Shown in pieces: positions 1 through 64,000 of a stretch of 64,000 nucleotides of DNA. The DNA is taken from positions 1 to 64,000 of IMG/VR virus record IMGVR_UViG_3300025133_000072, one strand, 5' to 3'. Source of the stretch: a virus. The notes under the pieces were generated by a model, which was not told where the DNA came from, did no database searches, and saw nothing but the letters and a program-made list of their open reading frames with translations. The first letter of the stretch is position 1. Each line of letters starts with the position of its first letter. The translations under genes and the position numbers were made by a program.

Positions 1-52
1 TGCAATTGCGAGATGTAATTGTCGCCGGGACATCTCGGATATAGGAGAAGAT

Positions 53-220
53 ATGAAAGCAATTGAAAAACTAAGAAAATCTAGAGCAAAGACTAACGAG
101 GGCAATTCGTTATCTGATGTCGATAAAAAAATAAAGGACTGGGATGCCAATGCCTTGGCGGGGTACGCCCGTAAAATAGGTATAGACGATGAGGTTGTCG
201 ATCCATTAGTTAAAAACTAG
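53..220 (+). CDS. small hypothetical protein (55 aa, MKAIEKLRKSRAKTNEG...)
   Basis: AGGAG Shine-Dalgarno, ATG at 53, open frame to TAG at 218-220; too short for the ORF track. Confidence 0.55.
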   Translation: MKAIEKLRKSRAKTNEGNSLSDVDKKIKDWDANALAGYARKIGIDDEVVDPLVKN

Positions 221-253
221 AAGAGGCTGATAGCCCTACTTGCTATATTTAAA
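212..253 (+). repeat. 42-bp direct repeat, copy 1
   Basis: AAAAACTAGAAGAGGCTGATAGCCCTACTTGCTATATTTAAA, identical to 564-605. Confidence 0.9.
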
Positions 254-268
254 TTACAGGAGCATAAA

Positions 269-550
269 ATGAAAACATTATGTGAACAATTGAATGAAAC
301 AATAGAAGCCAAAAAGCTAGAACGCATCAAGTCGGCTTGGGATTATGAACAAGACTTAAAAAAGTTAGCCAAAAGCATTCGAGAGGGCTTGGATGATATC
401 GAAGGAGTCTGGACGCATTTTGATGGTCAGTGGAACTCCGAAGATCGCAAAATGGCTAACGAGATATGCGATGAAACAATAGCTGAACTTAAAAAAGGGA
501 AAGCTTTGTTCAATGACGCTTGGATCAATACTGTCCCGGATGATGAATGA
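269..550 (+). CDS. hypothetical protein, possible internal head protein
   Basis: CAGGAG RBS; 93-aa helical ORF; N-terminal L-x-x-L-x-E-x-I-E pattern shared with other small ORFs. Confidence 0.7.
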   Translation: MKTLCEQLNETIEAKKLERIKSAWDYEQDLKKLAKSIREGLDDIEGVWTHFDGQWNSEDRKMANEICDETIAELKKGKALFNDAWINTVPDDE

Positions 551-563
551 AACCACAGAACCC

Positions 564-605
564 AAAAACTAGAAGAGGCTGATAGCCCTACTTGCTATAT
601 TTAAA
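564..605 (+). repeat. 42-bp direct repeat, copy 2; extends into a CCCTACTTG/CAAGTAGGG hairpin
   Basis: exact match to 212-253; downstream CAAGTAGGG is the reverse complement of CCCTACTTG. Confidence 0.9.
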
Positions 606-794
606 CAAGTAGGGGATGTTCGATCTGATATATCGGAGTCGATTGTTATCCTCAATAAAATAAAAGCAAGAGCTAAGGGATCTAATATGGACAAATCTGT
701 GTTGGATGATATGTTTTCTTTTTTAGAGAAAGCAGAAAATCAAGGAGAGACTTTCAAATCTCTTTTTCGAAAAGTCTACAAGACAAAATAATCT

Positions 795-1934
795 ATGGCT
801 GAACTTGTTCAACTTGATATCTTCGAGACATTTGAAAACGAGCCTTTGACGGTAATAATCAGCGAGTCTGTTACATTACTAGATATCAAAGCTCGTGGAG
901 TCTCCCTACACCTTAATAAGATATCCATCCCAGGATCTTTAGGGCAGGCTCTTCTAACTGAATTTGGATTAGTGGGATCTCCTGACGGAGCTTACGGAGC
1001 TAACCCTAACATCCTCAAAAAAGTCGAGATCACAAAGAACAGAGATACTTTTGCTGTTGTAAAAATCGAGGGGATTGAACTTACCAAAGATTTGAAAGTA
1101 GACGAGATCCCAGGAGAAATGTTGGGAGATGCTTTTGGTCTTCAGTTTCTGACGGTCAATATCAAAAAACTCTTTCCCGAAAGCCACTTACAATATCCTC
1201 TGAACAAAAAATTATTAGAGGTTTTTCAATATGTGGTAGAGGTCTGGGGAGAGGACAAACTCCAAAGCACCCTCAGATTTTACGACACTAGATCTAATCC
1301 TGACCTGGATAAGCTCCTGGTTCAATTCGGGGTCAAGGATATGGTCTACGAACTAGAGGACAATCCCGTAGCTTTTAATGCATCCATGCGAGGGATTATA
1401 TCTGTTATAGATTCCTTTTTTCAGATCAAAGGGACTATGAAAGCGGTTTGGTATTGCCTGTATAAAGGCGGGGCTCCTGTTAATCAAGTAGGAGAAACTC
1501 CTGTTACGGGTTTAGTTGAATGGTACGAACCTGCTTTTCTCCCATTAAAAGATGGGGATGTACTGAATGACCTAAGAGGGTGTGCTGATGTTCACCTTTA
1601 CCAAGATTCTCTTGATGTTTCAATAGTTTCGATTATTTCTAAATTCAATGCCCTTCATCCATATCTACTTCCTTGGTTTTTTCATATTTACAGATGGATT
1701 CTAAACAGTTCGTTTACGGATACGGCAGATTTGTCAGGTTCCTCGGATACATTTCGATTGTATAAGAAGTGCGGTGAATTCCTTTACGATAGTGTATATA
1801 AATATGGAGATCCGGTTACATATTCATCTTCAGCATGTCCTCCGATTGCTTACGATGATGAATATGCATACGATGATGAAGTAGCTTATACAGGTGCAGT
1901 AACAACAGCGGAGGAATTGGTGTTGACTATATGA
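795..1934 (+). CDS. putative baseplate wedge / tail protein
   Basis: 379 aa; sits upstream of tail-collar and fibre genes; C-terminal YD repeats (LYDSVYKYGD, AYDDEYAYDD); ATGA overlap with the next gene. Confidence 0.5.
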   Translation: MAELVQLDIFETFENEPLTVIISESVTLLDIKARGVSLHLNKISIPGSLGQALLTEFGLVGSPDGAYGANPNILKKVEITKNRDTFAVVKIEGIELTKDLKVDEIPGEMLGDAFGLQFLTVNIKKLFPESHLQYPLNKKLLEVFQYVVEVWGEDKLQSTLRFYDTRSNPDLDKLLVQFGVKDMVYELEDNPVAFNASMRGIISVIDSFFQIKGTMKAVWYCLYKGGAPVNQVGETPVTGLVEWYEPAFLPLKDGDVLNDLRGCADVHLYQDSLDVSIVSIISKFNALHPYLLPWFFHIYRWILNSSFTDTADLSGSSDTFRLYKKCGEFLYDSVYKYGDPVTYSSSACPPIAYDDEYAYDDEVAYTGAVTTAEELVLTI

Positions 1935-2398
1935 TTGATGTTGCTTCTTTTCCCAATGTTTCGGGGCATTTCAAGTTGTTTCAAACCAACATGAATTCCT
2001 CAGATATTCTTTGTGTGGATAAAAAAAATACAATCGTTAATGGATTCATGGAAGTAGCTGCTCGTACAATATGGTCTGGAGCACAACAAACAGGATACGG
2101 GATATCTCAGTTTGGTGTGGGGACAGGGAGCACAGCGACGAATGTAGCAGACACAAGTTTAGAGGCTTCTGTCTTAACAAAAACAGGAGATGGAGGAACT
2201 CAAATATCCCCCACTACATTCCGTATTAACGGAACTTTGTTAGCTGATGAAGCTAACGATGGAGATCCTACTCTAATTACCGAGATGGGTCTTTTTTCTG
2301 TGACTGGAACTATCATGGTAGCTCGTGTGGTTTTCGAAGCTCAGGATAAGAGTGCTGCCATAACTTTTCGGTTCGAATGGGATATTACTGTCACGTAG
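1931..2398 (+). CDS. baseplate / tail-collar fibre attachment protein
   Basis: KNTIVN...GVGTGSTA...DTSL...EAN...ITEMGLF...MVARVVF...K...FEWDIT pattern typical of the myovirus tail-collar domain. Confidence 0.7.
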   Translation: MIDVASFPNVSGHFKLFQTNMNSSDILCVDKKNTIVNGFMEVAARTIWSGAQQTGYGISQFGVGTGSTATNVADTSLEASVLTKTGDGGTQISPTTFRINGTLLADEANDGDPTLITEMGLFSVTGTIMVARVVFEAQDKSAAITFRFEWDITVT

Positions 2399-2407
2399 GA
2401 GTAGGAA

Positions 2408-3433
2408 ATGGCGTACAAGGATAAAGCTAATATTTCATGGATACGGAAAGATGCTGTTGCTGATCGTGTTGTTGGGTCTACAGACGCTCAACTAGGACAA
2501 GGATCAGGACTTACTCCAGATACTTCTACCAGTCCCCCTAACAGGTTAGCTGAGGAACTGTATGACAATATCGAGTCAGTTAAAGGTATAGCTGAAGCAG
2601 ATGGTACGTTTAAGTCGTTAACTGATACTCCAGCCTCTGTACCTGACGGACAATTCCTCTTAGGTAACGCATCTAATGCGTTAGTATTCTCAGGGGCTCC
2701 AGGAACTGCATTCAATAAAGCCTTCACTACTTCAGGTGGGGATAATGGAACGTCTACTGACGTAGCTCGTGGTAATCACAAACATGACAGTCTGTATTAT
2801 ACGGAGTCTGAAGTAGACAATTTACTGGCAGGTGTTGGATGTTTGAATCTAGGAAACGTGTATGAGAAAACCTTATCTGGATCAGGTCGTGATGCTAATC
2901 CTAACTCTGGGACGCACTTAACTTCTGACATACTTAAGGTAGGATCAAATTTAGGATCAGTAGGATCTATAAGTCCAGCTTTTAGTCTCAGAATTAAAAT
3001 GATACATACTGTTATTGCTAATTTAGTAGGATCTGGTACTGGTACGTATTTCTCGTCTACACGAGCTGACTACCTTATAACGCTCTATGCAAGATGGTTC
3101 TCCACTACTCAGTATCACTGGGCTATGCACACGTCAGTCCTTGAGTATACATCAAGTAGTGGCTACGCAGGGGCTGGAGTCGTGCCTATGACTACATTAG
3201 TATATGCAGTACAGAAGATTACTGGTACTCGAAGTCTCACTTCATATAGTGGACTTACTGGTGAGGACGCCTATGCTCTGTTCCCTTTTAATGATATTGA
3301 CTACTTCATAGTTGAGTTTAACGGAAAAGGAGGGGAGCCAGGATCATCTACTATCGTTGATAGAGAATTTGCTAAAATTAAAATAGAGGTCTTTCAGGAT
3401 TTCGACGATCCACAACCTATTACAGTATTATAA
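2408..3433 (+). CDS. tail fibre protein, paralog A
   Basis: Gly/Ser/Thr-rich; VARGNHKHDSLYYTESEVDNLL fibre motif; N-terminal ~140 aa homologous to 5477..6487. Confidence 0.75.
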   Translation: MAYKDKANISWIRKDAVADRVVGSTDAQLGQGSGLTPDTSTSPPNRLAEELYDNIESVKGIAEADGTFKSLTDTPASVPDGQFLLGNASNALVFSGAPGTAFNKAFTTSGGDNGTSTDVARGNHKHDSLYYTESEVDNLLAGVGCLNLGNVYEKTLSGSGRDANPNSGTHLTSDILKVGSNLGSVGSISPAFSLRIKMIHTVIANLVGSGTGTYFSSTRADYLITLYARWFSTTQYHWAMHTSVLEYTSSSGYAGAGVVPMTTLVYAVQKITGTRSLTSYSGLTGEDAYALFPFNDIDYFIVEFNGKGGEPGSSTIVDREFAKIKIEVFQDFDDPQPITVL

Positions 3434-3436
3434 ACT

Positions 3437-3499
3437 ATGGCTTATAAAACAAAATCACAAATATCATGGTTAAGAGCAGTGGCTCTGAGTCCTCAATAA
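3437..3499 (+). pseudogene. truncated remnant of a third tail fibre paralog (MAYKTKSQISWLRAVALSPQ*)
   Basis: first 13 codons match MAYKDKANISWIR (2408) and resemble MAFKEKTAVRWV (5477); similarity then ends and the frame stops. Confidence 0.7.
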
Positions 3500-3613
3500 A
3501 AGGAATGACAGATACCGAAATTATCGGATCATTAAGACATGTGAGTAAACATATAAAATGAAATCATGAATGATGTAGCACTTGATATAGATGAACTATG
3601 GGAGGAGGAGGCA

Positions 3614-4486
3614 ATGGCGTCTCCCACGCAGAAGAAAATAGGAATTATCGACGACAATGAAGGGGAGATTCGTTTACTGAAAGACACTCTTCAAGAAATA
3701 TCCCTTCTAGATCTTCGGTTCGTTCCTTTCACAGACCCGCACAAAGCTATCAAACATATTGATGAGAAGAATGGGTATGATCTAATCTACATTGATTACA
3801 ATCTAAACAGTACCATGAATGGGCTGGATGTTTTCCACAAGCTCCGGGAGATCAACATTGCTTGCCCTATTGTCATTCTCTCTATTTCGGAGGATGTCAT
3901 CAACAAATTAAAAGGACTCAAAGGAGTCCGGGCAATTTCTAAAATCGATTATACTGATGACTGCCACAAAACCCGACTGTGTGAAATGACAGAGGGACTC
4001 ATTGAAAAATACGATATAACAACAGGTATTTCCTGTGTCCGTCACTCAGTAGACAAACTTGAGCTTTTCCAGGGCGTTCTAAAACATGATCTGGATAAGT
4101 TAAAAACTATTCTGGAAGGTATAACGAATTCAATGCTGACCAAGGGAGATTTAGTTTCGATCACTCAAGCTATTTCAGAAAGAGTTCGTAAAGATTTCTC
4201 TGCAATGGGGGATGGGGATACAGATTTAACAACGATGATTAAAAACCAAAAAAGGCCCCCTGCTCAATTACTCAGAATGGGGCTTCAGATCTGGAAAGAA
4301 GATCCTACTTGGGGAATCTTTGCTAAGATCTTAGAAAAGGTTTTTAGTATCGGAATAAAGATGTTCGTCTTGATTGTTGTTCTTTTAGGGCTTTTGATCG
4401 TCCTGGTTACTCAGCGTCCTAATCTTGGCAAAATGGCTGAGTCTTTGACCTCAGTGACCGCAACACAGGTAAAACCCAGCCGTTAA
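3614..4486 (+). CDS. response-regulator receiver (REC) domain + helical linker + C-terminal transmembrane helix
   Basis: IGIIDD, YDLIYIDYNL..MNGLDV, PIVILS and ISK match the REC signature; TM segment MFVLIVVLLGLLIVLV; strong GGAGGAGG RBS favours the ATG at 3614 over 3566. Confidence 0.8.
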   Translation: MASPTQKKIGIIDDNEGEIRLLKDTLQEISLLDLRFVPFTDPHKAIKHIDEKNGYDLIYIDYNLNSTMNGLDVFHKLREINIACPIVILSISEDVINKLKGLKGVRAISKIDYTDDCHKTRLCEMTEGLIEKYDITTGISCVRHSVDKLELFQGVLKHDLDKLKTILEGITNSMLTKGDLVSITQAISERVRKDFSAMGDGDTDLTTMIKNQKRPPAQLLRMGLQIWKEDPTWGIFAKILEKVFSIGIKMFVLIVVLLGLLIVLVTQRPNLGKMAESLTSVTATQVKPSR

Positions 4487-4529
4487 GTTGTGGTAGAATA
4501 AACAGGAAGGCAGCAGAAGAGGAATATCT

Positions 4530-4883
4530 ATGTCCATACTATCCGATCTGCAACAAGCCCTTTTAGAAGATGCTCCTGGTTTTGAAGACATTTCTGAACC
4601 CGCTATAAGAAAGTGGATGCAGTCTTTCTACAAGATCTTAGCTCCTGCTGGATTCCGTCCTCATGATTTTGTTTATAATGACAAAAACATCCCTTATGTG
4701 GAGGCTACGATTGTTGGAGAACCTTCGGTCAAAGTGAAGATCTCTTTTAATCCCTCAACTACAAATACCACAATTGAGTACAAGATTGAGAATACAAGCA
4801 GGCATAAACAATCCAAGAACACGGATGTCGTGAAGGTTCTCAAGGCCATAACACTATTCAAAAAAACCATAGAAAGCATTTAG
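4530..4883 (+). CDS. hypothetical protein, possible internal head protein
   Basis: GAGGA RBS; own extended -10 (TGGTAGAAT at 4491); N-terminus MSILSDLQQALLE. Confidence 0.7.
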   Translation: MSILSDLQQALLEDAPGFEDISEPAIRKWMQSFYKILAPAGFRPHDFVYNDKNIPYVEATIVGEPSVKVKISFNPSTTNTTIEYKIENTSRHKQSKNTDVVKVLKAITLFKKTIESI

Positions 4884-4947
4884 ATTCTTATAGATTGAGA
4901 GTCTTCGTGTTATCATTAAATTGAGGCAGCTTGATTTAGGATAAATC

Positions 4948-5469
4948 ATGCTTATCGTGCAAAAACTTCAAGAGGCTCTCAAAGAGGCTCGTAGAGTTCA
5001 GAGAATGAGCGGGGGCGGAGTCCCCGGCGTTATGGTTCCAACAGAGGAGCCCAGACTCTACTCTAATTCTGAAAGACGCAGACTTAATCGATCTCCCCTT
5101 AAATTAGCTTTGGCTGAAGCTCCTTGGTTAGATGATTTCATTTCTCCTTTTAAAAAGAAGCTTCGCTGGAAAGATCCTTTAGTCTCCATGGAAGTGAAAT
5201 TAGATGTGGACGACCGCATTTTAGGAACAGGGGAACTTTCCATAATCTTCGAAGAGAAAGAAAGAACCATTGAAATCTCCATGAATCTATTTGACATAGA
5301 ACTCACTTATGGAGAAGAAGAAATCGAAGATATGGGCCGGGAACGCTCTGCGTTTCTCCGGGTGGAAAACAGCAAGGGCTTTGTTATTTTTGACAAGGAC
5401 ATAGGCCCGATTCACATGCCCCTTCTTTTATACAAAAAAGTCTTGGACGGGCTCAACCAAATCAAGTAG
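4948..5469 (+). CDS. hypothetical protein, possible internal head protein
   Basis: AGGA RBS; upstream TTGAGA...TGTTATCAT promoter-like sequence; N-terminus MLIVQKLQEALKE. Confidence 0.7.
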   Translation: MLIVQKLQEALKEARRVQRMSGGGVPGVMVPTEEPRLYSNSERRRLNRSPLKLALAEAPWLDDFISPFKKKLRWKDPLVSMEVKLDVDDRILGTGELSIIFEEKERTIEISMNLFDIELTYGEEEIEDMGRERSAFLRVENSKGFVIFDKDIGPIHMPLLLYKKVLDGLNQIK

Positions 5470-5476
5470 GAACTAA

Positions 5477-6487
5477 ATGGCTTTCAAAGAAAAAACAGCA
5501 GTTCGTTGGGTAGTCGATGGAGCGCCTGTACAGGGGTCTACAGTAGCAAACGATCCAGATTCCGCTAATTCTCCTGTTGGAGCTATGGGAGAGGATCTCT
5601 TTGAAAATACCAAAGCGAACAAAGACGAGATCTCTATTATCCAAGGCAGTCAAGTTTCTACTTGGGAGGGACTGATTGGTACTTCAGGAACTATTTCAGA
5701 CAATCAAGTTCCTGTTTCTTCTGGGAATGCTCTGGTTCTCACAGGAACTGGAACAGCTTTTAATAAGAATTTTGGAACTGGGTCTGGTGATGTGGCAGAG
5801 GGCGATTCTGTCTATACTCAGACGGAAGTAGATAATTTAATTTCCGGTGTAGGTACGGGATTTCCTGTAGATAATGTCTCTAGGGCCACATCTAACATTC
5901 AGAGCAGATTTATAAAAACGAGCGAGACAAATATAGAAATACCATTATTGACTATGACTTTAGCAGATGACTCTTCGGATTATTCAGAATATGGGCTTAG
6001 GTATTCTGTTATTCAAATTGTTCATCCGACGCAAGGAGCTGTATATAATGGTGGTCAATATTCTTTGTCGGTTGCATGGTCATTTCAATATATTGTGGTT
6101 CCTCAAAAGAGATATTCCAATGTGGTTGCTGATGGTACAGTACGATATACTATACTGCTAGAATATATGGCAGGAAGAGGTGAAACGGCCTTTAATGCGG
6201 GCGGAGACATTATTTTATACAATTCTTCTGGGGGGGCAATATGCAACATGAAAACGGTAAGCTCTGCGTTTGTTTTAGATATTGATGAAACTTACACCAT
6301 GAAGATGGGAACATCAATTCAATCAAATAGTTACGGTGGTTTTGCATCCACAACTTCAGTCACACAGTTATTAATTGCAGTAAGTTCATTTAAAATTACT
6401 TCTGGCAATACCTTGACGACAAATGTAGAAGAATTTTTAAGCAATGATATGAGTATCTTTCCCTTTAATTTGGTATGGTTAATATAA
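5477..6487 (+). CDS. tail fibre protein, paralog B
   Basis: shares NALV...GTAFNK.F...DVA.G...YT..EVDNL..GVG with 2408..3433; C-terminal half is unrelated. Confidence 0.75.
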   Translation: MAFKEKTAVRWVVDGAPVQGSTVANDPDSANSPVGAMGEDLFENTKANKDEISIIQGSQVSTWEGLIGTSGTISDNQVPVSSGNALVLTGTGTAFNKNFGTGSGDVAEGDSVYTQTEVDNLISGVGTGFPVDNVSRATSNIQSRFIKTSETNIEIPLLTMTLADDSSDYSEYGLRYSVIQIVHPTQGAVYNGGQYSLSVAWSFQYIVVPQKRYSNVVADGTVRYTILLEYMAGRGETAFNAGGDIILYNSSGGAICNMKTVSSAFVLDIDETYTMKMGTSIQSNSYGGFASTTSVTQLLIAVSSFKITSGNTLTTNVEEFLSNDMSIFPFNLVWLI

Positions 6488-6984
6488 TGATAAGATGTTT
6501 TAAAATAGACAAGGAAAATAAAAATATAATTGCTAATGTAGAGGTAGAAAAAAACTCTATAGATTATGTTGAGTTTGTTCCGTTAAATGAATTTCCATAT
6601 CCATTAAATATAAACAAGCCTATATGGGATTCAAAAAATAAACGATGGAAAGAATCTGCTAAAAAGGCTGATATAGAGACCGCCAACAAATACAATTTAA
6701 TTGTTCTTCGAGAAGAAAAAATAAACCAGGCTAAACAAATATGCAAACAACAATGTTTAGAATTAGCAGACGAATATAAACAAATGAACCTTATAAGAGA
6801 AGGCGATACAGAAAATCCTATTTTTATAAAAATAGATACCATAAGAAAATTATCTAATAAATTAGAAGAAAAAATCTTAAAAATTAAAACAATAAAAGAA
6901 ATGAAGGAGCTAAACATTCCTTTGGAATTTTTTTCACCGGATGACATTGGAATATTAGGAGGAGTCACCAATGGCACTACCTAA
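6475..6984 (+). CDS. putative tail fibre assembly chaperone
   Basis: follows a fibre gene; KPIWD...W.E and LREEKI..AK..C...KQMN pattern; AT-rich; start may be at 6487. Confidence 0.6.
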   Translation: MVNIMIRCFKIDKENKNIIANVEVEKNSIDYVEFVPLNEFPYPLNINKPIWDSKNKRWKESAKKADIETANKYNLIVLREEKINQAKQICKQQCLELADEYKQMNLIREGDTENPIFIKIDTIRKLSNKLEEKILKIKTIKEMKELNIPLEFFSPDDIGILGGVTNGTT

Positions 6985-7344
6985 TGCAACATTAACATGG
7001 ATAATAACACAACCCCTCCCGGTGGCACCCTTGATGAGGGGGAGCCATTTCCAATAGATCTTGGTTCCGTACCTGTGGGAAGTTCCATTTATCTGACGAT
7101 TCATATAAACGTGAACACTGAGGCACTTTCTATTCACAATAGGGACGATTTTTCTATACGACACGGACGGGCCAGAAACCCTCAACCAGGATTTGATAGA
7201 TGCTATGGAATAGATTGTGGTTTCTCGTCAGTCTTTTAGAGAATATTGGAAGTACAAGTCTTCTGAGGATGATGGTGTTTTGAATTGGCTATTAGGACTC
7301 TCTGCTGGATTGATTGCTTTGACCGGGTATGTAGTTTTAATGTG
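6971..7344 (+). pseudogene. frameshifted or degraded hypothetical gene(s)
   Basis: GGAG RBS then MALPNATLTW, which continues plausibly in another frame (DNNTTPPGGTLDEGEPFPIDLGSVP...); further fragments downstream. Confidence 0.4.
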
Positions 7345-7357
7345 ATACAATATCCTT

Positions 7358-8079
7358 ATGCCTCTCGGAGATAAAACAGACCAGATCCAAACCCTCATTG
7401 ATGGAATCCGAACAACGCATTCCGGTTATCTAACAGGACTTCCAGAACCTCCTGAAAAGGATTTCCTAGATAATCTTGAGACAGAAAAGGGATCTATTAA
7501 AACCACGGGTGAGGCTTTTATAACTGATGAGGCGGTCAATGCTCAGGCTCGAATGATTTCTAAGCTTACAGCTACTGATCGGATCATAGCTAAAGAAGGG
7601 ATCGCAGATACATCCTGCGCTAAATACAATCTCTTGAACCTGATCGATTCAGGGGCTTTTTTGGACAATATCATATCAACCTTAACAGGGATCGTTACCC
7701 AACAGGATTTGATAGATAATATTGAAAGCATCTTAGATGAGGCTCTGGAAAAACGAGGGAAAATTGATGAGGCTCAGACAGCTATCAACAACACCAAAAC
7801 CCTTTTGGACGATGCTACCAGTGTTCTGATGAATGCAGCCCTTGGCTCTGCTTTTGATCCTGCTTTAGTAAGCTGTCTGTCCAATTTCTTTCCGACCCTA
7901 TCTGCACAAAACCCTACCTTCCATTCATCTATGAACAATGCAAAGACCCTTCAGGATGAAGGGAAGACCTCTTCTGAGATTTTTGACAGCTTGATTACTT
8001 CGGGAAAAACCAGTAATAATATAGACACACGTCAAACAGATGTGGTGGATACGCTAAATACTTTAGCAGCTTCTTTCTA
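7358..8079 (+). CDS. hypothetical helical virion protein
   Basis: 240 aa; TGTGATACAAT extended -10 upstream; abuts the PAAR-like gene. Confidence 0.65.
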
Positions 8080-8376
8080 ATGCCAAAAATAGCTCATCTA
8101 AATGCAATCTGGGCCGGGGTCTGTGTGTGCCACAATCCCCCCATTCCTATGAGTGGCCCTATCATCACAGCTTCAACTGACTCCACTGTGAATAATCAGG
8201 GCATAGCTACAGTCTTTGACACTGTATCCGGAGGCTGTGGACACACAGGAATGATCATAACCGGATCTCTCGACATAGAGGTAAATGATAAATCAGTCGC
8301 TCTTGTCGGGGATGTAGTGACCGGATGTTGTCAAGGCACAATAGTTACAGGAAGTAATGACTCAGAGGGAAATTGA
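8080..8376 (+). CDS. PAAR-like baseplate spike-tip protein
   Basis: 98 aa; CxCH, repeated G.IITGS..V.VN...A.VGD.V, CGH metal ligands. Confidence 0.85.
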   Translation: MPKIAHLNAIWAGVCVCHNPPIPMSGPIITASTDSTVNNQGIATVFDTVSGGCGHTGMIITGSLDIEVNDKSVALVGDVVTGCCQGTIVTGSNDSEGN

Positions 8377-8452
8377 TTTCTGTAACTCTTTTCCGGATCT
8401 GTGTTACAATCTAAGTAGGCAGCGAGATAAACCGTACTAGCGGGGAATTTCG

Positions 8453-9304
8453 ATGCCTGATAAAAAACCTTTAGTTCTAGGCCCTGACGGGATAGAACAA
8501 CTCCAAAGCGGAGACGCCCTTTCTACAGGGACTTCTCCATACCTTTCCCAAGCGGATATCGTTAACAATCTGACAACGAATGATCCTCTCAAGCCTTTGT
8601 CGGCTGCTCAGGGAAAGCTCTTATTTGACACAGCAGAACAACTCGACTTTGAAAAAGTGGCTGACGAAGATGCCATGATCGTGGATGCTGCTGCTGTTTC
8701 AGACTCTACAAACAAGAGATATATCGTTTCCTCTAATTCAACTCAGAATGGAAACACCACAACATATCTCTGTACAGCAAATGTAGATCCTGGGGAAACT
8801 CTCTTCTCAAACAATACAGCCAAGTTCAATCTTCTCCAGACTCTGGATGTCCAGATATTGGAAACTGAGCTTTCTGCTGTTTTGACTTCGACTGCTACTA
8901 ATATCGCTTTGAATCTCTTGGGAGCAAAGACTCTCCAGGATCAGATCGATTCTATTGTAGGAGGCGGAGCAGGTGTAACCCCTAGAACAGAGCATATCGA
9001 AATCACTCAAGATGTATTAGATGACGGATATTTTCTTGTTGATTATATCCCTGTCAATTACCAGCATCCTTTGATATTTATGGATCAGGGGAGTGCTCAA
9101 ACAGGTAAAGATCAAGTTTCAGTAAAATCAGGAAGTCCTTCGATAGATTTCCAATTTGACTCTGTTGTGAAAAGGCGGTGTTACATTATGAATAAATCGG
9201 CTGATCATGACGGGAATAGCACTGTAGAACATTCAGGACTATCAGAATCATTTGTAGTAAATCAAGTCTTGTTAGTGTTCTTCATGCACACGGGACAGCA
9301 ATAA
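8453..9304 (+). CDS. fibre-like virion protein
   Basis: IVNNLTT.D..KPLSAAQGK.L fibre repeat (second degenerate copy ALNLLGAKTLQDQI); C-terminal domain shared with 9374..11041. Confidence 0.65.
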   Translation: MPDKKPLVLGPDGIEQLQSGDALSTGTSPYLSQADIVNNLTTNDPLKPLSAAQGKLLFDTAEQLDFEKVADEDAMIVDAAAVSDSTNKRYIVSSNSTQNGNTTTYLCTANVDPGETLFSNNTAKFNLLQTLDVQILETELSAVLTSTATNIALNLLGAKTLQDQIDSIVGGGAGVTPRTEHIEITQDVLDDGYFLVDYIPVNYQHPLIFMDQGSAQTGKDQVSVKSGSPSIDFQFDSVVKRRCYIMNKSADHDGNSTVEHSGLSESFVVNQVLLVFFMHTGQQ

Positions 9305-9373
9305 CCAGCAGTACCTTCTCTGGTTCAATTAGTAACCAACCGGGCAGTGTAATATACAAAGGAGGAATCGCTA

Positions 9374-11041
9374 ATGAGCGGTTTAAAACCATCTTATTTT
9401 GAAGCGGGTACTGCTTCGGCTGCTATTACCTTTAGCGCCATTACCATTTCTGGAGGATCAATCTCCGGGATCACCGATCTTGCTGTTGCTGACGGAGGAA
9501 CAGGATCGAGTACGGCGGGGGGCGCTCGTACTGCACTTGGACTGGCTATCGGAACCAATGTCCAGGCTCAAAGCGCTGTTTTAGACGACTTGAATACCAC
9601 TGGGGCTGTAGGTGCTGATGGAGAAATCTTAGTAGGGACGGGTGCTGGGGCTATGGCTTGGGAGTCTGGCGCTACTGCAAGAACTTCTCTTGGACTGGCT
9701 ATCGGAACTAATGTTCAAGCTCAGGGGGATGTCCTTGATGACTTGAATACCACTGGGGCTGTAGGAGCTGACGGGGAGATTCTTGTCGGAACTGGAGCCG
9801 GGGCTATGGCTTGGGAGTCTGGAGCAACAGCTCGAACCTCCTTGGGCATTGCTATCGGAACTAATGTTCAAGCTCAGAGTGACGTGCTTGATGATCTCAA
9901 TACGACCGGAGCTGCTAGTGCTGATGGGGAATTTCTTGTTGCTACCGGAGCCGGGGCTATGGCTTGGGAGTCTGGAGCTACTGCAAGAACTTCTATAGGT
10001 CTTGGAACTGGGGACGATCCTACTTTCAATGACTTGACCGTAGCCGGAAATCTGATTGTTAGCGGAACCACTGTTACCCAGAATGTTTCTACTTACACCG
10101 TAGAAGATCCTCTGGTTAAGTTTGCTGATAACAATGGAGCTAATTCCGTTGATATTGGATTCTATGGAGAATATGTATCTGGATCTACCTTTTTTCGAGG
10201 TATGGTTTTTGATGCTTCAGATTCTACCAAAGTGAAATTCTTCAACGGATTGGATACAGAGCCCACTACATCTACGGACTTCACCAAAGCTTATACCAAG
10301 CCTGATATTGATGCCGATATTCTGGGGAATGCTGCTACAGCTACTACAGCTACTTCGGCTGGTTCAGCTACCAATGCGACTAACGCTACCAATGCTACCA
10401 ATTGGACTGGAGCTACTCTAAACAGTTCTGAGAATCAGTATGATCTCATTACTGGTGGAGGGTCTGGATTTGTTGCTTCTAATATTGGAACAGCAAATTC
10501 CTTGGTTATTCGTCCAGGTTCTGGAAATCTTGGCGGTTCTGCTGTTAATGACAACGAGATTTGTGGTCGTAATGGTGGGGATATCACTGGTATCGCCCTT
10601 TCCACAAATGAGGTTCTCGGAAGAGCGGGAAGTAACATAGCTGCTATTGCCATAGCATCTAATTCCGTTCTGGGTCGTCTCGGTGGAGACATTACTGATC
10701 TTACCGGGGCTGATTTTCGGGATTCCCTCGGAGTAGGTTTCCGAGCTAAGTCTTTCCGTCTCAGTTCTACTGATGTAGACACCAACGGATATATTGAACT
10801 TGACAGTGATTCTGTTATTGCCGGATCTGTCATGGTGTTCAAAGTCGGTGGGGGTATTCAAATCGGAGATACCATTGATGTGACGGGCCAAACCCCGGAT
10901 TTTGCGGTTGGGGATTCTAATGCCAATCGTCTTTATATCACTTCCAGTAAAGAAGCTGATGGAGATGCTGCTTATGCAACCCTTAGTGATGAATTTGCTG
11001 CGAATGATGATGTGATTGTTTTATATCAGGGCAACGCCTAA
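9374..11041 (+). CDS. long fibre protein with internal repeats
   Basis: LAVADGGTG...ARTALGL fibre motifs; three 51-aa repeats; ATNATN repeats; GGAGG RBS. Confidence 0.8.
   Translation: MSGLKPSYFEAGTASAAITFSAITISGGSISGITDLAVADGGTGSSTAGGARTALGLAIGTNVQAQSAVLDDLNTTGAVGADGEILVGTGAGAMAWESGATARTSLGLAIGTNVQAQGDVLDDLNTTGAVGADGEILVGTGAGAMAWESGATARTSLGIAIGTNVQAQSDVLDDLNTTGAASADGEFLVATGAGAMAWESGATARTSIGLGTGDDPTFNDLTVAGNLIVSGTTVTQNVSTYTVEDPLVKFADNNGANSVDIGFYGEYVSGSTFFRGMVFDASDSTKVKFFNGLDTEPTTSTDFTKAYTKPDIDADILGNAATATTATSAGSATNATNATNATNWTGATLNSSENQYDLITGGGSGFVASNIGTANSLVIRPGSGNLGGSAVNDNEICGRNGGDITGIALSTNEVLGRAGSNIAAIAIASNSVLGRLGGDITDLTGADFRDSLGVGFRAKSFRLSSTDVDTNGYIELDSDSVIAGSVMVFKVGGGIQIGDTIDVTGQTPDFAVGDSNANRLYITSSKEADGDAAYATLSDEFAANDDVIVLYQGNA
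9524..9982 (+). repeat. three tandem 153-bp (51-aa) intragenic repeats, plus the start of a fourth
   Basis: ART.LG.AIGTNVQAQ..VLDDLNTTGA..ADGE.LV.TGAGAMAWESGAT begins at 9524, 9677 and 9830; partial unit at 9983. Confidence 0.9.
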
Positions 11042-11063
11042 GAGTCTGTTTTAGAGCAATAAA

Positions 11064-11092
11064 GAGGGGGCTCTTCGGAGTCCCCTCATTTT
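11064..11092 (+). terminator. intrinsic terminator
   Basis: GAGGGGGCTC-TTCG-GAGTCCCCTC hairpin with cUUCGg loop, followed by ATTTT. Confidence 0.8.
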
Positions 11093-11118
11093 GCATAAGG
11101 GCATAATGAGGGTAGTAT

Positions 11119-11427
11119 ATGGTTAAACTTAAAACCAAATATCTTGATCAATTATATCCAGAACTCATTTACGGAGATGAATCTGACGGGGGTGTTACAG
11201 GCCGAGGTAATGGGGGCTCTGGAGGTTATTGTGGGTACGCTGCTAGAAACGCAGGATATCCGGACTGTGGGGGTGGTGCTGCTGGCTCTTTTGCAGGTGG
11301 AGGTACTGGAGGAGCTTCTGGTACTGGGATTGGCGGGATTGTTAGTTTCTCTGGGACTATTACTGGTCGTTTGATTGTCATTGACGGATCTAATGCTACG
11401 GACTTCCTAACACGATACAATTCCTAA
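11119..11427 (+). CDS. Gly-rich protein, short (internally deleted) paralog
   Basis: N-terminus (KLKTK..YGDESDG) and C-terminus (FSGTITGR...TRY) match the two longer downstream paralogs. Confidence 0.7.
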   Translation: MVKLKTKYLDQLYPELIYGDESDGGVTGRGNGGSGGYCGYAARNAGYPDCGGGAAGSFAGGGTGGASGTGIGGIVSFSGTITGRLIVIDGSNATDFLTRYNS

Positions 11428-11443
11428 ACTATAAAGGACCATA

Positions 11444-12910
11444 ATGAGCAAGATTAAAGTAAAAGAAATCGAAAACGTCCCCCCTTCTGACATGTATGGA
11501 ACAGGGTCAGACGGAGTAGTTACCACAGGATTTGGGAACACTAATCTGAATGCGACCACAATAGCAACAGACGGGACGGATTCCATTGATTCTGGAAAAA
11601 TCCACAGAGCTACCAGTGCGGTTACTATTAGTCATACTCTTACTATTGAACAGCAATCCGGCCTATCCCATTCTATAACAGGTTTTCCTACAACTTATGG
11701 ATCTCCCGGAATAGCTCCCTCTGCTGTTTTCCCTACAATTGGAACAGATAGTATCCCTTCCTTGGTTAGAGGAGGAGCTGATGATGCTGATTCTCCTGGG
11801 GGATGGGTTCAGATCCTTGCTGGGGGGGATGTAGCTATCAATGCTAATCTAGATGCTAAAGGAACTGCTACTGTAGGAACTGCTGGGGGTGGTGGCGGTG
11901 GTTTGCTCGTTATTGTGTCTGGTGGAGATATTTCAGGATCAGGCAACATAGACCTTTCTGGAGCCAATGGAGGATCTACTGGATCTGCTAAAGGTGGGGG
12001 AGGCGGTTATGCTGGAGGCTGGGGAGGCCATTCTGGATATGGCGGTTCCGGGGGAGGAGCAGGTTCTTCTGTTGATGCTTCTGGAACCGGAGGTTCTGGG
12101 GGTGGTGGTTTAGTATCTGGGAATGATGGCGGGGATATGTATTCTGCTGGAACTCTTGGAGCTGCTGGAGGAGGTTCCTTAGACAATACAGGTGGAGATG
12201 GTCACCCGAATGGAGATGGAGGAAATGGTGGAGCTGGAGGAGATCATCTGAGCTCTTACAAACCTATTCCCAAACAACTTCTTCAAGGAGCTATTCGAGC
12301 TGCTGTTGCTACTGCTGGTGCTGGAGGATCGGCTGGAACTGAGTCTAATACTGGAGGCACAGGAGGATCTGACGGAGGTGGCGGAGGTGGCGGAGCTTGG
12401 GCTACTGATGCTGTAAATGATGGTGGTGCTGGCGGAGATGCGGGTGCTGGAGGCGGTGGCGGTTCAGGATACGAAACAGGCGGAGGAACTTCCGGAGACG
12501 GAGGAGATGGAGGAGACGGGAATGCAGAACTTTACCCACAATTCGACGAATCACCCTGGAACGGACGACCAGGAGGACAAGGTGGAGGTGGCGGTGGAGG
12601 AGCCTGTAAAGGTAATTCCTATAATGGTGGTCTATCTAACGGAACAGGAGGTTCTGGGGGTTCAGGAGCTTCTGGAAATACTGCTAATTTGAATAATACT
12701 GGAGCAGGAGCAGGAGGAGATGGAGCAGACGGAGCTGCGGGAGACTCTAATGGAAATGGAGGAGCTGGCGGAGCCGGGGGAAATGGAGGAGGAGCGCCGG
12801 GATTGGTAATCTTTATTTGTACTACTTTTTCATATACCGGGACCATTACAGGTCGCTCTCTCATTTTGACTGGGGATGATGCCCGAAAGATAATTACTCG
12901 TTATGTCTAA
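11444..12910 (+). CDS. Gly-rich putative fibre/adhesin protein
   Basis: GGWVQILAGG...GGGGGLLVIV beta motifs and long GGxGGx tracts; virion gene context. Confidence 0.75.
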   Translation: MSKIKVKEIENVPPSDMYGTGSDGVVTTGFGNTNLNATTIATDGTDSIDSGKIHRATSAVTISHTLTIEQQSGLSHSITGFPTTYGSPGIAPSAVFPTIGTDSIPSLVRGGADDADSPGGWVQILAGGDVAINANLDAKGTATVGTAGGGGGGLLVIVSGGDISGSGNIDLSGANGGSTGSAKGGGGGYAGGWGGHSGYGGSGGGAGSSVDASGTGGSGGGGLVSGNDGGDMYSAGTLGAAGGGSLDNTGGDGHPNGDGGNGGAGGDHLSSYKPIPKQLLQGAIRAAVATAGAGGSAGTESNTGGTGGSDGGGGGGGAWATDAVNDGGAGGDAGAGGGGGSGYETGGGTSGDGGDGGDGNAELYPQFDESPWNGRPGGQGGGGGGGACKGNSYNGGLSNGTGGSGGSGASGNTANLNNTGAGAGGDGADGAAGDSNGNGGAGGAGGNGGGAPGLVIFICTTFSYTGTITGRSLILTGDDARKIITRYV

Positions 12911-13748
12911 AATCAGAACTAAAGAAATTGAGTATGCTCCAAGCCCTGATATGTATGGTGATGGATCTGATGGAGCTGTAGGAAATCTATCTTCAGGAAG
13001 TACCGAAGCAACTTCAGTATCAACTACCAGTACACATGGAATTGGATCTGGGGCTATTGTTCGAAGTCAAGGAAATGTAGCTATTAACGAAGGGGACTCT
13101 CTTCAGATACAGCAACAGGACGGAATTGCTCGACAATCTGATGCTGAAATAGGTAGTGAGGGAATTGATCCTGATATCATTATGAACATGATAGGAACCA
13201 GTTTTATTCCTCCTTTGGAAAGAGAAGGAACAGATGCTACCGGGGCCTGCGGGGGATGGGTTCAAATCATAGCTGATGGCAATGTTTCCATTAATGGTAT
13301 TCTCCAAGCTAAGGGGTTGGCTCCTGCTACTAATGCTGGGGGAGCGGGTGGAGGATTGGTCATAATCGTTTGTTCAGGTTCTTTTGATGGATCTGGGACA
13401 ATTGATATATCCGGAGCTGTTGCTGGAGCTACAGCTAATGGGAAAGGTGGGGGCGGAAGTTATTCAGGACGAAGAGGAGGCCACGCAGGTTATGGCGGAT
13501 CTGGTGGTGGTGCTGGAACAAATGATAGCGGAGATGCTTCTGCTGGAACAGGTGGGGCTGGATTTGTTGCTGGAAATGCAGGTGGAACAGGGGGACAGAC
13601 TGACGGAGGAGGCGGAGGTGGAGGCGGAGCCTTAGCCGAAGCTGGGTCTAACGGAGCTGCTTCCGGAGGAGGCGGAGGAGGCGATGGAGGGTCTAACGAA
13701 TTAAGTGGGGAAATCTTCGTTGCTCAAAATCTCCAAAACCAAACTTAG
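12903..13748 (+). CDS. Gly-rich paralog 3, N-terminal half
   Basis: colinear with the first ~270 aa of 11444..12910; ends at TAG. Confidence 0.7.
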   Translation: MSKIRTKEIEYAPSPDMYGDGSDGAVGNLSSGSTEATSVSTTSTHGIGSGAIVRSQGNVAINEGDSLQIQQQDGIARQSDAEIGSEGIDPDIIMNMIGTSFIPPLEREGTDATGACGGWVQIIADGNVSINGILQAKGLAPATNAGGAGGGLVIIVCSGSFDGSGTIDISGAVAGATANGKGGGGSYSGRRGGHAGYGGSGGGAGTNDSGDASAGTGGAGFVAGNAGGTGGQTDGGGGGGGGALAEAGSNGAASGGGGGGDGGSNELSGEIFVAQNLQNQT

Positions 13749-13756
13749 GAATCATT

Positions 13757-14620
13757 ATGCATTTATTTGACCCATTTTATAATTCAATTTGTTTTGCTTC
13801 TTGTGGAGATAGTGGGAGTGCTCCTGGTTCTGGGGGAGGCGGAGGGCAAGGATCTTCGGGAGATGGATCTGCTGGAAATGGCTCTTCGGGTGGTTCTGGT
13901 GGAACTGGGGGAGGGGCTGCTGGAAATGGATCAACTTCCGGAGGAGCTACTGGGGGAACAGGGGGCAATGGTGGTGCTGGCGGAGGCGGAGGTGGGGGAG
14001 GAGGTAAGTCAACCGGACCCTCGACATCTGCTGGCGGATCTGGTGGCTCGGCTGCTACTGGAGGAGGAACTGCTGGTGCTGGAGGTAATGCTGGAGGAGG
14101 CGGAGGTGGGGGAGGTTCTTCTCTTACCAATGGGGACACAGGCGGAGGAGCTGGAGGAATAGCTGGATCTGGTGGGGGTGGAGGAGCTGGATACAATGAT
14201 ACTGGTCCCGCTTTAGGAGCTGGAGGCGATGGAGCTGATGGAGATGCGGATCTTGTTCCTTATGTGAATAAAGATTATTTCAATGGAGGTTCCGGGGGTC
14301 AAGGAGGCGGAGGTGGGGGCGGTCCTGCTGTTTATTCTGAATCTAATGGAACAGTTGGGGCTGGTGGAGGTGGAGGAGCTGGAGAACCTCGTGCTGGAGA
14401 GCAAGCTGTTGGATCAGGAACCGGAGGAGCTGGGGGAGCTGGATCTAATGGAGCTACAAATGGAAATGGGGGAGCAGGTGGGAATGGTGGGAATGGTGGG
14501 GGAGCTACTGGTTGTTTGATCGTGCTCTGTACAGCTAATAATTTTACAGGAACGATCAACGGATACAGTCAAATTATTGTAGTTGATGATCCAAAGAAAT
14601 TAGCTAAACGATACCTTTGA
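13757..14620 (+). CDS. Gly-rich paralog 3, C-terminal half
   Basis: colinear with the second half of 11444..12910 (DGDADL.P, GGQGGGGGGG, FTGTING...RY); lies in the -1 frame relative to 12903. Confidence 0.7.
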   Translation: MHLFDPFYNSICFASCGDSGSAPGSGGGGGQGSSGDGSAGNGSSGGSGGTGGGAAGNGSTSGGATGGTGGNGGAGGGGGGGGGKSTGPSTSAGGSGGSAATGGGTAGAGGNAGGGGGGGGSSLTNGDTGGGAGGIAGSGGGGGAGYNDTGPALGAGGDGADGDADLVPYVNKDYFNGGSGGQGGGGGGGPAVYSESNGTVGAGGGGGAGEPRAGEQAVGSGTGGAGGAGSNGATNGNGGAGGNGGNGGGATGCLIVLCTANNFTGTINGYSQIIVVDDPKKLAKRYL

Positions 14621-14640
14621 TTCGTTGATATAATGATCCC

Positions 14641-15048
14641 ATGGAATTAGATAAGATCCTTCTTCAAAACAAATGGAGCAGAGATCCAAAAGAACATAAG
14701 ATAGTCTATTCTGCTTCTATCCCATCCCATCTTGTATTAATGAAGATTAGAGACTGGTCTATTTTCTTCGCTAAGAAGCTGGCAGGGAAGCAGGAAATTG
14801 ACTTAGCTTTTAACATAAACAAGTGTACGTTAGATTTGGAATATCATGCCGAAAAGGGGATATTACAGGATGGACTCCATCCCTGTGCCGATAAACAAGA
14901 AGCCTATGACCGATCGGGCGGAGGTCATCAAACGTATGGTGAAAATGGGAAAGTTGCCATATATCGACACCGAGGGAGAACATTTCTTGGTAACTTGGAA
15001 GAAGTCCGAGAACGAGACAAAGACGAATCCGGAAGATGTTTGGTCTAA
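14641..15048 (+). CDS. hypothetical protein (frame ambiguous after ~14846)
   Basis: TGATATAAT extended -10 directly upstream; overlaps an alternative open frame starting at 14846. Confidence 0.35.
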   Translation: MELDKILLQNKWSRDPKEHKIVYSASIPSHLVLMKIRDWSIFFAKKLAGKQEIDLAFNINKCTLDLEYHAEKGILQDGLHPCADKQEAYDRSGGGHQTYGENGKVAIYRHRGRTFLGNLEEVRERDKDESGRCLV

Positions 15049-15163
15049 ATTATCGTTGCCTAGAATGGATGCTTTCTTCACCGATTCTGTGTATGAAGGA
15101 AGTCAAGTTTTTGCTCTTAATTGTGATACAATAGAATTAGGGCAGTCTGAAGAGGAGAATACA

Positions 15164-15634
15164 ATGGCTGGATTTTCAGGCCGAGCCCAACACATCCGAG
15201 TCAACAGCATCCAGAACAATCTTACTGACGATCAGAAACAAGAACTTCTGAATTCTGAAAAAGTCCCTACTGCTTCTGAACTCACAAGCAGCGATATTCT
15301 GGACGGAACTATCCAAGCTTACAAAGTCCTGGTCAAAACGACTTCAGACAAAGTACGAGCAGGGAATTCTGCTACAGTATCTGAGAAGGATGCTGTGGTG
15401 GGTGTTTCTTTGGATGGTGGGATTGACGGAGAAAGAATTACCTATGCCCGGTTCAAAGAAGTTTATATGAAGGCCCATGGATTCGCTGTTCAAAAGCCTC
15501 TTTTCTTGAGTGGGTCTACAGGGGATTTTTCTACGACAGCTCCTACTTCTGGCTTTGTCAAAAAAGTAGGAGTGGTTTTGGATCAAGATCGAATTGCTTT
15601 CGATGTCCTTTCCAGTGATTCCATCAAGTTATGA
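15164..15634 (+). CDS. virion structural protein (cement/decoration-like)
   Basis: GAGGAG RBS and TGTGATACAAT promoter place the start at MAGFSGR; VVGV...G...PLFLS...G..STTAPTSG...VG motif. Confidence 0.6.
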   Translation: MAGFSGRAQHIRVNSIQNNLTDDQKQELLNSEKVPTASELTSSDILDGTIQAYKVLVKTTSDKVRAGNSATVSEKDAVVGVSLDGGIDGERITYARFKEVYMKAHGFAVQKPLFLSGSTGDFSTTAPTSGFVKKVGVVLDQDRIAFDVLSSDSIKL

Positions 15635-15729
15635 GTTCTGTAGAAACACACATTCCTGGGAAACGAATTAAAATAGATTCCTTTATTCCTGGGAAACGGA
15701 TCAAGCTAGAAACTGCGGTAAGGAAATAA
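15631..15729 (+). CDS. 32-aa peptide with duplicated IPGKRIK motif
   Basis: MSSVETHIPGKRIKIDSFIPGKRIKLETAVRK*; ATGA overlap upstream and TAATG overlap downstream. Confidence 0.55.
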   Translation: MSSVETHIPGKRIKIDSFIPGKRIKLETAVRK

Positions 15730-16097
15730 TGTCCAATCCAAGATTTGCTATAGGGAGTGTTCCTGAATTTGATTGTGTTTTCAATGACGAGAGCACAGGA
15801 ACTTTCTTAGATCTCACTGGAATCGATACAGCTAAGTCCTACCTGTGTTTGTTGAGTTCTGACGGGACAACAGAATTCAAAGGATTATTGAACTCCTCTG
15901 CCGTGACAATGCCAGCGGATCTCATGGACGGAAACATCATTTTATTGACTAAGAATCTGACCAACTTCACGAACCTGGACGAAGCTGGGAAATGGACTAT
16001 TGGATTTCGTCTTGAGTATACTGCTGGGGCTGTGATCATTTCGGAACAGCATACAGAGTTTGCTGTCCAGGTCATTGTTGCTGTAGATTGTGCCTGA
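15729..16097 (+). CDS. beta-sandwich virion protein (BppU N-terminal-like)
   Basis: F.CVF.D..G...DLTG...DG.I...LDEAGKW...Y..G..IS...F.V pattern. Confidence 0.55.
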   Translation: MSNPRFAIGSVPEFDCVFNDESTGTFLDLTGIDTAKSYLCLLSSDGTTEFKGLLNSSAVTMPADLMDGNIILLTKNLTNFTNLDEAGKWTIGFRLEYTAGAVIISEQHTEFAVQVIVAVDCA

Positions 16098-16483
16098 TGG
16101 TATCTGTTAAACGCTGGCTCACTTACTCTCTCTATATTCTGGCTTTTGTTGGTCTATTTGTCCTCCTTCGAGGATTTCTTAAAAAAGAAGACTTTGACAA
16201 AATCCTCGGAGCATTGAAGAATAAAGAGAAGGATCTTCAAAAACAGATCCACAAGAAAGAAATAGAAGCAGCTAAGCTCCAAACCAAAAAAGAGATGATC
16301 AATCTTCAGTATGAGGATTTACAGGTCAACACAGTTCGACGTATTGAGGCGATTGAGGCTTCTCTAAGGGTCAAGGACCAAGAACTTGAGATATACTTCA
16401 AATCTGTACGAAACGGAGCCCTTTCTGGTAATTTCTCGGAGGCTCTGGTTCTTGCTAAGGCTAAACAAGTGGATGAGTTTTAA
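16097..16483 (+). CDS. putative inner-membrane spanin subunit
   Basis: N-terminal TM (WLTYSLYILAFVGLFVLL) followed by coiled coil; overlaps the downstream lipoprotein gene. Confidence 0.5.
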   Translation: MVSVKRWLTYSLYILAFVGLFVLLRGFLKKEDFDKILGALKNKEKDLQKQIHKKEIEAAKLQTKKEMINLQYEDLQVNTVRRIEAIEASLRVKDQELEIYFKSVRNGALSGNFSEALVLAKAKQVDEF

Positions 16484-16967
16484 ACTCTTTCTATTTCTCC
16501 TTCTTGTTTGCTCCTGCTCTTCTGTTGAATTCACAAACCTTCCCGAACCCTTCACAGCTTCTCGTGGAGACAAATCCAAAGAGTTCCCTGCTGGAGTGTT
16601 CATCGAGAAGAAGCAATGGGAATCTCATCTCCTGATAATCGTCTCTGACCAGGAAACAATAGCTCGTTTGAAATTGAGAAACGATGCCTTTGTGCAAAAG
16701 GAAAAAATCTACAAGGAAATTCTCCAGGGAAAAGATGAACTTTGGGAGCAGAAAAAGCAGATCGAAATCGAACAGAAACAGATAAGAGAAGATCTGAATG
16801 TTTTGTACGAAGAGAAGTTCCGGGTCAAAGACGAGATCATAGAAGTTTACAAGGAGAAAGAAAAAACCCTCCAGTATAAACTGAAGGGCTCCAGATTCCT
16901 TCAAAAGGTTTCGCTTGTAACCGGACTGTGGATCGGCTACAAAGTGTCTAAGATCTTAGACTTTTAG
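16473..16967 (+). CDS. putative lipoprotein, spanin-like
   Basis: MSFKLFLFLLLVCSC lipobox-like signal, coiled coil, hydrophobic C-terminus; start reassigned from 16386. Confidence 0.5.
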   Translation: MSFKLFLFLLLVCSCSSVEFTNLPEPFTASRGDKSKEFPAGVFIEKKQWESHLLIIVSDQETIARLKLRNDAFVQKEKIYKEILQGKDELWEQKKQIEIEQKQIREDLNVLYEEKFRVKDEIIEVYKEKEKTLQYKLKGSRFLQKVSLVTGLWIGYKVSKILDF

Positions 16968-17671
16968 ATGTACCTACCGTGTAAAATTCCATGTCTGCTT
17001 AAAGCAGAACATCCTATGTTTCCTGTGGCGTGAACTAATCCCTCAAAGATAAAAGGAATTCCCGCTTTTTGTTTCTTCCCTTTTTTCATCGTGGAATAAA
17101 TATCAGCGAGTTTATCCACGGAGATTTTAGTTCCGATTTTATCTAAGGTCCCTGTTTTCATTAAAAGAGATATTTCAGGATCTTTGTCATCTTCGATCTT
17201 GGCATAGATCCCAGCGTCTTGATCATATTTTTTCAGAAATTTAATAACCATGCTCTGGAATTCTTTCCTGGGCATATCTTCTGGTTTGACGAACAACAAA
17301 GAATCTTCCTCACTCTTAAAAGATTTACCGTCTTCCTTCTCTTCTCTCCAGAATCCATTGAGAAGGTATCCTCCTATTTTCTTAGAATTGAATTCTTTCA
17401 GAATATCCCTGTTAGCTTTTATATTCTTTTTGTGTTGATCTCTTTGGTCTTTTGTCCATTCGCTCTTTGGCCTTGAATGGTCTGTGTTATATGGATCTCT
17501 CCAACCTGTAAACACAGTAAAATCATCCTCTTTTACTCGTTGAAGTAACCGGGATAATTTAGCTTCGGAAATAGGCATGGAATTAGAAAAATCCGGGGTT
17601 TCTCTTTCCTGGGCTTCTTCTAATGCTTCGGATAATTTGTCAGTGAGGGTTAGGGTATGGGAGTAGTTCAT
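16964..17671 (-). CDS. conserved phage protein (DUF3293-like), possible internal head protein
   Basis: LSRL...FTGWR...N..I...GY..NG.W.E...EDS...KYDQD pattern; acidic leader LSEALEEAQE. Confidence 0.6.
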   Translation of the reverse strand: MNYSHTLTLTDKLSEALEEAQERETPDFSNSMPISEAKLSRLLQRVKEDDFTVFTGWRDPYNTDHSRPKSEWTKDQRDQHKKNIKANRDILKEFNSKKIGGYLLNGFWREEKEDGKSFKSEEDSLLFVKPEDMPRKEFQSMVIKFLKKYDQDAGIYAKIEDDKDPEISLLMKTGTLDKIGTKISVDKLADIYSTMKKGKKQKAGIPFIFEGLVHATGNIGCSALSRHGILHGRYI

Positions 17672-18270
17672 AGGAATTCCTTTTCCTTATTATACCATTC
17701 ATTTCCCTTTAATAGACGAGTTACCTTAGCTCCTTGTTTATTCGTGTAATGATACAGAACAAGACCCATGAATCTACAATCATCCCCGGCTGTGTGTCGT
17801 AGCCTTTTTTCGGATTCTATGGCTAGTAAATTCCCTTCCTTTGTTCGAGCAAAGTAAACGAAGCAAGGCGAATTATAATCCCCTTGATTGATCACATAAG
17901 TAACCGTAGCTCGTAACATAAGGACTTCCTCTTTCTTCCCTATGTAAACAGACGCTTTATCTTGAACTATACGCCTCCGAGTTCCCAGGAGATACTTTGC
18001 ATGGTTGGCCCAAGATTTTTCTAGAGCGCTTATTTGAGATGCAGACAAATCTCTTCCCTGTCCTACTAAGTTCAGACAGTCTCTGATGAATTTCATATTG
18101 TGTTTGGATTTGAATTCGGCCTCTTCTAGTTCCTCCAGGAATTCTTCAAGATCCCATATAAGCGTTTTCCTACGGGCTTTTTTATGGATTGAAGCTAATG
18201 TGACAGGGGAGTAATAAGGCATGAATGCTGTTCGGCTATATCGTTTTTTCGTCATAGTTTTAGTATACAT
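17668..18270 (-). CDS. hypothetical protein
   Basis: 200-aa ORF, ATGA-coupled to the next gene. Confidence 0.6.
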   Translation of the reverse strand: MYTKTMTKKRYSRTAFMPYYSPVTLASIHKKARRKTLIWDLEEFLEELEEAEFKSKHNMKFIRDCLNLVGQGRDLSASQISALEKSWANHAKYLLGTRRRIVQDKASVYIGKKEEVLMLRATVTYVINQGDYNSPCFVYFARTKEGNLLAIESEKRLRHTAGDDCRFMGLVLYHYTNKQGAKVTRLLKGNEWYNKEKEFL

Positions 18271-18381
18271 AGAATCTCTTATAATGCCAAGAGTCTATTA
18301 GAGAAAGAAAAAGTTGACGGGGATGAATTGGATCGGTATCTTAGATTTATTCTTTTTATACAAGAAAGCGTGAATTGAATG

Positions 18382-18409
18382 AAGCTCCTGGGTGGTCCGG
18401 GAGCTTTTT
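18382..18409. terminator. hairpin / terminator downstream of the merR-like gene
   Basis: AAGCTCCTGG-GTGGT-CCGGGAGCTT followed by TTT. Confidence 0.55.
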
Positions 18410-18412
18410 CAT

Positions 18413-18850
18413 TTACCCGTAAGTTAGGTGAGCATTGGGAGCAGGGGTATTCACAGGAGGAAAGAACCTGTCTGCTTTAGTTCGTAGATCTCGAACCCTG
18501 TATTTCGTGTAGATCTCTTCAGTGCCTTCATCACAGGCCACTTCCCCATTAAACAAAAGAACCCGATCCTCATCCACTAGAAAAGTCATATCGATCAGTG
18601 GATAAGAAAGCTGAGGGATCAATTTTCGGATAACCTCTATGGTCTTTCTTTGTTTTTGGATAGAGAGTCCTTTTTTCTTCAGCGCACAACAAAGGTCTAT
18701 TTGAAATAGATCAGTGAAGGTATACAATCTATACTTAGACTTCCTTCGATATGAAGGTTTGATGAAGTTAGTCTTGTCCCAATATTGGATCTGCCTGTAA
18801 GACAGGTTTGTGATCTTAGCTACCTCTTGTGGAACAAAAAATGATTTCAT
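18413..18850 (-). CDS. MerR-family HTH transcriptional regulator
   Basis: EVAKITNLSYRQIQYWDKTNFIKPS...YRLYTFTDL...LKKKGLSIQK. Confidence 0.9.
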   Translation of the reverse strand: MKSFFVPQEVAKITNLSYRQIQYWDKTNFIKPSYRRKSKYRLYTFTDLFQIDLCCALKKKGLSIQKQRKTIEVIRKLIPQLSYPLIDMTFLVDEDRVLLFNGEVACDEGTEEIYTKYRVRDLRTKADRFFPPVNTPAPNAHLTYG

Positions 18851-18882
18851 CTGGATTTCCTCTGGTTACAAAAAATTTACAT

Positions 18883-18922
18883 TTGACACGTTTATTGTAC
18901 TGGGCTATATTCAAACTGTCAA
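18883..18922. promoter_or_regulatory. overlapping divergent sigma70 promoters
   Basis: plus strand: TTGACA(18883)-17-TATATT; minus strand: TTGACA(18922-18917)-17-TACAAT. Confidence 0.75.
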
Positions 18923-18981
18923 ATCTTATACAGATTGATTTTATAAGAGATTACTTTTACTATTATAGAAAGGAATAAAAT

Positions 18982-19278
18982 ATGAGTGAGAACTGTCCCT
19001 CTTCGAAACTATCGGTTTTAGCCATGGACATAGACTTGTTTAAAAAGAGCTTGCCAACAGGCGTAAATCTACTGGAAGGTCTGAGAGAGGTTCGATTGGA
19101 AATTGAGCGCTTGAGAGGAATTGATCAAGCTAATGCTCCTGGAACTTTGGGCAAGGATCATAATCTTCGAGCTTTGGAAAAAAAGCTGGTTGAGATATTA
19201 AATTCTTTGACTCCGGTTCGACATGACCTGGATCGATTTTCTCAGATACTTGAACAGGAGGCGGTATCTCGACTGTAA
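18982..19278 (+). CDS. hypothetical coiled-coil protein
   Basis: AAGGA RBS; downstream of the divergent promoter. Confidence 0.65.
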   Translation: MSENCPSSKLSVLAMDIDLFKKSLPTGVNLLEGLREVRLEIERLRGIDQANAPGTLGKDHNLRALEKKLVEILNSLTPVRHDLDRFSQILEQEAVSRL

Positions 19279-19647
19279 TGCCCCTTAAAATGTGGGATAT
19301 CATTTTCCCTGTTCTGAATAGAAAGGTAAAAGCCCCTAAGATTTTAGAATTGCGCCGATACATTCTAGAGCAAGAAAGTGAAGTGGGAATGGACGAAGGC
19401 GGTCTTTTCTTTTCCTCCAACACATGTTCAAAAAGAGCATTTTGATTACTGTTCTGTGAATTTTGCGTGTTCTTTGAAATTTGCTAAGATCGTTCTACAA
19501 TCTGTTTCTTCTCAATCTGACATGCTTATGGTTCGCAGCTTTTATGCGGATCTGAGTAACTACCAAGTAACGCTAAAAGAATTTCAAAAATGGGGGGCGG
19601 ATCAAGAGGAAAGAAAAAAGCCCCTGGACCCTCCAGAGGCTTTATAG
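19278..19647 (+). pseudogene. probable frameshifted hypothetical gene
   Basis: TAATG-coupled start MPLKMWD...; coding appears to continue in the +1 frame (ORF 19378..19647). Confidence 0.35.
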
Positions 19648-19654
19648 GGTGGGT

Positions 19655-20044
19655 TTAGGACTTGGGAGGTTCTAAGCGCACCGAGTCCTCGAAAAACGAC
19701 TCATACGCTTCGTGAACATCTTCAGCAAATTTAGTGTTGCTCTCATTTAACAATGTTTTGATCTGAGGACTACTGATGGGAGTCCAACGAGCTTTGAAAG
19801 TTATCTCAAACTCTACCGGGAAATCCTTGCGGAGATCCCCGAGCCTATCCTGATCCCAGCCCATTTTCTCTTTAGATATGATGATCGCCTTGCCCGAACC
19901 TGTTTCTAGCGTTACGGAAGACTTGCCTTGGGGAACCGGATTTGATTTGATCAACTCGGCTTTAAGAGCTTTAAGCTCTTTAGTAAATTTTTCCGAGAGT
20001 CTTTTGAGCTTTAGCGCTCTTCTGATTTTGTCTTCTGTTTTCAT
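19655..20044 (-). CDS. hypothetical protein
   Basis: AAGGAG RBS and a TGTTATACT promoter cassette upstream. Confidence 0.75.
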   Translation of the reverse strand: MKTEDKIRRALKLKRLSEKFTKELKALKAELIKSNPVPQGKSSVTLETGSGKAIIISKEKMGWDQDRLGDLRKDFPVEFEITFKARWTPISSPQIKTLLNESNTKFAEDVHEAYESFFEDSVRLEPPKS

Positions 20045-20144
20045 GCTGCTCCTTTGTCTACCTACTCTTATAGTATAACACTTCTATAAGATCTTGTATA
20101 GTATTATAGTCTTTATTGAATATGGAACATGATATACTCTCTCT

Positions 20145-20561
20145 ATGCTAAGTAGAATATCAGATTATTTTCTCCAGGGTGTGTTTGTTGGTTTGGGTGC
20201 TTCAGTCGTGGCTTTTTTAAGTTGGTCAGCTTTGAGGCAGCATGAGATTGAAACCGGGATCTTGTTTCAAATGAAAATGGAATCGCAGGCTATAAAAATG
20301 ACCTTGGAACATGTGGCTCAGGATGCCGGACATTTAAAAGGGAGACTCCAGGTATTGGAAGATCGGGAAATTGATAAATTTGTTAAGAAGATTCAGGAGC
20401 CTGAGTCAGAGAACGGAAGTAGTCTAGTTCCTGACGAACCTTATTCTGAAGAGGTTCCAATTCACGAGCCTCTCGACTACCACAAGCAGTACATGGAACA
20501 GAGTCCAATGCAGCGACTAGAGATCCAACAGATGCGCCTTCCACGGAAGACATCCCCTTGA
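20145..20561 (+). CDS. hypothetical membrane-anchored protein
   Basis: N-terminal TM (FLQGVFVGLGASVVAFLSW), coiled coil; TGATATACT upstream. Confidence 0.6.
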   Translation: MLSRISDYFLQGVFVGLGASVVAFLSWSALRQHEIETGILFQMKMESQAIKMTLEHVAQDAGHLKGRLQVLEDREIDKFVKKIQEPESENGSSLVPDEPYSEEVPIHEPLDYHKQYMEQSPMQRLEIQQMRLPRKTSP

Positions 20562-20750
20562 GATCATAAACAAATTCAAGGGATCATAGGTTTTCGTCCT
20601 GTTATTGTTCTAAATGCCTGACAGATAAAATTTTCCCCAATAAACAGACCTCCAATAAAAGACTGATCAAGATCTCTGTATGCGCTTTCCATAGGCACTT
20701 GACCATGCCATTTTACGTATTCTCTGATTTCTTTATGGGGGTAATTGAAC

Positions 20751-21275
20751 TCAACGGTTATACGCATAGAAAGTCTCCTCTTCTCGCCTGCTGAAAGCAT
20801 CCACAATATACAGAGGAAAGGACCCATTTTTGAAAAAATGATCTATGTGCCTGCCCTGAACTATGCCGTATTCATTTCTTTTTCCGCATATATCTACCCA
20901 ATAGATTTCTTTGGATTCTATCTTGAATTGAATGGAAGGGGAATCCTGTTCAAAAGCATCCATCGTAGATTGAAATCGATTGCCCCATTCCGTGGATAGT
21001 TGAGGCTGAATATCATGCTCCAAATAAGCTTCACCCCATTTGGCTTGAGCATATCCCAAGCATTTTCTGATCCTCATGGCATAAGAACTGTCCATGATAT
21101 AGGTGTGTCTTTCCTCTTCCATAGTCCCCAAGCTTTTCAGATCCAGTACGCCTCTGATTAAGCCTTGTATACCAAGGAGAATATCTGCGTGGCGTGGAGA
21201 CCGTTTTTTCTTTCTGTCGAGTCGAGGAAAAATAGGCGTTACCAAAAGGACTTGAATGGATTCTTCTTCAATCAT
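20751..21275 (-). CDS. short diverged DUF3150-like paralog
   Basis: RLDRK, IRG...KSL, RIRK...AKW align by eye with 22234..23088. Confidence 0.5.
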   Translation of the reverse strand: MIEEESIQVLLVTPIFPRLDRKKKRSPRHADILLGIQGLIRGVLDLKSLGTMEEERHTYIMDSSYAMRIRKCLGYAQAKWGEAYLEHDIQPQLSTEWGNRFQSTMDAFEQDSPSIQFKIESKEIYWVDICGKRNEYGIVQGRHIDHFFKNGSFPLYIVDAFSRREEETFYAYNR

Positions 21276-21699
21276 CGATAGCCTTTGACATTATTTCCAG
21301 GTGTGTTTTCTTCTCCAGATCCTTCGGGAGCATAAGCACTTTTCTCAATCGGTGCATAGGGCTGTCGGGGTCTTCAAAAAGAGATTGGTATTCTTGATCA
21401 TATCTCTGAGCAATCTCCTGAAATTCGTTTTGGAGTGTGGACAGGATCTCTCGGAAGTCTTTCATAAGATCGATTTCGTAAATGATCCAGAACTCATTTC
21501 CATTATATCGCTTTGCTCGAATGCCGTGTTCCTTTTGAAATTCTTCCAGGGCATTTTCGATCTTAGCTCCAAAGCAATTCATCTCACTCCGGAGAACCCC
21601 CATTTCTGGAACCTTGTCCATTTGAGTTCGGAGCCTGTGATCATTAGAGGGCTCCCATATTTTGATGATTATGGTCGTTTTTAGATATTCTGTACCCAT
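21268..21699 (-). CDS. short diverged DUF3150-like paralog
   Basis: I.I.IW, DFRE...F....Y...Y, LPKDLEKK; AAGGA RBS before MGTEYLK. Confidence 0.55.
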   Translation of the reverse strand: MGTEYLKTTIIIKIWEPSNDHRLRTQMDKVPEMGVLRSEMNCFGAKIENALEEFQKEHGIRAKRYNGNEFWIIYEIDLMKDFREILSTLQNEFQEIAQRYDQEYQSLFEDPDSPMHRLRKVLMLPKDLEKKTHLEIMSKAIDD

Positions 21700-21712
21700 G
21701 CCTATCCTTTGC

Positions 21713-22156
21713 TTAAGTCCATTTAGGCTCTTCAAAATGATGGGGGTCGGGTGCTTCTAGTGCCTCATCCGTTAATTCGATTTCGATGGTAAGGACGAAT
21801 AGACTATCCAAAGTCTCTTTGAATTCAGGTCCATTACCTCCGTATTTTGTAGCCATTTCCTCTTTTGTTTTTTCCCAGGAGGTTTTGACTTTTTCAATAT
21901 GCTTTCTAAAATCCAGGGCCTCTGATCCCGGAACCAAATAAGTGGTCCAACGATCCGAGCCGAATGGAGCATGTTCTGAATTCCTTTTTACTAAAACCCA
22001 ACCCCTTACTTCATGAGCAGTTGCCAGGAGATCGAATAATGTGTTTATGCAGTCGAAACTCTCTCCTCCTATATTCAGAGATTTTCCAAACACTGAATTT
22101 TTTCTTGTTTCCCATTCTTCTACGTGGGAATAGATTCTGACTTTTAGATTTTTCAT
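21713..22156 (-). CDS. short diverged DUF3150-like paralog
   Basis: VRG...APF...YLVP...DFRK..E..K..W...Y; GAAGGAGG RBS. Confidence 0.6.
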   Translation of the reverse strand: MKNLKVRIYSHVEEWETRKNSVFGKSLNIGGESFDCINTLFDLLATAHEVRGWVLVKRNSEHAPFGSDRWTTYLVPGSEALDFRKHIEKVKTSWEKTKEEMATKYGGNGPEFKETLDSLFVLTIEIELTDEALEAPDPHHFEEPKWT

Positions 22157-22233
22157 TTAAAAAAACCTCCTTCCTACAGGTATATCCAGAGCCTCCTTTT
22201 TTCAGAAGCCCTGGATAGTTACTTGTCCTTGAA

Positions 22234-23088
22234 TTAGAATCCAAGGGAATTGATATTCCCCAGGATGTCGTTGGCGATCTCGGCGGTACTCTTGCGCTTC
22301 TTTTCATCTTCCCTGAGTTCTTCCGGAGAGTATTTCGAGACTTCCGATAGGCGCTTGCCCAGTTCCTCGATGTTCTCATCATCCGAAATATTCAACCCTG
22401 GAAGAATTCCAAGAAGTTCTGAGATGTTATTGATCAAGCTGTTTTTGAAGATCTTGGGCTTGCCCTCTTCACGATCCTCAGCCAGCCTGTCTGTAACCGA
22501 ATGAGCCACTTTCTTGATCCTGTTATACAGATCTCTCAAAGTATCCTCTTCCGTAGACTTAATGGATTCTGCGACTGACTTACGGATCTCTTCCATGTCC
22601 TCATCGTCTAGTCCTGCAATCCTGAAATCCGAGCTATCCGGAACCGGATAAGCCTTGACATCAAAAGCGAACTTGTCGGAAATCTCAGCCGGGAATTCGT
22701 TGATGTCATACAGATCTCCCAGACGCTCTCTGGCCTCTTCACGAGCTACGTCATAGTTCGCAACGAGCCTAGCAACAGCATCATTCCACTTGCCATGATA
22801 CTCAGCTTCCTTCTTGCGGAAGTCCGAGAAAAGCTTGATGGGAAGGACCCTGGAGCCTGTATCGCACCAAGGCAGCGTCATTTCATAAAACATCCCACGG
22901 ATCTCTCCTGCTAGGGATTCGACCTCTTTGAGATGCTCTTTGGAAATCAGGCGCTTGTTGTAGCGACCAGCATCCTTAGCAGCCCCATTGTTTTCGTGTA
23001 CTTCTTTGGTCGCTTTGCGATCCAGCTTACGAGCAGTCCACCTTGAAATGCTCAGATTTACTAAAATGGATTTAGTGTGTAACCCCAT
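22234..23088 (-). CDS. DUF3150-like conserved phage protein (full length)
   Basis: ILVNLSISRWTARKLDRKAT...TLPW.D.G.R.LP...PVP...DFR...LN..DD...LRED...R; GGAGG RBS. Confidence 0.7.
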   Translation of the reverse strand: MGLHTKSILVNLSISRWTARKLDRKATKEVHENNGAAKDAGRYNKRLISKEHLKEVESLAGEIRGMFYEMTLPWCDTGSRVLPIKLFSDFRKKEAEYHGKWNDAVARLVANYDVAREEARERLGDLYDINEFPAEISDKFAFDVKAYPVPDSSDFRIAGLDDEDMEEIRKSVAESIKSTEEDTLRDLYNRIKKVAHSVTDRLAEDREEGKPKIFKNSLINNISELLGILPGLNISDDENIEELGKRLSEVSKYSPEELREDEKKRKSTAEIANDILGNINSLGF

Positions 23089-23173
23089 CTCCAACCTCCA
23101 GTTAGTTTATACTTTGTTTCCCACTCTTTTAGTATAACACCTTTCTATTAGAAAGTACATGTTGTTTTAGTTT

Positions 23174-23404
23174 TTATCCCTCTTCCTCTTCCAATTCATC
23201 CTCTAAAAGCTCAATCCACTCTCGAAAGTTGATGAGATCATGCTCAAACGAGAGCCAATCCACATCGGTCATCAAAGAAATTGCATCCACTTCCCCTTTG
23301 AAGGATTCAAGAGCTAGACGCTTTGTTTCCGGGGATGTAGCCACTCTAGCCAGATAATTGGCTTTGGCCTTCTCTAATCTTTCTGCTGGATTTAATCGTG
23401 TCAT
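23174..23404 (-). CDS. hypothetical protein
   Basis: GAGGAGG RBS; 76 aa. Confidence 0.7.
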   Translation of the reverse strand: MTRLNPAERLEKAKANYLARVATSPETKRLALESFKGEVDAISLMTDVDWLSFEHDLINFREWIELLEDELEEEEG

Positions 23405-23416
23405 CTCAAAACCTCC

Positions 23417-23733
23417 TCAAACATCTTCCATGTAAATTGATTTTCTAGCCCTTGCCCACTCAGGGATATATCCAAAGGAATGATAAAAATCTTCGATTTC
23501 GTATCCTTCTGCTGGAGTGATAGTTCCCCTTTGTATCCCATCTGCAACATGGAGAAAAATAAAAGCCCCATGTCCTTTGGGATTCCCGTCCTTGTCTTTT
23601 CTATATGAATGAAAACGATAGGTCATTTCCAGTGTCTCCTTTGAAAGGGAGTCATGGATATATGGAGGGAGTCCTCTGCGAATTGCCTTTAATGCGTGAT
23701 CGTTGAACAATGACGCATGTGATCTCGTATACC
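23417..23733 (-). CDS. hypothetical protein (start near MGYTRSHA, approximate)
   Basis: AGGAGG RBS inside ORF 23417..23785 precedes MGY. Confidence 0.55.
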
Positions 23734-23747
23734 CCATTTCTAACCTC

Positions 23748-23954
23748 CTAAGTCCATTTAACAGTAAAGTTTTTTGTTCCCACATTTAAGATCATTCCAC
23801 GACGATTTGCTATACTCTTCATAATGTTGATAGCTTTGGTAAATTCGTTTGCATCATCGTTAAGCGCATTCAAAACTAAATCTTTAGGAACCTTGTGATT
23901 AGTTTTGTAAAGATCACCCATAGCCATGTGAGCTATAATTGATGTGTTTTCCAT
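23748..23954 (-). CDS. hypothetical protein
   Basis: AAGGAGG RBS within the repeated promoter cassette. Confidence 0.7.
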   Translation of the reverse strand: MENTSIIAHMAMGDLYKTNHKVPKDLVLNALNDDANEFTKAINIMKSIANRRGMILNVGTKNFTVKWT

Positions 23955-24030
23955 CTTGAACCTCCTTAGTTCTTATCTTCTTCCCACCTACATATATATT
24001 ATAACAGGTTTATATAAGAATAGCAAAGAT
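23952..24030 (-). promoter_or_regulatory. promoter-RBS cassette, inverted homolog of the copies at 31635 and 32027
   Basis: reverse complement reads TTCTAATAC...TTGCTA-17-TATAATATATATGTAGGTGGGAAGAAGATAAGAACTAAGGAGGTTCAAGATG. Confidence 0.85.
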
Positions 24031-24109
24031 GTATTAGAATCGAACAAGTCTCTTATAAAACAAGAACCCCCGGACTTTCCAGGGGCCTTGTTGTTAAGGA
24101 AGTTCGACT

Positions 24110-25138
24110 TTAGAAGTCATCGCCGTCGGAACTCATGTCCTTGGCAATCCAGTCTAAGAAAACCTTATTCTCAAGAGCTTCGGGATCACGTCCGTTGACG
24201 ATCTCTACCATGAGACTAATGAACTCGCCATTGTCTCTCAGGTACTTAATCGCATTTCCGATAGTAACCTTATTTACTTTCATGGCGATTGCTGCGGTTA
24301 CGGCATACCTTGCACAGAGCTTGTCTGGCAGATTGATCGTGGTTGGATCATCTGCGGTAAGGATGTCATCCAAATTTGGAATCTGAGTGTAGTAATCCTC
24401 AAAGCTCTTCAGAGCTGTCGCAGCCTCTTCCCCCACTGCTCCAGAAGTCGTTTCGTAATTGGCAATCTTCATTTTGCGAAGATTAGAAACAAACTCCCAG
24501 GAACGAGGCGTTGGAAATCCTCTTTCGCAGGGCTTCTTAGGTGGATCAAGAAGCTTGTCAGCCGAGAAGTTCAGGAATGCGATGATTGTAGGATCAATGG
24601 CATTCTTTGCAGCCCACTTAGTCCAATCAGCAATCGCCACGTCAAATTCCAGGTGTGTGAAACGATTAGCCAGAGGAGCTGGGAGTCGGTTTGTTACTCC
24701 ACGATCTTCGGCCCTGTTTCCTGCTGCTACGATGATCCAGCCTGGAGGAAGGGTATAGGAACCGACTTTCCTATCCAAGACCAACTGATAAGCTGCTGCC
24801 ATTACGCTGGGAGGGGCTGCGTTAATCTCGTCCAGGAAAAGAATCCCTTTGTCCCCGTGTGTATCCAGGTGAGGGAGAATGGGGGATTCGGAAAAGCTTG
24901 TTCGATTGCTGGACTTATCCACAACTGGGATTCCCCTCATATCCACAGGATCGATCTGAGAAAGCCTCAGATCCTCGAAACTGATTCCCAGATCATCGGC
25001 TACCTTCTTAACCACCGAACTTTTTCCTACTCCCATGGCTCCCCACAAAAAGACGGGGATATGCACAAGATCTTTAGGATTGTTCAGGTTGTGGCCTATA
25101 AGAGCCTTTAAGAATTTTTCTGTTTCCATCGGTGTCAT
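24110..25138 (-). CDS. MoxR/dynein-related AAA+ ATPase
   Basis: Walker A GAMGVGKS, Walker B ILFLDEIN, IVAAGNR, LANRF, TPRSWE; GAGGAGG RBS before MTPME. Confidence 0.9.
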   Translation of the reverse strand: MTPMETEKFLKALIGHNLNNPKDLVHIPVFLWGAMGVGKSSVVKKVADDLGISFEDLRLSQIDPVDMRGIPVVDKSSNRTSFSESPILPHLDTHGDKGILFLDEINAAPPSVMAAAYQLVLDRKVGSYTLPPGWIIVAAGNRAEDRGVTNRLPAPLANRFTHLEFDVAIADWTKWAAKNAIDPTIIAFLNFSADKLLDPPKKPCERGFPTPRSWEFVSNLRKMKIANYETTSGAVGEEAATALKSFEDYYTQIPNLDDILTADDPTTINLPDKLCARYAVTAAIAMKVNKVTIGNAIKYLRDNGEFISLMVEIVNGRDPEALENKVFLDWIAKDMSSDGDDF

Positions 25139-25276
25139 GTTGAACCTCCTCATTTGGTTGTGTTTTCCTGACCTACTCTCTTAGTATAACCCACGGCTAA
25201 AAGCTCTGTCAATCATTTTTATTCTTTGCAAACTCTCTTATAAACCCCTATAATATAGAGAAGGAGGTTTGACAAC

Positions 25277-25762
25277 ATGAGTGGAATTTTAGTTAGAGTA
25301 TCATACTGTGGGACTGCCAAAATTCTCCACTTTCTTAAAGAGCTTACTTATAACACCAGCCCTTTAAGAATACATAAGAAGAAAGCCATAGACTCTAGAG
25401 GGATAAAAGAGGTTGAACAGGCTTTGAATTTTCTGTGGAATCGGTATCGAAGGAACCTGCCGTTTAAAGGGTCTTCTTGCTCTAATAACAGAGCATTGGT
25501 CTTTTGGTTAAAAGCGGGAGCTATTGATTTCAGAAAGACTTTGGAAGTGTTCAAAGCCGACTGGAAAAAAGATGTTATCAATGTTCTGAGAGATCATCTT
25601 CCTTTCAATGTGTCTGAAGTAAAAGAAAGCATAGAGGAGTTTATGGACGAGTCCCTTAATATACAAGTGGACTCATCTTACCTGGATTACAAACCAAGTC
25701 TAGGGGGAATGCTCAGTAAAACATCTTTTGATATTGAGGTGGGAAATGAAAATTCACCTTAA
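25277..25762 (+). CDS. short diverged DUF3150-like paralog
   Basis: ILVRVS..TAK, KK.I....IKEVE, LPF, DFRK..E....W match 22234..23088. Confidence 0.65.
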   Translation: MSGILVRVSYCGTAKILHFLKELTYNTSPLRIHKKKAIDSRGIKEVEQALNFLWNRYRRNLPFKGSSCSNNRALVFWLKAGAIDFRKTLEVFKADWKKDVINVLRDHLPFNVSEVKESIEEFMDESLNIQVDSSYLDYKPSLGGMLSKTSFDIEVGNENSP

Positions 25763-26159
25763 AACCAGATACTCTGATCTCTATAATCTCCTCTTGTCTC
25801 ATAAAACAAGAGCCCAGAAAAAAGGTCCTGGCTTCTGGCCTGTTGTAAATTTTTATGAGAGCATGATCCATGCCTTGTATTTTTTTAATAGGCCCCTTGA
25901 AGGAATTCATAGAGCGCTGGGCTCGAAAAGTCTCTTATGTTTGACAGGTGGGTACGTGGTTGCTCCTTCGGAAATTTTGTCTGTTAGAAGAAGCTTAGAA
26001 TCCGCTAAACAAGGATGGGTGGAAACTAGGATTACCTACGTGTCTGAATACTCTCGATGGGTGGCTGGTATGCATTCTCGTTTCCCTCAGATTTCTTTTC
26101 CGTCCCCGGCATTAATTGAATCTTTTTTAGATCTATCTTACGGAGTTGAAGATGATTAA
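25746..26159 (+). CDS. short diverged DUF3150-like paralog
   Basis: KSL...GYVVAP...R..LE.AK..W.....Y..EY...FPSP; GAGGTG RBS. Confidence 0.55.
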   Translation: MKIHLKTRYSDLYNLLLSHKTRAQKKGPGFWPVVNFYESMIHALYFFNRPLEGIHRALGSKSLLCLTGGYVVAPSEILSVRRSLESAKQGWVETRITYVSEYSRWVAGMHSRFPQISFPSPALIESFLDLSYGVEDD

Positions 26160-26609
26160 CGAGCCTGGAATATTAAACCGAGACGAGCCTGTTTTGAGAT
26201 ATGCATTGAAGACTCTATCCGATGTTCAAGGAGCCTTAGATATGGTGCCTGCATATGTTTTGATTAAATAGAAGGACGACAGGACTACTCCAGGTCAATA
26301 GGATTCCATAGAAAAATTCTCTATCTTTTAGAAGACAAACTTCCTCATTGTATTTTTGACAAGTTTGTTCAAGGGTCTGATCTGCTTTTGTTAAGGAGGC
26401 ATTTAACTGTTCAAAAAGGTATATGGAATGAAGCTGTAGCAGAACTCTTGGATCATTTGGATTATGGGGAAACTCATGATTTCATTCGAAGAGGATTTCC
26501 GATAGAAGAGTTCAAAAATAATTTGAAGGTAAAACATATCCTATTCAAATGGGATGAGGAGACAGACAGATGGGTGAACGAAGAAAAGAAGCAGGAGAAG
26601 GGGACATGA
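26152..26609 (+). pseudogene. DUF3150-like paralog with a 1-nt frameshift at ~26268
   Basis: MINEPG...VLIK* continues in the -1 frame as IEGRQDY...KLPHC...GIWNEAVAELL...FPIEEFK (compare TLPWC, GKWNDAVARLV, FPAEISD). Confidence 0.6.
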
Positions 26610-27034
26610 ATAATTTTCCCGTTCTAGAATATGAAACCAAACGAACCGAAGTAGTCGGATGGAAAAGGCTTGTACGAAGAGCCCACAAAGCTCAACTTGA
26701 ATCAGAAGCAGATGTTAAGTTAGCTATGTCCCCTTATGACATGTTTGAACTTCTTACATATGAACAGAAGTTAAGAGGAATCCTTGTTCAAGTCTCTTGC
26801 CTGGAATTTACTAATGAGAAATTTACTTTTAGTTTCTACGGAATAAGTCCTTCTTCGGTACTTCAAATCAGAAACGAATTGGAATTGTTCAGTCAAAAAT
26901 GGGATGAGGCTTTGAATCGGATTCTTTCTGTTTATGAAAGGCAATGGGAAGGTGGTTTGAAAAGACCTTATCTTCCACCACCAGAAGAATTAAAAGAGCG
27001 CTGGAGATTCCGAATTAAGGAGAAATCCGAATGA
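26606..27034 (+). CDS. short diverged DUF3150-like paralog
   Basis: KLRG, R..LE...KWDEALNR...Y, LPPPEELKERWRF. Confidence 0.6.
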   Translation: MNNFPVLEYETKRTEVVGWKRLVRRAHKAQLESEADVKLAMSPYDMFELLTYEQKLRGILVQVSCLEFTNEKFTFSFYGISPSSVLQIRNELELFSQKWDEALNRILSVYERQWEGGLKRPYLPPPEELKERWRFRIKEKSE

Positions 27035-27411
27035 TGCGCCTCATTGTAAAGTGTAAATGGAATTCTTTTCATGAGCATCTCCAAGGACTTAACACCCTGT
27101 TTCTTGTAGATAGGGACCCTCGTTTTACAAAGCCTTTTAACACTGTGTGGATGAAAAATATAGTTGGGATTATCGCTCCTATAGGGGACATAGCACACAA
27201 CACAAACACAGCACTCAGCCACGTAGATTCCATCGTAGAGATAAGAAAGATATGGACTAAATCCCAATTGCTATGGGAAGAGGAATCTAGGCTCGTTCTT
27301 CAGAAATGGGAGAATGTTTTGGTGTATCAAAAACAGGTTGAGATTTTCAATCTTGCCGATTCCAAACAAGTAATCGAATGGCTGCATAGGAGTCATGAAC
27401 TCAATTTATAA
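27031..27411 (+). CDS. hypothetical protein, possible further DUF3150-like paralog
   Basis: AAGGAG RBS; weak EIRK.W....LW pattern. Confidence 0.5.
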   Translation: MMRLIVKCKWNSFHEHLQGLNTLFLVDRDPRFTKPFNTVWMKNIVGIIAPIGDIAHNTNTALSHVDSIVEIRKIWTKSQLLWEEESRLVLQKWENVLVYQKQVEIFNLADSKQVIEWLHRSHELNL

Positions 27412-27509
27412 ATTTATTCTGTCTGTTTCTAAGACAAAGTAGACACTCTATTATAGACATGCTATACTAAAAGAGTGGGGTAAGAAGTAAGAGACTCAAG
27501 GAGGTTTGA

Positions 27510-28739
27510 ATGTCAGATAAAAAAGTTTTTAACAGTAAGGCCGAGAAGAAATACAAAAGGGCCAAAAGATCCCTTATGATTCTTCATCCTTTTTTTGGGC
27601 CTTTGATTGTTCGATTGAAGCCTATTCAGAAAGTGGAAGTAGGAACGGCTGGGGTAGATGGGGAATCCTTATTTTACAATCCAGAGTGGTTTAATACCCT
27701 TTCCGATCAGGAAGCTGTTTGTCTGCTGGCTCATGAAGTCATGCATTGTGCGCTCGGACATCATACCCGTCGAGGGAAGAAGGATAATAAGCTGTGGAAT
27801 ATTGCTTGCGATCATGCAATTAATATTCTTCTAGATGCCCATGGGAACATCCTTCCTCCAAATCCAGTAATGGATAAGAAATATGACGGATGGCCCTCAG
27901 AGAAGATCTATGCAGACATCTACGAAGATCAGCCCCAGAATCCAGGCGGAGGAGCGGGTAATGGAATGTCTGGTAGTGGGACTGGGAACAGTCCTGGGAG
28001 CAATCCTGGAAATGGTCAGCCTGATCCTAATGCTCCAGGGCAGTGGGGTCAGATTTTAGATGCTCCTAAAGGCTCTGAAAAGGAATCAGCGTCTGACTGG
28101 GAAGCAGCTACTATCGGTGCTGTAAAGATCGCTCAGATGCAGAAGAGCAAAGGAACCAATCCTGGATTTGCAGACAGATTGGCTGACATGTTCGGCCTGT
28201 ATCACAAAGTTTCCTGGAAAGAGGTTCTCAAGAACTTTGTCCAGACCTCTATTGGTGTGGATGATTTTACCTGGAAACGTCCTGGTAGAAGGGGTCTTTC
28301 GGAAGATCTGTACCTCCCTCATAGAGAAGGGGTCAAACTTGATGGAGTTTGGGTAGCTATTGATACATCCGGGTCTATCGATGACAAGACTTTGCAGATG
28401 TTCAAGACTGAAATTGAAGGAATCATGGAAATGTTTCCGAATAGCGAAGTCGGCTTGATGTTTTGTGACGCAAGGCTGCACAACATTTCAATGCAGAGCG
28501 CTCCTCTGGATTTCAAACCAAAGGGCGGAGGCGGAACTGATTTTCGTCCGGTATTCAATTATTTTGAGGAGCAGTACATCAATCCCAAGTGTGTGATTTA
28601 CTTAACCGATCTTTACGGAAGCTTTCCGGAAGAGCCTCCTTTTTACCCGACATTGTGGGTTGTAAAGGACGGGCCTTCAAAGCCTGAAGATCATGTGCCT
28701 TTTGGCATTACAATTGTACTTGAGGAAGATGATGATTAA
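27510..28739 (+). CDS. putative metallopeptidase + VWA domain protein (DUF2201-like)
   Basis: HEVMH zincin motif, WNIACD.AIN, Gly/Asn/Pro linker, MIDAS DTSGS, GGGGTDFRP, YLTDLYG. Confidence 0.9.
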   Translation: MSDKKVFNSKAEKKYKRAKRSLMILHPFFGPLIVRLKPIQKVEVGTAGVDGESLFYNPEWFNTLSDQEAVCLLAHEVMHCALGHHTRRGKKDNKLWNIACDHAINILLDAHGNILPPNPVMDKKYDGWPSEKIYADIYEDQPQNPGGGAGNGMSGSGTGNSPGSNPGNGQPDPNAPGQWGQILDAPKGSEKESASDWEAATIGAVKIAQMQKSKGTNPGFADRLADMFGLYHKVSWKEVLKNFVQTSIGVDDFTWKRPGRRGLSEDLYLPHREGVKLDGVWVAIDTSGSIDDKTLQMFKTEIEGIMEMFPNSEVGLMFCDARLHNISMQSAPLDFKPKGGGGTDFRPVFNYFEEQYINPKCVIYLTDLYGSFPEEPPFYPTLWVVKDGPSKPEDHVPFGITIVLEEDDD

Positions 28740-28777
28740 TCTAAACCAAAAGATGGTAACTGAGGATATAGGGGACT

Positions 28778-29110
28778 GTGACAAGGGGGATTTCAATTCC
28801 CCCTTTGCTCAGAATAAGAACAGGGTTTTTCAATTGGTGGGCGGATCTCCCTGATAAAATCTTAAATAAAGCTTCCTCTAAATTAGATGAAGCAAAGCTG
28901 AGAGATGATGTTAGTTTGAGTATGGACTTGATCCCCTTGATGCCTTTTCATAAAATCAACAGAGGAAGAATGAACTGGAGATCTACAAATTATCGAGAAT
29001 CTGAAGATTTTTTTGTAACAGATGAGCCTACTTTCAAAGATCTGACAAAGGATATGCCCAAGGCAAAAAGAAAAGAGATCCGAAAATCAAAAACTCTTGT
29101 GGTGGTGTAA
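28778..29110 (+). CDS. hypothetical protein
   Basis: 110-aa ORF, TAATG-coupled to the helicase. Confidence 0.55.
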   Translation: MTRGISIPPLLRIRTGFFNWWADLPDKILNKASSKLDEAKLRDDVSLSMDLIPLMPFHKINRGRMNWRSTNYRESEDFFVTDEPTFKDLTKDMPKAKRKEIRKSKTLVVV

Positions 29111-30918
29111 TGGGCAAAGCGACTTGTATAGGTAACGAAATAATCATCCAATTCAGATATGACCCGGTTCTTGTAGCCAAGATAAAAGACATCCCCGGAA
29201 GGAAATACTGTCCTGATACAAAAGCCTGGAAAGTCCCTGCTTGTGATTTGAGCCTTGATCATCTAAACGGAATCCCTGAGATCCGCATGACTCAATCTGT
29301 GGCTCAGGCGCAGGGTAGAAATCCAATGAATACTCAACCTGGAAAAACTGGGGAAATCATAGTTCATTTTCCTTATGACGAAGAGTTGATCAAAGACATC
29401 AAAACAGTCTATGGAATTCGATGGGACAAGGAGAAAAAATACTGGACTGCTCCTTATAAAACCCACACCCTCAAATATCTTCGGAAACTTGGATTTGATA
29501 CTTCAGAGACTCCGGAAGAAAGAATCTCTTTTGACATCACCCCGACTGCCGGACAGCTTCCAGATCATTTTCTTGATGGCCTGTACAATTTCCAATTGAT
29601 AGGCTTTCGCTTTATCGAACGCATGGGTGGAAGGGCTTTGATAGCCGATCAGATGGGGCTGGGAAAAACAATAATTGCTCTTGCTTACCTAGCTGCTCAT
29701 CCTGAAATGCGTCCGGCTATTATTGTCTGTCCTTCTAGTGTGAAGCTCAACTGGGGAAGAGAGATAAACAAGTGGCTCAAGAAGCCTTGTACTGTCTTGT
29801 CTGGAAGGGTAGCAGATCCAAGGATGCAAAGTGACATATCCATCATCAATTATGAGATCCTGCACAATTCTGATGATACTGAAAAATCCTGGGTAGAGCA
29901 CTTCAAGAAAAAGGTGAAGCCTAGAATAGTGATTGCTGATGAGTGTCATTATTTCAAAACAGACAAATCCCTGAGAACAAAGGCAGTCAAGAAACTAGGG
30001 AAAATCACCCCTTATTTCGTTGCTCTAAGTGGGACTCCGATTACCAACAGGCCCATCGATGCTTTCAATGCTCTTAATATTATTCGTCCAGAGATCTTTC
30101 CTTCTCGGTGGGAATTTGGAAAAAGATACTGTGATCTTAAAGATACTTGGCAGGGCTTGGATTGGACTGGGAATTCTAATGAGGCGGAGCTTCACGAGCT
30201 TCTCAAAGAAACTTGTATGATTCGCAGAGTCAAGAGCGAGGTACTCCAGGATCTTCCTCCTATTCAAAGAACCATCGTCCCCATGGGAATTTCCAATGCA
30301 GCTTACAATTCCTACAAAAAGAAGCTGGAGCAGATGACCCAGTACCAAGGATCTACTGTAGGAGCCATGCAGGAAATTGAGAAAATGAAACAAGACATTC
30401 TGAGAGCAAAACTCCCTTCCTGTATTCAATGGATTCAAGACTTTGTAGATACCGGGGAAAAGCTCGTGGTTTTCACTTATCATCATGAGGCTATAGATGC
30501 GCTCAAAGCTAAGTTCAAGGACATAGCTGTTGTATTGGATGGACGAACCCCGATGAAGAAAAGACAAAAGGCTATTGATGAGTTCCAAGAAGGAGATCGG
30601 GCTCGTTTGTTCCTGGGCAATATTAAGGCAGCAGGAACCGGGATAACTCTGACAGCAGCTTCTAATACCTGTTTCATAGAATTGCCCTGGATACCCTCTG
30701 ATTTAGACCAATGTGAAAGCAGAACGAACCGTATTGGAAGTACAGGAACCTCTAATAATGCTTGGTATTTATTAGCTGACGGGACTTTCGAAGAGTGCAT
30801 AGCACAGGTTCTGGATTCCAAGAGAAAAGTAATAGACAAGATCATTGACGGAAAAGAGACTGACGAAAGCTCTCTCCTGTCGGAACTCATGAGGTTGATC
30901 AAAGGAGGATTAACATGA
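29110..30918 (+). CDS. SNF2-family helicase/annealase with two HARP-like domains (SMARCAL1-like)
   Basis: two F.YD..L...IK...G..(Y/W)....K.W repeats; ADQMGLGKT, DECH, LSGTP..NRP, GITLTAAS, QCESR..RIG. Confidence 0.9.
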   Translation: MGKATCIGNEIIIQFRYDPVLVAKIKDIPGRKYCPDTKAWKVPACDLSLDHLNGIPEIRMTQSVAQAQGRNPMNTQPGKTGEIIVHFPYDEELIKDIKTVYGIRWDKEKKYWTAPYKTHTLKYLRKLGFDTSETPEERISFDITPTAGQLPDHFLDGLYNFQLIGFRFIERMGGRALIADQMGLGKTIIALAYLAAHPEMRPAIIVCPSSVKLNWGREINKWLKKPCTVLSGRVADPRMQSDISIINYEILHNSDDTEKSWVEHFKKKVKPRIVIADECHYFKTDKSLRTKAVKKLGKITPYFVALSGTPITNRPIDAFNALNIIRPEIFPSRWEFGKRYCDLKDTWQGLDWTGNSNEAELHELLKETCMIRRVKSEVLQDLPPIQRTIVPMGISNAAYNSYKKKLEQMTQYQGSTVGAMQEIEKMKQDILRAKLPSCIQWIQDFVDTGEKLVVFTYHHEAIDALKAKFKDIAVVLDGRTPMKKRQKAIDEFQEGDRARLFLGNIKAAGTGITLTAASNTCFIELPWIPSDLDQCESRTNRIGSTGTSNNAWYLLADGTFEECIAQVLDSKRKVIDKIIDGKETDESSLLSELMRLIKGGLT

Positions 30919-31508
30919 AATTAGAAGTAGGCAGCATTGTAAATTATGATTTTTTATCCGCACGTTATGACGAGTACGTACTTCAGATCCTGGGGGTTCA
31001 ATCCGGGGAAGGGGATTTCCTTAAGCTGGGATCTCCTGATGAAGACAAGAACGATCAGTTCAAGATCATGAAGCTCATGCCTTCGATTCGAGAATATGAA
31101 AAATTGAGAGATAAGCTCTACTTGTTTTCTATTGGAGGGACTTACGATTTCATTGAGGCCAAGGTTCTGAACTTTGCTGATGAGATTGTTGTTATGGAGG
31201 ATGTCCCAGCCACGATCAGGAGGGCTATTCAAAACGCCGTTCGGGAAACTCGCATTCTGGGGCTTATGCTTCGACAAGAACACAGGAACCAGGAGCTTCA
31301 TGGACATCCTAAGATTGATGAGAGGGGTTGGATTGACCGGGACCAGGATATCCCTCACGAGGAACTTCAAGAGGTTTGTGATACAATAGAGGATATTGTG
31401 GCATATTTCCCACCAGAAATAGGAACGACGATGACCCAGATCCAAAAATCATTATCGGTAATGGGCAAGGGAGATGAGAACAAAGGTTTCTTAAAAAGTC
31501 TGCTTTAA
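30915..31508 (+). CDS. hypothetical protein
   Basis: AGGAGG RBS; 197 aa. Confidence 0.7.
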   Translation: MKLEVGSIVNYDFLSARYDEYVLQILGVQSGEGDFLKLGSPDEDKNDQFKIMKLMPSIREYEKLRDKLYLFSIGGTYDFIEAKVLNFADEIVVMEDVPATIRRAIQNAVRETRILGLMLRQEHRNQELHGHPKIDERGWIDRDQDIPHEELQEVCDTIEDIVAYFPPEIGTTMTQIQKSLSVMGKGDENKGFLKSLL

Positions 31509-31593
31509 CAGCACCTGTCCAACCCACTGACAGGACTCCAATCAACTTGACCCACGAGTTGATTAAACCTCTAAGTTCTTCTAGAACCTACTT

Positions 31594-31624
31594 GAGAGGC
31601 TCGGAAACGGGCCTCTCTTTGTTT
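31594..31624 (+). terminator. intrinsic terminator
   Basis: GAGAGGCTCG-GAAA-CGGGCCTCTC followed by TTTGTTT. Confidence 0.8.
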
Positions 31625-31634
31625 ATCTTAGAAA

Positions 31635-31732
31635 TGTTCCTTTCTAATACAAACTACCTATTCTTATAGAAACGTGTTATAATATATATGTAGGTGGGAA
31701 GAAGAGATAAGAACTCAGGAGGTTCAGATGAA
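31635..31732 (+). repeat. 98-bp promoter-RBS cassette, copy 1
   Basis: identical to 32027-32124; contains TGTTATAAT, AGGAGG and the start codon. Confidence 0.9.
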
Positions 31733-31976
31733 TTTAACAAATTTAGAGACTATCGTTTTCGAAGCAATTAGTAAAAACTCCAATCCCCATTACATGGAGT
31801 GTATCGATATATTGGATCTGGAGATACTAACCCGTATCACTTCCAAGGTACTTCGTGGGGTTATATCTTCCCTCGTAAAAAAAGATTTAATTGAGGTTGA
31901 GAAGTGGCACAACGGTAATAGAAAAGCAGAATATTACTGGAACAGAAAAGAAGCGATAGTAGCATTTAGCATTTAA
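31728..31976 (+). CDS. small winged-helix-like protein
   Basis: LT.LE..V...I...LRGVISSLVKKDLIEV. Confidence 0.7.
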   Translation: MNLTNLETIVFEAISKNSNPHYMECIDILDLEILTRITSKVLRGVISSLVKKDLIEVEKWHNGNRKAEYYWNRKEAIVAFSI

Positions 31977-31993
31977 CCTTTAATAAATTCCTC

Positions 31994-32027
31994 AAGCTCC
32001 TGTTGAAAGACAGGGGCTTTTACTTTT
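31994..32027 (+). terminator. intrinsic terminator
   Basis: AAGCTCCTGTT-GAAA-GACAGGGGCTT followed by a T-rich tail. Confidence 0.75.
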
Positions 32028-32124
32028 GTTCCTTTCTAATACAAACTACCTATTCTTATAGAAACGTGTTATAATATATATGTAGGTGGGAAGAAGAGAT
32101 AAGAACTCAGGAGGTTCAGATGAA
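32027..32124 (+). repeat. 98-bp promoter-RBS cassette, copy 2
   Basis: identical to 31635-31732, offset 392 bp. Confidence 0.9.
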
Positions 32125-32365
32125 AATGATGATAATAGGAGGAAACTTTTACGTAGTGTTAGAAGGTACGACGTTATACACCAAGCCCTTATGTGCTACG
32201 GTTGATTTCCCTTTTGAAGACGGGATGTTGTGGGACATGCCTCTTACAGAAGGAGACGAGCTTATTGAAGTAACGGCGGTAGAGGAAGAGGATGCAGGGA
32301 TTCTGGTGCTTATCAATAAACACTTCGGAACTAATTTCAAGTTTGAAGACTTTGCGGGGAGATAA
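32120..32365 (+). CDS. small acidic hypothetical protein
   Basis: driven by cassette copy 2. Confidence 0.7.
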   Translation: MKMMIIGGNFYVVLEGTTLYTKPLCATVDFPFEDGMLWDMPLTEGDELIEVTAVEEEDAGILVLINKHFGTNFKFEDFAGR

Positions 32366-32382
32366 ATCAAAGGAAAATGATT

Positions 32383-32405
32383 GGGGCCTGGAAACGGGTC
32401 CTTTT
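32383..32405 (+). terminator. intrinsic terminator
   Basis: GGGGCCTG-GAAA-CGGGTCCC followed by TTTT. Confidence 0.7.
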
Positions 32406-32468
32406 CTGTTATATAAGACTTGACATATTCTCTTAGTGTTTTTTATATTAAAAGATAAAGAGGTAGCT

Positions 32469-33041
32469 ATGAAAGAATGTTCTGGATGTGGGATGGTTCG
32501 TCCCCTCGGTAAATTTCAAGATAATGAGTACCAACCAGACGGAAAAAATTCCTGTTGCAACAAGTGCTTAGAAATTCCTGATAGCTTGAATGAGAAGCGA
32601 TGTTCCCAATGTAAAAAATACAGGGCTTTGGACCAGTATCATAAGTGTGTCAATACCAAAGACGGACTTCAAACCAAGTGCAAGTCATGCCAAAAGAAAA
32701 ACGACAGAGGCCGAGAGCAAATAAAGAGAGAAAAAGGTATGTTCATACCCGTGGCTAAGGCCCCTATTCGGGCTCCTATCGTAGGTGGGCTGAACCCTTC
32801 GCATAAAGCTGAAACTTTGTTTGACGGGAATATTTATGTTCAACAGTGTTTTCCTGGTATGAAGGGGGTTTCTTTTGCTGACCCAGCCCCTCCAGCCAAA
32901 CGAAAAAGAGGACGACCTAAGAAAGAGAAAACCAAAATGTGCCTCAAGTGTGCCAAAGTCCTCACCAAAGAATATTTTGAGAATGAGGAATGGATTTGTT
33001 CTGGGTGCCGGGATATGCCCTTGGTGGCTTTTGGTACATGA
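32469..33041 (+). CDS. multi-zinc-ribbon protein with an AT-hook
   Basis: three K.C..C...C..C units (DG..S/T.C..C) and KRKRGRPKK; GAGGT RBS before MKEC. Confidence 0.7.
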   Translation: MKECSGCGMVRPLGKFQDNEYQPDGKNSCCNKCLEIPDSLNEKRCSQCKKYRALDQYHKCVNTKDGLQTKCKSCQKKNDRGREQIKREKGMFIPVAKAPIRAPIVGGLNPSHKAETLFDGNIYVQQCFPGMKGVSFADPAPPAKRKRGRPKKEKTKMCLKCAKVLTKEYFENEEWICSGCRDMPLVAFGT

Positions 33042-33562
33042 CCCCTCTCAGATTTTATGCCGGGATAGGCTCTAGACAGACCCCTGATGAAGTCCTAATC
33101 AAAATGAAGAGGATGGCTTCTTTATTAGAGAGGCTTGGATTCATTCTAAGATCGGGAGGAGCTAATGGGGCTGACTCTGCTTTTGAATCTGGAGTTGAAT
33201 CTGATCTCAATCAAGAGATCTATCTTCCCTGGAAAGGGTTTAATGGAAATCGATCTGATTTATACACTCAGCCTATACGGATAAGACGTTTAGTAGAACG
33301 TGTTTTTCCTCCTGCAAAAACAGTGGCGGTAGAAAGGTTTCAAAGAAGGAATGCACAACAAATTCTAGGCTATCATGGATACCCAGAGAGCAAAGTTTCG
33401 TTTGTTCTTTGTTGGACTCCTCAAGGACGAGGATCAGGTGGAACGGGAATGGCTCTTAGAATAGCTCGAAGATATCAGGTTCCTGTCTTTGACATGGGAA
33501 AGGAAGAGGTTGGACATCCTGAACTTTTTATAAGGAAAATCTTAGCTCATATTGCACTATGA
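33038..33562 (+). CDS. SLOG/DprA-like nucleotide-binding protein
   Basis: YAGIGSR.TP, LRSGGA.GAD.AFE, RN..QILG, GGTG.A.R.A. Confidence 0.8.
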   Translation: MTPLRFYAGIGSRQTPDEVLIKMKRMASLLERLGFILRSGGANGADSAFESGVESDLNQEIYLPWKGFNGNRSDLYTQPIRIRRLVERVFPPAKTVAVERFQRRNAQQILGYHGYPESKVSFVLCWTPQGRGSGGTGMALRIARRYQVPVFDMGKEEVGHPELFIRKILAHIAL

Positions 33563-34455
33563 AACAATTCAATGTTCTTTCTTTCTACCAGGATTACAGA
33601 ATTTCAGTAGCTCCTGATGGTCATAAACATGCTCGGTTTGGTTGGATTCAAATCCCCTGTCCTTTCTGCACAGGAAACCCTGGATATCATTTAGGCTTCA
33701 AAGAGGACAAAGGATATTTCAATTGCTGGCGCTGCGGATTTCATTCGATTAAAGAAGTGATCAAAGAACTCCTGGACTGTAACTGGAAGAAAGCCAAACA
33801 AGTTTATGACGAGTACCTGGAGAGAGTTGGCCGGGTAGTGGATAAGGCTGAATTAGTTGAGAATCGAATCCTCTTACTTCCAGAAGGAACAGCTCCTTTG
33901 CAAAAGATCCACAAGAAGTATTTGACCTCCAGGGGATTTGAATCCTGGGTAGAGGAACTGTTTGATCTTAAAGGGACTTCTTACTTCGGTCCCTATAGTC
34001 ACAGGATCATTGCTCCTATTTATTACAGAGGGCAATTGGTGTCCTATCAAAGTCGAGACTACACAGGGAAGACAGACATGCGTTGGAAGGCTTGTAGTGA
34101 CTCTCACGAACTCCTATCACATAAAACAATGGTCTATGGATCTGATTTGGTTCCCACTTCAGTCGCTATTGTCGTAGAAGGGATCTCAGATGTCTGGAAG
34201 ATAGGTCCTGGGGCTGTAGCAACGTCCGGGGTCGAATACAAGACAGAACAGGTGCGTTTCCTTGCCAAGCATTTCTCGAAGCTTTATGTAATGTTTGATA
34301 ATGATTCTGCGGGAAGAAGAGCGGGTAAATCTTTGAGGGCTGAGTTAGAATTTAGAGGAGTAGAGACAGAAAGTATCCCAGTTAAATCAGATCCTGGAGA
34401 CATGGAACAAGAAGAGATCCAGGAGCTTTTAAATAAATACAAAATCCTGGGATAA
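33559..34455 (+). CDS. DNA primase (zinc finger + TOPRIM)
   Basis: CPFC...H...CWRC, YL..RG, VVEG.SD, FDND.AG, DPGD. Confidence 0.9.
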   Translation: MKQFNVLSFYQDYRISVAPDGHKHARFGWIQIPCPFCTGNPGYHLGFKEDKGYFNCWRCGFHSIKEVIKELLDCNWKKAKQVYDEYLERVGRVVDKAELVENRILLLPEGTAPLQKIHKKYLTSRGFESWVEELFDLKGTSYFGPYSHRIIAPIYYRGQLVSYQSRDYTGKTDMRWKACSDSHELLSHKTMVYGSDLVPTSVAIVVEGISDVWKIGPGAVATSGVEYKTEQVRFLAKHFSKLYVMFDNDSAGRRAGKSLRAELEFRGVETESIPVKSDPGDMEQEEIQELLNKYKILG

Positions 34456-34578
34456 GAAAAAGCCCCAATTCCGGGAAAAGAACATGGGGCTTTCGGGAAC
34501 AAATTGGTTTCAGTAAAGAAACTAACTGTAAATTCATAATATAAGAAAGAAAGGACTATGTAAAGGGAGTGAGGGGAA

Positions 34579-35064
34579 TTGGATAAATTAAGGGGGATTA
34601 AAACGATTGCGGATCTAGGTTGTGGTATAGGTTATTCATCGTGGGCTTTGAAGGGTATATTCCCTCAAGCTACTGTATGGGGAACAAATTATCCTGGGTC
34701 CGATCACTTTGCCTATAGTGTACGTTTAGGTGCAAAAAAAGGGTTTCAAGTATATGAAGAAATACCAGAGGGAGCGGGGAAAATTGATTTCCTTTTCGCT
34801 TCCGAATTCTTCGAGCATCTAAGAGAGCCTTTCCATTACTTAAGACGCTTCATCCAAAACCACAAACCTAAATTTTGTTATATAGCTAATGCGTTCAATA
34901 CAATATCTGTTGGTCATTTTATTGAATACAGAGATGGGCCTGATTTAATCTCGCAGGAGAGTGCTAGTAGATATTTTAATCAGATATTAAAAGATGCGGG
35001 TTACTCTAAACTGAAAACAAACTTGTGGAATAATCGACCCTCTCTGTGGCAAAGAGGAGATTAA
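34579..35064 (+). CDS. class I SAM-dependent methyltransferase (possibly N-terminally truncated)
   Basis: IADLGCGIG motif I; FASEFFEH. Confidence 0.75.
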   Translation: MDKLRGIKTIADLGCGIGYSSWALKGIFPQATVWGTNYPGSDHFAYSVRLGAKKGFQVYEEIPEGAGKIDFLFASEFFEHLREPFHYLRRFIQNHKPKFCYIANAFNTISVGHFIEYRDGPDLISQESASRYFNQILKDAGYSKLKTNLWNNRPSLWQRGD

Positions 35065-35068
35065 AACA

Positions 35069-35401
35069 ATGAGAGATATAATATGCTCAAACTGCTTTGG
35101 AACAGGTTTAGAGGACAGATATTGGGCCACAAGTGGTTCTTGTGTTACGTGTACAGGAAAAGGAGCAATTAACATGTGGACAAAATTGGACGAGAAAATA
35201 TGGGATTTACCTCAGCTTACGGTCATTTGTATAAGGGGATTAGGCATACCCAAAACCTATCAATATGATCCTGGTTACGGGCTTCTCTCTGTCCAGGGAC
35301 ATGGATTGATTACAAAGACTAAGCTTCCTGAAATCATAAAGCGGAGTGAGCTAGAGGGAAAGATCCTTGAATATATTGTTGTACAAGAAGGGGTAGCATG
35401 A
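35069..35401 (+). CDS. hypothetical protein with a DnaJ-type zinc finger
   Basis: CSNCFGTG...CVTCTGKG. Confidence 0.65.
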   Translation: MRDIICSNCFGTGLEDRYWATSGSCVTCTGKGAINMWTKLDEKIWDLPQLTVICIRGLGIPKTYQYDPGYGLLSVQGHGLITKTKLPEIIKRSELEGKILEYIVVQEGVA

Positions 35402-36408
35402 CCAAGAAACGCCTTTTTCCTTTAGTATGCAACAAACGATTTTGGAGGGGGTTAAATCCAGAAGACTATGAGATTTGGATAGAACAATTATTTCAACATT
35501 ATAGAACCAAGGGGTTCCCTTATTTTCCTTTTGATGATTTAACTTTGGATCGAGAACTAAAAAAATTGGTTCTTTTTGATTATCGAAAACTAATTGACCA
35601 TCAAAATAAAACTATTCGCCAATCAATGCATGGGCTTTCGTGGGCTTGGCCTTTTTTCCCTCATTCTTGGGAAGTGCGATGCGGGAAGCAGAAGACCCCA
35701 TGGGAGGTGTTTAATGATGATGATTTATTCAAACAAGTTATTCGCAAACGAACCCAGATAGGGGATAATATGTCTGATGCAGGTATCCGTAAAATCCTTA
35801 AAATATTCAGCGGAGCCCAATCTGTAAGTAATTTTCGACCCACGGCAGCAGCTTGTGTTTATTCCATATTTTGTGATAGGGGAGACGTGGTTTGGGATAT
35901 GTGCGCAGGATTTGGAGGAAGACTATTAGGAGCGTTTCTATTAGATTTGAATTACATAGGAACAGACCCTTCTTCCCACACGTACAGAGGATTGAGACTT
36001 ATGGCTAAAAAATTAGGGATGGATTCTCAGTTATGGAAAATAGGGAGTGAGTCCTATTTACCTGAAGCTCATTCTTTAGATTTCTGTTTCACGTCTCCGC
36101 CTTATTTTGATAATGAAGTATATGCTCAAGAAGAAACCCAGAGCTGTATAAAGTACCCAAACCCAAACAAATGGATGGATCATTTTATAGGACGCACTTT
36201 TTTTAATTGCTTTATAGGACTTAAGCCTGGAAAATTTATGGCGATTAATATAGCTGATGTTCGGTCATTCAAAGATTTAGAAAAACAATTATGTAACAAA
36301 GCCCAAGAAATAGGCTTTATTTGGGTCGATACTTGGTTCTTGCAGTTGTCTAGATTGGGTGGGACTGGGTATAAAACAGAATCTATTTTTATTTTCCAGA
36401 AACCATAA
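35398..36408 (+). CDS. amino-DNA methyltransferase (N4-C or N6-A)
   Basis: motif I DMCAGFGGRL before motif IV FTSPPY; LKPG. Confidence 0.85.
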   Translation: MTKKRLFPLVCNKRFWRGLNPEDYEIWIEQLFQHYRTKGFPYFPFDDLTLDRELKKLVLFDYRKLIDHQNKTIRQSMHGLSWAWPFFPHSWEVRCGKQKTPWEVFNDDDLFKQVIRKRTQIGDNMSDAGIRKILKIFSGAQSVSNFRPTAAACVYSIFCDRGDVVWDMCAGFGGRLLGAFLLDLNYIGTDPSSHTYRGLRLMAKKLGMDSQLWKIGSESYLPEAHSLDFCFTSPPYFDNEVYAQEETQSCIKYPNPNKWMDHFIGRTFFNCFIGLKPGKFMAINIADVRSFKDLEKQLCNKAQEIGFIWVDTWFLQLSRLGGTGYKTESIFIFQKP

Positions 36409-36425
36409 ATAAACAAAGGGATGGA

Positions 36426-36650
36426 ATGACCAAGAAACGCACTAGAGAAGAAGTAAGAGAAAAAATCCTGGGATTGTTGAATCCTTCAGTGAAATTGACT
36501 GTGGATCAGATCACAATACGAACTGGAATGTCGGACAGCAAGATCCGAAAAGTGCTCAAGGATCTCAAGCAGGAAGGCATCCTGGGATCTACCAAAATGC
36601 CCTTGAGCCAGAAGATGTATTTCTTCAAAATCATTGACCAAGCCAGTTAG
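36426..36650 (+). CDS. winged-helix DNA-binding protein
   Basis: LTVDQI..RTGMS.SKIRKVLKDLKQEGIL. Confidence 0.75.
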   Translation: MTKKRTREEVREKILGLLNPSVKLTVDQITIRTGMSDSKIRKVLKDLKQEGILGSTKMPLSQKMYFFKIIDQAS

Positions 36651-36661
36651 TTTGGTACAAT
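36634..36661 (+). promoter_or_regulatory. sigma70 promoter upstream of the replication operon
   Basis: TTGACC-16-TACAAT with a TG extension. Confidence 0.7.
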
Positions 36662-36686
36662 AGAAGAACGATTATATCGAACGGAG

Positions 36687-36825
36687 TTGAGGCCCAGAAT
36701 CCGGAATTCTGGGGTTTTAAACCGAGGGACAAGTTCTACCTACTTACTCCGGGGTAGACACCATATCGATCTTGTCCCGAAGCCTCTTTTTCACCAGATA
36801 TGGGGTGAGTAGCGGAACCCCTGGA
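36687..36825 (+). ncRNA. putative structured cis-regulatory / antisense RNA in the initiator leader
   Basis: stems CCCAGAAT/ATTCTGGG, GGGACAAG/CTTGTCCC, TCTACC/GGTAGA; loop segments complementary to downstream GATATGGGGTGAGTAG. Confidence 0.5.
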
Positions 36826-36869
36826 CAATTAAATAAGTTTTATTTTAGGACTCAGGAGGGGTATACCCT

Positions 36870-38312
36870 GTGAATTTGTGCAATCAATTGAAAGAAATTG
36901 TAGAGAATCAGACTATAGAAAAGAGGGAGCTTATGCCTTTGGATGTGTTCTACGATCCCGATTTATCCTTACAAGCCAAGATGGTTTATGCCTGTATTGT
37001 GGATGCCTGGAACTCTAATAATGGGGTATGTAACAAGTCCGTTCGAAGCCTTGCTTTGTTTGCTCATGTGTCCAAATCAAGGATAAGTGAGTACATAAAA
37101 GAATTGGAAGATAAGGAATATATCCACATTGAAAGGAACCACAGAACAGCCTTAGCTATCCTTCCAAAAGAGCCTAATGATAAGAGGGAAGCGCTCAAAA
37201 TAGTGCGAAATCAGATAAAGGCAGCTCTTCCCTCTGTAAAGGAAGAAGGGGAAAAGCACTGGATGAGGATCGGCTCTGAGAAAGGGATTGAGGAGGTACT
37301 GTCCCTGAAAGAGGACAGACGGATGAAAATACCCTATCCGACCGCCCCCAAAGAGGACAGAGCAAAAAACACCGCCCCCAAAGAGGACAGAGCACTACTC
37401 TCTGTCCCCCAAAGAGGACAAGACTCACATTTTCATAATAGAATTGAGGGTTTTTTGTCATGGCCTCCAAAGAGGACAGAGCAAGAAGAAAATGAAGCTT
37501 TGCGCCCCCAAAGAGGACAAGACCCACAAAAACTAGATAATACTGGATTTTCTGTATGGAGCTTCCGAGATTCCGAACAGTCGATTTTAACGAGAAAAAC
37601 CCCTTATAAGAAAGATCATTCAATATCCCCTTTATATGGGAATATCTCCTCTGTCGAGGATCTATTCCTTGTTATGGAAAATTCCATAACGTGTATGAAA
37701 TTATATTTTTCTTCATTAAATTCAGAAAAACAACCTCCAGGCAAGCAAACTCCTTTTGAAATAACTAACAATATAAAACCCCTATCTGTAGCCTTTCCCC
37801 AGCTAAGTCTCTTAGAGCACCTCAAGTCTCTTAGTGATCTCATTTCTAATAGAGATGGGGTTACGGTACAGCCCCCTCATCCGAAACCGAAATTGGTTGG
37901 CCCTTCGAATCGGGTGAAGTCGATTGACCCAGAAGGAAAATTCCGAGAAGTGGTTTTGGAGTTTTACTCGGAGGCGAGACAGGGGGGACTGATCGAGCGA
38001 GTGGACGATTCCCTGATTGACCGATCCATCGTCCAGCTCGAACTCCTCCACCGCAAAGACAAATTCCCGATTGAGAAGATTCGGGAGGTCCTCCTCTGGG
38101 GGTTGACGGATACGTTTTGGTGCGATAAGATTTCATCGTTAGCAAATATTCGAAAGAAGTCATCGAGCAACGGGAAATTGAAATTTGTAAATCTCTTGGA
38201 CGGAATGGGAAAGGACAAAGCAGGGACAACCAAGAATTTTCAAAGTCAAATTGGTTCGAAGACTAAATCAAAACCCTACACCTACCACCGAGGAGGAATG
38301 GGTAAGGGCTGA
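36870..38312 (+). CDS. replication initiator protein with N-terminal HTH
   Basis: D..LS.QAK.VY...S.R.LA....VS...I...IKELE...YI; intragenic iterons; D.FW...I.S...IR C-terminal motif; directly upstream of the DnaC-like loader. Confidence 0.75.
   Translation: MNLCNQLKEIVENQTIEKRELMPLDVFYDPDLSLQAKMVYACIVDAWNSNNGVCNKSVRSLALFAHVSKSRISEYIKELEDKEYIHIERNHRTALAILPKEPNDKREALKIVRNQIKAALPSVKEEGEKHWMRIGSEKGIEEVLSLKEDRRMKIPYPTAPKEDRAKNTAPKEDRALLSVPQRGQDSHFHNRIEGFLSWPPKRTEQEENEALRPQRGQDPQKLDNTGFSVWSFRDSEQSILTRKTPYKKDHSISPLYGNISSVEDLFLVMENSITCMKLYFSSLNSEKQPPGKQTPFEITNNIKPLSVAFPQLSLLEHLKSLSDLISNRDGVTVQPPHPKPKLVGPSNRVKSIDPEGKFREVVLEFYSEARQGGLIERVDDSLIDRSIVQLELLHRKDKFPIEKIREVLLWGLTDTFWCDKISSLANIRKKSSSNGKLKFVNLLDGMGKDKAGTTKNFQSQIGSKTKSKPYTYHRGGMGKG
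37299..37523 (+). repeat. six iteron-like repeats (core AAAGAGGACA), putative replication origin
   Basis: copies near 37301, 37341, 37371, 37402, 37461 and 37501; two have TGTCC..GGACA dyad symmetry. Confidence 0.8.
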
Positions 38313-38335
38313 GAAGCCGGAGGGCTGGGAACAAA

Positions 38336-38893
38336 TTGAACCAAGACGAGCTTGATCGAATTGTACAGGAAAAAATAAGGGAAGCCGGAATACCACCAAG
38401 ATTCCAAAAAGCAAAACTAGAGGACTTCCCAAAAAAGATTCAAACTGAAGCGAAGGAAAACCGACAAGGGCTTTTTATAGCCGGACCAGTCGGATCGGGC
38501 AAGTCCCATCTTCTAGCTTCCATCCTCATTGATCACTTAGGCAGGGCTCCCTTTTTGAAGTACAGCTTTGTCTCAACTACCGATCTTCTACACAACCTCA
38601 GAAGTGAGGAATTTTCCGGGACAACTTTCGACACCCTGGATAAGGTCAAATATTGTGACGCTCTTTATTTAGATGATTTTGCAGCGCACACATTATCTCC
38701 CTGGAAATACCAGGAACTGTTCACTATCATTAACCATCGTTATGCTCACATGCTTCCTACTTGGGTTACATCTAATTCGAGCTTACAGGATTTGTATGAG
38801 GGTGATTACGAGCGCTTAGCTTCTCGATTCAGTGAGATGTGTAAGAGCCTTGTATTAGATGGAAATGATAAGAGAGCAGTCAATGAGTATTGA
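38336..38893 (+). CDS. DnaC/IstB-like helicase loader ATPase
   Basis: GIPPRF, GPVGSGKS, LYLDDF, IIN.RY...PT..TSN, R.ASR. Confidence 0.9.
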   Translation: MNQDELDRIVQEKIREAGIPPRFQKAKLEDFPKKIQTEAKENRQGLFIAGPVGSGKSHLLASILIDHLGRAPFLKYSFVSTTDLLHNLRSEEFSGTTFDTLDKVKYCDALYLDDFAAHTLSPWKYQELFTIINHRYAHMLPTWVTSNSSLQDLYEGDYERLASRFSEMCKSLVLDGNDKRAVNEY

Positions 38894-40457
38894 ACGCAGA
38901 ATAGTAACGGGACTCATTGTTTCGGCCTCTTACATAGAGGACTTCATCAAAATCTACCACTCAGATTATATCGATTCTGAGTCAGCCGAAACCCTTATTA
39001 GCTGGGTGCTCGATTACTTTTCCAAACACAAGAAAGCTCCTGAGAGAAAAATAGAAGAACTCTTTCAGTCGAAGCTGTCCACAGGCAAGATCCAGAGCAA
39101 GGAAGTAGAGCAGGATATAGCCGAGATCCTCGAAGGACTCTCCAGAGATTACGAACGAACTTACGCTGATTTTGATCCCGCTATCCTCATCGAGGACACA
39201 GAGAACTATTTCCAGAAACAGCAGCTCATTATGCTCAAGGAGGATATTGGGGAGTGTCTGGATAAGGGAGATGTTCCAGAGGCTCACAAGCTCTTAGCTG
39301 AGACAAAGCCTGTCAAGCTCATTTCGGTTTCCAGTGGAAAGCTTCTGGAGAACAAGGAGGCTGTGTTTGGGGCCTTTGACATGAACTACGAACCCTTGAT
39401 TCGTTTCGGAGGCGCTTTAGGCGAATTATTGGATCATCAATTTGTCAGAGACTCGTTTGTAGGTATCACAGCTCCTGAGAAAAGAGGAAAATCCTTCTGG
39501 CTTCAGGAGGTGGCTTTCCAGGCCCATCGATCAGGTAGTTCTGTTGTTTATTTTGAAGTGGGGGATATGACAGAGAAGCAGATTTTGAGAAGGATGGGAG
39601 TTTCCCTTTCAGGCAGGCACTACATGGAAAAATATTGCCGACCGGATTACATTCCTACCCTCGATTGTACCCATTCCCAAATGGGTTCTTGCACACGAGA
39701 TGAGTTTATCACCAGAGATCACTATCCCTTCAAAGAGTACAAGAAATCTCAGATCGGCAAACTCTCGTACTGGGATTTGATTGGTTCTGTGAAGTCTTTT
39801 GATCAGTACAAGAGTTGCACAGCTTGTCGAGATTGTAAGAAGTCAGATTTCGATCCTGCTCTTTGGTATTGGCTCAGAGGCAAACAAGAGCCTTTGACTA
39901 AGGAAGATGCTTGGGAATTATTCCAAAGACAGTTAGAGCGTTATGGTAATAATTTTCGGGTGGAGATCTTCCCCAGGAATTTAACCACAGTCGAGGATCT
40001 TCACACATTGCTACAGGAGTGGGAAAGAACTCAGAATTTTGTGCCTGATGTGGTTGTGATCGATTACGCCGACGTACTGGCTCCTGAGAAGGGTCAGAGG
40101 GACGGGAGAGATGTTCACAATGAAAGATGGGGAAGGCTTCGGAGATTGAGCCAGGATTGGAGTTCTTGTGTGGTTACAGCTACTCAATCCAATTCCATGG
40201 GAAGTCAGGCTTCTAATTTGACTGATCAGCATTTCTCAGAAGATAAACGAAAAAATTCTCATGTTACTGGAATGGTTGTTTTGAATCAGGATTTAGTTGA
40301 GAAGAAAAAAGGGCTCCTGCGAGTGGGGGTCACGCTTTCCAGAGAAGAGGATTTTGATCCTTTTAGTACAGTTACGGTCTTAGAGAGAAGGAGCATGGGC
40401 AGAATTTTTCTAGATTCTTATCCGACCCCTATTGACAACCAGTTCAAATCTAAGTAA
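38883..40457 (+). CDS. dnaB: DnaB-like replicative helicase with a Cys-rich insertion
   Basis: APEKRGKS, YFEVGDM, VVVIDYAD, TATQ, SED.RK. Confidence 0.85.
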   Translation: MSIERRIVTGLIVSASYIEDFIKIYHSDYIDSESAETLISWVLDYFSKHKKAPERKIEELFQSKLSTGKIQSKEVEQDIAEILEGLSRDYERTYADFDPAILIEDTENYFQKQQLIMLKEDIGECLDKGDVPEAHKLLAETKPVKLISVSSGKLLENKEAVFGAFDMNYEPLIRFGGALGELLDHQFVRDSFVGITAPEKRGKSFWLQEVAFQAHRSGSSVVYFEVGDMTEKQILRRMGVSLSGRHYMEKYCRPDYIPTLDCTHSQMGSCTRDEFITRDHYPFKEYKKSQIGKLSYWDLIGSVKSFDQYKSCTACRDCKKSDFDPALWYWLRGKQEPLTKEDAWELFQRQLERYGNNFRVEIFPRNLTTVEDLHTLLQEWERTQNFVPDVVVIDYADVLAPEKGQRDGRDVHNERWGRLRRLSQDWSSCVVTATQSNSMGSQASNLTDQHFSEDKRKNSHVTGMVVLNQDLVEKKKGLLRVGVTLSREEDFDPFSTVTVLERRSMGRIFLDSYPTPIDNQFKSK

Positions 40458-40498
40458 TCTTCAATCGTTGAGATATTCGACAGGGCAGGTATCCAAGA

Positions 40499-41494
40499 AT
40501 GAATCCATTAAATTTTCAAAGTGTCCTCAAGTTTGTGACTTCTTTTGCCTCGGTAAAGGAAGGTCCGAACGTAACTTTCTTGGATGGTAAAGTGATTGTA
40601 TTTGGCGGGGAAACCTTAGCCTATGCAGAAGCTAATCATCCATTCGGCAAGGTTCCGGTTTCGGTTCCTAGAGAAAAACTCGTTGCCGTAGTGAATTCTC
40701 TCCCTTCTTTACCGGAGGAAGAGGTGGATCTGAAAGTTGAAGATGATGTGATGAAGATTGAGTGTGGTTCCGTTTTGGCTGAGATTCCCACCACTAATCA
40801 GGCTTTGGTTGCTCTTCCTTCTTTTAAGAAGGGAAAGTCTTTGACTGGAGTTAGTTTAGGGGATGCTTTGGGAGATGTGTTGCCTGCGGTTTCGCAGACG
40901 ATGTTAGATCCTAAATTAACCTGCGTCCACTTCGAGGGAGGCAGAGTTGAAGCTTGTGATGGCTTCCGTATGTCAAGGTACGAGCTTGAAGAAGCCGTAT
41001 TCCCAAATAGCGGAGGCATCTTGGTTCCTGGTCATCTGTTAAAAGCGATTTCAAAGAGAGTATTCACGGCTTATGCTGTTGCATCTCCTTGGCTGCTGTT
41101 AGAAGAGTCTGAGGGGCGTATCGCTGGAGTTCGCACATACAGCGAAAAGTACGACGATCTTGAGACATGTTCTGATGTTTCGGGTAATTCTGTAGAATTT
41201 CCGGCGGGTCTTGAGAAAGAGCTGCCCAAGCCTGCAAAGGTTTTCTGCAAGGATCATCCGGATATTCGGGTGCGAGTAGCAGATAATTCTCTGTCGCTTT
41301 ATCTTGGCGGAAGTCTAGGGTGGATGCAAAAAAAGTTTGATATGGAATATGGTGGCGATCCCATTCAGTTTTCAATTCGATCTGAGCATCTACTCTCGGC
41401 TTTAACTTTAGGGAACAATTTGGAAATTGGAGGAGGCAGAGTGAAAATATCTGGGGAAAGATTTTCACATGTAGTCTGCATCTCTCAAAGCTAA
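40499..41494 (+). CDS. DNA polymerase III beta-type sliding clamp
   Basis: 331 aa; L.CVHF...VEACDGFRM motif; replisome context. Confidence 0.75.
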   Translation: MNPLNFQSVLKFVTSFASVKEGPNVTFLDGKVIVFGGETLAYAEANHPFGKVPVSVPREKLVAVVNSLPSLPEEEVDLKVEDDVMKIECGSVLAEIPTTNQALVALPSFKKGKSLTGVSLGDALGDVLPAVSQTMLDPKLTCVHFEGGRVEACDGFRMSRYELEEAVFPNSGGILVPGHLLKAISKRVFTAYAVASPWLLLEESEGRIAGVRTYSEKYDDLETCSDVSGNSVEFPAGLEKELPKPAKVFCKDHPDIRVRVADNSLSLYLGGSLGWMQKKFDMEYGGDPIQFSIRSEHLLSALTLGNNLEIGGGRVKISGERFSHVVCISQS

Positions 41495-41513
41495 TTCAGT
41501 AAAGAGGTGAACC

Positions 41514-42800
41514 ATTGGTGACATAGTAGGTTTTTTCGGGAACAGCCTTAAAGATGTAGCCAAAGCCAAGAAGTCCAATAAGATTCCGGACTGTTTTTCT
41601 TGTAAGCTCTATACGGGGTGTATGCATCCTAAGATGGAGCCTGTTGGAGAGGGCAGGAAAGGTATCTTCATTATTGGAGAATCTCCTAGTAGTCAAGAAG
41701 ATGCTTTGGGGGAATCCTTCGTAGGTAAAGCCGGGGAGTTCCTCAGAGAAACATTAGAGGATTACGGGATTCATTTAGAAAGAGATTGTTGGAAAACTAA
41801 TGCTATTCAGTGTCATCCGAGAGAGAACAGAACCCCCTCAGACTTTGAGATCCAGTGTTGTCGAACCAGACTACATAGGCAGATCCAAGAAAGGAATCCA
41901 TCTAAGATTCTTCTCCTGGGCAATTCAGCGATTCAGAGCATAATAGGCCATCGCTGGACCCGGATCAAAAGATACTCCGTTTCTTATTGGCGAGGCTTCA
42001 CCATTCCAGATGCTTTTTACAAAGCTTGGATCTGTGCTACTTATCATCCTTCGGCTATTCTCAGGGCTTTGGACGATAAGATCCCTTCTGTTATCCCAAC
42101 CTTGTTTTTCAATGACATGGACACTTACATGAACCTGCCAGAGAGAACTCATTTCAGTGATTTGGATGAGGATCGAAAGAATGTGCGGGTTCTTTACAAA
42201 AGAGCTGAGATCGAGAGAGCTTTGATAGATGTTTTGGATAATCCAGATCCCCTCTTTGCTTTTGACTACGAGACGACAGGACTTAAGCCCCAGGATTCCA
42301 GGCATAGAATCGTTTATGGGGGATTCAGTGTGGAGGATGGGAAGTCCACAGCATTCCCTTTCCCTATCACAAGAGATGACAGAATCTTTTATCTATGGAG
42401 GAGGATTCTTTTAGATCCCAGAATTGAGAAGACAGCACACCATATTAAGTTTGAGGAGAATTGGAGCAGAGCCAAGGTAGGTCTTGAGGGTGTTGTGAAT
42501 TGGAAATGGTGCTCAATGGAGGGCGCTCATATCCTGGACAATCGGGAAGGCATAACAGGATTGAAATTCCAGACCTATATTCGTTTTGGAATACCTGATT
42601 ATTCTTCTGCTGTAGACAAGTTTCTGACACATGATGATGAGGATGATTCTGGATCGAATGCCATGAATAACATCACCAATGCAGATCCCAGAGAGGCTAT
42701 GATTTATTGTGGTTTGGATTGTATTTATCAGAGAAGATTGGCGTTGGATCAGATGATAGAGAATCGATTATTGGCTACGTCCATGCTGGAGAAAAAATAA
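41514..42800 (+). CDS. family-4 uracil-DNA glycosylase-like domain fused to a 3'-5' exonuclease (N-terminal part of split DNA polymerase)
   Basis: CFSC..C, IIGESP...ED..G..FVG.AG, C.P..NR.P..EI.CC, YHPS; exonuclease motifs FDYETTG, HHIKFE, YCGLD; frame is open upstream of the ATG at 41622 back to 41511. Confidence 0.85.
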   Translation: MGDIVGFFGNSLKDVAKAKKSNKIPDCFSCKLYTGCMHPKMEPVGEGRKGIFIIGESPSSQEDALGESFVGKAGEFLRETLEDYGIHLERDCWKTNAIQCHPRENRTPSDFEIQCCRTRLHRQIQERNPSKILLLGNSAIQSIIGHRWTRIKRYSVSYWRGFTIPDAFYKAWICATYHPSAILRALDDKIPSVIPTLFFNDMDTYMNLPERTHFSDLDEDRKNVRVLYKRAEIERALIDVLDNPDPLFAFDYETTGLKPQDSRHRIVYGGFSVEDGKSTAFPFPITRDDRIFYLWRRILLDPRIEKTAHHIKFEENWSRAKVGLEGVVNWKWCSMEGAHILDNREGITGLKFQTYIRFGIPDYSSAVDKFLTHDDEDDSGSNAMNNITNADPREAMIYCGLDCIYQRRLALDQMIENRLLATSMLEKK

Positions 42801-44194
42801 TGAGAGCTACGACTCAGGAAGCTTACCAATTATTTCATGATGGGGCTCTGGCTTTAGCACGAGCTGAGTACAACGGCATCAAAGTAGATCTTCCCTACTG
42901 CAAGGAGACAGACAAGCATCTCCAGAATAGAGAAGAGGCTATGCAGAGTCTTCTAAAAGAGTCGGAGCTTTACCAGCTCTGGGGGAAGATGATGCCTCCT
43001 ACAGAGATCAACCTGGATTCGACAAAACAATTGGGGAAAGTTCTTTTTGAGGTGATGGAAATTCCTCCTCCAATTATAACTGACAAGGGAAATTATTCTG
43101 TTTCAGAAGAGGCTCTTTCTATTGTGGCCCCGGAGGTTCCTGGGGTTCAGCACATCTTAGATATTCGAGGGATTCAGAAAGCTCGGTCTACTTATTTCGG
43201 AGGGATTCTCAAAGAGCAATTTGACGGGGTTCTCCATCCTTTCTTTCATTTGAACAAAGTCAAGACCTATCGCTCCAGCAGTTCCCGGATCAATTTTCAG
43301 AACCTTCCTAAGCGGGACCCTTTTATGATGAACATGATCAGGAAGGCTTTTTCCGCTCGTCCTGGTCACAGGTTGGTAGAAGTGGATTTTGGGGGTATCG
43401 AGGTCAAGGTGAGTGCCTGTTGCCACAAAGATCCGAACATGCTGAAATACATTAGAGATCCCTCCACGGACATGCACAGGGATGTTTCTCAGGATGCTTT
43501 TTTCCTATCCTTGGAAGACATGACACCAGATAACGAGGACCAAGAAAAAGACATAGGAAATATCCGTTACGTGGGTAAGAACGGGTTTACCTTTGCTCAG
43601 TTCTATGGAGATTATTTTGGGAACTGCGCTCGGATTATGTGGAATTATATTGATTCAATGAACCTCGTTACAAAACAGGGCGTGGGTCTTTATGATCATC
43701 TGGCGAAACATGGAGTGCATAATCTGGAGGATTTCAAAGATCACCTTAGAGGGGTGGAGGATATTTTTTGGAATGTTCGTTTTAAGAAATATTCTGCCTG
43801 GAAGAAGAAGACATTCAAAAAATATTTGGACACGGGTTACGTAGATCTTTTGACAGGGTTTCGATGTGGCGGAATCCCATTAGAGAAGAACCAAGTTTTG
43901 AATACACCAATACAGGGTCCAGCGTTTCATTGCTTGCTTTGGTCATTGATTGAGACAGACAAAGAACTCAGGAGAAATAACATGAAATCCTTGATCTTGG
44001 GCCAGATCCATGATGCGATTGTGCTCGATGTTCTGGACAGTGAATTTGACAATGTGTTAGATCTCTTATTAAATATAATGTGTAAGAGACTTAGAAAATA
44101 CTGGAAATGGATCATCGTTCCTATGGAAGTCACAGTGGAAGCTTCCCCTGTTGACGGGAACTGGTCTGAGCTAAAAAAATTGAAACTAAACTAA
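42800..44194 (+). CDS. polA: family A DNA polymerase, polymerase domain
   Basis: TYRSSS..INFQNLP, motif A DFGGIE, motif B R...KNGFTFAQFYG, N.PIQG, motif C QIHD; TAATG overlap with the upstream gene. Confidence 0.9.
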   Translation: MRATTQEAYQLFHDGALALARAEYNGIKVDLPYCKETDKHLQNREEAMQSLLKESELYQLWGKMMPPTEINLDSTKQLGKVLFEVMEIPPPIITDKGNYSVSEEALSIVAPEVPGVQHILDIRGIQKARSTYFGGILKEQFDGVLHPFFHLNKVKTYRSSSSRINFQNLPKRDPFMMNMIRKAFSARPGHRLVEVDFGGIEVKVSACCHKDPNMLKYIRDPSTDMHRDVSQDAFFLSLEDMTPDNEDQEKDIGNIRYVGKNGFTFAQFYGDYFGNCARIMWNYIDSMNLVTKQGVGLYDHLAKHGVHNLEDFKDHLRGVEDIFWNVRFKKYSAWKKKTFKKYLDTGYVDLLTGFRCGGIPLEKNQVLNTPIQGPAFHCLLWSLIETDKELRRNNMKSLILGQIHDAIVLDVLDSEFDNVLDLLLNIMCKRLRKYWKWIIVPMEVTVEASPVDGNWSELKKLKLN

Positions 44195-44203
44195 GGGGCA
44201 GCT

Positions 44204-44803
44204 ATGAGTGAACCACTCTACGATTTTTTGATTACATTTAAGACAACTTCTTTAGATCCTTTGTGTTGTTCTGTTATAGGAATTGACGCAGCCCTCCTCC
44301 ATCGGAAGGACAAAAAGTTAGAGAAGTCTTATTCTAGTTCGGTCAGTCCTTTTGAGGAGGATTTTGATTTGGATATGAGTACCTCCGAATATCTAGGACT
44401 CAAGGGAGATGAAGAGGATATTCGGAATCAGTTATTGTCCTGGGATTCGGCTGATTCTGTTTTTCTGGCGTTGCATAAGTTAGGGATGTATTGGGAAAGA
44501 CCTCGTTTATTTATCTGGGGTGGATTTTCTATGATCGTCTTTGAGCGTTGGTTTGAGGATGCCTACAATTTGTTCAACAGGAACAACCCAAACAGCCTGC
44601 TCCATCCAAAAGCATACAAGCTTGTGAATTCTTTTTCTCTCCCGGCAGTAGATATCCAGTCTTTGGCGATAATCCAATTGAGATCCCAGAATCTCCGGTC
44701 TTTTGGATTCGACAGTGTTTCCAAGCATCTGTCTCATGGCAAGCAGCCCCATTTATCTCGTGCCATAGAATTGGCTCAGGTTTATCGGAAATTGGATCTG
44801 TAG
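44204..44803 (+). CDS. degenerate DnaQ/DEDD exonuclease-like protein
   Basis: FLITFKTTSLDP resembles D.ETTGLDP with the acidic residues lost; VDIQSLA. Confidence 0.5.
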   Translation: MSEPLYDFLITFKTTSLDPLCCSVIGIDAALLHRKDKKLEKSYSSSVSPFEEDFDLDMSTSEYLGLKGDEEDIRNQLLSWDSADSVFLALHKLGMYWERPRLFIWGGFSMIVFERWFEDAYNLFNRNNPNSLLHPKAYKLVNSFSLPAVDIQSLAIIQLRSQNLRSFGFDSVSKHLSHGKQPHLSRAIELAQVYRKLDL

Positions 44804-45751
44804 ATGAGTTTATATAATCAACATCGACCAGCGACTTTTTTAGACATGATCGGATCTCCCGAAACAATAACCTCTCTCCAGACAGTTTTTGACAGGCCAG
44901 AGGATATGATTCCTCATGTGTTTCTGTTCCATGGACCTACAGGTTGTGGGAAAACAACAGCAGCCCGGATCTGTGCCAGTGAACTTGGGTGCGAGGGCTC
45001 AGATTATGTAGAGGTGAATTGCGGGAGCCAGAGAGGGATCGATAATATTCGGGAGATTGCTTTGAATAGTAAGTATGCTCCTATGTATGGGAAGAGTCGT
45101 ATATGGGTTTTCGATGAAGCCCATAAGATGACCAAGGATGCTATGTCCTGTCTTCTCAAGCCCCTGGAAGATGTTCCTCCCCATGTGTATTTCTTTCTGG
45201 TTACAAATCAGCCCGGAGGATTATTCAATGAGATCAGAGGGAGATGTATCCAGTATGAATTTCATCCTTTGATTCGGATGGAGATGATGCGCCTTATTCG
45301 GACGGTTTCTCACAAAGAGAAATTTGGGGTTATCCCAGAGATCTGTGATGAGATATTCAAGAGATCAGAAGGCAGACCCAGAGAAGCTCTCCAGATCCTC
45401 GATTCTATAAAGGATGTGCCTTCAGAGGATATGATGGAAGCTGTCCAGGCTTTCCAAGAGGAACAGACCTTGGCTTTTGATTTAGCACAGACTCTTATGG
45501 AGTCCACGACTACTATGGATGAGGCGGGTTGGCTTAAGATAAAGCCTGTTCTTAAAAAATTAAAAGGAGATCCAGAGTCTGTTAGAAGGGTGGTGCTTTC
45601 TTATTGCACTCAGGTCATACTTTCCAGTAGATTGGAGAGCACAAAAGGATCAAAAGCCTTCATTATTTTGGATTGTTTTTCGAAATCATTTAGAGAATCA
45701 GAGTTCGCAGGGTTAGTAAAATCTTGTTACGAAGTGTTTAGTAGCTCTTAG
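44804..45751 (+). CDS. clamp loader, DnaX gamma/tau-like
   Basis: LY..HRP..F....G, GPTGCGKT, DEAH, LLKPLE, IRGRC, G.PREAL. Confidence 0.9.
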   Translation: MSLYNQHRPATFLDMIGSPETITSLQTVFDRPEDMIPHVFLFHGPTGCGKTTAARICASELGCEGSDYVEVNCGSQRGIDNIREIALNSKYAPMYGKSRIWVFDEAHKMTKDAMSCLLKPLEDVPPHVYFFLVTNQPGGLFNEIRGRCIQYEFHPLIRMEMMRLIRTVSHKEKFGVIPEICDEIFKRSEGRPREALQILDSIKDVPSEDMMEAVQAFQEEQTLAFDLAQTLMESTTTMDEAGWLKIKPVLKKLKGDPESVRRVVLSYCTQVILSSRLESTKGSKAFIILDCFSKSFRESEFAGLVKSCYEVFSSS

Positions 45752-45803
45752 ATTTTTTAGTAGAGGGCTTGTCTTTTAGAATAAAAGGGGTAGAATAGAA
45801 ACA

Positions 45804-46295
45804 GTGAGCAGACCTTCCTTTATAGAAGATATAGAAATTGATGAGCATAGATTAGATGCGGAATGGTTGAAGCAACCATCTCTTATTCTTCAATATTCAG
45901 AAGACCAAGCTTTAGCAAAGAAAAGACTTGAAAGAGCAAGACAGAGAGTAGATAGAGTCAAAGCAGAGACATTCAAAGACATTTGTAAAACTCCCTCAAA
46001 ATATGGACTTACTAAAACTACCGTCGATGCTATGCGCTCAGCAGTGGATCTCCAGCCTGAAGTTAAGGCTGCGAATGATGCTGTAGCCGAAGCTGTTTAT
46101 CAGGCGGAGAGGTACAGGGGTGTTTTATCGGCTTTGGATCACAAAAAGAAAGCTTTAGAAAATTTAGTGACTTTGTATCTAAGAAATTATTACAGCGACT
46201 CAGATCATTCAGACATGAGCCCAGAAGACAAAAGATTAGCAAATAGGCGTGTTGCCAGAACAAGGACAATGAAAACTAAAATCAACAAGGAGTAG
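45804..46295 (+). CDS. UvsY-like recombination mediator
   Basis: D..ID...LD.E...QP.L...Y; KK..L.NLV.L; upstream of SSB and RecA. Confidence 0.65.
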   Translation: MSRPSFIEDIEIDEHRLDAEWLKQPSLILQYSEDQALAKKRLERARQRVDRVKAETFKDICKTPSKYGLTKTTVDAMRSAVDLQPEVKAANDAVAEAVYQAERYRGVLSALDHKKKALENLVTLYLRNYYSDSDHSDMSPEDKRLANRRVARTRTMKTKINKE

Positions 46296-46301
46296 GGTGT
46301 A

Positions 46302-47492
46302 ATGCAAAGAAAAAGTATGCGAGAAAGGACAAGGGAAAGAGCAAGCAGAGTAAAGGGCATGGGTCTTTTGTACACTTTCGAGGAAGGAATAAAGCCTGTT
46401 TTTTACAGAGAGAAGGTTGAGGAAGAAATCAACCTGGACATCATCCCGTATGTCGTGACCATGGATAATCATCCAGACGAAGTAGAGAAGGGAGATCTTT
46501 TTTGGGTTCTGACTGTCCCTCTACATAAGAACGTAGGGGCAAGCAAAGAGAAGTTGGTCTGTCCTAGATTCAAGAATCTTCCCTGTCCAATTTGTGAAGA
46601 AGTGGACGCTCTTTCGGAAAATTATGACGCTAACAGCACATTGATAAAGAACATCCGGTCTAAGGACATGGATATGTTCAATGTCATCGATACGGAGGAC
46701 AGAGACAAGGGACCTCAAATCTGGACTATTTCCCCTTTCTGTTTCACCAATATGCTGGATCGAAAACTGAAAAGGGCTAAGGATGATTCTCCTCATTTGG
46801 ATTTTGCTGAGTTGGAGGGTGGTTCTACTTTGGATTTAGTTTTCGTAGTAGACACTTCCGGAAAGTACAAATTCAATAAGGTCGATGAGATCTCTTTCTC
46901 CAAGAGGGCTAAAGACTATCCGGAAGATATTCTCAAAGAGGGATTTCCTCTGGACAAGATTGTTCGAATCCTGGACTACGATAAGATCGCTGCCATGTTC
47001 TTTGGAGGCTCTGAGGGTGATTCCGAAGAGACTGAATCTAAAGACGATGCGGAGTCAGAGAGTCCAGCGGATCAAGCAGCCAGCAGACAGGCCAAAGAGA
47101 ATGCATCCGAGTCGATATCCCAGACGACGAAATCCCCTTCTGAGGAAGAGGAGGAGCAAGAGGAGCAGGAGACTAAGGAATTAGATCCTGATGCTTGTGT
47201 AGCGTGTGAAGGAGCAGGGAAGTCCTCTAACGGTAGGAAGTGCAAGCCTTGTAAAGGGGCGGGGAAGAAAGAGGAAGATAAAAAAGAGGAAGCGAAAGAA
47301 GAAGAACCTTCCGGGGAAAAGGAAAAGACTAAGGAAGATACGACCTCTACAGAGAAATCAGGGGACGAAAAGTGTCCGTCAGGATTCAAATACGGTATAG
47401 ATACTGACCAACCACATTGTAGAGAAGTTTGCTTGAAATGCGATCTGTGGCCTGAATGCTTCAGAGCTAAGTCAAACAACAAAGCAACCTGA
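46302..47492 (+). CDS. gp32-like single-stranded DNA-binding protein with C-terminal Cys clusters
   Basis: H...G.....VCP.....CPICE, FNVID; acidic linker. Confidence 0.75.
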   Translation: MQRKSMRERTRERASRVKGMGLLYTFEEGIKPVFYREKVEEEINLDIIPYVVTMDNHPDEVEKGDLFWVLTVPLHKNVGASKEKLVCPRFKNLPCPICEEVDALSENYDANSTLIKNIRSKDMDMFNVIDTEDRDKGPQIWTISPFCFTNMLDRKLKRAKDDSPHLDFAELEGGSTLDLVFVVDTSGKYKFNKVDEISFSKRAKDYPEDILKEGFPLDKIVRILDYDKIAAMFFGGSEGDSEETESKDDAESESPADQAASRQAKENASESISQTTKSPSEEEEEQEEQETKELDPDACVACEGAGKSSNGRKCKPCKGAGKKEEDKKEEAKEEEPSGEKEKTKEDTTSTEKSGDEKCPSGFKYGIDTDQPHCREVCLKCDLWPECFRAKSNNKAT

Positions 47493-47507
47493 TTAAGAGG
47501 AGTTGAT

Positions 47508-47948
47508 ATGTCGAAAGACACAAAAGAAAAAACAAAAGATGTTCTGGTATCCGCTTGGGTCCCTAAAGAGGATGTGGAGAGGTACTCCCTCATTCTTTTC
47601 AGCAAGGAATCCAACAAGCAGAGAGACATTATATCTCGTGTGAAAAAAGTTGTTTCGGCTGAGACAGAAGATGAGACGTTCGCCCGGATCATTGAGATGT
47701 ATCGGAAGCACTGGTTTGAAGCTGGCGGGTTCATGCCCCTGGAAGTATTCATGAAGAAAGTCCAGGAGGATCTCCATAACAAGAGAACGGGCCTTCCGGA
47801 TCGCTATGTTCCGATGATCATTGATCGAGTTGAAAAAGGGCTCAAGGAACAGAAAGGGGATACCAAAGGTGGCTCCAAGAAAAAAGCAGCACCTCCCGTC
47901 CGGGGCGGAAATGGGAAGCTCCAAAAAGCAAAAACAGCCTCAGCCTGA
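47508..47948 (+). CDS. hypothetical protein
   Basis: GAGGAG RBS; 146 aa. Confidence 0.6.
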   Translation: MSKDTKEKTKDVLVSAWVPKEDVERYSLILFSKESNKQRDIISRVKKVVSAETEDETFARIIEMYRKHWFEAGGFMPLEVFMKKVQEDLHNKRTGLPDRYVPMIIDRVEKGLKEQKGDTKGGSKKKAAPPVRGGNGKLQKAKTASA

Positions 47949-49083
47949 TACCATTGCAGAATTAGATGCGATGATCGACCAGGAGGAAGAGGAGGATGAG
48001 AATTTAAAAACTCATCTGATGGTTCCTACAGGGAGCACCCTTTATAATCTGGCTTGTACAGACAGGCCAGATGGGGCGTTTCCAGTCGGCACAATTGTCA
48101 ATGTCGTTGGAGATTCTTCTTCTGGAAAGACTGTCCTGGGTTTGTCTTGTTTCGGGGAGTGTAATCTGCTCCCTTCTTTTGATGATTATAGATTCATCTA
48201 TGATTATTCTGAGTGTGCTGCTGAGATAGACATCGGAGCTATGTTTGGCAAACGCACAGCTTCGAGAATAGAGAAGCCCCACGAGGGGAAGACTCTTACC
48301 GGGTATTCTTCTACAGTAGAGGACTGGCAGGATGCTATGAATGCCTGCCTGGAAGACGGCAGGCCATTTATCTATCTTCTGGATTCCCTGGATGCTCTTA
48401 CCAGTGAGAATGAGCTGGCTCAGGTGGAGAAACAGAAGATCTCCAGAGAGACAGGAGAAGCGACTACTGGCGACTACACAGCAGCCAAGAAAGCAGCTTC
48501 GATCACTCAGATTCTTCGGACGATGAATGATGAGCTGAAGGGAAATAATTCTCTTCTCATTGTCATTTCACAGGTTCGAAAAAAGCTGGATTCTCGTTTC
48601 CCGGTTAGGTATAGAACTGGGGGAGATGCTCTTTTGTTTTATACTTCCCTGGAATCCTGGGTTCAGATTAGAGGGAAGCTAGAGGTCAGAGGCCGACAGG
48701 TTGGAGTTCACACAGTAACTAGAGTCTCTAAGAACAAAATAACAGGGAAGCGTAGAGAGGTTCCGATTGTTATGCGGGATGCTTTGGGGATTGATGATGC
48801 AGAGGCTCTCCTCACTTTTTTGATTGATGAGAAAGTTTTTGAGGTAGGGAAGAAAAAGAATACGAAAAAGAAAGACAAGGAAAAGGACAAAGAGAAAGAA
48901 AAAGAGAAGAAGAAATCCAATTCCATTACTATTGAGGAACTTGGTTTTGAAGGACTCCCCTCAACCTTTCTCAAGAGGACAGAAGATCCAGAAGTCATGA
49001 AGTGGTTGGTAGACAAGACAACCCAGACCTGGAAAGAGATCGAAGCATCCTTGGTCGTTACAAGGTTCCGAAAATATGCGTAG
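47911..49083 (+). CDS. recA: RecA/UvsX-like recombinase
   Basis: PTGS, GDSSSGKT, LLDSLDAL, ISQVR, GG.AL.FY.S, KNK; start approximate. Confidence 0.88.
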   Translation: MGSSKKQKQPQPDTIAELDAMIDQEEEEDENLKTHLMVPTGSTLYNLACTDRPDGAFPVGTIVNVVGDSSSGKTVLGLSCFGECNLLPSFDDYRFIYDYSECAAEIDIGAMFGKRTASRIEKPHEGKTLTGYSSTVEDWQDAMNACLEDGRPFIYLLDSLDALTSENELAQVEKQKISRETGEATTGDYTAAKKAASITQILRTMNDELKGNNSLLIVISQVRKKLDSRFPVRYRTGGDALLFYTSLESWVQIRGKLEVRGRQVGVHTVTRVSKNKITGKRREVPIVMRDALGIDDAEALLTFLIDEKVFEVGKKKNTKKKDKEKDKEKEKEKKKSNSITIEELGFEGLPSTFLKRTEDPEVMKWLVDKTTQTWKEIEASLVVTRFRKYA

Positions 49084-49975
49084 GAGATCTTATAATACTG
49101 TCCTTCTCTTAGATTGTAATAATCTGGGACACGTTAGTTTCCATACAACAGGAGAGCTTACCCATAAAGGTGTTCCAACAGGGGTAATCTATGGCTTCCT
49201 TCGCAAGCTCATAGATATGTGTCATCATCACAATACAGGCCGGGTCCTTTTCTTTTGGGATGGAGCCAATTCCAGGATGCCCAGGAGGACTATATTTCCT
49301 GAGTACAAAGGGAATCGAGAGAGGACTGAAAAGATGCCTAAAGAACAAGAGGATATGTACTGGCAGTTCGACACTATTCGACATAATATTCTTCCTGCTC
49401 TTGGATTAGGTCAGTATGTTTTTCAGAAGCATGGAATGGAAGCTGACGATCTGATTGCCTGTGCTGTCAAACAGCTCCCTGGACATGAATTGGTTATAGG
49501 TTCTGGGGACACAGACATGTATCAGCTCCTATCCAAGTCCGTTTCTATTGCTCCTCTTGGAAAAGGGAGTGTTCCCCTTGTGACAGAGAAAGACTTCAGA
49601 ACAAGTTATGGGGGATTGGGTCCTTCGGATTACGTGACCATCAAGGCTATGGCAGGGGATGCCTCAGACAATATTCCAGGCATAGTCAAGGTAGGGGAAA
49701 AGACTGCGGTTAAGTATCTGAAAGGTGAGTTGAAAAATACTACCAAAACATGGGAAGCCCTTACTTCTGATGAGGGGATGGGCATTGTTCGGAGAAATCG
49801 TAATATAATCAGACTTCCTTTTAGGGATGTTCCTTTGGACTTTCCTTTGGATGAGGGCAAAATCAGATATCCTATGTCTTGTTCTAAGAGATTCGCTAGT
49901 GTATTTGAGGAATATGGATTACATACTTTTTTACGTCCAGAGAATTTTAAGCGATGGGCTGAGTTTTTTTGCTAG
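49076..49975 (+). CDS. 5'-3' exonuclease / flap endonuclease
   Basis: LLD.NN, YK.NR, EADD, SGD.D..QL, GD.SDNIPG...GEKTA. Confidence 0.92.
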   Translation: MRRRSYNTVLLLDCNNLGHVSFHTTGELTHKGVPTGVIYGFLRKLIDMCHHHNTGRVLFFWDGANSRMPRRTIFPEYKGNRERTEKMPKEQEDMYWQFDTIRHNILPALGLGQYVFQKHGMEADDLIACAVKQLPGHELVIGSGDTDMYQLLSKSVSIAPLGKGSVPLVTEKDFRTSYGGLGPSDYVTIKAMAGDASDNIPGIVKVGEKTAVKYLKGELKNTTKTWEALTSDEGMGIVRRNRNIIRLPFRDVPLDFPLDEGKIRYPMSCSKRFASVFEEYGLHTFLRPENFKRWAEFFC

Positions 49976-49983
49976 GGGTAGCT

Positions 49984-50175
49984 ATGTGCGAGGAAAAAGA
50001 GGTTCCTGTAGAGAGGTCTTTGAAGAATGAATTCAATGACCGGGCCTATTGTTGTTCTGAGATTATTCAGAGCATGATAGGAGAGCATCCTTATTTAGAG
50101 GAGGATGCCAAAGCATCTAAGAAGGTGGCTGAGGTTTGTGAACTTTTGTCTAATTTGTATCACGAAACCGTATGA
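49984..50175 (+). CDS. hypothetical protein
   Basis: small ORF filling the gap, ATGA-coupled to the next gene. Confidence 0.5.
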   Translation: MCEEKEVPVERSLKNEFNDRAYCCSEIIQSMIGEHPYLEEDAKASKKVAEVCELLSNLYHETV

Positions 50176-50750
50176 AAGAAGTTATTCTTTCAAACCAAAA
50201 AGGCGAACATGTAAGGGTCCCAATCTCCGATGATTTCATCATAGGAGTAGATCCAGGACCTGAAACATCCGGGCTGGTTATTTATGTTCCCCAAGCCCCA
50301 AGGATTGCTTTCTCCAATTATGCTTTTCCCAACGATCGGTTTCCCTATGTCATAAGGTGTTTTCAAAACTGCTCTTGGGCAGTGGAGATGGTGTCTTGCT
50401 ACGGGATGCCTGTAGGAGATCCCATTTTTAATACCTGCGTAGCTATCGGAGCCATAGAAGAAAGAGCACGAGACTACCAGTCCAAGATCTACAGAATTAC
50501 CAGACCGGATGCTAAGGTCTTTCTTTGCGGGAGTCGTGCAGCCAAAGGAACGAATTTAACTCAGGCGCTTAAAGATAGGTTTCCAAAAGTAGGAGGGGGG
50601 AAGGATGCTTCAGTGGGTATTAAGAAGCAGCCAGGACCTCTGTTTGGAATAGCAAAGCACTCTTGGGCTGCGTTGGCAGTGGCGTACACTCTAGCCCACG
50701 GAGAGGCTCATTTGGGTATGAAAGAATGGGCTTTAGGGAGAACAGTATGA
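50172..50750 (+). CDS. RuvC-like Holliday junction resolvase
   Basis: IIGVDPG..SG, AVE, H.WAALAVA. Confidence 0.7.
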   Translation: MKEVILSNQKGEHVRVPISDDFIIGVDPGPETSGLVIYVPQAPRIAFSNYAFPNDRFPYVIRCFQNCSWAVEMVSCYGMPVGDPIFNTCVAIGAIEERARDYQSKIYRITRPDAKVFLCGSRAAKGTNLTQALKDRFPKVGGGKDASVGIKKQPGPLFGIAKHSWAALAVAYTLAHGEAHLGMKEWALGRTV

Positions 50751-51823
50751 TCAAAGGAGCCAGAGGAACAGATTTCCAGGCGTTGGCTAAATATGACGTA
50801 GAACTCCATCCAGGGGTGAATTGTTTTGTGGGGGAATCGGATGTAGGTAAATCTGCTTTCCTCAAGACGATAAAGTTCGTTTCCCAGAACAGACCTTCAG
50901 GGGATGCTTTTATTCGAGAGGGACAGGATTTCGTTTCTTGTTTCCTTGACGTGGCAGAAGGTTCAGTAGAAAGGACCAAGGGAGAGAAGAAGCAAGTTTA
51001 CAAGATTGTGACAGAGAAGGAGAGCAAGGATCTCACAGCATTTGGGACCTCAGTTCCAGAGGAAGTGTCAGACCTCCTTCGATTAGATCCAGAGATAAAT
51101 TTCCAAGGCCAGTTCGACAAACATTTTCTTCTGTCCTGGACTCCTGGGGAAGTGGGTCGGTTTTTCAATAGGATTGTGAATTTAGAGAAGATGGACTATG
51201 CGGTTTCTTCTATTCAGAAAACGGTCAATTCCCTGAGTGCGGATATCAAAGCTAATGAAGCTCTTCTTGTGGAACACATATCCTCCCTGGATCAATACAC
51301 AGACCTGGATGAAGCTGCTAATCAAGTGAATGCCCTGGATCAGCTTAATGCAGAAACAGATAAGATAAAAGAGGACATCTCAGGGCTCTCAGATCTCCTT
51401 GATAACTCGCAAACGGTTACTGGCAGGCTAGAAGACCTGAAACCTTATAAAGGGGCTGGCGTGTCTGTTTTGGCTATCAGGGACCTGTTTGGAATGTCTG
51501 CTGTAGCTCAAAAATACATAGAGGATATTCAGGGGATTTTGAAGAGCAGAGAACAGGTAGAGAAAGCCCTGAGTCCGGCCAAGAGGATGAGCAAGTGTTC
51601 CAAGGCTATAGAAGGGTTCCAGGAAGGCATAGCAGAGATCCAAACCATACAAAAATCCATGGCAGAGATTGAGGCTATGATTTCCTCCTATACTAAAATG
51701 AGATCTGCTTTGTTCTCTGTTGAGGCAGAGCAGGCGGAATTTATAGCGGAGAGGGAGAAACTCATTCCTGATGAGTGTCCTTTGTGTAAGCAGCCTGTGG
51801 GCAGAGAGGTGTTTTGTGGCTAA
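50747..51823 (+). CDS. SbcC/Rad50-like ATPase, N-terminal half (Walker A to zinc hook)
   Basis: GVN.FVGESDVGKS, Q-loop NFQGQ, coiled coil, terminal CPLC. Confidence 0.85.
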   Translation: MIKGARGTDFQALAKYDVELHPGVNCFVGESDVGKSAFLKTIKFVSQNRPSGDAFIREGQDFVSCFLDVAEGSVERTKGEKKQVYKIVTEKESKDLTAFGTSVPEEVSDLLRLDPEINFQGQFDKHFLLSWTPGEVGRFFNRIVNLEKMDYAVSSIQKTVNSLSADIKANEALLVEHISSLDQYTDLDEAANQVNALDQLNAETDKIKEDISGLSDLLDNSQTVTGRLEDLKPYKGAGVSVLAIRDLFGMSAVAQKYIEDIQGILKSREQVEKALSPAKRMSKCSKAIEGFQEGIAEIQTIQKSMAEIEAMISSYTKMRSALFSVEAEQAEFIAEREKLIPDECPLCKQPVGREVFCG

Positions 51824-52712
51824 ACCGATAGCTATTTTGGTGGGCGATCTCCATGCAAGGGAAACGGTTCCTGAGTGTCGTGTGGATGATTTTTTGGAGG
51901 CGCAATTTAATAAGTGGCGTTGGTTGAAAAAACTCTGGGAGGAAACAAAGGTCCCTATTGTTTATGCGGGGGATGTTTTCGACAAATGGAAATCCAGTCC
52001 TTGGCTTTTGAGCAAGGTTCAGGAACTTCTTCCTCCTGGTTTGTTCATCGTAGGACAACATGATATTTCAGGCCATAGCATGAAGAATCTAGAAAAATCT
52101 AATCTCAATGTTCTTTTGACTTCAAAGCTAGGGTGGACTGAGATAACAGACATGGGATATCTGGACAATAAGGATTTCACAGCATGGGGCTATTCCTGGG
52201 GAACAGGATTGAAAAAAATGCTTAGCGGGAATTCTTTACCTTGTTTGGCTGTGGTACATAAGTTTGTCTATGAGAAGGAAATTCCTTGGCCTGGATGTGA
52301 TGGTCTTTCAGCAGAGGAGGCCCTGGAACAGCTCTCAGGATATGAACTCGTTCTGTGCGGGGACAATCACCAGAAATTCATTTATGAGAAAGGGAATCAG
52401 AAGCTTTTGAATCCTGGTTCTTTCTTGAGGATGTCTGCGGATCAACAGAATTTTGCTCCTGCGGTTTTTATCTGGAAGGATGACAATTCCCTAGAAGAGG
52501 TTCCCGTTCCCATTGAGAAGGGCGTGGTTTCCAGGGAGCATATTGAGAGGAAGAAAGAGACGGATGAGAAAATGAATGCTTGGGTAGAGTCTCTGAATTC
52601 TGACATTGAAATCACTTTGTCTTTTGAGGAGAATATAAAAAGATACAAAGAAGAGAATCCAAATGTTCCAGATCATGTTTGGGATATTGTAATGACGCAT
52701 GTTAAAGCATAG
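51816..52712 (+). CDS. SbcD/Mre11-like metallophosphoesterase nuclease
   Basis: GDLH, AGDVFD, GQHD, VH, GDNH, NPGS. Confidence 0.9.
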   Translation: MAKPIAILVGDLHARETVPECRVDDFLEAQFNKWRWLKKLWEETKVPIVYAGDVFDKWKSSPWLLSKVQELLPPGLFIVGQHDISGHSMKNLEKSNLNVLLTSKLGWTEITDMGYLDNKDFTAWGYSWGTGLKKMLSGNSLPCLAVVHKFVYEKEIPWPGCDGLSAEEALEQLSGYELVLCGDNHQKFIYEKGNQKLLNPGSFLRMSADQQNFAPAVFIWKDDNSLEEVPVPIEKGVVSREHIERKKETDEKMNAWVESLNSDIEITLSFEENIKRYKEENPNVPDHVWDIVMTHVKA

Positions 52713-52714
52713 GG

Positions 52715-52987
52715 GTGGCTGTGGAACACAAGATTGATGATATTTTAGAGAATATAAAGCGAGCGGACAAGAGGATCAAAGATGCTCAGGAAGAGGGGTC
52801 TAAGTTAGAAGGGAAGCTCGAACAGCTCAAGTCTGATTTAGAGTCCAGGTTTGCTTGTAGTAGCTGGGACAAGGCAGAAGAATTGCTCCAGGGAAAGAAA
52901 GAAGCTAAGGAAGCTATGGAAGCTAGGATTCAGGTTCGTTATGAGAGCCTTGTCGAGGAGCATGGGACACTTTTAGGATTAGTATGA
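52715..52987 (+). CDS. coiled-coil protein, probable middle fragment of split SbcC
   Basis: 90-aa heptad-rich ORF between sbcD and the SbcC C-terminal half. Confidence 0.6.
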   Translation: MAVEHKIDDILENIKRADKRIKDAQEEGSKLEGKLEQLKSDLESRFACSSWDKAEELLQGKKEAKEAMEARIQVRYESLVEEHGTLLGLV

Positions 52988-53601
52988 ATTGTGTAGAGAA
53001 TCTCAAACTCAAAGTGTCTGCTCTCACAGGAGAGCGGGATCAGATTCTGAGATCAATAGAATCGATTGCTACAAAGGTCGTCGGGCTCAGAGATCAGAAA
53101 GATGATCATAAGAAGGCTCAGCAGATCATTCGAGATGTATCCCTTCAAACTCAGAAGCAATTGGAGTTCAAAGTGTCTTCATTGGTTTCCACTTGTTTGT
53201 CAACGGTTTTTGAAGATCCTTATGAGTTTCATTTGGAATTTACAGAGAGAAGGAACAAAACAGAGGGAGACATCTTCTTTACCAGAGGAGATGCTGTTAT
53301 TGATCCTATGGAACAGTCAGGAGGCGGGGTGCTAGATGTTGCATCTTTTGCTCTCCGGGTGGTAGGCTGGAAGTTGTCGAGAAAGAACCTTCGTCCTGTT
53401 TTTATCTTGGATGAGCCTTTCAAATTCCTTAACAGGGATCGACAACCGAAAGCGGGACAAATGTTGGTTGAAGTAAGTCAGAAGCTCGGAGTTCAGATCA
53501 TAATGGATTCTCACCAAAGGGATATTATTGCTCGTTGTGACAAAGTATTCGAAGTCACAATGAGGGACAGAGTCTCCAAGATAATGGAGATAGAAGCGTG
53601 A
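52984..53601 (+). CDS. SbcC/Rad50-like ATPase, C-terminal half
   Basis: signature SGGG, Walker B FILDEPF, H-loop SH. Confidence 0.85.
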   Translation: MNCVENLKLKVSALTGERDQILRSIESIATKVVGLRDQKDDHKKAQQIIRDVSLQTQKQLEFKVSSLVSTCLSTVFEDPYEFHLEFTERRNKTEGDIFFTRGDAVIDPMEQSGGGVLDVASFALRVVGWKLSRKNLRPVFILDEPFKFLNRDRQPKAGQMLVEVSQKLGVQIIMDSHQRDIIARCDKVFEVTMRDRVSKIMEIEA

Positions 53602-53640
53602 GAAAATATAACTTCAATGTGATCTCGAACGACACCGGAT

Positions 53641-53671
53641 AAAAGCGACTGTTCACGGTCGTTTTTTCTTT
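53641..53671 (+). terminator. intrinsic terminator
   Basis: GCGACTG-TTCA-CGGTCGT followed by a T-run. Confidence 0.75.
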
Positions 53672-53794
53672 CCTCTTATTTTTTGCGGGATACGTTTCGC
53701 TTCAAGACTTAGGGGAGGAGAGGGATATAAAATTCCAGGGCAGGCGCAGTAGTGGTGGTATTTACGTGATAAAGAGCAGCAGGAGGATTCAGTC

Positions 53795-56734
53795 GTGGCT
53801 CATTTTTTATCTTTTCAACTTGAGGACGAGTTTGTAAATTCGATCCCAGAGCCCCAGTTAGGATTTGGAGAATTAGGAGCATTTACATTTCTAAGGACCT
53901 ATAGCCGGGTTAAACCAGATGGAACAAAGGAATCTTTCCGGGACGTTATTAAGCGTTGTGTGGAAGGTTCTTTTTCATTACAGAAGGATCATATTCTTTC
54001 CCATCATCTAAGTTGGGATGAGGGGAAAGCAACTAAAGCAGCTCAAACAATGTTTTCTCATATGATGAATTTATATTTCCTTCCTCCTGGGAGAGGGCTG
54101 TGGATGATGGGAACCGAGTATGCTCACACCAGGACTCCGGCTGGATTATTTAACTGTTTTTCTGGGGATACTGAGGTTCTTACCAGACATGGAACTAAGG
54201 AAATACAAAATTTAGTAGGCACAGAACCTTTTCTTCTCACAAGTGCTGGAACTTGGACTTCGGCACCTGTTCGATCTTATGGTTTCCAGTCTTTATATGA
54301 GCTTACATTAACTAGACAAGGAATTCATAAAACCATCCGAGTAACCAAGGACCACAAATGGTATGCCCAGCATGGTCATAAGGTACGGAGAGGGCATTCT
54401 TTTGATGAATTGACTACACTTGAATTAGAAGAAGGAATGTGGTTGAGGTATCAGTTAGCCCAACCAGCGGGGAAGCCTTCTCCTCAAGGGATTCAACATG
54501 GAATTTCTTTTGGGGACGGCACAGGCACTTCTTTGAGTTTAGTAGGAGAAAAACAGGATCTTCTTCACTATTATTCGGCTAATGACAAATATCCTGAAGA
54601 AGAGAGAAATATAATCCGAGTGATCGATCTACCAGAACATTTTAAGGATAAGCCTGATCTGTCCTGGGACAGAAAATATCTATTAGGTTGGTTGATGGGG
54701 TATTTCGCAGCAGACGGGTCAGTGGATAATGGGCAAGTCACTTTGTCTTCTTCTCGAAAAGAAAATTTGGAGTTAGTTCGAGATGTTGCTTCTATTATAG
54801 GGATAGGGACTTATTCAATCAGGTTTTCTAGCGGGTCTTCTAATTATAAGGAAGATCGAGAATTATGGGACATAACTTTCATGCGGGATACATTTCCGGA
54901 GGGGTTTTTCTTAAGAAAAAAACATAGTGAAAAGGCGGGGAATAAAGACACGCCCAGAAGAAATTGGAATGTTGTTTCTGTGAAAGATTTAGGAGTAGAA
55001 GAAGAGGTTTTTTGTGCCGAAGTTCCTACAACACAAAATTTTACCTTGGAGGGAAATATTTTGACCCATAATTGTGCCTTTACGAGCACGAGAAACATAG
55101 CTAAAGAGTATGAGTCTCCCTTCACATTTTTGATGGATGTTTCGATGCTGGGAGTTGGATGTGGTTTTGATGTCAAAGGAGAATCCAAGGTCGAGATCCA
55201 CAAACCGACTGGGGAAGCAAAGAATTTTGTAATAGGGGATTCTAGAGAAGGCTGGGTGGAGAGTACAGGAGCCCTCATTCGATCCTATATCCATCCCACA
55301 GATAATCACCAGCTCCTTTTTGATTATTCAGGTATACGAGCAAGGCATACTCTTATTAAAGGATTTGGAGGAGTAGCCGGGGGACCAGAGAGCCTTATTC
55401 AATTGCACTGGGATCTCAGGGAGATGTTTGATCGAGCTATCGAAGCAGATAAAAAGCACATGGATTCCAGGATGATTACAGACATTATGAATCTTTTAGG
55501 TTCCTGTGTGGTGTCTGGTAATGTTCGTAGGGTCGCTGAGTTAGCTCTAGGCTTTCCTGATGATGAAGACTATTTGGATCTTAAGAATTATGAGATTAAT
55601 CCAGAACGCAAGGGATATGGGAAGTACAGTAATAATTCTGTATTCTGTCAGGTTGGAATGGATTACTCTTCTCTTATTGAGCGCACAGCTATCAATGGAG
55701 AGCCTGGAATGTTTTGGTTAGACAATGTTCGTCGCTTTGGTCGAATGGGGGATGATGAGAACAATCGGGATGCTCTTGTGAAAGGAGCAAACCCTTGTAT
55801 GGAGCAATCTCTGGAAGATAAGGAGATGTGTAATCTCGTTGAGATTTTCCCTACGAATATTCCTGATTATGTGTCTTTTGAGGATGTTTTGAAGTCGGCT
55901 TACTTGTACGGAAAGTCTGTGACGCTGACCAAGACCCATATTCCTGAAACAAATCAGAAGCAGCTCAAGAATCGTAGAATTGGGATCTCCTTGTCTGGAT
56001 TAGCTATGTTCAAAGAATCCAGGGGAATGAACACTATGATCGAGTGGATGGATCGGGGATACAAATTCCTGAAAGCTACAGACACTCAATACAGCAAATG
56101 GCTCACGATTCCAGAGAGTGTGAAGCTCACTTCGATCAAGCCTTCTGGTACTATTTCTTTAGTAGCAGGAGTAACAGCCGGGGTTCATTATCCTGTGGCT
56201 AAGCATTACTACAAGAATATCAGAGTGTCTTCACATCTCCCTCTTGTGGATAAGTGTAGAGAGCTTGGATACAAAGTGGAATGGGAGATCAAGTACAAGG
56301 ATGATCCTTCTTCTCTTACAGGATTCTCTTCTTATGAATCTGATGATACGGTAGTCATTGCTTTCCCGGTCAATATCCCAGTCAATATACGAGGTCGGTC
56401 GGAGATTTCTGTCTGGGAACAGGTAAAGTTTGTGGAACTTGTTCAGCGCTATTGGGCTGATAATCAAGTCTCTTGCACAGTAACTTTTCAGGATTTTGAA
56501 AAGGATGATTTGGTTCGGGTCTTGGAGATGTTTGATAGATCTTTGAAAAATGTTTCTTTCTTGCCTTTATTTGATAGCGGATACGAGCAGATGCCCGAAG
56601 AGAAAGTGAATCCAGAAGATTTCCAAAAGTACGTGACCGGGATTGTTCCTTATGCATTTGCCTCCGAATACATCAAAGGGGAAGCCAAGGGAGAGACTGG
56701 GTGCGACAATGAAGGGGGTTCTTGTTCTTTATAG
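53795..56734 (+). CDS. nrdJ: class II (B12-dependent) ribonucleotide reductase with an intein
   Basis: RTYSR, PPGRGLW, FNC, SGNVRR, NPCMEQ, KPSGT, terminal C....CSL. Confidence 0.95.
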   Translation: MAHFLSFQLEDEFVNSIPEPQLGFGELGAFTFLRTYSRVKPDGTKESFRDVIKRCVEGSFSLQKDHILSHHLSWDEGKATKAAQTMFSHMMNLYFLPPGRGLWMMGTEYAHTRTPAGLFNCFSGDTEVLTRHGTKEIQNLVGTEPFLLTSAGTWTSAPVRSYGFQSLYELTLTRQGIHKTIRVTKDHKWYAQHGHKVRRGHSFDELTTLELEEGMWLRYQLAQPAGKPSPQGIQHGISFGDGTGTSLSLVGEKQDLLHYYSANDKYPEEERNIIRVIDLPEHFKDKPDLSWDRKYLLGWLMGYFAADGSVDNGQVTLSSSRKENLELVRDVASIIGIGTYSIRFSSGSSNYKEDRELWDITFMRDTFPEGFFLRKKHSEKAGNKDTPRRNWNVVSVKDLGVEEEVFCAEVPTTQNFTLEGNILTHNCAFTSTRNIAKEYESPFTFLMDVSMLGVGCGFDVKGESKVEIHKPTGEAKNFVIGDSREGWVESTGALIRSYIHPTDNHQLLFDYSGIRARHTLIKGFGGVAGGPESLIQLHWDLREMFDRAIEADKKHMDSRMITDIMNLLGSCVVSGNVRRVAELALGFPDDEDYLDLKNYEINPERKGYGKYSNNSVFCQVGMDYSSLIERTAINGEPGMFWLDNVRRFGRMGDDENNRDALVKGANPCMEQSLEDKEMCNLVEIFPTNIPDYVSFEDVLKSAYLYGKSVTLTKTHIPETNQKQLKNRRIGISLSGLAMFKESRGMNTMIEWMDRGYKFLKATDTQYSKWLTIPESVKLTSIKPSGTISLVAGVTAGVHYPVAKHYYKNIRVSSHLPLVDKCRELGYKVEWEIKYKDDPSSLTGFSSYESDDTVVIAFPVNIPVNIRGRSEISVWEQVKFVELVQRYWADNQVSCTVTFQDFEKDDLVRVLEMFDRSLKNVSFLPLFDSGYEQMPEEKVNPEDFQKYVTGIVPYAFASEYIKGEAKGETGCDNEGGSCSL
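54155..55072 (+). mobile_element. intein with LAGLIDADG endonuclease (306 aa)
   Basis: starts CFSGDTEV, block B T.DH.W, HGISFGDG and LMGYFAADG, ends LTHN before Cys. Confidence 0.92.
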
Positions 56735-56742
56735 GGTAGGGT

Positions 56743-56901
56743 ATGGAAAAGCCCACTGAGAAGACCAAAGCCCAAAAAGTAGTTGTGGATTATTATACTG
56801 GAGAGAGATTTTATCTTGTTTCTGTGAAGGGGAATCAGATGTATGTTGATGAGGAGCAATATCTTCAGATACAGAGAAGGGAGACAAAAGCCCCTTCCTA
56901 G
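56743..56901 (+). CDS. small hypothetical protein (52 aa)
   Basis: MEKPTEKTKAQKVVVDYY...; purine-rich RBS. Confidence 0.5.
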   Translation: MEKPTEKTKAQKVVVDYYTGERFYLVSVKGNQMYVDEEQYLQIQRRETKAPS

Positions 56902-56913
56902 TATTTTGTAATC

Positions 56914-57126
56914 ATGCGGGTAAAACCAAAGGCGGTAGCTAGAGCAACTGGGGTTCCTGAAAAATTAGTCAGAGTTTTAGGAGCCCTTCTCCTATCCATG
57001 AAACCTGGAGATGAAATCAATCTGGGTGAGATCCTCATGACTCGTGTTTCTCAGGATACTTTTAGAATCCACAAAAAGAGGAGATACGCTACAGAGGAAT
57101 TATTCGATGAGTTTTTCAAAGATTAG
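56914..57126 (+). CDS. small hypothetical protein
   Basis: 70-aa ORF in the operon. Confidence 0.55.
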   Translation: MRVKPKAVARATGVPEKLVRVLGALLLSMKPGDEINLGEILMTRVSQDTFRIHKKRRYATEELFDEFFKD

Positions 57127-58255
57127 TAGACCACGAGATATTTACGTCTATAAGAAGGCCAGAGAAATTCCTCCTCTTATTCGGGAGTATCGAGAAACAG
57201 ATGAGGGGGACATCCTTTTGCCTGTGTTTGAGAAGGTCCGGGATGTTGCTTACCATTGGATGAAGTGGGAGCTGTCCTCTACTGCTATGTCCTTTGAGGA
57301 TATCGGAGAGCTTTCCAAAGACTACGCTTCGTCTTTCATAGAGAAGATTCTTACCAAATCGGATTTCAGGGTGAATGATGCATCTAAGTATATCCAAAAG
57401 AATATGCTGGAAATTCTTTATGACAAGGACAGGAAAAAGCGGGTTCCTGTTTCTTATGCAGAGGTGTTCAAAGAAACTAATCCTGATTTAATTTTGGTTC
57501 GCCGGGAAGTTCTCAAAGAGTGCTTGGATACCATTCAACTGCTTTTGGGGGAGGATCTTTTTCCTTTGTTTGTTTCTTATATTAAAGGAGATATTCAAGG
57601 GTTTAAGGGTTTGGTAAATGACCGGGATCTCATGCGGTATACAATAGCCAAACATTTACTAGAAACACGTTGTAGGTTTTTGGTTTCTTCTAAAATGCCG
57701 TCTTACAAAGAGAGCAGTTTAGCTTCTGCGGTTATCCTTTCCCATCTTATGGAAGTGGACGAATCCCTTATATACATCCCCATGTTGATTGGGGAAGAGA
57801 ACTTCGTGAAATTGATGACCACGTTCCAGGGAAGGACAATGACTTTCCCTACTATGGAGGAAATTGAGATAGCCTATGATGTTGGTAGAACTCTTACTTT
57901 CTTTGAAGATCCTACAGTTAAGCATTTGAATTTTAGGATAGCGGAAAGGATGATAAATTTTTCTGGAGAAATGGAGCTGGTAGACCTTCCTTCTTCACAC
58001 AATCATAAGTATAATAGAGCTGACTTTCCTATGAATCAGGGTGTTCTTGTATCATATTTCATCACTAATTTTAGTAGGATAGGTGGTCTTTTAGGGTCAT
58101 TAGAAACTAAGGTTAAAGATCTTCCTAGAGATGGCGCAGGGAATTTGTCGGACATCACAAAGGAATTGAGCAGGATATTTAAACTGCAAACAACTTTACT
58201 GGATCAAGTGAGTAAGTCTACAGAGGAGATGCGGGAACATGATAGACAAGATTGA
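57107..58255 (+). CDS. hypothetical protein
   Basis: long ORF; GAGGA RBS before MSFSKIS; start approximate. Confidence 0.7.
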   Translation: MSFSKISRPRDIYVYKKAREIPPLIREYRETDEGDILLPVFEKVRDVAYHWMKWELSSTAMSFEDIGELSKDYASSFIEKILTKSDFRVNDASKYIQKNMLEILYDKDRKKRVPVSYAEVFKETNPDLILVRREVLKECLDTIQLLLGEDLFPLFVSYIKGDIQGFKGLVNDRDLMRYTIAKHLLETRCRFLVSSKMPSYKESSLASAVILSHLMEVDESLIYIPMLIGEENFVKLMTTFQGRTMTFPTMEEIEIAYDVGRTLTFFEDPTVKHLNFRIAERMINFSGEMELVDLPSSHNHKYNRADFPMNQGVLVSYFITNFSRIGGLLGSLETKVKDLPRDGAGNLSDITKELSRIFKLQTTLLDQVSKSTEEMREHDRQD

Positions 58256-58409
58256 GAAATCCTGTGGGAGCTGGGAAGAGGCTGAGAAGTATATTAACGA
58301 GAACAAAGGGAATTACAAGAACTATGCGATCAATCCTTCAGGGAGTTGGTATGTGGCAGTTCTGTGGGGTAAGATGCATTCCCCGGACACAATTCCATTA
58401 CACGAATAA
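58239..58409 (+). CDS. small hypothetical protein (56 aa, MIDKIEKSCGSWEEAE...)
   Basis: fills the gap between the flanking genes better than ORF 58252. Confidence 0.45.
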   Translation: MIDKIEKSCGSWEEAEKYINENKGNYKNYAINPSGSWYVAVLWGKMHSPDTIPLHE

Positions 58410-58424
58410 GGAAGGAAGGATTCA

Positions 58425-59123
58425 ATGGCAGTTAAAGCCAAAGTATCAAAAGAACCAAGAAAAGCTCAAATAACCATGATGGAGGCTCTGGGCCTGCTGT
58501 CTTCTTCACACAAACGATGCTCGGAAGTTCTCCAAGACGCTCGATTTCTAGGCATTCGCAAAGGGAATGAAATACCTCCGGATTTTAATTCCTGGAAGGA
58601 TTTTGAGAAGTTGGCTAAGTCCGGGATGATGAAGATAGAAGCGCTGCTCAAAGCCAGACAAGTGCTCACCAAGCTTATCGTCAAATCCAATATGGAAACG
58701 ACTGTCTCAGTAGAGGGTGTGGAAATGCCTTTAGCTCAGGCCGATGCTTTCCAGGAAGCTACCATGTCCACACATACCCAGATCCTGGAGTATTTCCGAC
58801 AGGTCCTCAAGGTCAACCTCAATACACTGGGAGAAAAGAACAAACCAGTGGATGAGCAGACTACCAAGCATATTGCCGAGATTATGGCTTGTGATATGCC
58901 TGCGAAGGACAAACAGAAGCAGATAAAGGATTTCGAGGCATTGTACCGCCTTCCTTATCAGCATAGTTTGGTAGATCCTACAAACATTCGAGGAGTCATT
59001 GAGAAGATGGACAGGATTCGGGTTCAGACAGTGAACAAGTATTCCTCGGTCATTCAGCAATCCCATCAAGTGGTTAAGATTGAGCTTGATCAGAAAGTCT
59101 TGGATGTCCTTCGAGAAACGTGA
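58425..59123 (+). CDS. conserved helical phage protein
   Basis: AAGGAAGG RBS; MMEAL...IVKSN..T.V.V.G..M.LA.A...LVDP pattern. Confidence 0.7.
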   Translation: MAVKAKVSKEPRKAQITMMEALGLLSSSHKRCSEVLQDARFLGIRKGNEIPPDFNSWKDFEKLAKSGMMKIEALLKARQVLTKLIVKSNMETTVSVEGVEMPLAQADAFQEATMSTHTQILEYFRQVLKVNLNTLGEKNKPVDEQTTKHIAEIMACDMPAKDKQKQIKDFEALYRLPYQHSLVDPTNIRGVIEKMDRIRVQTVNKYSSVIQQSHQVVKIELDQKVLDVLRET

Positions 59124-59349
59124 TCTGTCAGTAATAAAGGACCCAGCCTTTGTAGCCTATCTCAAGAAGAGTAAAGCTTTCCAGGAGATTCTTATTCATA
59201 GTGTTTCCCCGAATGTGATTATAGCTTGTGTAGATATGCTCCCTTCGACCACTGTTGATGAGTGGTTGAAGGACTTCAAGAAGAAGAAAACTAAAACGGA
59301 AACTTCAGGTAAAGTTATTCCTGTGGACTTTACAAGTTCGAATGTTTGA
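59080..59349 (+). CDS. hypothetical protein
   Basis: GKVIPVDF tail; start probably near 59103. Confidence 0.5.
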   Translation: MSLIRKSWMSFEKRDLSVIKDPAFVAYLKKSKAFQEILIHSVSPNVIIACVDMLPSTTVDEWLKDFKKKKTKTETSGKVIPVDFTSSNV

Positions 59350-59406
59350 GCCTCTTTTTTGTATTCTATTGGACATTCTCTCTTATTATCCATTACACTT
59401 TTATTA

Positions 59407-60135
59407 ATGCCAGCACGACAAGCACGTAAGTCGAAAGGCTCTTCTAGGATTCGGAAACGAAGACAAATAGAGCCAGAAGAACCTTCTGTAGATCTAGAAA
59501 AGAACACTACAGTCAGTACAGCTATCTCCATTCTTTCAGACCCAACGAATCTGGATGAGAAGGTAGCCAGCTTGCTTTCGACGACTTCTATTGGTATCAA
59601 GGTCTTATTTGCGGGGATAGCACAGCAGACTTCCTCTACCCTGAGTTCTATGTTCATGACATTGGATTCTATGGAGAAGGAATTATCTACTGACAAGTTT
59701 CAACAAGACTTACCAAAATCTCAGAAGATTCAACTTTACAGAACCATACGAGATACCTTCCAAGATAAGTTGGAGTTCCTCAGACAGGTTATGGAAAAGG
59801 GGGATCACGATACTTTCAAGGATGAAATTATGCTGGCTCTGAGATCAGTACAGGGGACAGAGGAACATCAACAGGACGTAGATCATCATGATATAACTAC
59901 CCTGGAAGAATTTCCGGATATGGAAAAATCCATTCTGTCGGATTTAAGAAACATTATCCAGGACAATGCTCTCCCGGCCCCTAAGAAAGAAGATCCTCCA
60001 TGTCCTCCCAAAAAAGCCAAAAAACCCCCATCCAAGAAGTCTTCTCGATCCTCGACCCGCTCTACCAAAAATACCCAAAAGTCGAAGTCCACAAAGTCAT
60101 CGGCAAGCAGTTTGGTTATGAACGGGTCCCCGTAG
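59407..60135 (+). CDS. putative terminase small subunit
   Basis: helical protein immediately upstream of and overlapping terL; assignment is positional only. Confidence 0.45.
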   Translation: MPARQARKSKGSSRIRKRRQIEPEEPSVDLEKNTTVSTAISILSDPTNLDEKVASLLSTTSIGIKVLFAGIAQQTSSTLSSMFMTLDSMEKELSTDKFQQDLPKSQKIQLYRTIRDTFQDKLEFLRQVMEKGDHDTFKDEIMLALRSVQGTEEHQQDVDHHDITTLEEFPDMEKSILSDLRNIIQDNALPAPKKEDPPCPPKKAKKPPSKKSSRSSTRSTKNTQKSKSTKSSASSLVMNGSP

Positions 60136-62066
60136 ATATAGATGAGTTCATTGCCAGTGATCATTATTTAGGTCGCTTGTTTAATCAGAAGCAATCTGGA
60201 AGATGGGATCAGAGAGACTCAGAGGAATTCAGAGAGTGCTGGAGGCACCACTTACACAAGATTTACCCCAATCCTTTTTTTAGTCCTTTCCACGAGGTTA
60301 TTCTCACTGGAGGAATTGGAACAGGAAAGACCACAGGGGGAAATATCATAGGGGCTAAAGACATTGAGAATATTCAATGCATGGGCAATCCTCATGCTCG
60401 TTTTGGATTAGATCCCACAACCGTTCTGGTCTTTGCTGTGTTCTCCGCTACGTTGAAACAAGTTCAGGATGTTGCCTTTCAACAGATCATGGGATTTTTT
60501 GATGTTAGTCCTTACTTCAAAGACTTGAGAAAAAGATCTTTGGCAGAATTTAAAAAGAAGGTATCCGAACAAGATCCCATGACACAGAAGAGACAGAAAG
60601 CTCTTCAAACATTGTTTCCCAAGAGGACTGATATTTCTGTGGGCTCTGTTGGGGGACATGGATTAGGGAAGGCTATTTTTGCTGCTGAGATTGATGAGTC
60701 TAATTTTGGGGGAAGACTGGGACAGGCTAAGGATACCTACACTACTCTAAGAAGGAGAATCCAGACTCGTTTTATGGAAGCGGGTGGAGGGCTCCCAGGA
60801 CACATGATTTTGATATCTTCTAGAAAAGATGACACTGATTTTCTAGATGAGCATATTGAGAAGGTCAAAGATTCCAAAGGGGTCTATGTTGTAGAGATGC
60901 CGATTTGGGAAGCCAAGCCCCAAGTATATTCAGGCCATTCTTTCCCTGTGTTTGCAGGAGACACTACGACAGATCCTTTTATTATCGATGAGAGCAACAT
61001 AGCTGATAGGGCTACGTTAGATGAGTCCAATATCATTTATTTCCCTGAAGAGCACCGAGAGGACTGCTTACAAGACATTTACGGGGCTCTAAAGGATTTG
61101 GCTGGTCGCAGTACCATTACGAGTAAAAAGCTCATTACTAAGCCAGCTCTGTTGGAACAGGCTATGTATTTCCCCATCATCACATCCCAGCAAGTCATTC
61201 GTCTCTCCTTAAAAGGTTCTGATAGGTTGATTGATTACGTGTATTCACATCTCCTGGGACAGAGGGCAGATCCACAGGCTCCTAGATTCATTCATTGTGA
61301 CTTTTCCCTCACAGGCGATAGGACTGGGGTAGCTTGTTCGTATAACAAAGGATTCAAGAAGATTGAGCGTTATGATCCTTTGTCTGGAACCTATAAGGTT
61401 TTTTCAGAGCCCACTATAAAAACAGAATGGGTGATCTATCTTCAGTCTCGTCCTGGGGAAGAAATCCCTCTGTTCAAGATTTTGGAATTTATTGTGGATC
61501 TCAGGGATTCCTATAAATATCATATTGGATTGCTTTCTACTGACGGATTTCAATCAGCCGATTTTAGACAACGAGCAGAGATGCAGCATTTTAAAACAGA
61601 TGTTTTGTCTCTAGATAAATCGAAAGACCCTTACATTAAATTTAGGATCATGGTGAATGATGGTAGGTGGGAGGGTCCGAGACATCCTCTTTTATTGAGA
61701 GAGTTTGTAGGGCTCAGGGATACAGGGAAGAAATTTGATCACGGAACGGATAAGGAGGCTTGTTTTGTGGGGGAGACAGAGGTTCGTATTAGAAAAAAGG
61801 AGGGGGAATATAATATAGCAATGGAGGCTCTCTCTAAGGAGGTTTTTGCCGAGATTTCTGTTTTGTCTTATGATCAAAGTAAAGGGACTTTTTGTTTTTC
61901 TAAATTAAACAGGTGTTGGGAGTCCAAAATTGTGGAGGAGTTGATCGAAATAGAGTTGGATGAGGGGACAGTTTTCAGATGTACTCCGGATCATTTAATT
62001 TTGACTAGAAGAGGATATGTGCAAGCTCAGGAGCTTACGTTAGAGGATGAATTAATTAGTGCTTAA
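60000..62066 (+). CDS. terL: terminase large subunit, N-terminal fragment + N-intein
   Basis: Walker A GGIGTGKT, Walker B EIDE, ISS, nuclease H.D.S..GD.TG, DGFQS, K.DH; ends with the intein N half. Confidence 0.9.
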   Translation: MSSQKSQKTPIQEVFSILDPLYQKYPKVEVHKVIGKQFGYERVPVDIDEFIASDHYLGRLFNQKQSGRWDQRDSEEFRECWRHHLHKIYPNPFFSPFHEVILTGGIGTGKTTGGNIIGAKDIENIQCMGNPHARFGLDPTTVLVFAVFSATLKQVQDVAFQQIMGFFDVSPYFKDLRKRSLAEFKKKVSEQDPMTQKRQKALQTLFPKRTDISVGSVGGHGLGKAIFAAEIDESNFGGRLGQAKDTYTTLRRRIQTRFMEAGGGLPGHMILISSRKDDTDFLDEHIEKVKDSKGVYVVEMPIWEAKPQVYSGHSFPVFAGDTTTDPFIIDESNIADRATLDESNIIYFPEEHREDCLQDIYGALKDLAGRSTITSKKLITKPALLEQAMYFPIITSQQVIRLSLKGSDRLIDYVYSHLLGQRADPQAPRFIHCDFSLTGDRTGVACSYNKGFKKIERYDPLSGTYKVFSEPTIKTEWVIYLQSRPGEEIPLFKILEFIVDLRDSYKYHIGLLSTDGFQSADFRQRAEMQHFKTDVLSLDKSKDPYIKFRIMVNDGRWEGPRHPLLLREFVGLRDTGKKFDHGTDKEACFVGETEVRIRKKEGEYNIAMEALSKEVFAEISVLSYDQSKGTFCFSKLNRCWESKIVEELIEIELDEGTVFRCTPDHLILTRRGYVQAQELTLEDELISA
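61761..62063 (+). mobile_element. split intein, N half (101 aa)
   Basis: block A CFVGETEV; block B CTPDHLILT..GY..A..L. Confidence 0.9.
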
Positions 62067-62431
62067 GCTAGATCGGTATCTATATAAATACCCAAGTATA
62101 TCTGATCATTTGGATGAGATTATTTTTTTGTGCACAAAGGAGGGCTTGTCTGTAAGAGAAATATCGAAGGGGTTAGATTCGAATGTGCATCATGCCGTTA
62201 TACAAAGAATTCTTAAGATGTTAGGCTTGCTGAGAAGTAAAGCAGAGACTTGATTTAGATATACCTCTTCCTTCTCAGCTTCGAGATAAATTGAGGCAAG
62301 GCGGGTTTTCACAGGTTGCTCAGGTTTTTCGATGGATTGGTAGATCCAGGAATTATGGGATTGCTTGGATAGAAAAGATTTATAGGCAAAAATACACAGA
62401 ATTTTATAGGGAGCATTTTAATGAAGATTAG
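62059..62431 (+). pseudogene. degraded free-standing gene between the intein halves (HTH start; probable homing-endonuclease remnant)
   Basis: 64-aa ORF with GLSVREISK; a second open frame 62234-62431 ends overlapping the IntC start; no nuclease motif visible. Confidence 0.5.
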
Positions 62432-62693
62432 ATCAATTCAAAGAGTTTTTTGTTCTCCCACACCTGTTTATGATTTAGAAACAGAAGAATTCCATAATTT
62501 TGCTTTAGGATGTGGTGTGATTGTTCACAATTCGAAAGATGGTGCTGATGCCGTGGGAGGGTCTGTGTATCAAGCAGCTACTTCCGATTCTCAGCCACAG
62601 GTATACGCTGATGATTTAATAGCTCAAATGGAAGCCGAACTTCAGAGAGGTTCTGAGGGTGGTCTTTTGTCTGATTTGTTTGATGATGATTAG
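62421..62693 (+). CDS. terL: C-intein (37 aa) + terminase C-terminal fragment (53 aa)
   Basis: GGGAG RBS; MKIRSI...PVYDL..EFHNFAL..G.IVHN followed by SKDGADA. Confidence 0.9.
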   Translation: MKIRSIQRVFCSPTPVYDLETEEFHNFALGCGVIVHNSKDGADAVGGSVYQAATSDSQPQVYADDLIAQMEAELQRGSEGGLLSDLFDDD

Positions 62694-62780
62694 GATTGAT
62701 TTGCTTTGTTTTGTTTTTCGCCGTTTTCCCCTGGAATCTGGTACAATAGAATAGGGTAGTAGAATAGAGAATATACTGCT

Positions 62781-64000
62781 GTGTTTGCCTTATTAGATCC
62801 CCGAACCTACTATCAATCCTTCCAAAAATTATTCCAGAGGGATGATCCTTGGTTAAAGCAGATCACGAACGCTGTTGATCAGGCAAAACTTGAAACCAGA
62901 GAAACAACAGCCTTCAAGATCTATCAGACTTATCAGGATCTAGCAGGTTTGATCGCTGATCTTAATCCCTTTATTGATTATTATCTTGTAGATCTGATCT
63001 TAAACACTCATAAGGATCAGACACTTTCAGAAGACCCCTCTTCCGGGAAAATGTTCACGATCGAAATAGATTCCAAAGCTCAGAACGCTTCTAAAATCCA
63101 GAAAAGAATTGATCGTCTTTATGAGGTGATTGATCTGGAGGCTGTTTTAGCTGATGTTCTTTCGGACGCTATGTTCTGGGGCCAGTATCCTTTGAGGATT
63201 ATGTTTCAGAAGACTGGAACAGAAAAAGGGATTGTAGACCTGCTTGATGTAGTGCAGCCTGGATCATTAGTCTCTATTCATCGTAAGCACCTTCCTTCTA
63301 TTGTGTTTGAAAAAACAGGCAGGGAAATTAGGACGTTCAATCCTTGGGAATACTGGACCTTGGATATGTCGATGAGAAAACTTATGATCGAAAGCCAGTA
63401 TGGGTGGACTAAAATTCCTTATCACCTTCGAGTAGGCCGACCTATGTTTGCTAATCTCCTTCCTCAGATTCGAGATCTGATGTCCTTGGAGATTATCGAT
63501 GTAGCCAGAGAGCTTGCTGAGCTATCCCGGAATTCGCTTGTGAATATCTCAGGTCCTGATGGATTGGATTTGGACAAGCAGAAGATCTATACCACTTATT
63601 ATGAGAAGAAGATCAATCGTAAAGTAGGCGACCTCACTACCATGTCTCCTCAAGCTATTGAGAAGATCATCCGGAAATCCGGAGAGATGAAAGCCATCAT
63701 CCGAGACTCCAGTAAGGGGGAAGTGAACCCCATATCTCTATCACAGGCTCATCATGGAGAGAATAGGATAGATAAGATCAAGGATCGAAGAGAAGCCATT
63801 TGTACCAGTACAGGAACCCCTTTTGAGGTTGTGTTCGGTCAAACAGATGTTTCTGCTCGTGGAGGCATTCGACAATTTGCCAGATTTCAAAAACGTATAG
63901 CTGCGAATCACAAGGCTATCGGTTGGGCTATTAAGCGATTGATAGCTATCGATACTGCCATGGCTGGGATTGAGATCAGGAACTGGAAAGATATCCAGGT
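62781..64000 (+). CDS. portal protein, T4 gp20-like (runs off the window)
   Basis: open frame from GTG at 62781 with no stop before the window end; follows terL; TGGTACAAT upstream; FWGQY, VGRP...L..LE, TGTP. Confidence 0.75.
   Translation, partial: MFALLDPRTYYQSFQKLFQRDDPWLKQITNAVDQAKLETRETTAFKIYQTYQDLAGLIADLNPFIDYYLVDLILNTHKDQTLSEDPSSGKMFTIEIDSKAQNASKIQKRIDRLYEVIDLEAVLADVLSDAMFWGQYPLRIMFQKTGTEKGIVDLLDVVQPGSLVSIHRKHLPSIVFEKTGREIRTFNPWEYWTLDMSMRKLMIESQYGWTKIPYHLRVGRPMFANLLPQIRDLMSLEIIDVARELAELSRNSLVNISGPDGLDLDKQKIYTTYYEKKINRKVGDLTTMSPQAIEKIIRKSGEMKAIIRDSSKGEVNPISLSQAHHGENRIDKIKDRREAICTSTGTPFEVVFGQTDVSARGGIRQFARFQKRIAANHKAIGWAIKRLIAIDTAMAGIEIRNWKDIQ

What the first reader, a model, noticed from the sequence alone, without database searches (positions are those of the whole stretch)
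3614..4486. Orphan receiver domain fused to a holin-like coiled-coil/TM tail, among tail genes
Seen: an intact REC signature (acidic pair DD, phosphoacceptor D in IYIDYNL, Ser in VILS, Lys in ISK), then ~130 helical residues and one C-terminal TM helix. There is no DNA-binding output domain and no histidine kinase in the window. Established: REC domains are switched by Asp phosphorylation, and coiled-coil + single C-terminal TM is an architecture used by some holins. Inference: a phage membrane protein (holin, antiholin or exclusion factor) that reads host two-component phosphorylation, or acts as a phosphate sink. No other holin is obvious in this window.
Basis: partly seen in the sequence, partly recalled or inferred. 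Interest (0 to 1): 0.75.

Follow-up and report, generated by a model that had tools for sequence, protein, structure and literature searches.

The report
Membrane-tethered phospho-receiver in phage tail-fibre module
An uncultured marine phage encodes, between two tail-fibre genes, an intact bacterial-type phosphorylation "receiver" switch joined by a helical stalk to a strongly conserved membrane helix; the phage record holds no kinase, so host signalling may be read at the cell membrane, but nothing here shows that it is a holin.

Summary
ORF 3566/3614-4486 (+) encodes a canonical receiver (REC) domain: Pfam PF00072 scores 39.9 bits against a cut-off of 30.2, and the AlphaFold2 REC model matches solved receivers at TM 0.8. 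The acidic pair, phospho-Asp, Ser and Lys are all present. About 115 poorly conserved, mostly helical residues follow, then one strong C-terminal membrane helix and a 24-residue stub. No output domain, histidine kinase or second REC is found in the 75.7-kb IMG/VR record (86% complete).

Among 1.84 billion representative proteins there is one relative, from a Tara Oceans contig (33% identity, same architecture). It keeps all five REC residues. The best-conserved part is the membrane helix plus stub (64%, against 40% for REC and 18% for the linker), so the helix is more than an anchor.

Gene order is shared with the Tara contig: REC-TM, a 173/193-aa soluble protein, then a tail-fibre gene. In Tara, a second, Rcp1-like REC gene lies 2 nt upstream.

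The holin reading is not supported here. No holin HMM matches, the protein is too large, and no endolysin lies nearby. A spanin-like pair sits 11.6 kb away.

I read it as a membrane-tethered receiver that acts through its membrane helix, with its role untested. Earlier notes of this scan describe REC+TM genes beside lysis genes in other phages.

The parts
3566..4486 (+). REC-TM gene, long form (306 aa, stop included). The first 16 residues are an acidic N-terminal extension.
   Evidence: ORF list. The extension aligns with the N-terminus of the Tara homolog, whose only possible ATG lies 2 nt after the upstream stop. Exact self-match P0001, 306 aa, in the protein collection.
3614..4486 (+).
   Evidence: Strong Shine-Dalgarno-like run directly upstream. 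Many genes of this phage have AGGAG-type sites. Which start is used is unresolved.
3632..4015 (+). Receiver (REC) domain, residues 23-150. D29/D30 at 3650-3655, phospho-acceptor D77 at 3794-3796, S106 at 3881-3883, K126 at 3941-3943.
   Evidence: Pfam PF00072 above cut-off; PDB phmmer; AlphaFold2 pLDDT 72-89 and Foldseek TM up to 0.84 to solved receivers; residues invariant in the homolog.
4016..4348 (+). Helical linker, residues 151-261: alpha5 runs on into a long helix, followed by further helices and an amphipathic juxtamembrane helix. Poorly conserved.
   Evidence: AlphaFold2 secondary structure at low confidence; heptad-like signal only at about 155-190; identity to the homolog 18-20%; no PDB or profile match.
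4349..4411 (+). Single transmembrane helix, residues 262-282.
   Evidence: Kyte-Doolittle mean 3.0; 65% identical to the homolog over residues 266-282, the best-conserved part of the protein.
4412..4483 (+). C-terminal stub of 24 residues, predicted periplasmic, with the conserved motif TQxPNLxKxxESLT.
   Evidence: Alignment with the homolog. The outside topology is inferred because the REC domain must be cytoplasmic to be phosphorylated.
3437..3499 (+). 20-codon remnant of a tail-fibre gene 5' end (MAYKTKSQISWLR...stop), just after fibre-A and upstream of the REC-TM gene. A recombination scar.
   Evidence: Translation and DNA alignment with the starts of fibre-A, fibre-B and the Tara fibre gene.
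2408..3433 (+). Fibre-A (341 aa), upstream neighbour and paralog of fibre-B.
   Evidence: 38% identity over the N-terminal 145 residues with fibre-B, E 2e-16.
4530..4883 (+). 117-aa soluble ORF between the REC-TM gene and the 173-aa gene; absent from the Tara contig.
   Evidence: ORF list; no Pfam, PHROG or PADLOC match; Tara gene order.
4948..5469 (+). 173-aa soluble protein, a conserved neighbour of the REC-TM gene in both phages. Function unknown.
   Evidence: 35% identity, E 5e-30, with the 193-aa product just downstream of the Tara homolog; no Pfam, PHROG, PDB or cultured-phage match.
5477..6487 (+). Fibre-B (336 aa), conserved downstream neighbour.
   Evidence: 58% identity over the first 60 residues with the 3'-cut ORF on the Tara contig; paralog of fibre-A.

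Best explanation
The gene encodes a tail-anchored inner-membrane protein.

Layout: a cytoplasmic, phosphorylatable receiver domain whose last helix runs into a helical stalk. The stalk leads to one membrane helix and a short outside stub.

Input: the phage record holds no kinase, so the receiver would be phosphorylated by a host histidine kinase or by acetyl phosphate. In relatives it could sit in a small phage-borne relay, because the Tara relative has a second receiver gene coupled just upstream.

Output: phosphorylation would change receiver dimerisation or the register of the stalk. That would change how the strongly conserved membrane helix and stub associate, with each other or with a membrane partner. 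The output is therefore a protein contact in the membrane, not DNA binding.

Role: the gene lies in the late tail-fibre module. The role I favour is tuning an envelope event late in infection, most likely lysis timing (a holin or antiholin partner), to the host's signalling or energy state.

Shown: the REC fold and residues, the membrane helix, the conservation pattern, the gene order and the absence of a kinase. Inferred: the topology, the phosphodonor, the conformational coupling and the biological role.
For: - The REC domain is canonical and all five catalytic or switch residues are kept in both family members.
- No output domain is found by Pfam, NCBIfam, PADLOC or PDB profile search.
- No HisKA, HATPase_c or second REC in the 75.7-kb record.
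- Identity to the homolog by region: REC 40%, linker 18%, membrane helix 65%, helix plus stub core 64%. A plain anchor would keep hydrophobicity, not sequence.
- In the model, alpha5 runs straight into a long helix, residues 132-187 (low confidence after residue 150).
- The gene order REC-TM, 173/193-aa protein, fibre gene is kept at 33% protein identity, so the gene is a stable part of this module.
- In the Tara contig the gene starts 2 nt after the stop of an Rcp1-type REC gene.
- Published gene order in cultured Alteromonas phages V22, A5 and P24 places a CheY-like gene in the host-recognition module next to the tail fibre (PMC10579305). In the A5 record that gene lies among small membrane proteins, three genes upstream of the annotated endolysin with two genes between.
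- Earlier notes of this scan describe REC+TM genes beside endolysins in other phages. These are leads only.
Against: - There is no lysis linkage in this window. The neighbours are soluble proteins and fibre genes. No endolysin or holin is recognisable anywhere in the record, so adjacency cannot be tested. The only spanin-like pair is 11.6 kb away.
- The family has only two sampled members, so the conservation statistics rest on one pairwise alignment.
- The tail model has low confidence (pLDDT 30-49).
- The position of the aromatic switch residue (K minus 3) is Ala here and Thr in the homolog, so the usual Y/F rotamer coupling is absent.
- No expression data: no RNA run holds the stretch.
- The REC domains of the Alteromonas phages share nothing with this one beyond the fold.
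Confidence: 0.4

Rival explanations
1. Membrane-tethered phosphate sink or decoy. The REC domain is held at the inner membrane next to host sensor kinases and drains or blocks one two-component pathway, for example an envelope-stress, phosphate or porin-regulating system. The conserved membrane helix docks onto the kinase's own transmembrane region.
For: Intact REC with no output domain and no phage kinase. Membrane location. A conserved membrane helix fits a specific intramembrane partner. Phage proteins that perturb host two-component systems are published (PIT4 of Pseudomonas phage LSL4, PMC10714779, seen, title and abstract only).
Against: A sink needs neither a 110-residue stalk nor a conserved outside stub. 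The gene lies in the late structural module rather than among early host-takeover genes. The Tara relative carries a second REC directly upstream, which suggests a relay rather than a single decoy. The host and its kinases are unknown.
Confidence: 0.22
2. A function linked to the receptor-binding proteins: superinfection exclusion or receptor modulation. This would be a membrane protein co-inherited with the receptor-binding fibre genes that blocks entry of related phages or lowers receptor display, switched by phosphorylation.
For: The gene sits between two paralogous fibre genes, with a fibre-gene recombination scar just upstream. Linkage to the fibre-B gene is kept in the Tara contig. The outside stub is conserved. 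From general knowledge, not tested here: receptor-blocking or exclusion genes such as T5 llp and phi80/N15 cor lie next to receptor-binding or tail genes.
Against: No known exclusion protein carries a REC domain. The outside part is only about 24 residues. Linkage may reflect only module co-transfer, as argued for the Alteromonas phages (PMC10579305).
Confidence: 0.13
3. It is itself the holin. The membrane helices oligomerise into lethal holes, and the receiver gates the timing.
For: One membrane helix with conserved sequence. Late-module position. No other recognisable holin. T4 holin t also follows the tail-fibre genes (general knowledge).
Against: No Pfam or PHROG holin match. 290-306 aa with about 260 cytoplasmic residues is unlike known holins. 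Not next to an endolysin or spanin. Other candidate small membrane proteins exist, for example 16097-16483, 20145-20561 and ORFs in L002.
Confidence: 0.07
4. The REC domain serves as a scaffold without phosphorylation. It acts only as a dimerisation or binding module, and the protein is a membrane-bound assembly factor, for example for the neighbouring fibre or the 173-aa protein.
For: Conserved linkage with the 173-aa protein and the fibre gene. No kinase in the phage. The aromatic switch position is not aromatic.
Against: All five phospho-chemistry residues are kept at 33% overall identity, which pseudo-receivers usually do not do. Tail-fibre assembly is not known to need the membrane.
Confidence: 0.1

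Closest known systems
Single-domain response regulators that act by protein contact (CheY, DivK, CpdR, Spo0F; Pfam PF00072)
   Same: Canonical REC fold with the acidic pair, phospho-Asp, Ser/Thr and Lys. No DNA-binding or enzymatic output domain.
   Different: It carries about 155 extra residues that end in a membrane helix, so it is tethered to the membrane. It is phage-encoded, with no cognate kinase in the record.
CheY-like genes in the host-recognition module of marine Alteromonas phages V22 (gp30), A5 (gp11) and P24 (PMC10579305; PMC7289586)
   Same: A kinase-less REC gene of a marine phage lying beside tail-fibre genes and inherited with that module. In A5 it sits among small membrane proteins and three genes upstream of the endolysin, two genes between.
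   Different: Those proteins are soluble and 147-149 aa. They share no sequence similarity with this one beyond the fold. The A5 neighbouring genes have no relatives here. No function has been tested in either case; they are annotated as class II auxiliary metabolic genes.
Membrane-anchored, lineage-specific response-regulator output domains (e.g. MetOD3 of methanogens; Galperin et al. 2018, PMC5847659)
   Same: A REC domain fused to a narrow-range, uncharacterised, membrane-anchored C-terminal region.
   Different: Those are cellular (archaeal) proteins. This family is known only from two phage-type contigs.
Holins and antiholins (e.g. T4 T/RI, lambda S105/S107, N4 gp63/gp62)
   Same: A membrane protein with one membrane helix encoded in the late region. 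N4 gp63 is reported as a single-TM pinholin with a regulatory region next to the helix (PMC12642591). That paper's 'Receiver domain' is only a name, not a REC fold.
   Different: No HMM similarity to any holin family. About 260 cytoplasmic residues. Not adjacent to an endolysin. No lethality data.
REC plus coiled-coil proteins (Myxococcus FrzS, AglZ)
   Same: A REC domain followed by a helical extension. The FrzS receiver is among the Foldseek matches.
   Different: FrzS has a pseudo-receiver and a long uninterrupted coiled coil and is soluble. Here the heptad signal spans only about 35 residues and the protein ends in a membrane helix.

Membership tests
Response-regulator receiver domain (PF00072, CheY-like) | Profile match above the curated threshold | tested here: met
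   39.9 bits against 30.2; 41.6 bits in the six-frame search; homolog 42.3 bits.
Response-regulator receiver domain (PF00072, CheY-like) | (beta-alpha)5 fold | tested here: met
   AlphaFold2 pLDDT 72-89 for residues 20-150 with five strands and five helices. Foldseek matches to solved receivers, TM (target) up to 0.84, rmsd 2.1-2.7 A.
Response-regulator receiver domain (PF00072, CheY-like) | Acidic pair, phospho-acceptor Asp, Thr/Ser and Lys | tested here: met
   D29 D30, D77, S106 and K126, placed by the PDB alignments and the model. Invariant in the homolog.
Response-regulator receiver domain (PF00072, CheY-like) | Actual Asp phosphorylation by a kinase or a small phosphodonor | not testable with these tools
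   Needs Phos-tag or radiolabel assays.
Holin | Sequence membership in a described holin family | tested here: not met
   No holin family in Pfam at E up to 0.01 or in PHROGs; only REC families match. The tail alone has no relative except the Tara homolog among 1.84 billion representatives and no stand-alone form of 93-310 aa.
Holin | Small membrane protein with at least one membrane helix and a short charged C-terminus | tested here: inconclusive
   One membrane helix and a basic stub of net charge +3. But 290-306 aa with about 260 N-terminal soluble residues is well outside the usual size.
Holin | Gene adjacent to endolysin or spanin genes | tested here: not met
   Neighbours are fibre genes and soluble 117-aa and 173-aa ORFs. 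The spanin-like pair is at 16097-16967. No endolysin is recognisable anywhere in the record, so the test is weak.
Holin | Lethal hole formation that releases the endolysin | not testable with these tools
   Needs expression and complementation assays.
CheY-like genes of Alteromonas phage host-recognition modules (V22 gp30 / A5 gp11) | Sequence relatedness to gp30/gp11 and their neighbours | tested here: not met
   BLASTP E 0.58 against A5 gp11. tblastn of A5 gp8-gp15 against this genome gives nothing below E 0.3.
CheY-like genes of Alteromonas phage host-recognition modules (V22 gp30 / A5 gp11) | Kinase-less REC gene placed beside tail-fibre genes of a marine phage | tested here: met
   This window. 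A5 record and paper.
REC plus coiled-coil proteins (FrzS/AglZ type) | Long continuous coiled coil after the receiver | tested here: not met
   The crude heptad score is raised only over about residues 155-190. Gly and Pro breaks occur, including NPIP in the homolog.

The most novel reading that the evidence does not exclude
This is a phosphorylation-gated membrane switch of phages. A host (or phage-relayed) phospho-signal on Asp77 sets the association state of a conserved membrane helix. That in turn sets when the cell envelope is breached, or whether further phages can enter. Together with the REC+TM genes noted elsewhere in this scan, it would be one branch of an undescribed class of phage lysis or entry regulators that read two-component signalling.
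Probability: 0.25. Interest if true: 0.8.

Novelty: new variant of a known kind. Interest (0 to 1): 0.5.

Why it matters
Lysis timing and superinfection control in phages are known to depend on membrane proteins that sense energisation or incoming phage. No case is described in which a phage reads the host's His-Asp phosphorylation directly at the membrane.

Cultured marine phages carry untested 'CheY-like AMGs' in the same genomic neighbourhood. This protein adds a built-in membrane helix that evolves more slowly than the receiver itself, which points to where the output lies.

It also gives a simple, testable construct: wild type against D77A and D77E, and membrane-helix swaps. If the link to lysis or exclusion held, it would connect two large fields (two-component signalling and phage lysis) and explain a recurrent orphan gene class in viromes. 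If it is only a phosphate sink or a scaffold, it is a modest addition to the list of phage auxiliary genes.

Tried and rejected
**Searches for relatives that found nothing**
- tblastn of the protein, its REC part and the 173-aa neighbour against 50,697 GenBank phage records: nothing meaningful.
- IMG/VR scans with the protein, the Tara homolog, the conserved-motif DNA pattern, the 379-aa baseplate-like protein, the fibre N-terminus profile, the upstream Tara REC and the 173-aa profile: no relative.
- JGI metagenome scan with the profile: none. The motif-pattern scan found the Tara contig L004 plus one chance bacterial hit, L005.
- GTDB genome scans with the motif pattern and with the profile: none.
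- Word-indexed searches of 5.8 billion proteins with the protein, the full-length profile and the tail profile: only the protein itself and the Tara cluster.

**Structure**
- Single-sequence AlphaFold2 was uninformative (pLDDT 42.6). The two-sequence run resolved only the REC domain.
- A PDB profile search with the tail gave only coiled-coil noise.

**Lysis genes and defence systems**
- Pfam and PHROG scans of 76 further ORFs found no endolysin, holin or spanin family, and the listed matches include no capsid or portal family. 'No other holin' therefore carries no weight.
- PADLOC: no defence-system match.

**Reads and expression**
- No RNA holder was listed.
- Contigs of three other marine metagenome runs carry short identical pieces of the stretch at low depth. 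None joins across or skips the gene.

**Other**
- Promoter and terminator consensus scans were at shuffle level.
- No tRNA genes, so no host hint.
- The cREC of jumbo phages (NAD-linked divergent receiver, PMC7824862) was considered and set aside: this REC matches the classical profile and no NAD/ADP-ribose genes are nearby.
Full report
**1. What is there**

The window is the first 64 kb of a 75,720-base IMG/VR virus record, estimated 86% complete. Positions 1-16 kb form a co-oriented tail, baseplate and fibre module:
- a product matching PHROG 'tail fiber protein' phrog_4176, E 1.3e-7;
- a PAAR protein at 8080-8376;
- a Phage_fiber_rpt protein at 8453-9304;
- several glycine-rich fibre-like proteins.

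Replication and nucleotide-metabolism genes follow: SNF2, primase, family A polymerase, clamp loader, UvsX-like recombinase and ribonucleotide reductase.

The target ORF runs 3566-4486 on the + strand (306 aa).

**2. The receiver domain is real and looks active**

- Pfam Response_reg scores 39.9 bits against a cut-off of 30.2, and 41.6 bits in a six-frame search.
- phmmer against the PDB finds only receiver domains.
- With a two-sequence alignment, AlphaFold2 folds residues 20-150 at pLDDT 72-89 as five strands alternating with five helices.
- Foldseek then ranks the PmrA, CpxR, AdeR, VicR, PhoP and PorX receivers on top, with TM (target) up to 0.84 and rmsd 2.1-2.7 A.
- The acidic pair D29 D30, the phospho-acceptor D77, S106 and K126 sit where the model and alignments expect them.
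- NCBIfam gives only weak, non-specific matches spread over CtrA, NarL, RssB, OmpR, PorX, CheB and others. The receiver cannot be assigned to a subfamily or to a cognate host pathway.
- The aromatic switch position (K minus 3) is Ala.

**3. The rest of the protein**

In the model, helix alpha5 continues into a long helix (residues 132-187). Several more helices follow, all at pLDDT 30-49.

A crude heptad score is raised only over about residues 155-190, where the homolog has an NPIP break. 'Helical stalk' is therefore fair; 'coiled coil' is not established.

Residues 262-282 form a very hydrophobic helix with a Kyte-Doolittle mean of 3.0. Twenty-four residues follow.

The receiver must be cytoplasmic to be phosphorylated and there is no signal peptide. 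I therefore infer an N-in, C-out tail-anchored topology with the stub outside.

Nothing beyond the REC domain matches Pfam, PHROGs, NCBIfam, PADLOC or PDB profiles.

**4. Relatives**

A full HMMER scan of 1.84 billion representative proteins with the non-REC tail found one true relative, P0002 (313 aa, E 6.8e-10), plus a repeat-protein false positive. Word-indexed searches with the protein and with profiles added nothing.

P0002 and P0004 come from Tara Oceans and ENA assemblies. The two family members are 33% identical and share the whole architecture. All five REC residues are invariant.

Identity by region is REC 40%, linker 18%, juxtamembrane helix 20%, membrane helix 65%, and helix plus proximal stub 64%. 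The shared motif is GLLIVLxTQxPNLxKxxESLT.

A membrane segment that is more conserved than the catalytic domain argues that it makes specific contacts and is not a mere anchor. The caveat is that this rests on a single pairwise comparison.

**5. Genomic context of the relative**

A degenerate DNA pattern built from that motif found contig CEPZ01067613.1 (L004, 2,178 bases) in the metagenome collection. Its gene order is as follows.
- A 5'-cut ORF ends in the C-terminal half of another REC domain. Pfam gives 36 bits over profile positions 51-108. The best PDB matches are the Rcp1/RcpA and bacteriophytochrome single-domain regulators.
- Its stop is followed after 2 nt by the ATG of the REC-TM homolog.
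- Next comes a 193-aa protein that is 35% identical (E 5e-30) to the window's 173-aa product of 4948-5469.
- Last is the start of a fibre gene, 58% identical over 60 residues to fibre-B at 5477-6487.

The trio REC-TM, 173-aa protein and fibre-B is therefore conserved. The 117-aa ORF at 4530 is an addition in the window. The gene upstream differs: a second receiver in Tara, fibre-A in the window.

The two receivers are not recent paralogs.

No relative exists in 50,697 GenBank phage records, in IMG/VR, or in one genome each of 185,579 prokaryote species.

**6. Start codon**

The Tara gene has no ATG between its first codon and the receiver. Its N-terminus (MLNVLDEQILEE...) aligns with the window's extension from 3566 (MNDVALDIDELWEEE...).

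Against this, 3614 has much the better ribosome-binding site. I leave both starts open. The receiver is intact either way.

**7. Context in the window**

Fibre-A (2408-3433) and fibre-B (5477-6487) share their N-terminal 145 residues (38% identity, E 2e-16) and differ in the C-terminal parts.

Directly after fibre-A lies a 20-codon remnant of a third fibre-gene start at 3437-3499. The 132-base gap upstream of the REC-TM gene is thus a recombination scar in a shuffling receptor-binding locus.

The whole record has no HisKA, no HATPase_c and no second REC. About 14% of the genome is missing.

**8. Lysis genes**

Pfam and PHROG scans of the remaining 76 ORFs found no endolysin, holin or spanin family among the matches listed. 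No capsid or portal family was listed either.

This phage is too divergent for absence of a recognised holin to mean anything.

By architecture, 16097-16483 (N-terminal membrane helix plus coiled coil) and the overlapping 16473-16967 (lipoprotein signal with VCSC lipobox, coiled coil, hydrophobic C-terminus) look like a spanin-type envelope pair at the end of the late operon. That is 11.6 kb from the target.

The target's own neighbours are soluble and unassignable.

**9. How it most likely works**

Shown:
- a phosphorylation-competent receiver;
- a helical connection to one membrane helix;
- the highest conservation in that helix and the proximal stub;
- stable membership of the fibre module;
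- no kinase in the record.

Inferred:
- The protein is tail-anchored with the receiver in the cytoplasm.
- It takes phosphoryl groups from a host kinase or acetyl phosphate, or in relatives through a phage-encoded receiver or kinase.
- Phosphorylation-driven dimerisation or helix rearrangement is passed along the stalk and changes the association of the membrane helix with itself or a partner.

I favour tuning of a late envelope event, most likely lysis timing. There are three reasons. The gene is in the late region. The output element is intramembrane. And kinase-less REC genes recur next to lysis genes in other phages.

For that recurrence, the published gene order of Alteromonas phages V22, A5 and P24 puts a CheY-like gene in the host-recognition module (PMC10579305). 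In the A5 record the order is:
- the tail fibre;
- the fibre chaperone;
- a 122-aa coiled-coil protein;
- the CheY-like gene;
- a 158-aa protein with an N-terminal membrane helix;
- a 92-aa protein with two membrane helices;
- the endolysin.

Earlier notes of this scan describe REC+TM genes beside endolysins in several other uncultured phages. I used them as leads and did not check them.

My confidence in the general mechanism is about 0.4. For the lysis role specifically it is about 0.25.

**10. Rivals**

- A membrane-tethered phosphate sink or kinase decoy (0.22) fits the missing output and kinase. It explains the stalk, the stub and the late position less well.
- An exclusion or receptor-modulating factor linked to the receptor-binding genes (0.13) fits the conserved linkage to fibre genes and the outside stub. 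It has no precedent with a REC domain.
- A true holin (0.07) fails the sequence, size and adjacency tests.
- A phosphorylation-independent scaffold (0.10) is disfavoured because all phospho-chemistry residues are kept.

**11. Comparison with what is known, and verdict**

The protein is a member of the receiver-domain superfamily; every testable feature is met. It is not a member of any described holin family.

Functionally it is nearest to single-domain response regulators that act by protein contact. It differs in having a built-in membrane tether.

Membrane-anchored regulator outputs are recorded in archaea (MetOD3, PMC5847659). CheY-like genes beside phage tail fibres are published but uncharacterised. 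Full-text searches found no paper describing a phage REC fused to a membrane helix.

I rate it a new variant of a known kind, interest 0.5. The architecture and conservation pattern are clear and testable. The family is tiny, the context gives no lysis link here, and the same kind of protein has already been noted by this scan on other DNA.

Noticed in passing
window 3437-3499 (+): A 20-codon remnant of a tail-fibre gene start (MAYKTKSQISWLR...stop) lies directly after fibre-A. It is a scar of recombination or deletion in the fibre locus.
   Followed up: yes
window 2408-3433 and 5477-6487 (+): Two paralogous fibre genes share a 145-residue N-terminal part (38% identity) and have unrelated C-terminal parts. 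This is the pattern of alternative receptor-binding proteins on one anchor.
   Followed up: partly
L004 (CEPZ01067613.1) 3-245 (+): In the Tara relative, a second receiver domain of the Rcp1/bacteriophytochrome-regulator type ends 2 nt before the REC-TM start. It could be a stand-alone receiver or the C-terminus of a hybrid kinase; the contig is cut.
   Followed up: partly
window 16097-16483 and 16473-16967 (+): An overlapping gene pair at the end of the late operon. The first product has an N-terminal membrane helix plus coiled coil. The second has a lipoprotein signal (VCSC lipobox), a coiled coil and a hydrophobic C-terminus. The layout is spanin-like; no HMM match.
   Followed up: partly
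window 3566, 4530, 4948, 269, 17671(-); L004 248 and 1233: The short N-terminal L-x-x-L-x-E-E type leader noted earlier on unrelated small proteins also loosely fits the long-form N-terminus of the REC-TM protein, its Tara homolog and the Tara 193-aa protein.
   Followed up: partly
window 221-253 and 573-605 (+): A repeat of about 33 bases (AAGAGGCTGATAGCCCTACTTGCTATATTTAAA) lies upstream of the small gene at 269 and again in the gap before 795. The second copy completes a hairpin, CCCTACTTG...CAAGTAGGG.
   Followed up: no
window 7217-7345 (+): A 42-codon ORF (GTG start) with a C-terminal hydrophobic helix; it overlaps the end of the ORF 6997-7239 and runs through the gap before the gene that starts at 7358. 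It may be a small membrane protein or nothing.
   Followed up: no
whole record (window plus L002): No listed Pfam or PHROG match is a capsid, portal, sheath, endolysin or holin family, although replication genes are readily recognised. The virion and lysis modules of this lineage are very divergent.
   Followed up: partly
L006 (Alteromonas phage A5, OP481051) 10251-12365: The published 'CheY-like AMG' gp11 lies between a coiled-coil protein (gp10) and an N-terminal-TM coiled-coil protein (gp12). A two-TM 92-aa protein (gp13) and the endolysin (gp14) follow. That places it inside what looks like the lysis cassette.
   Followed up: partly
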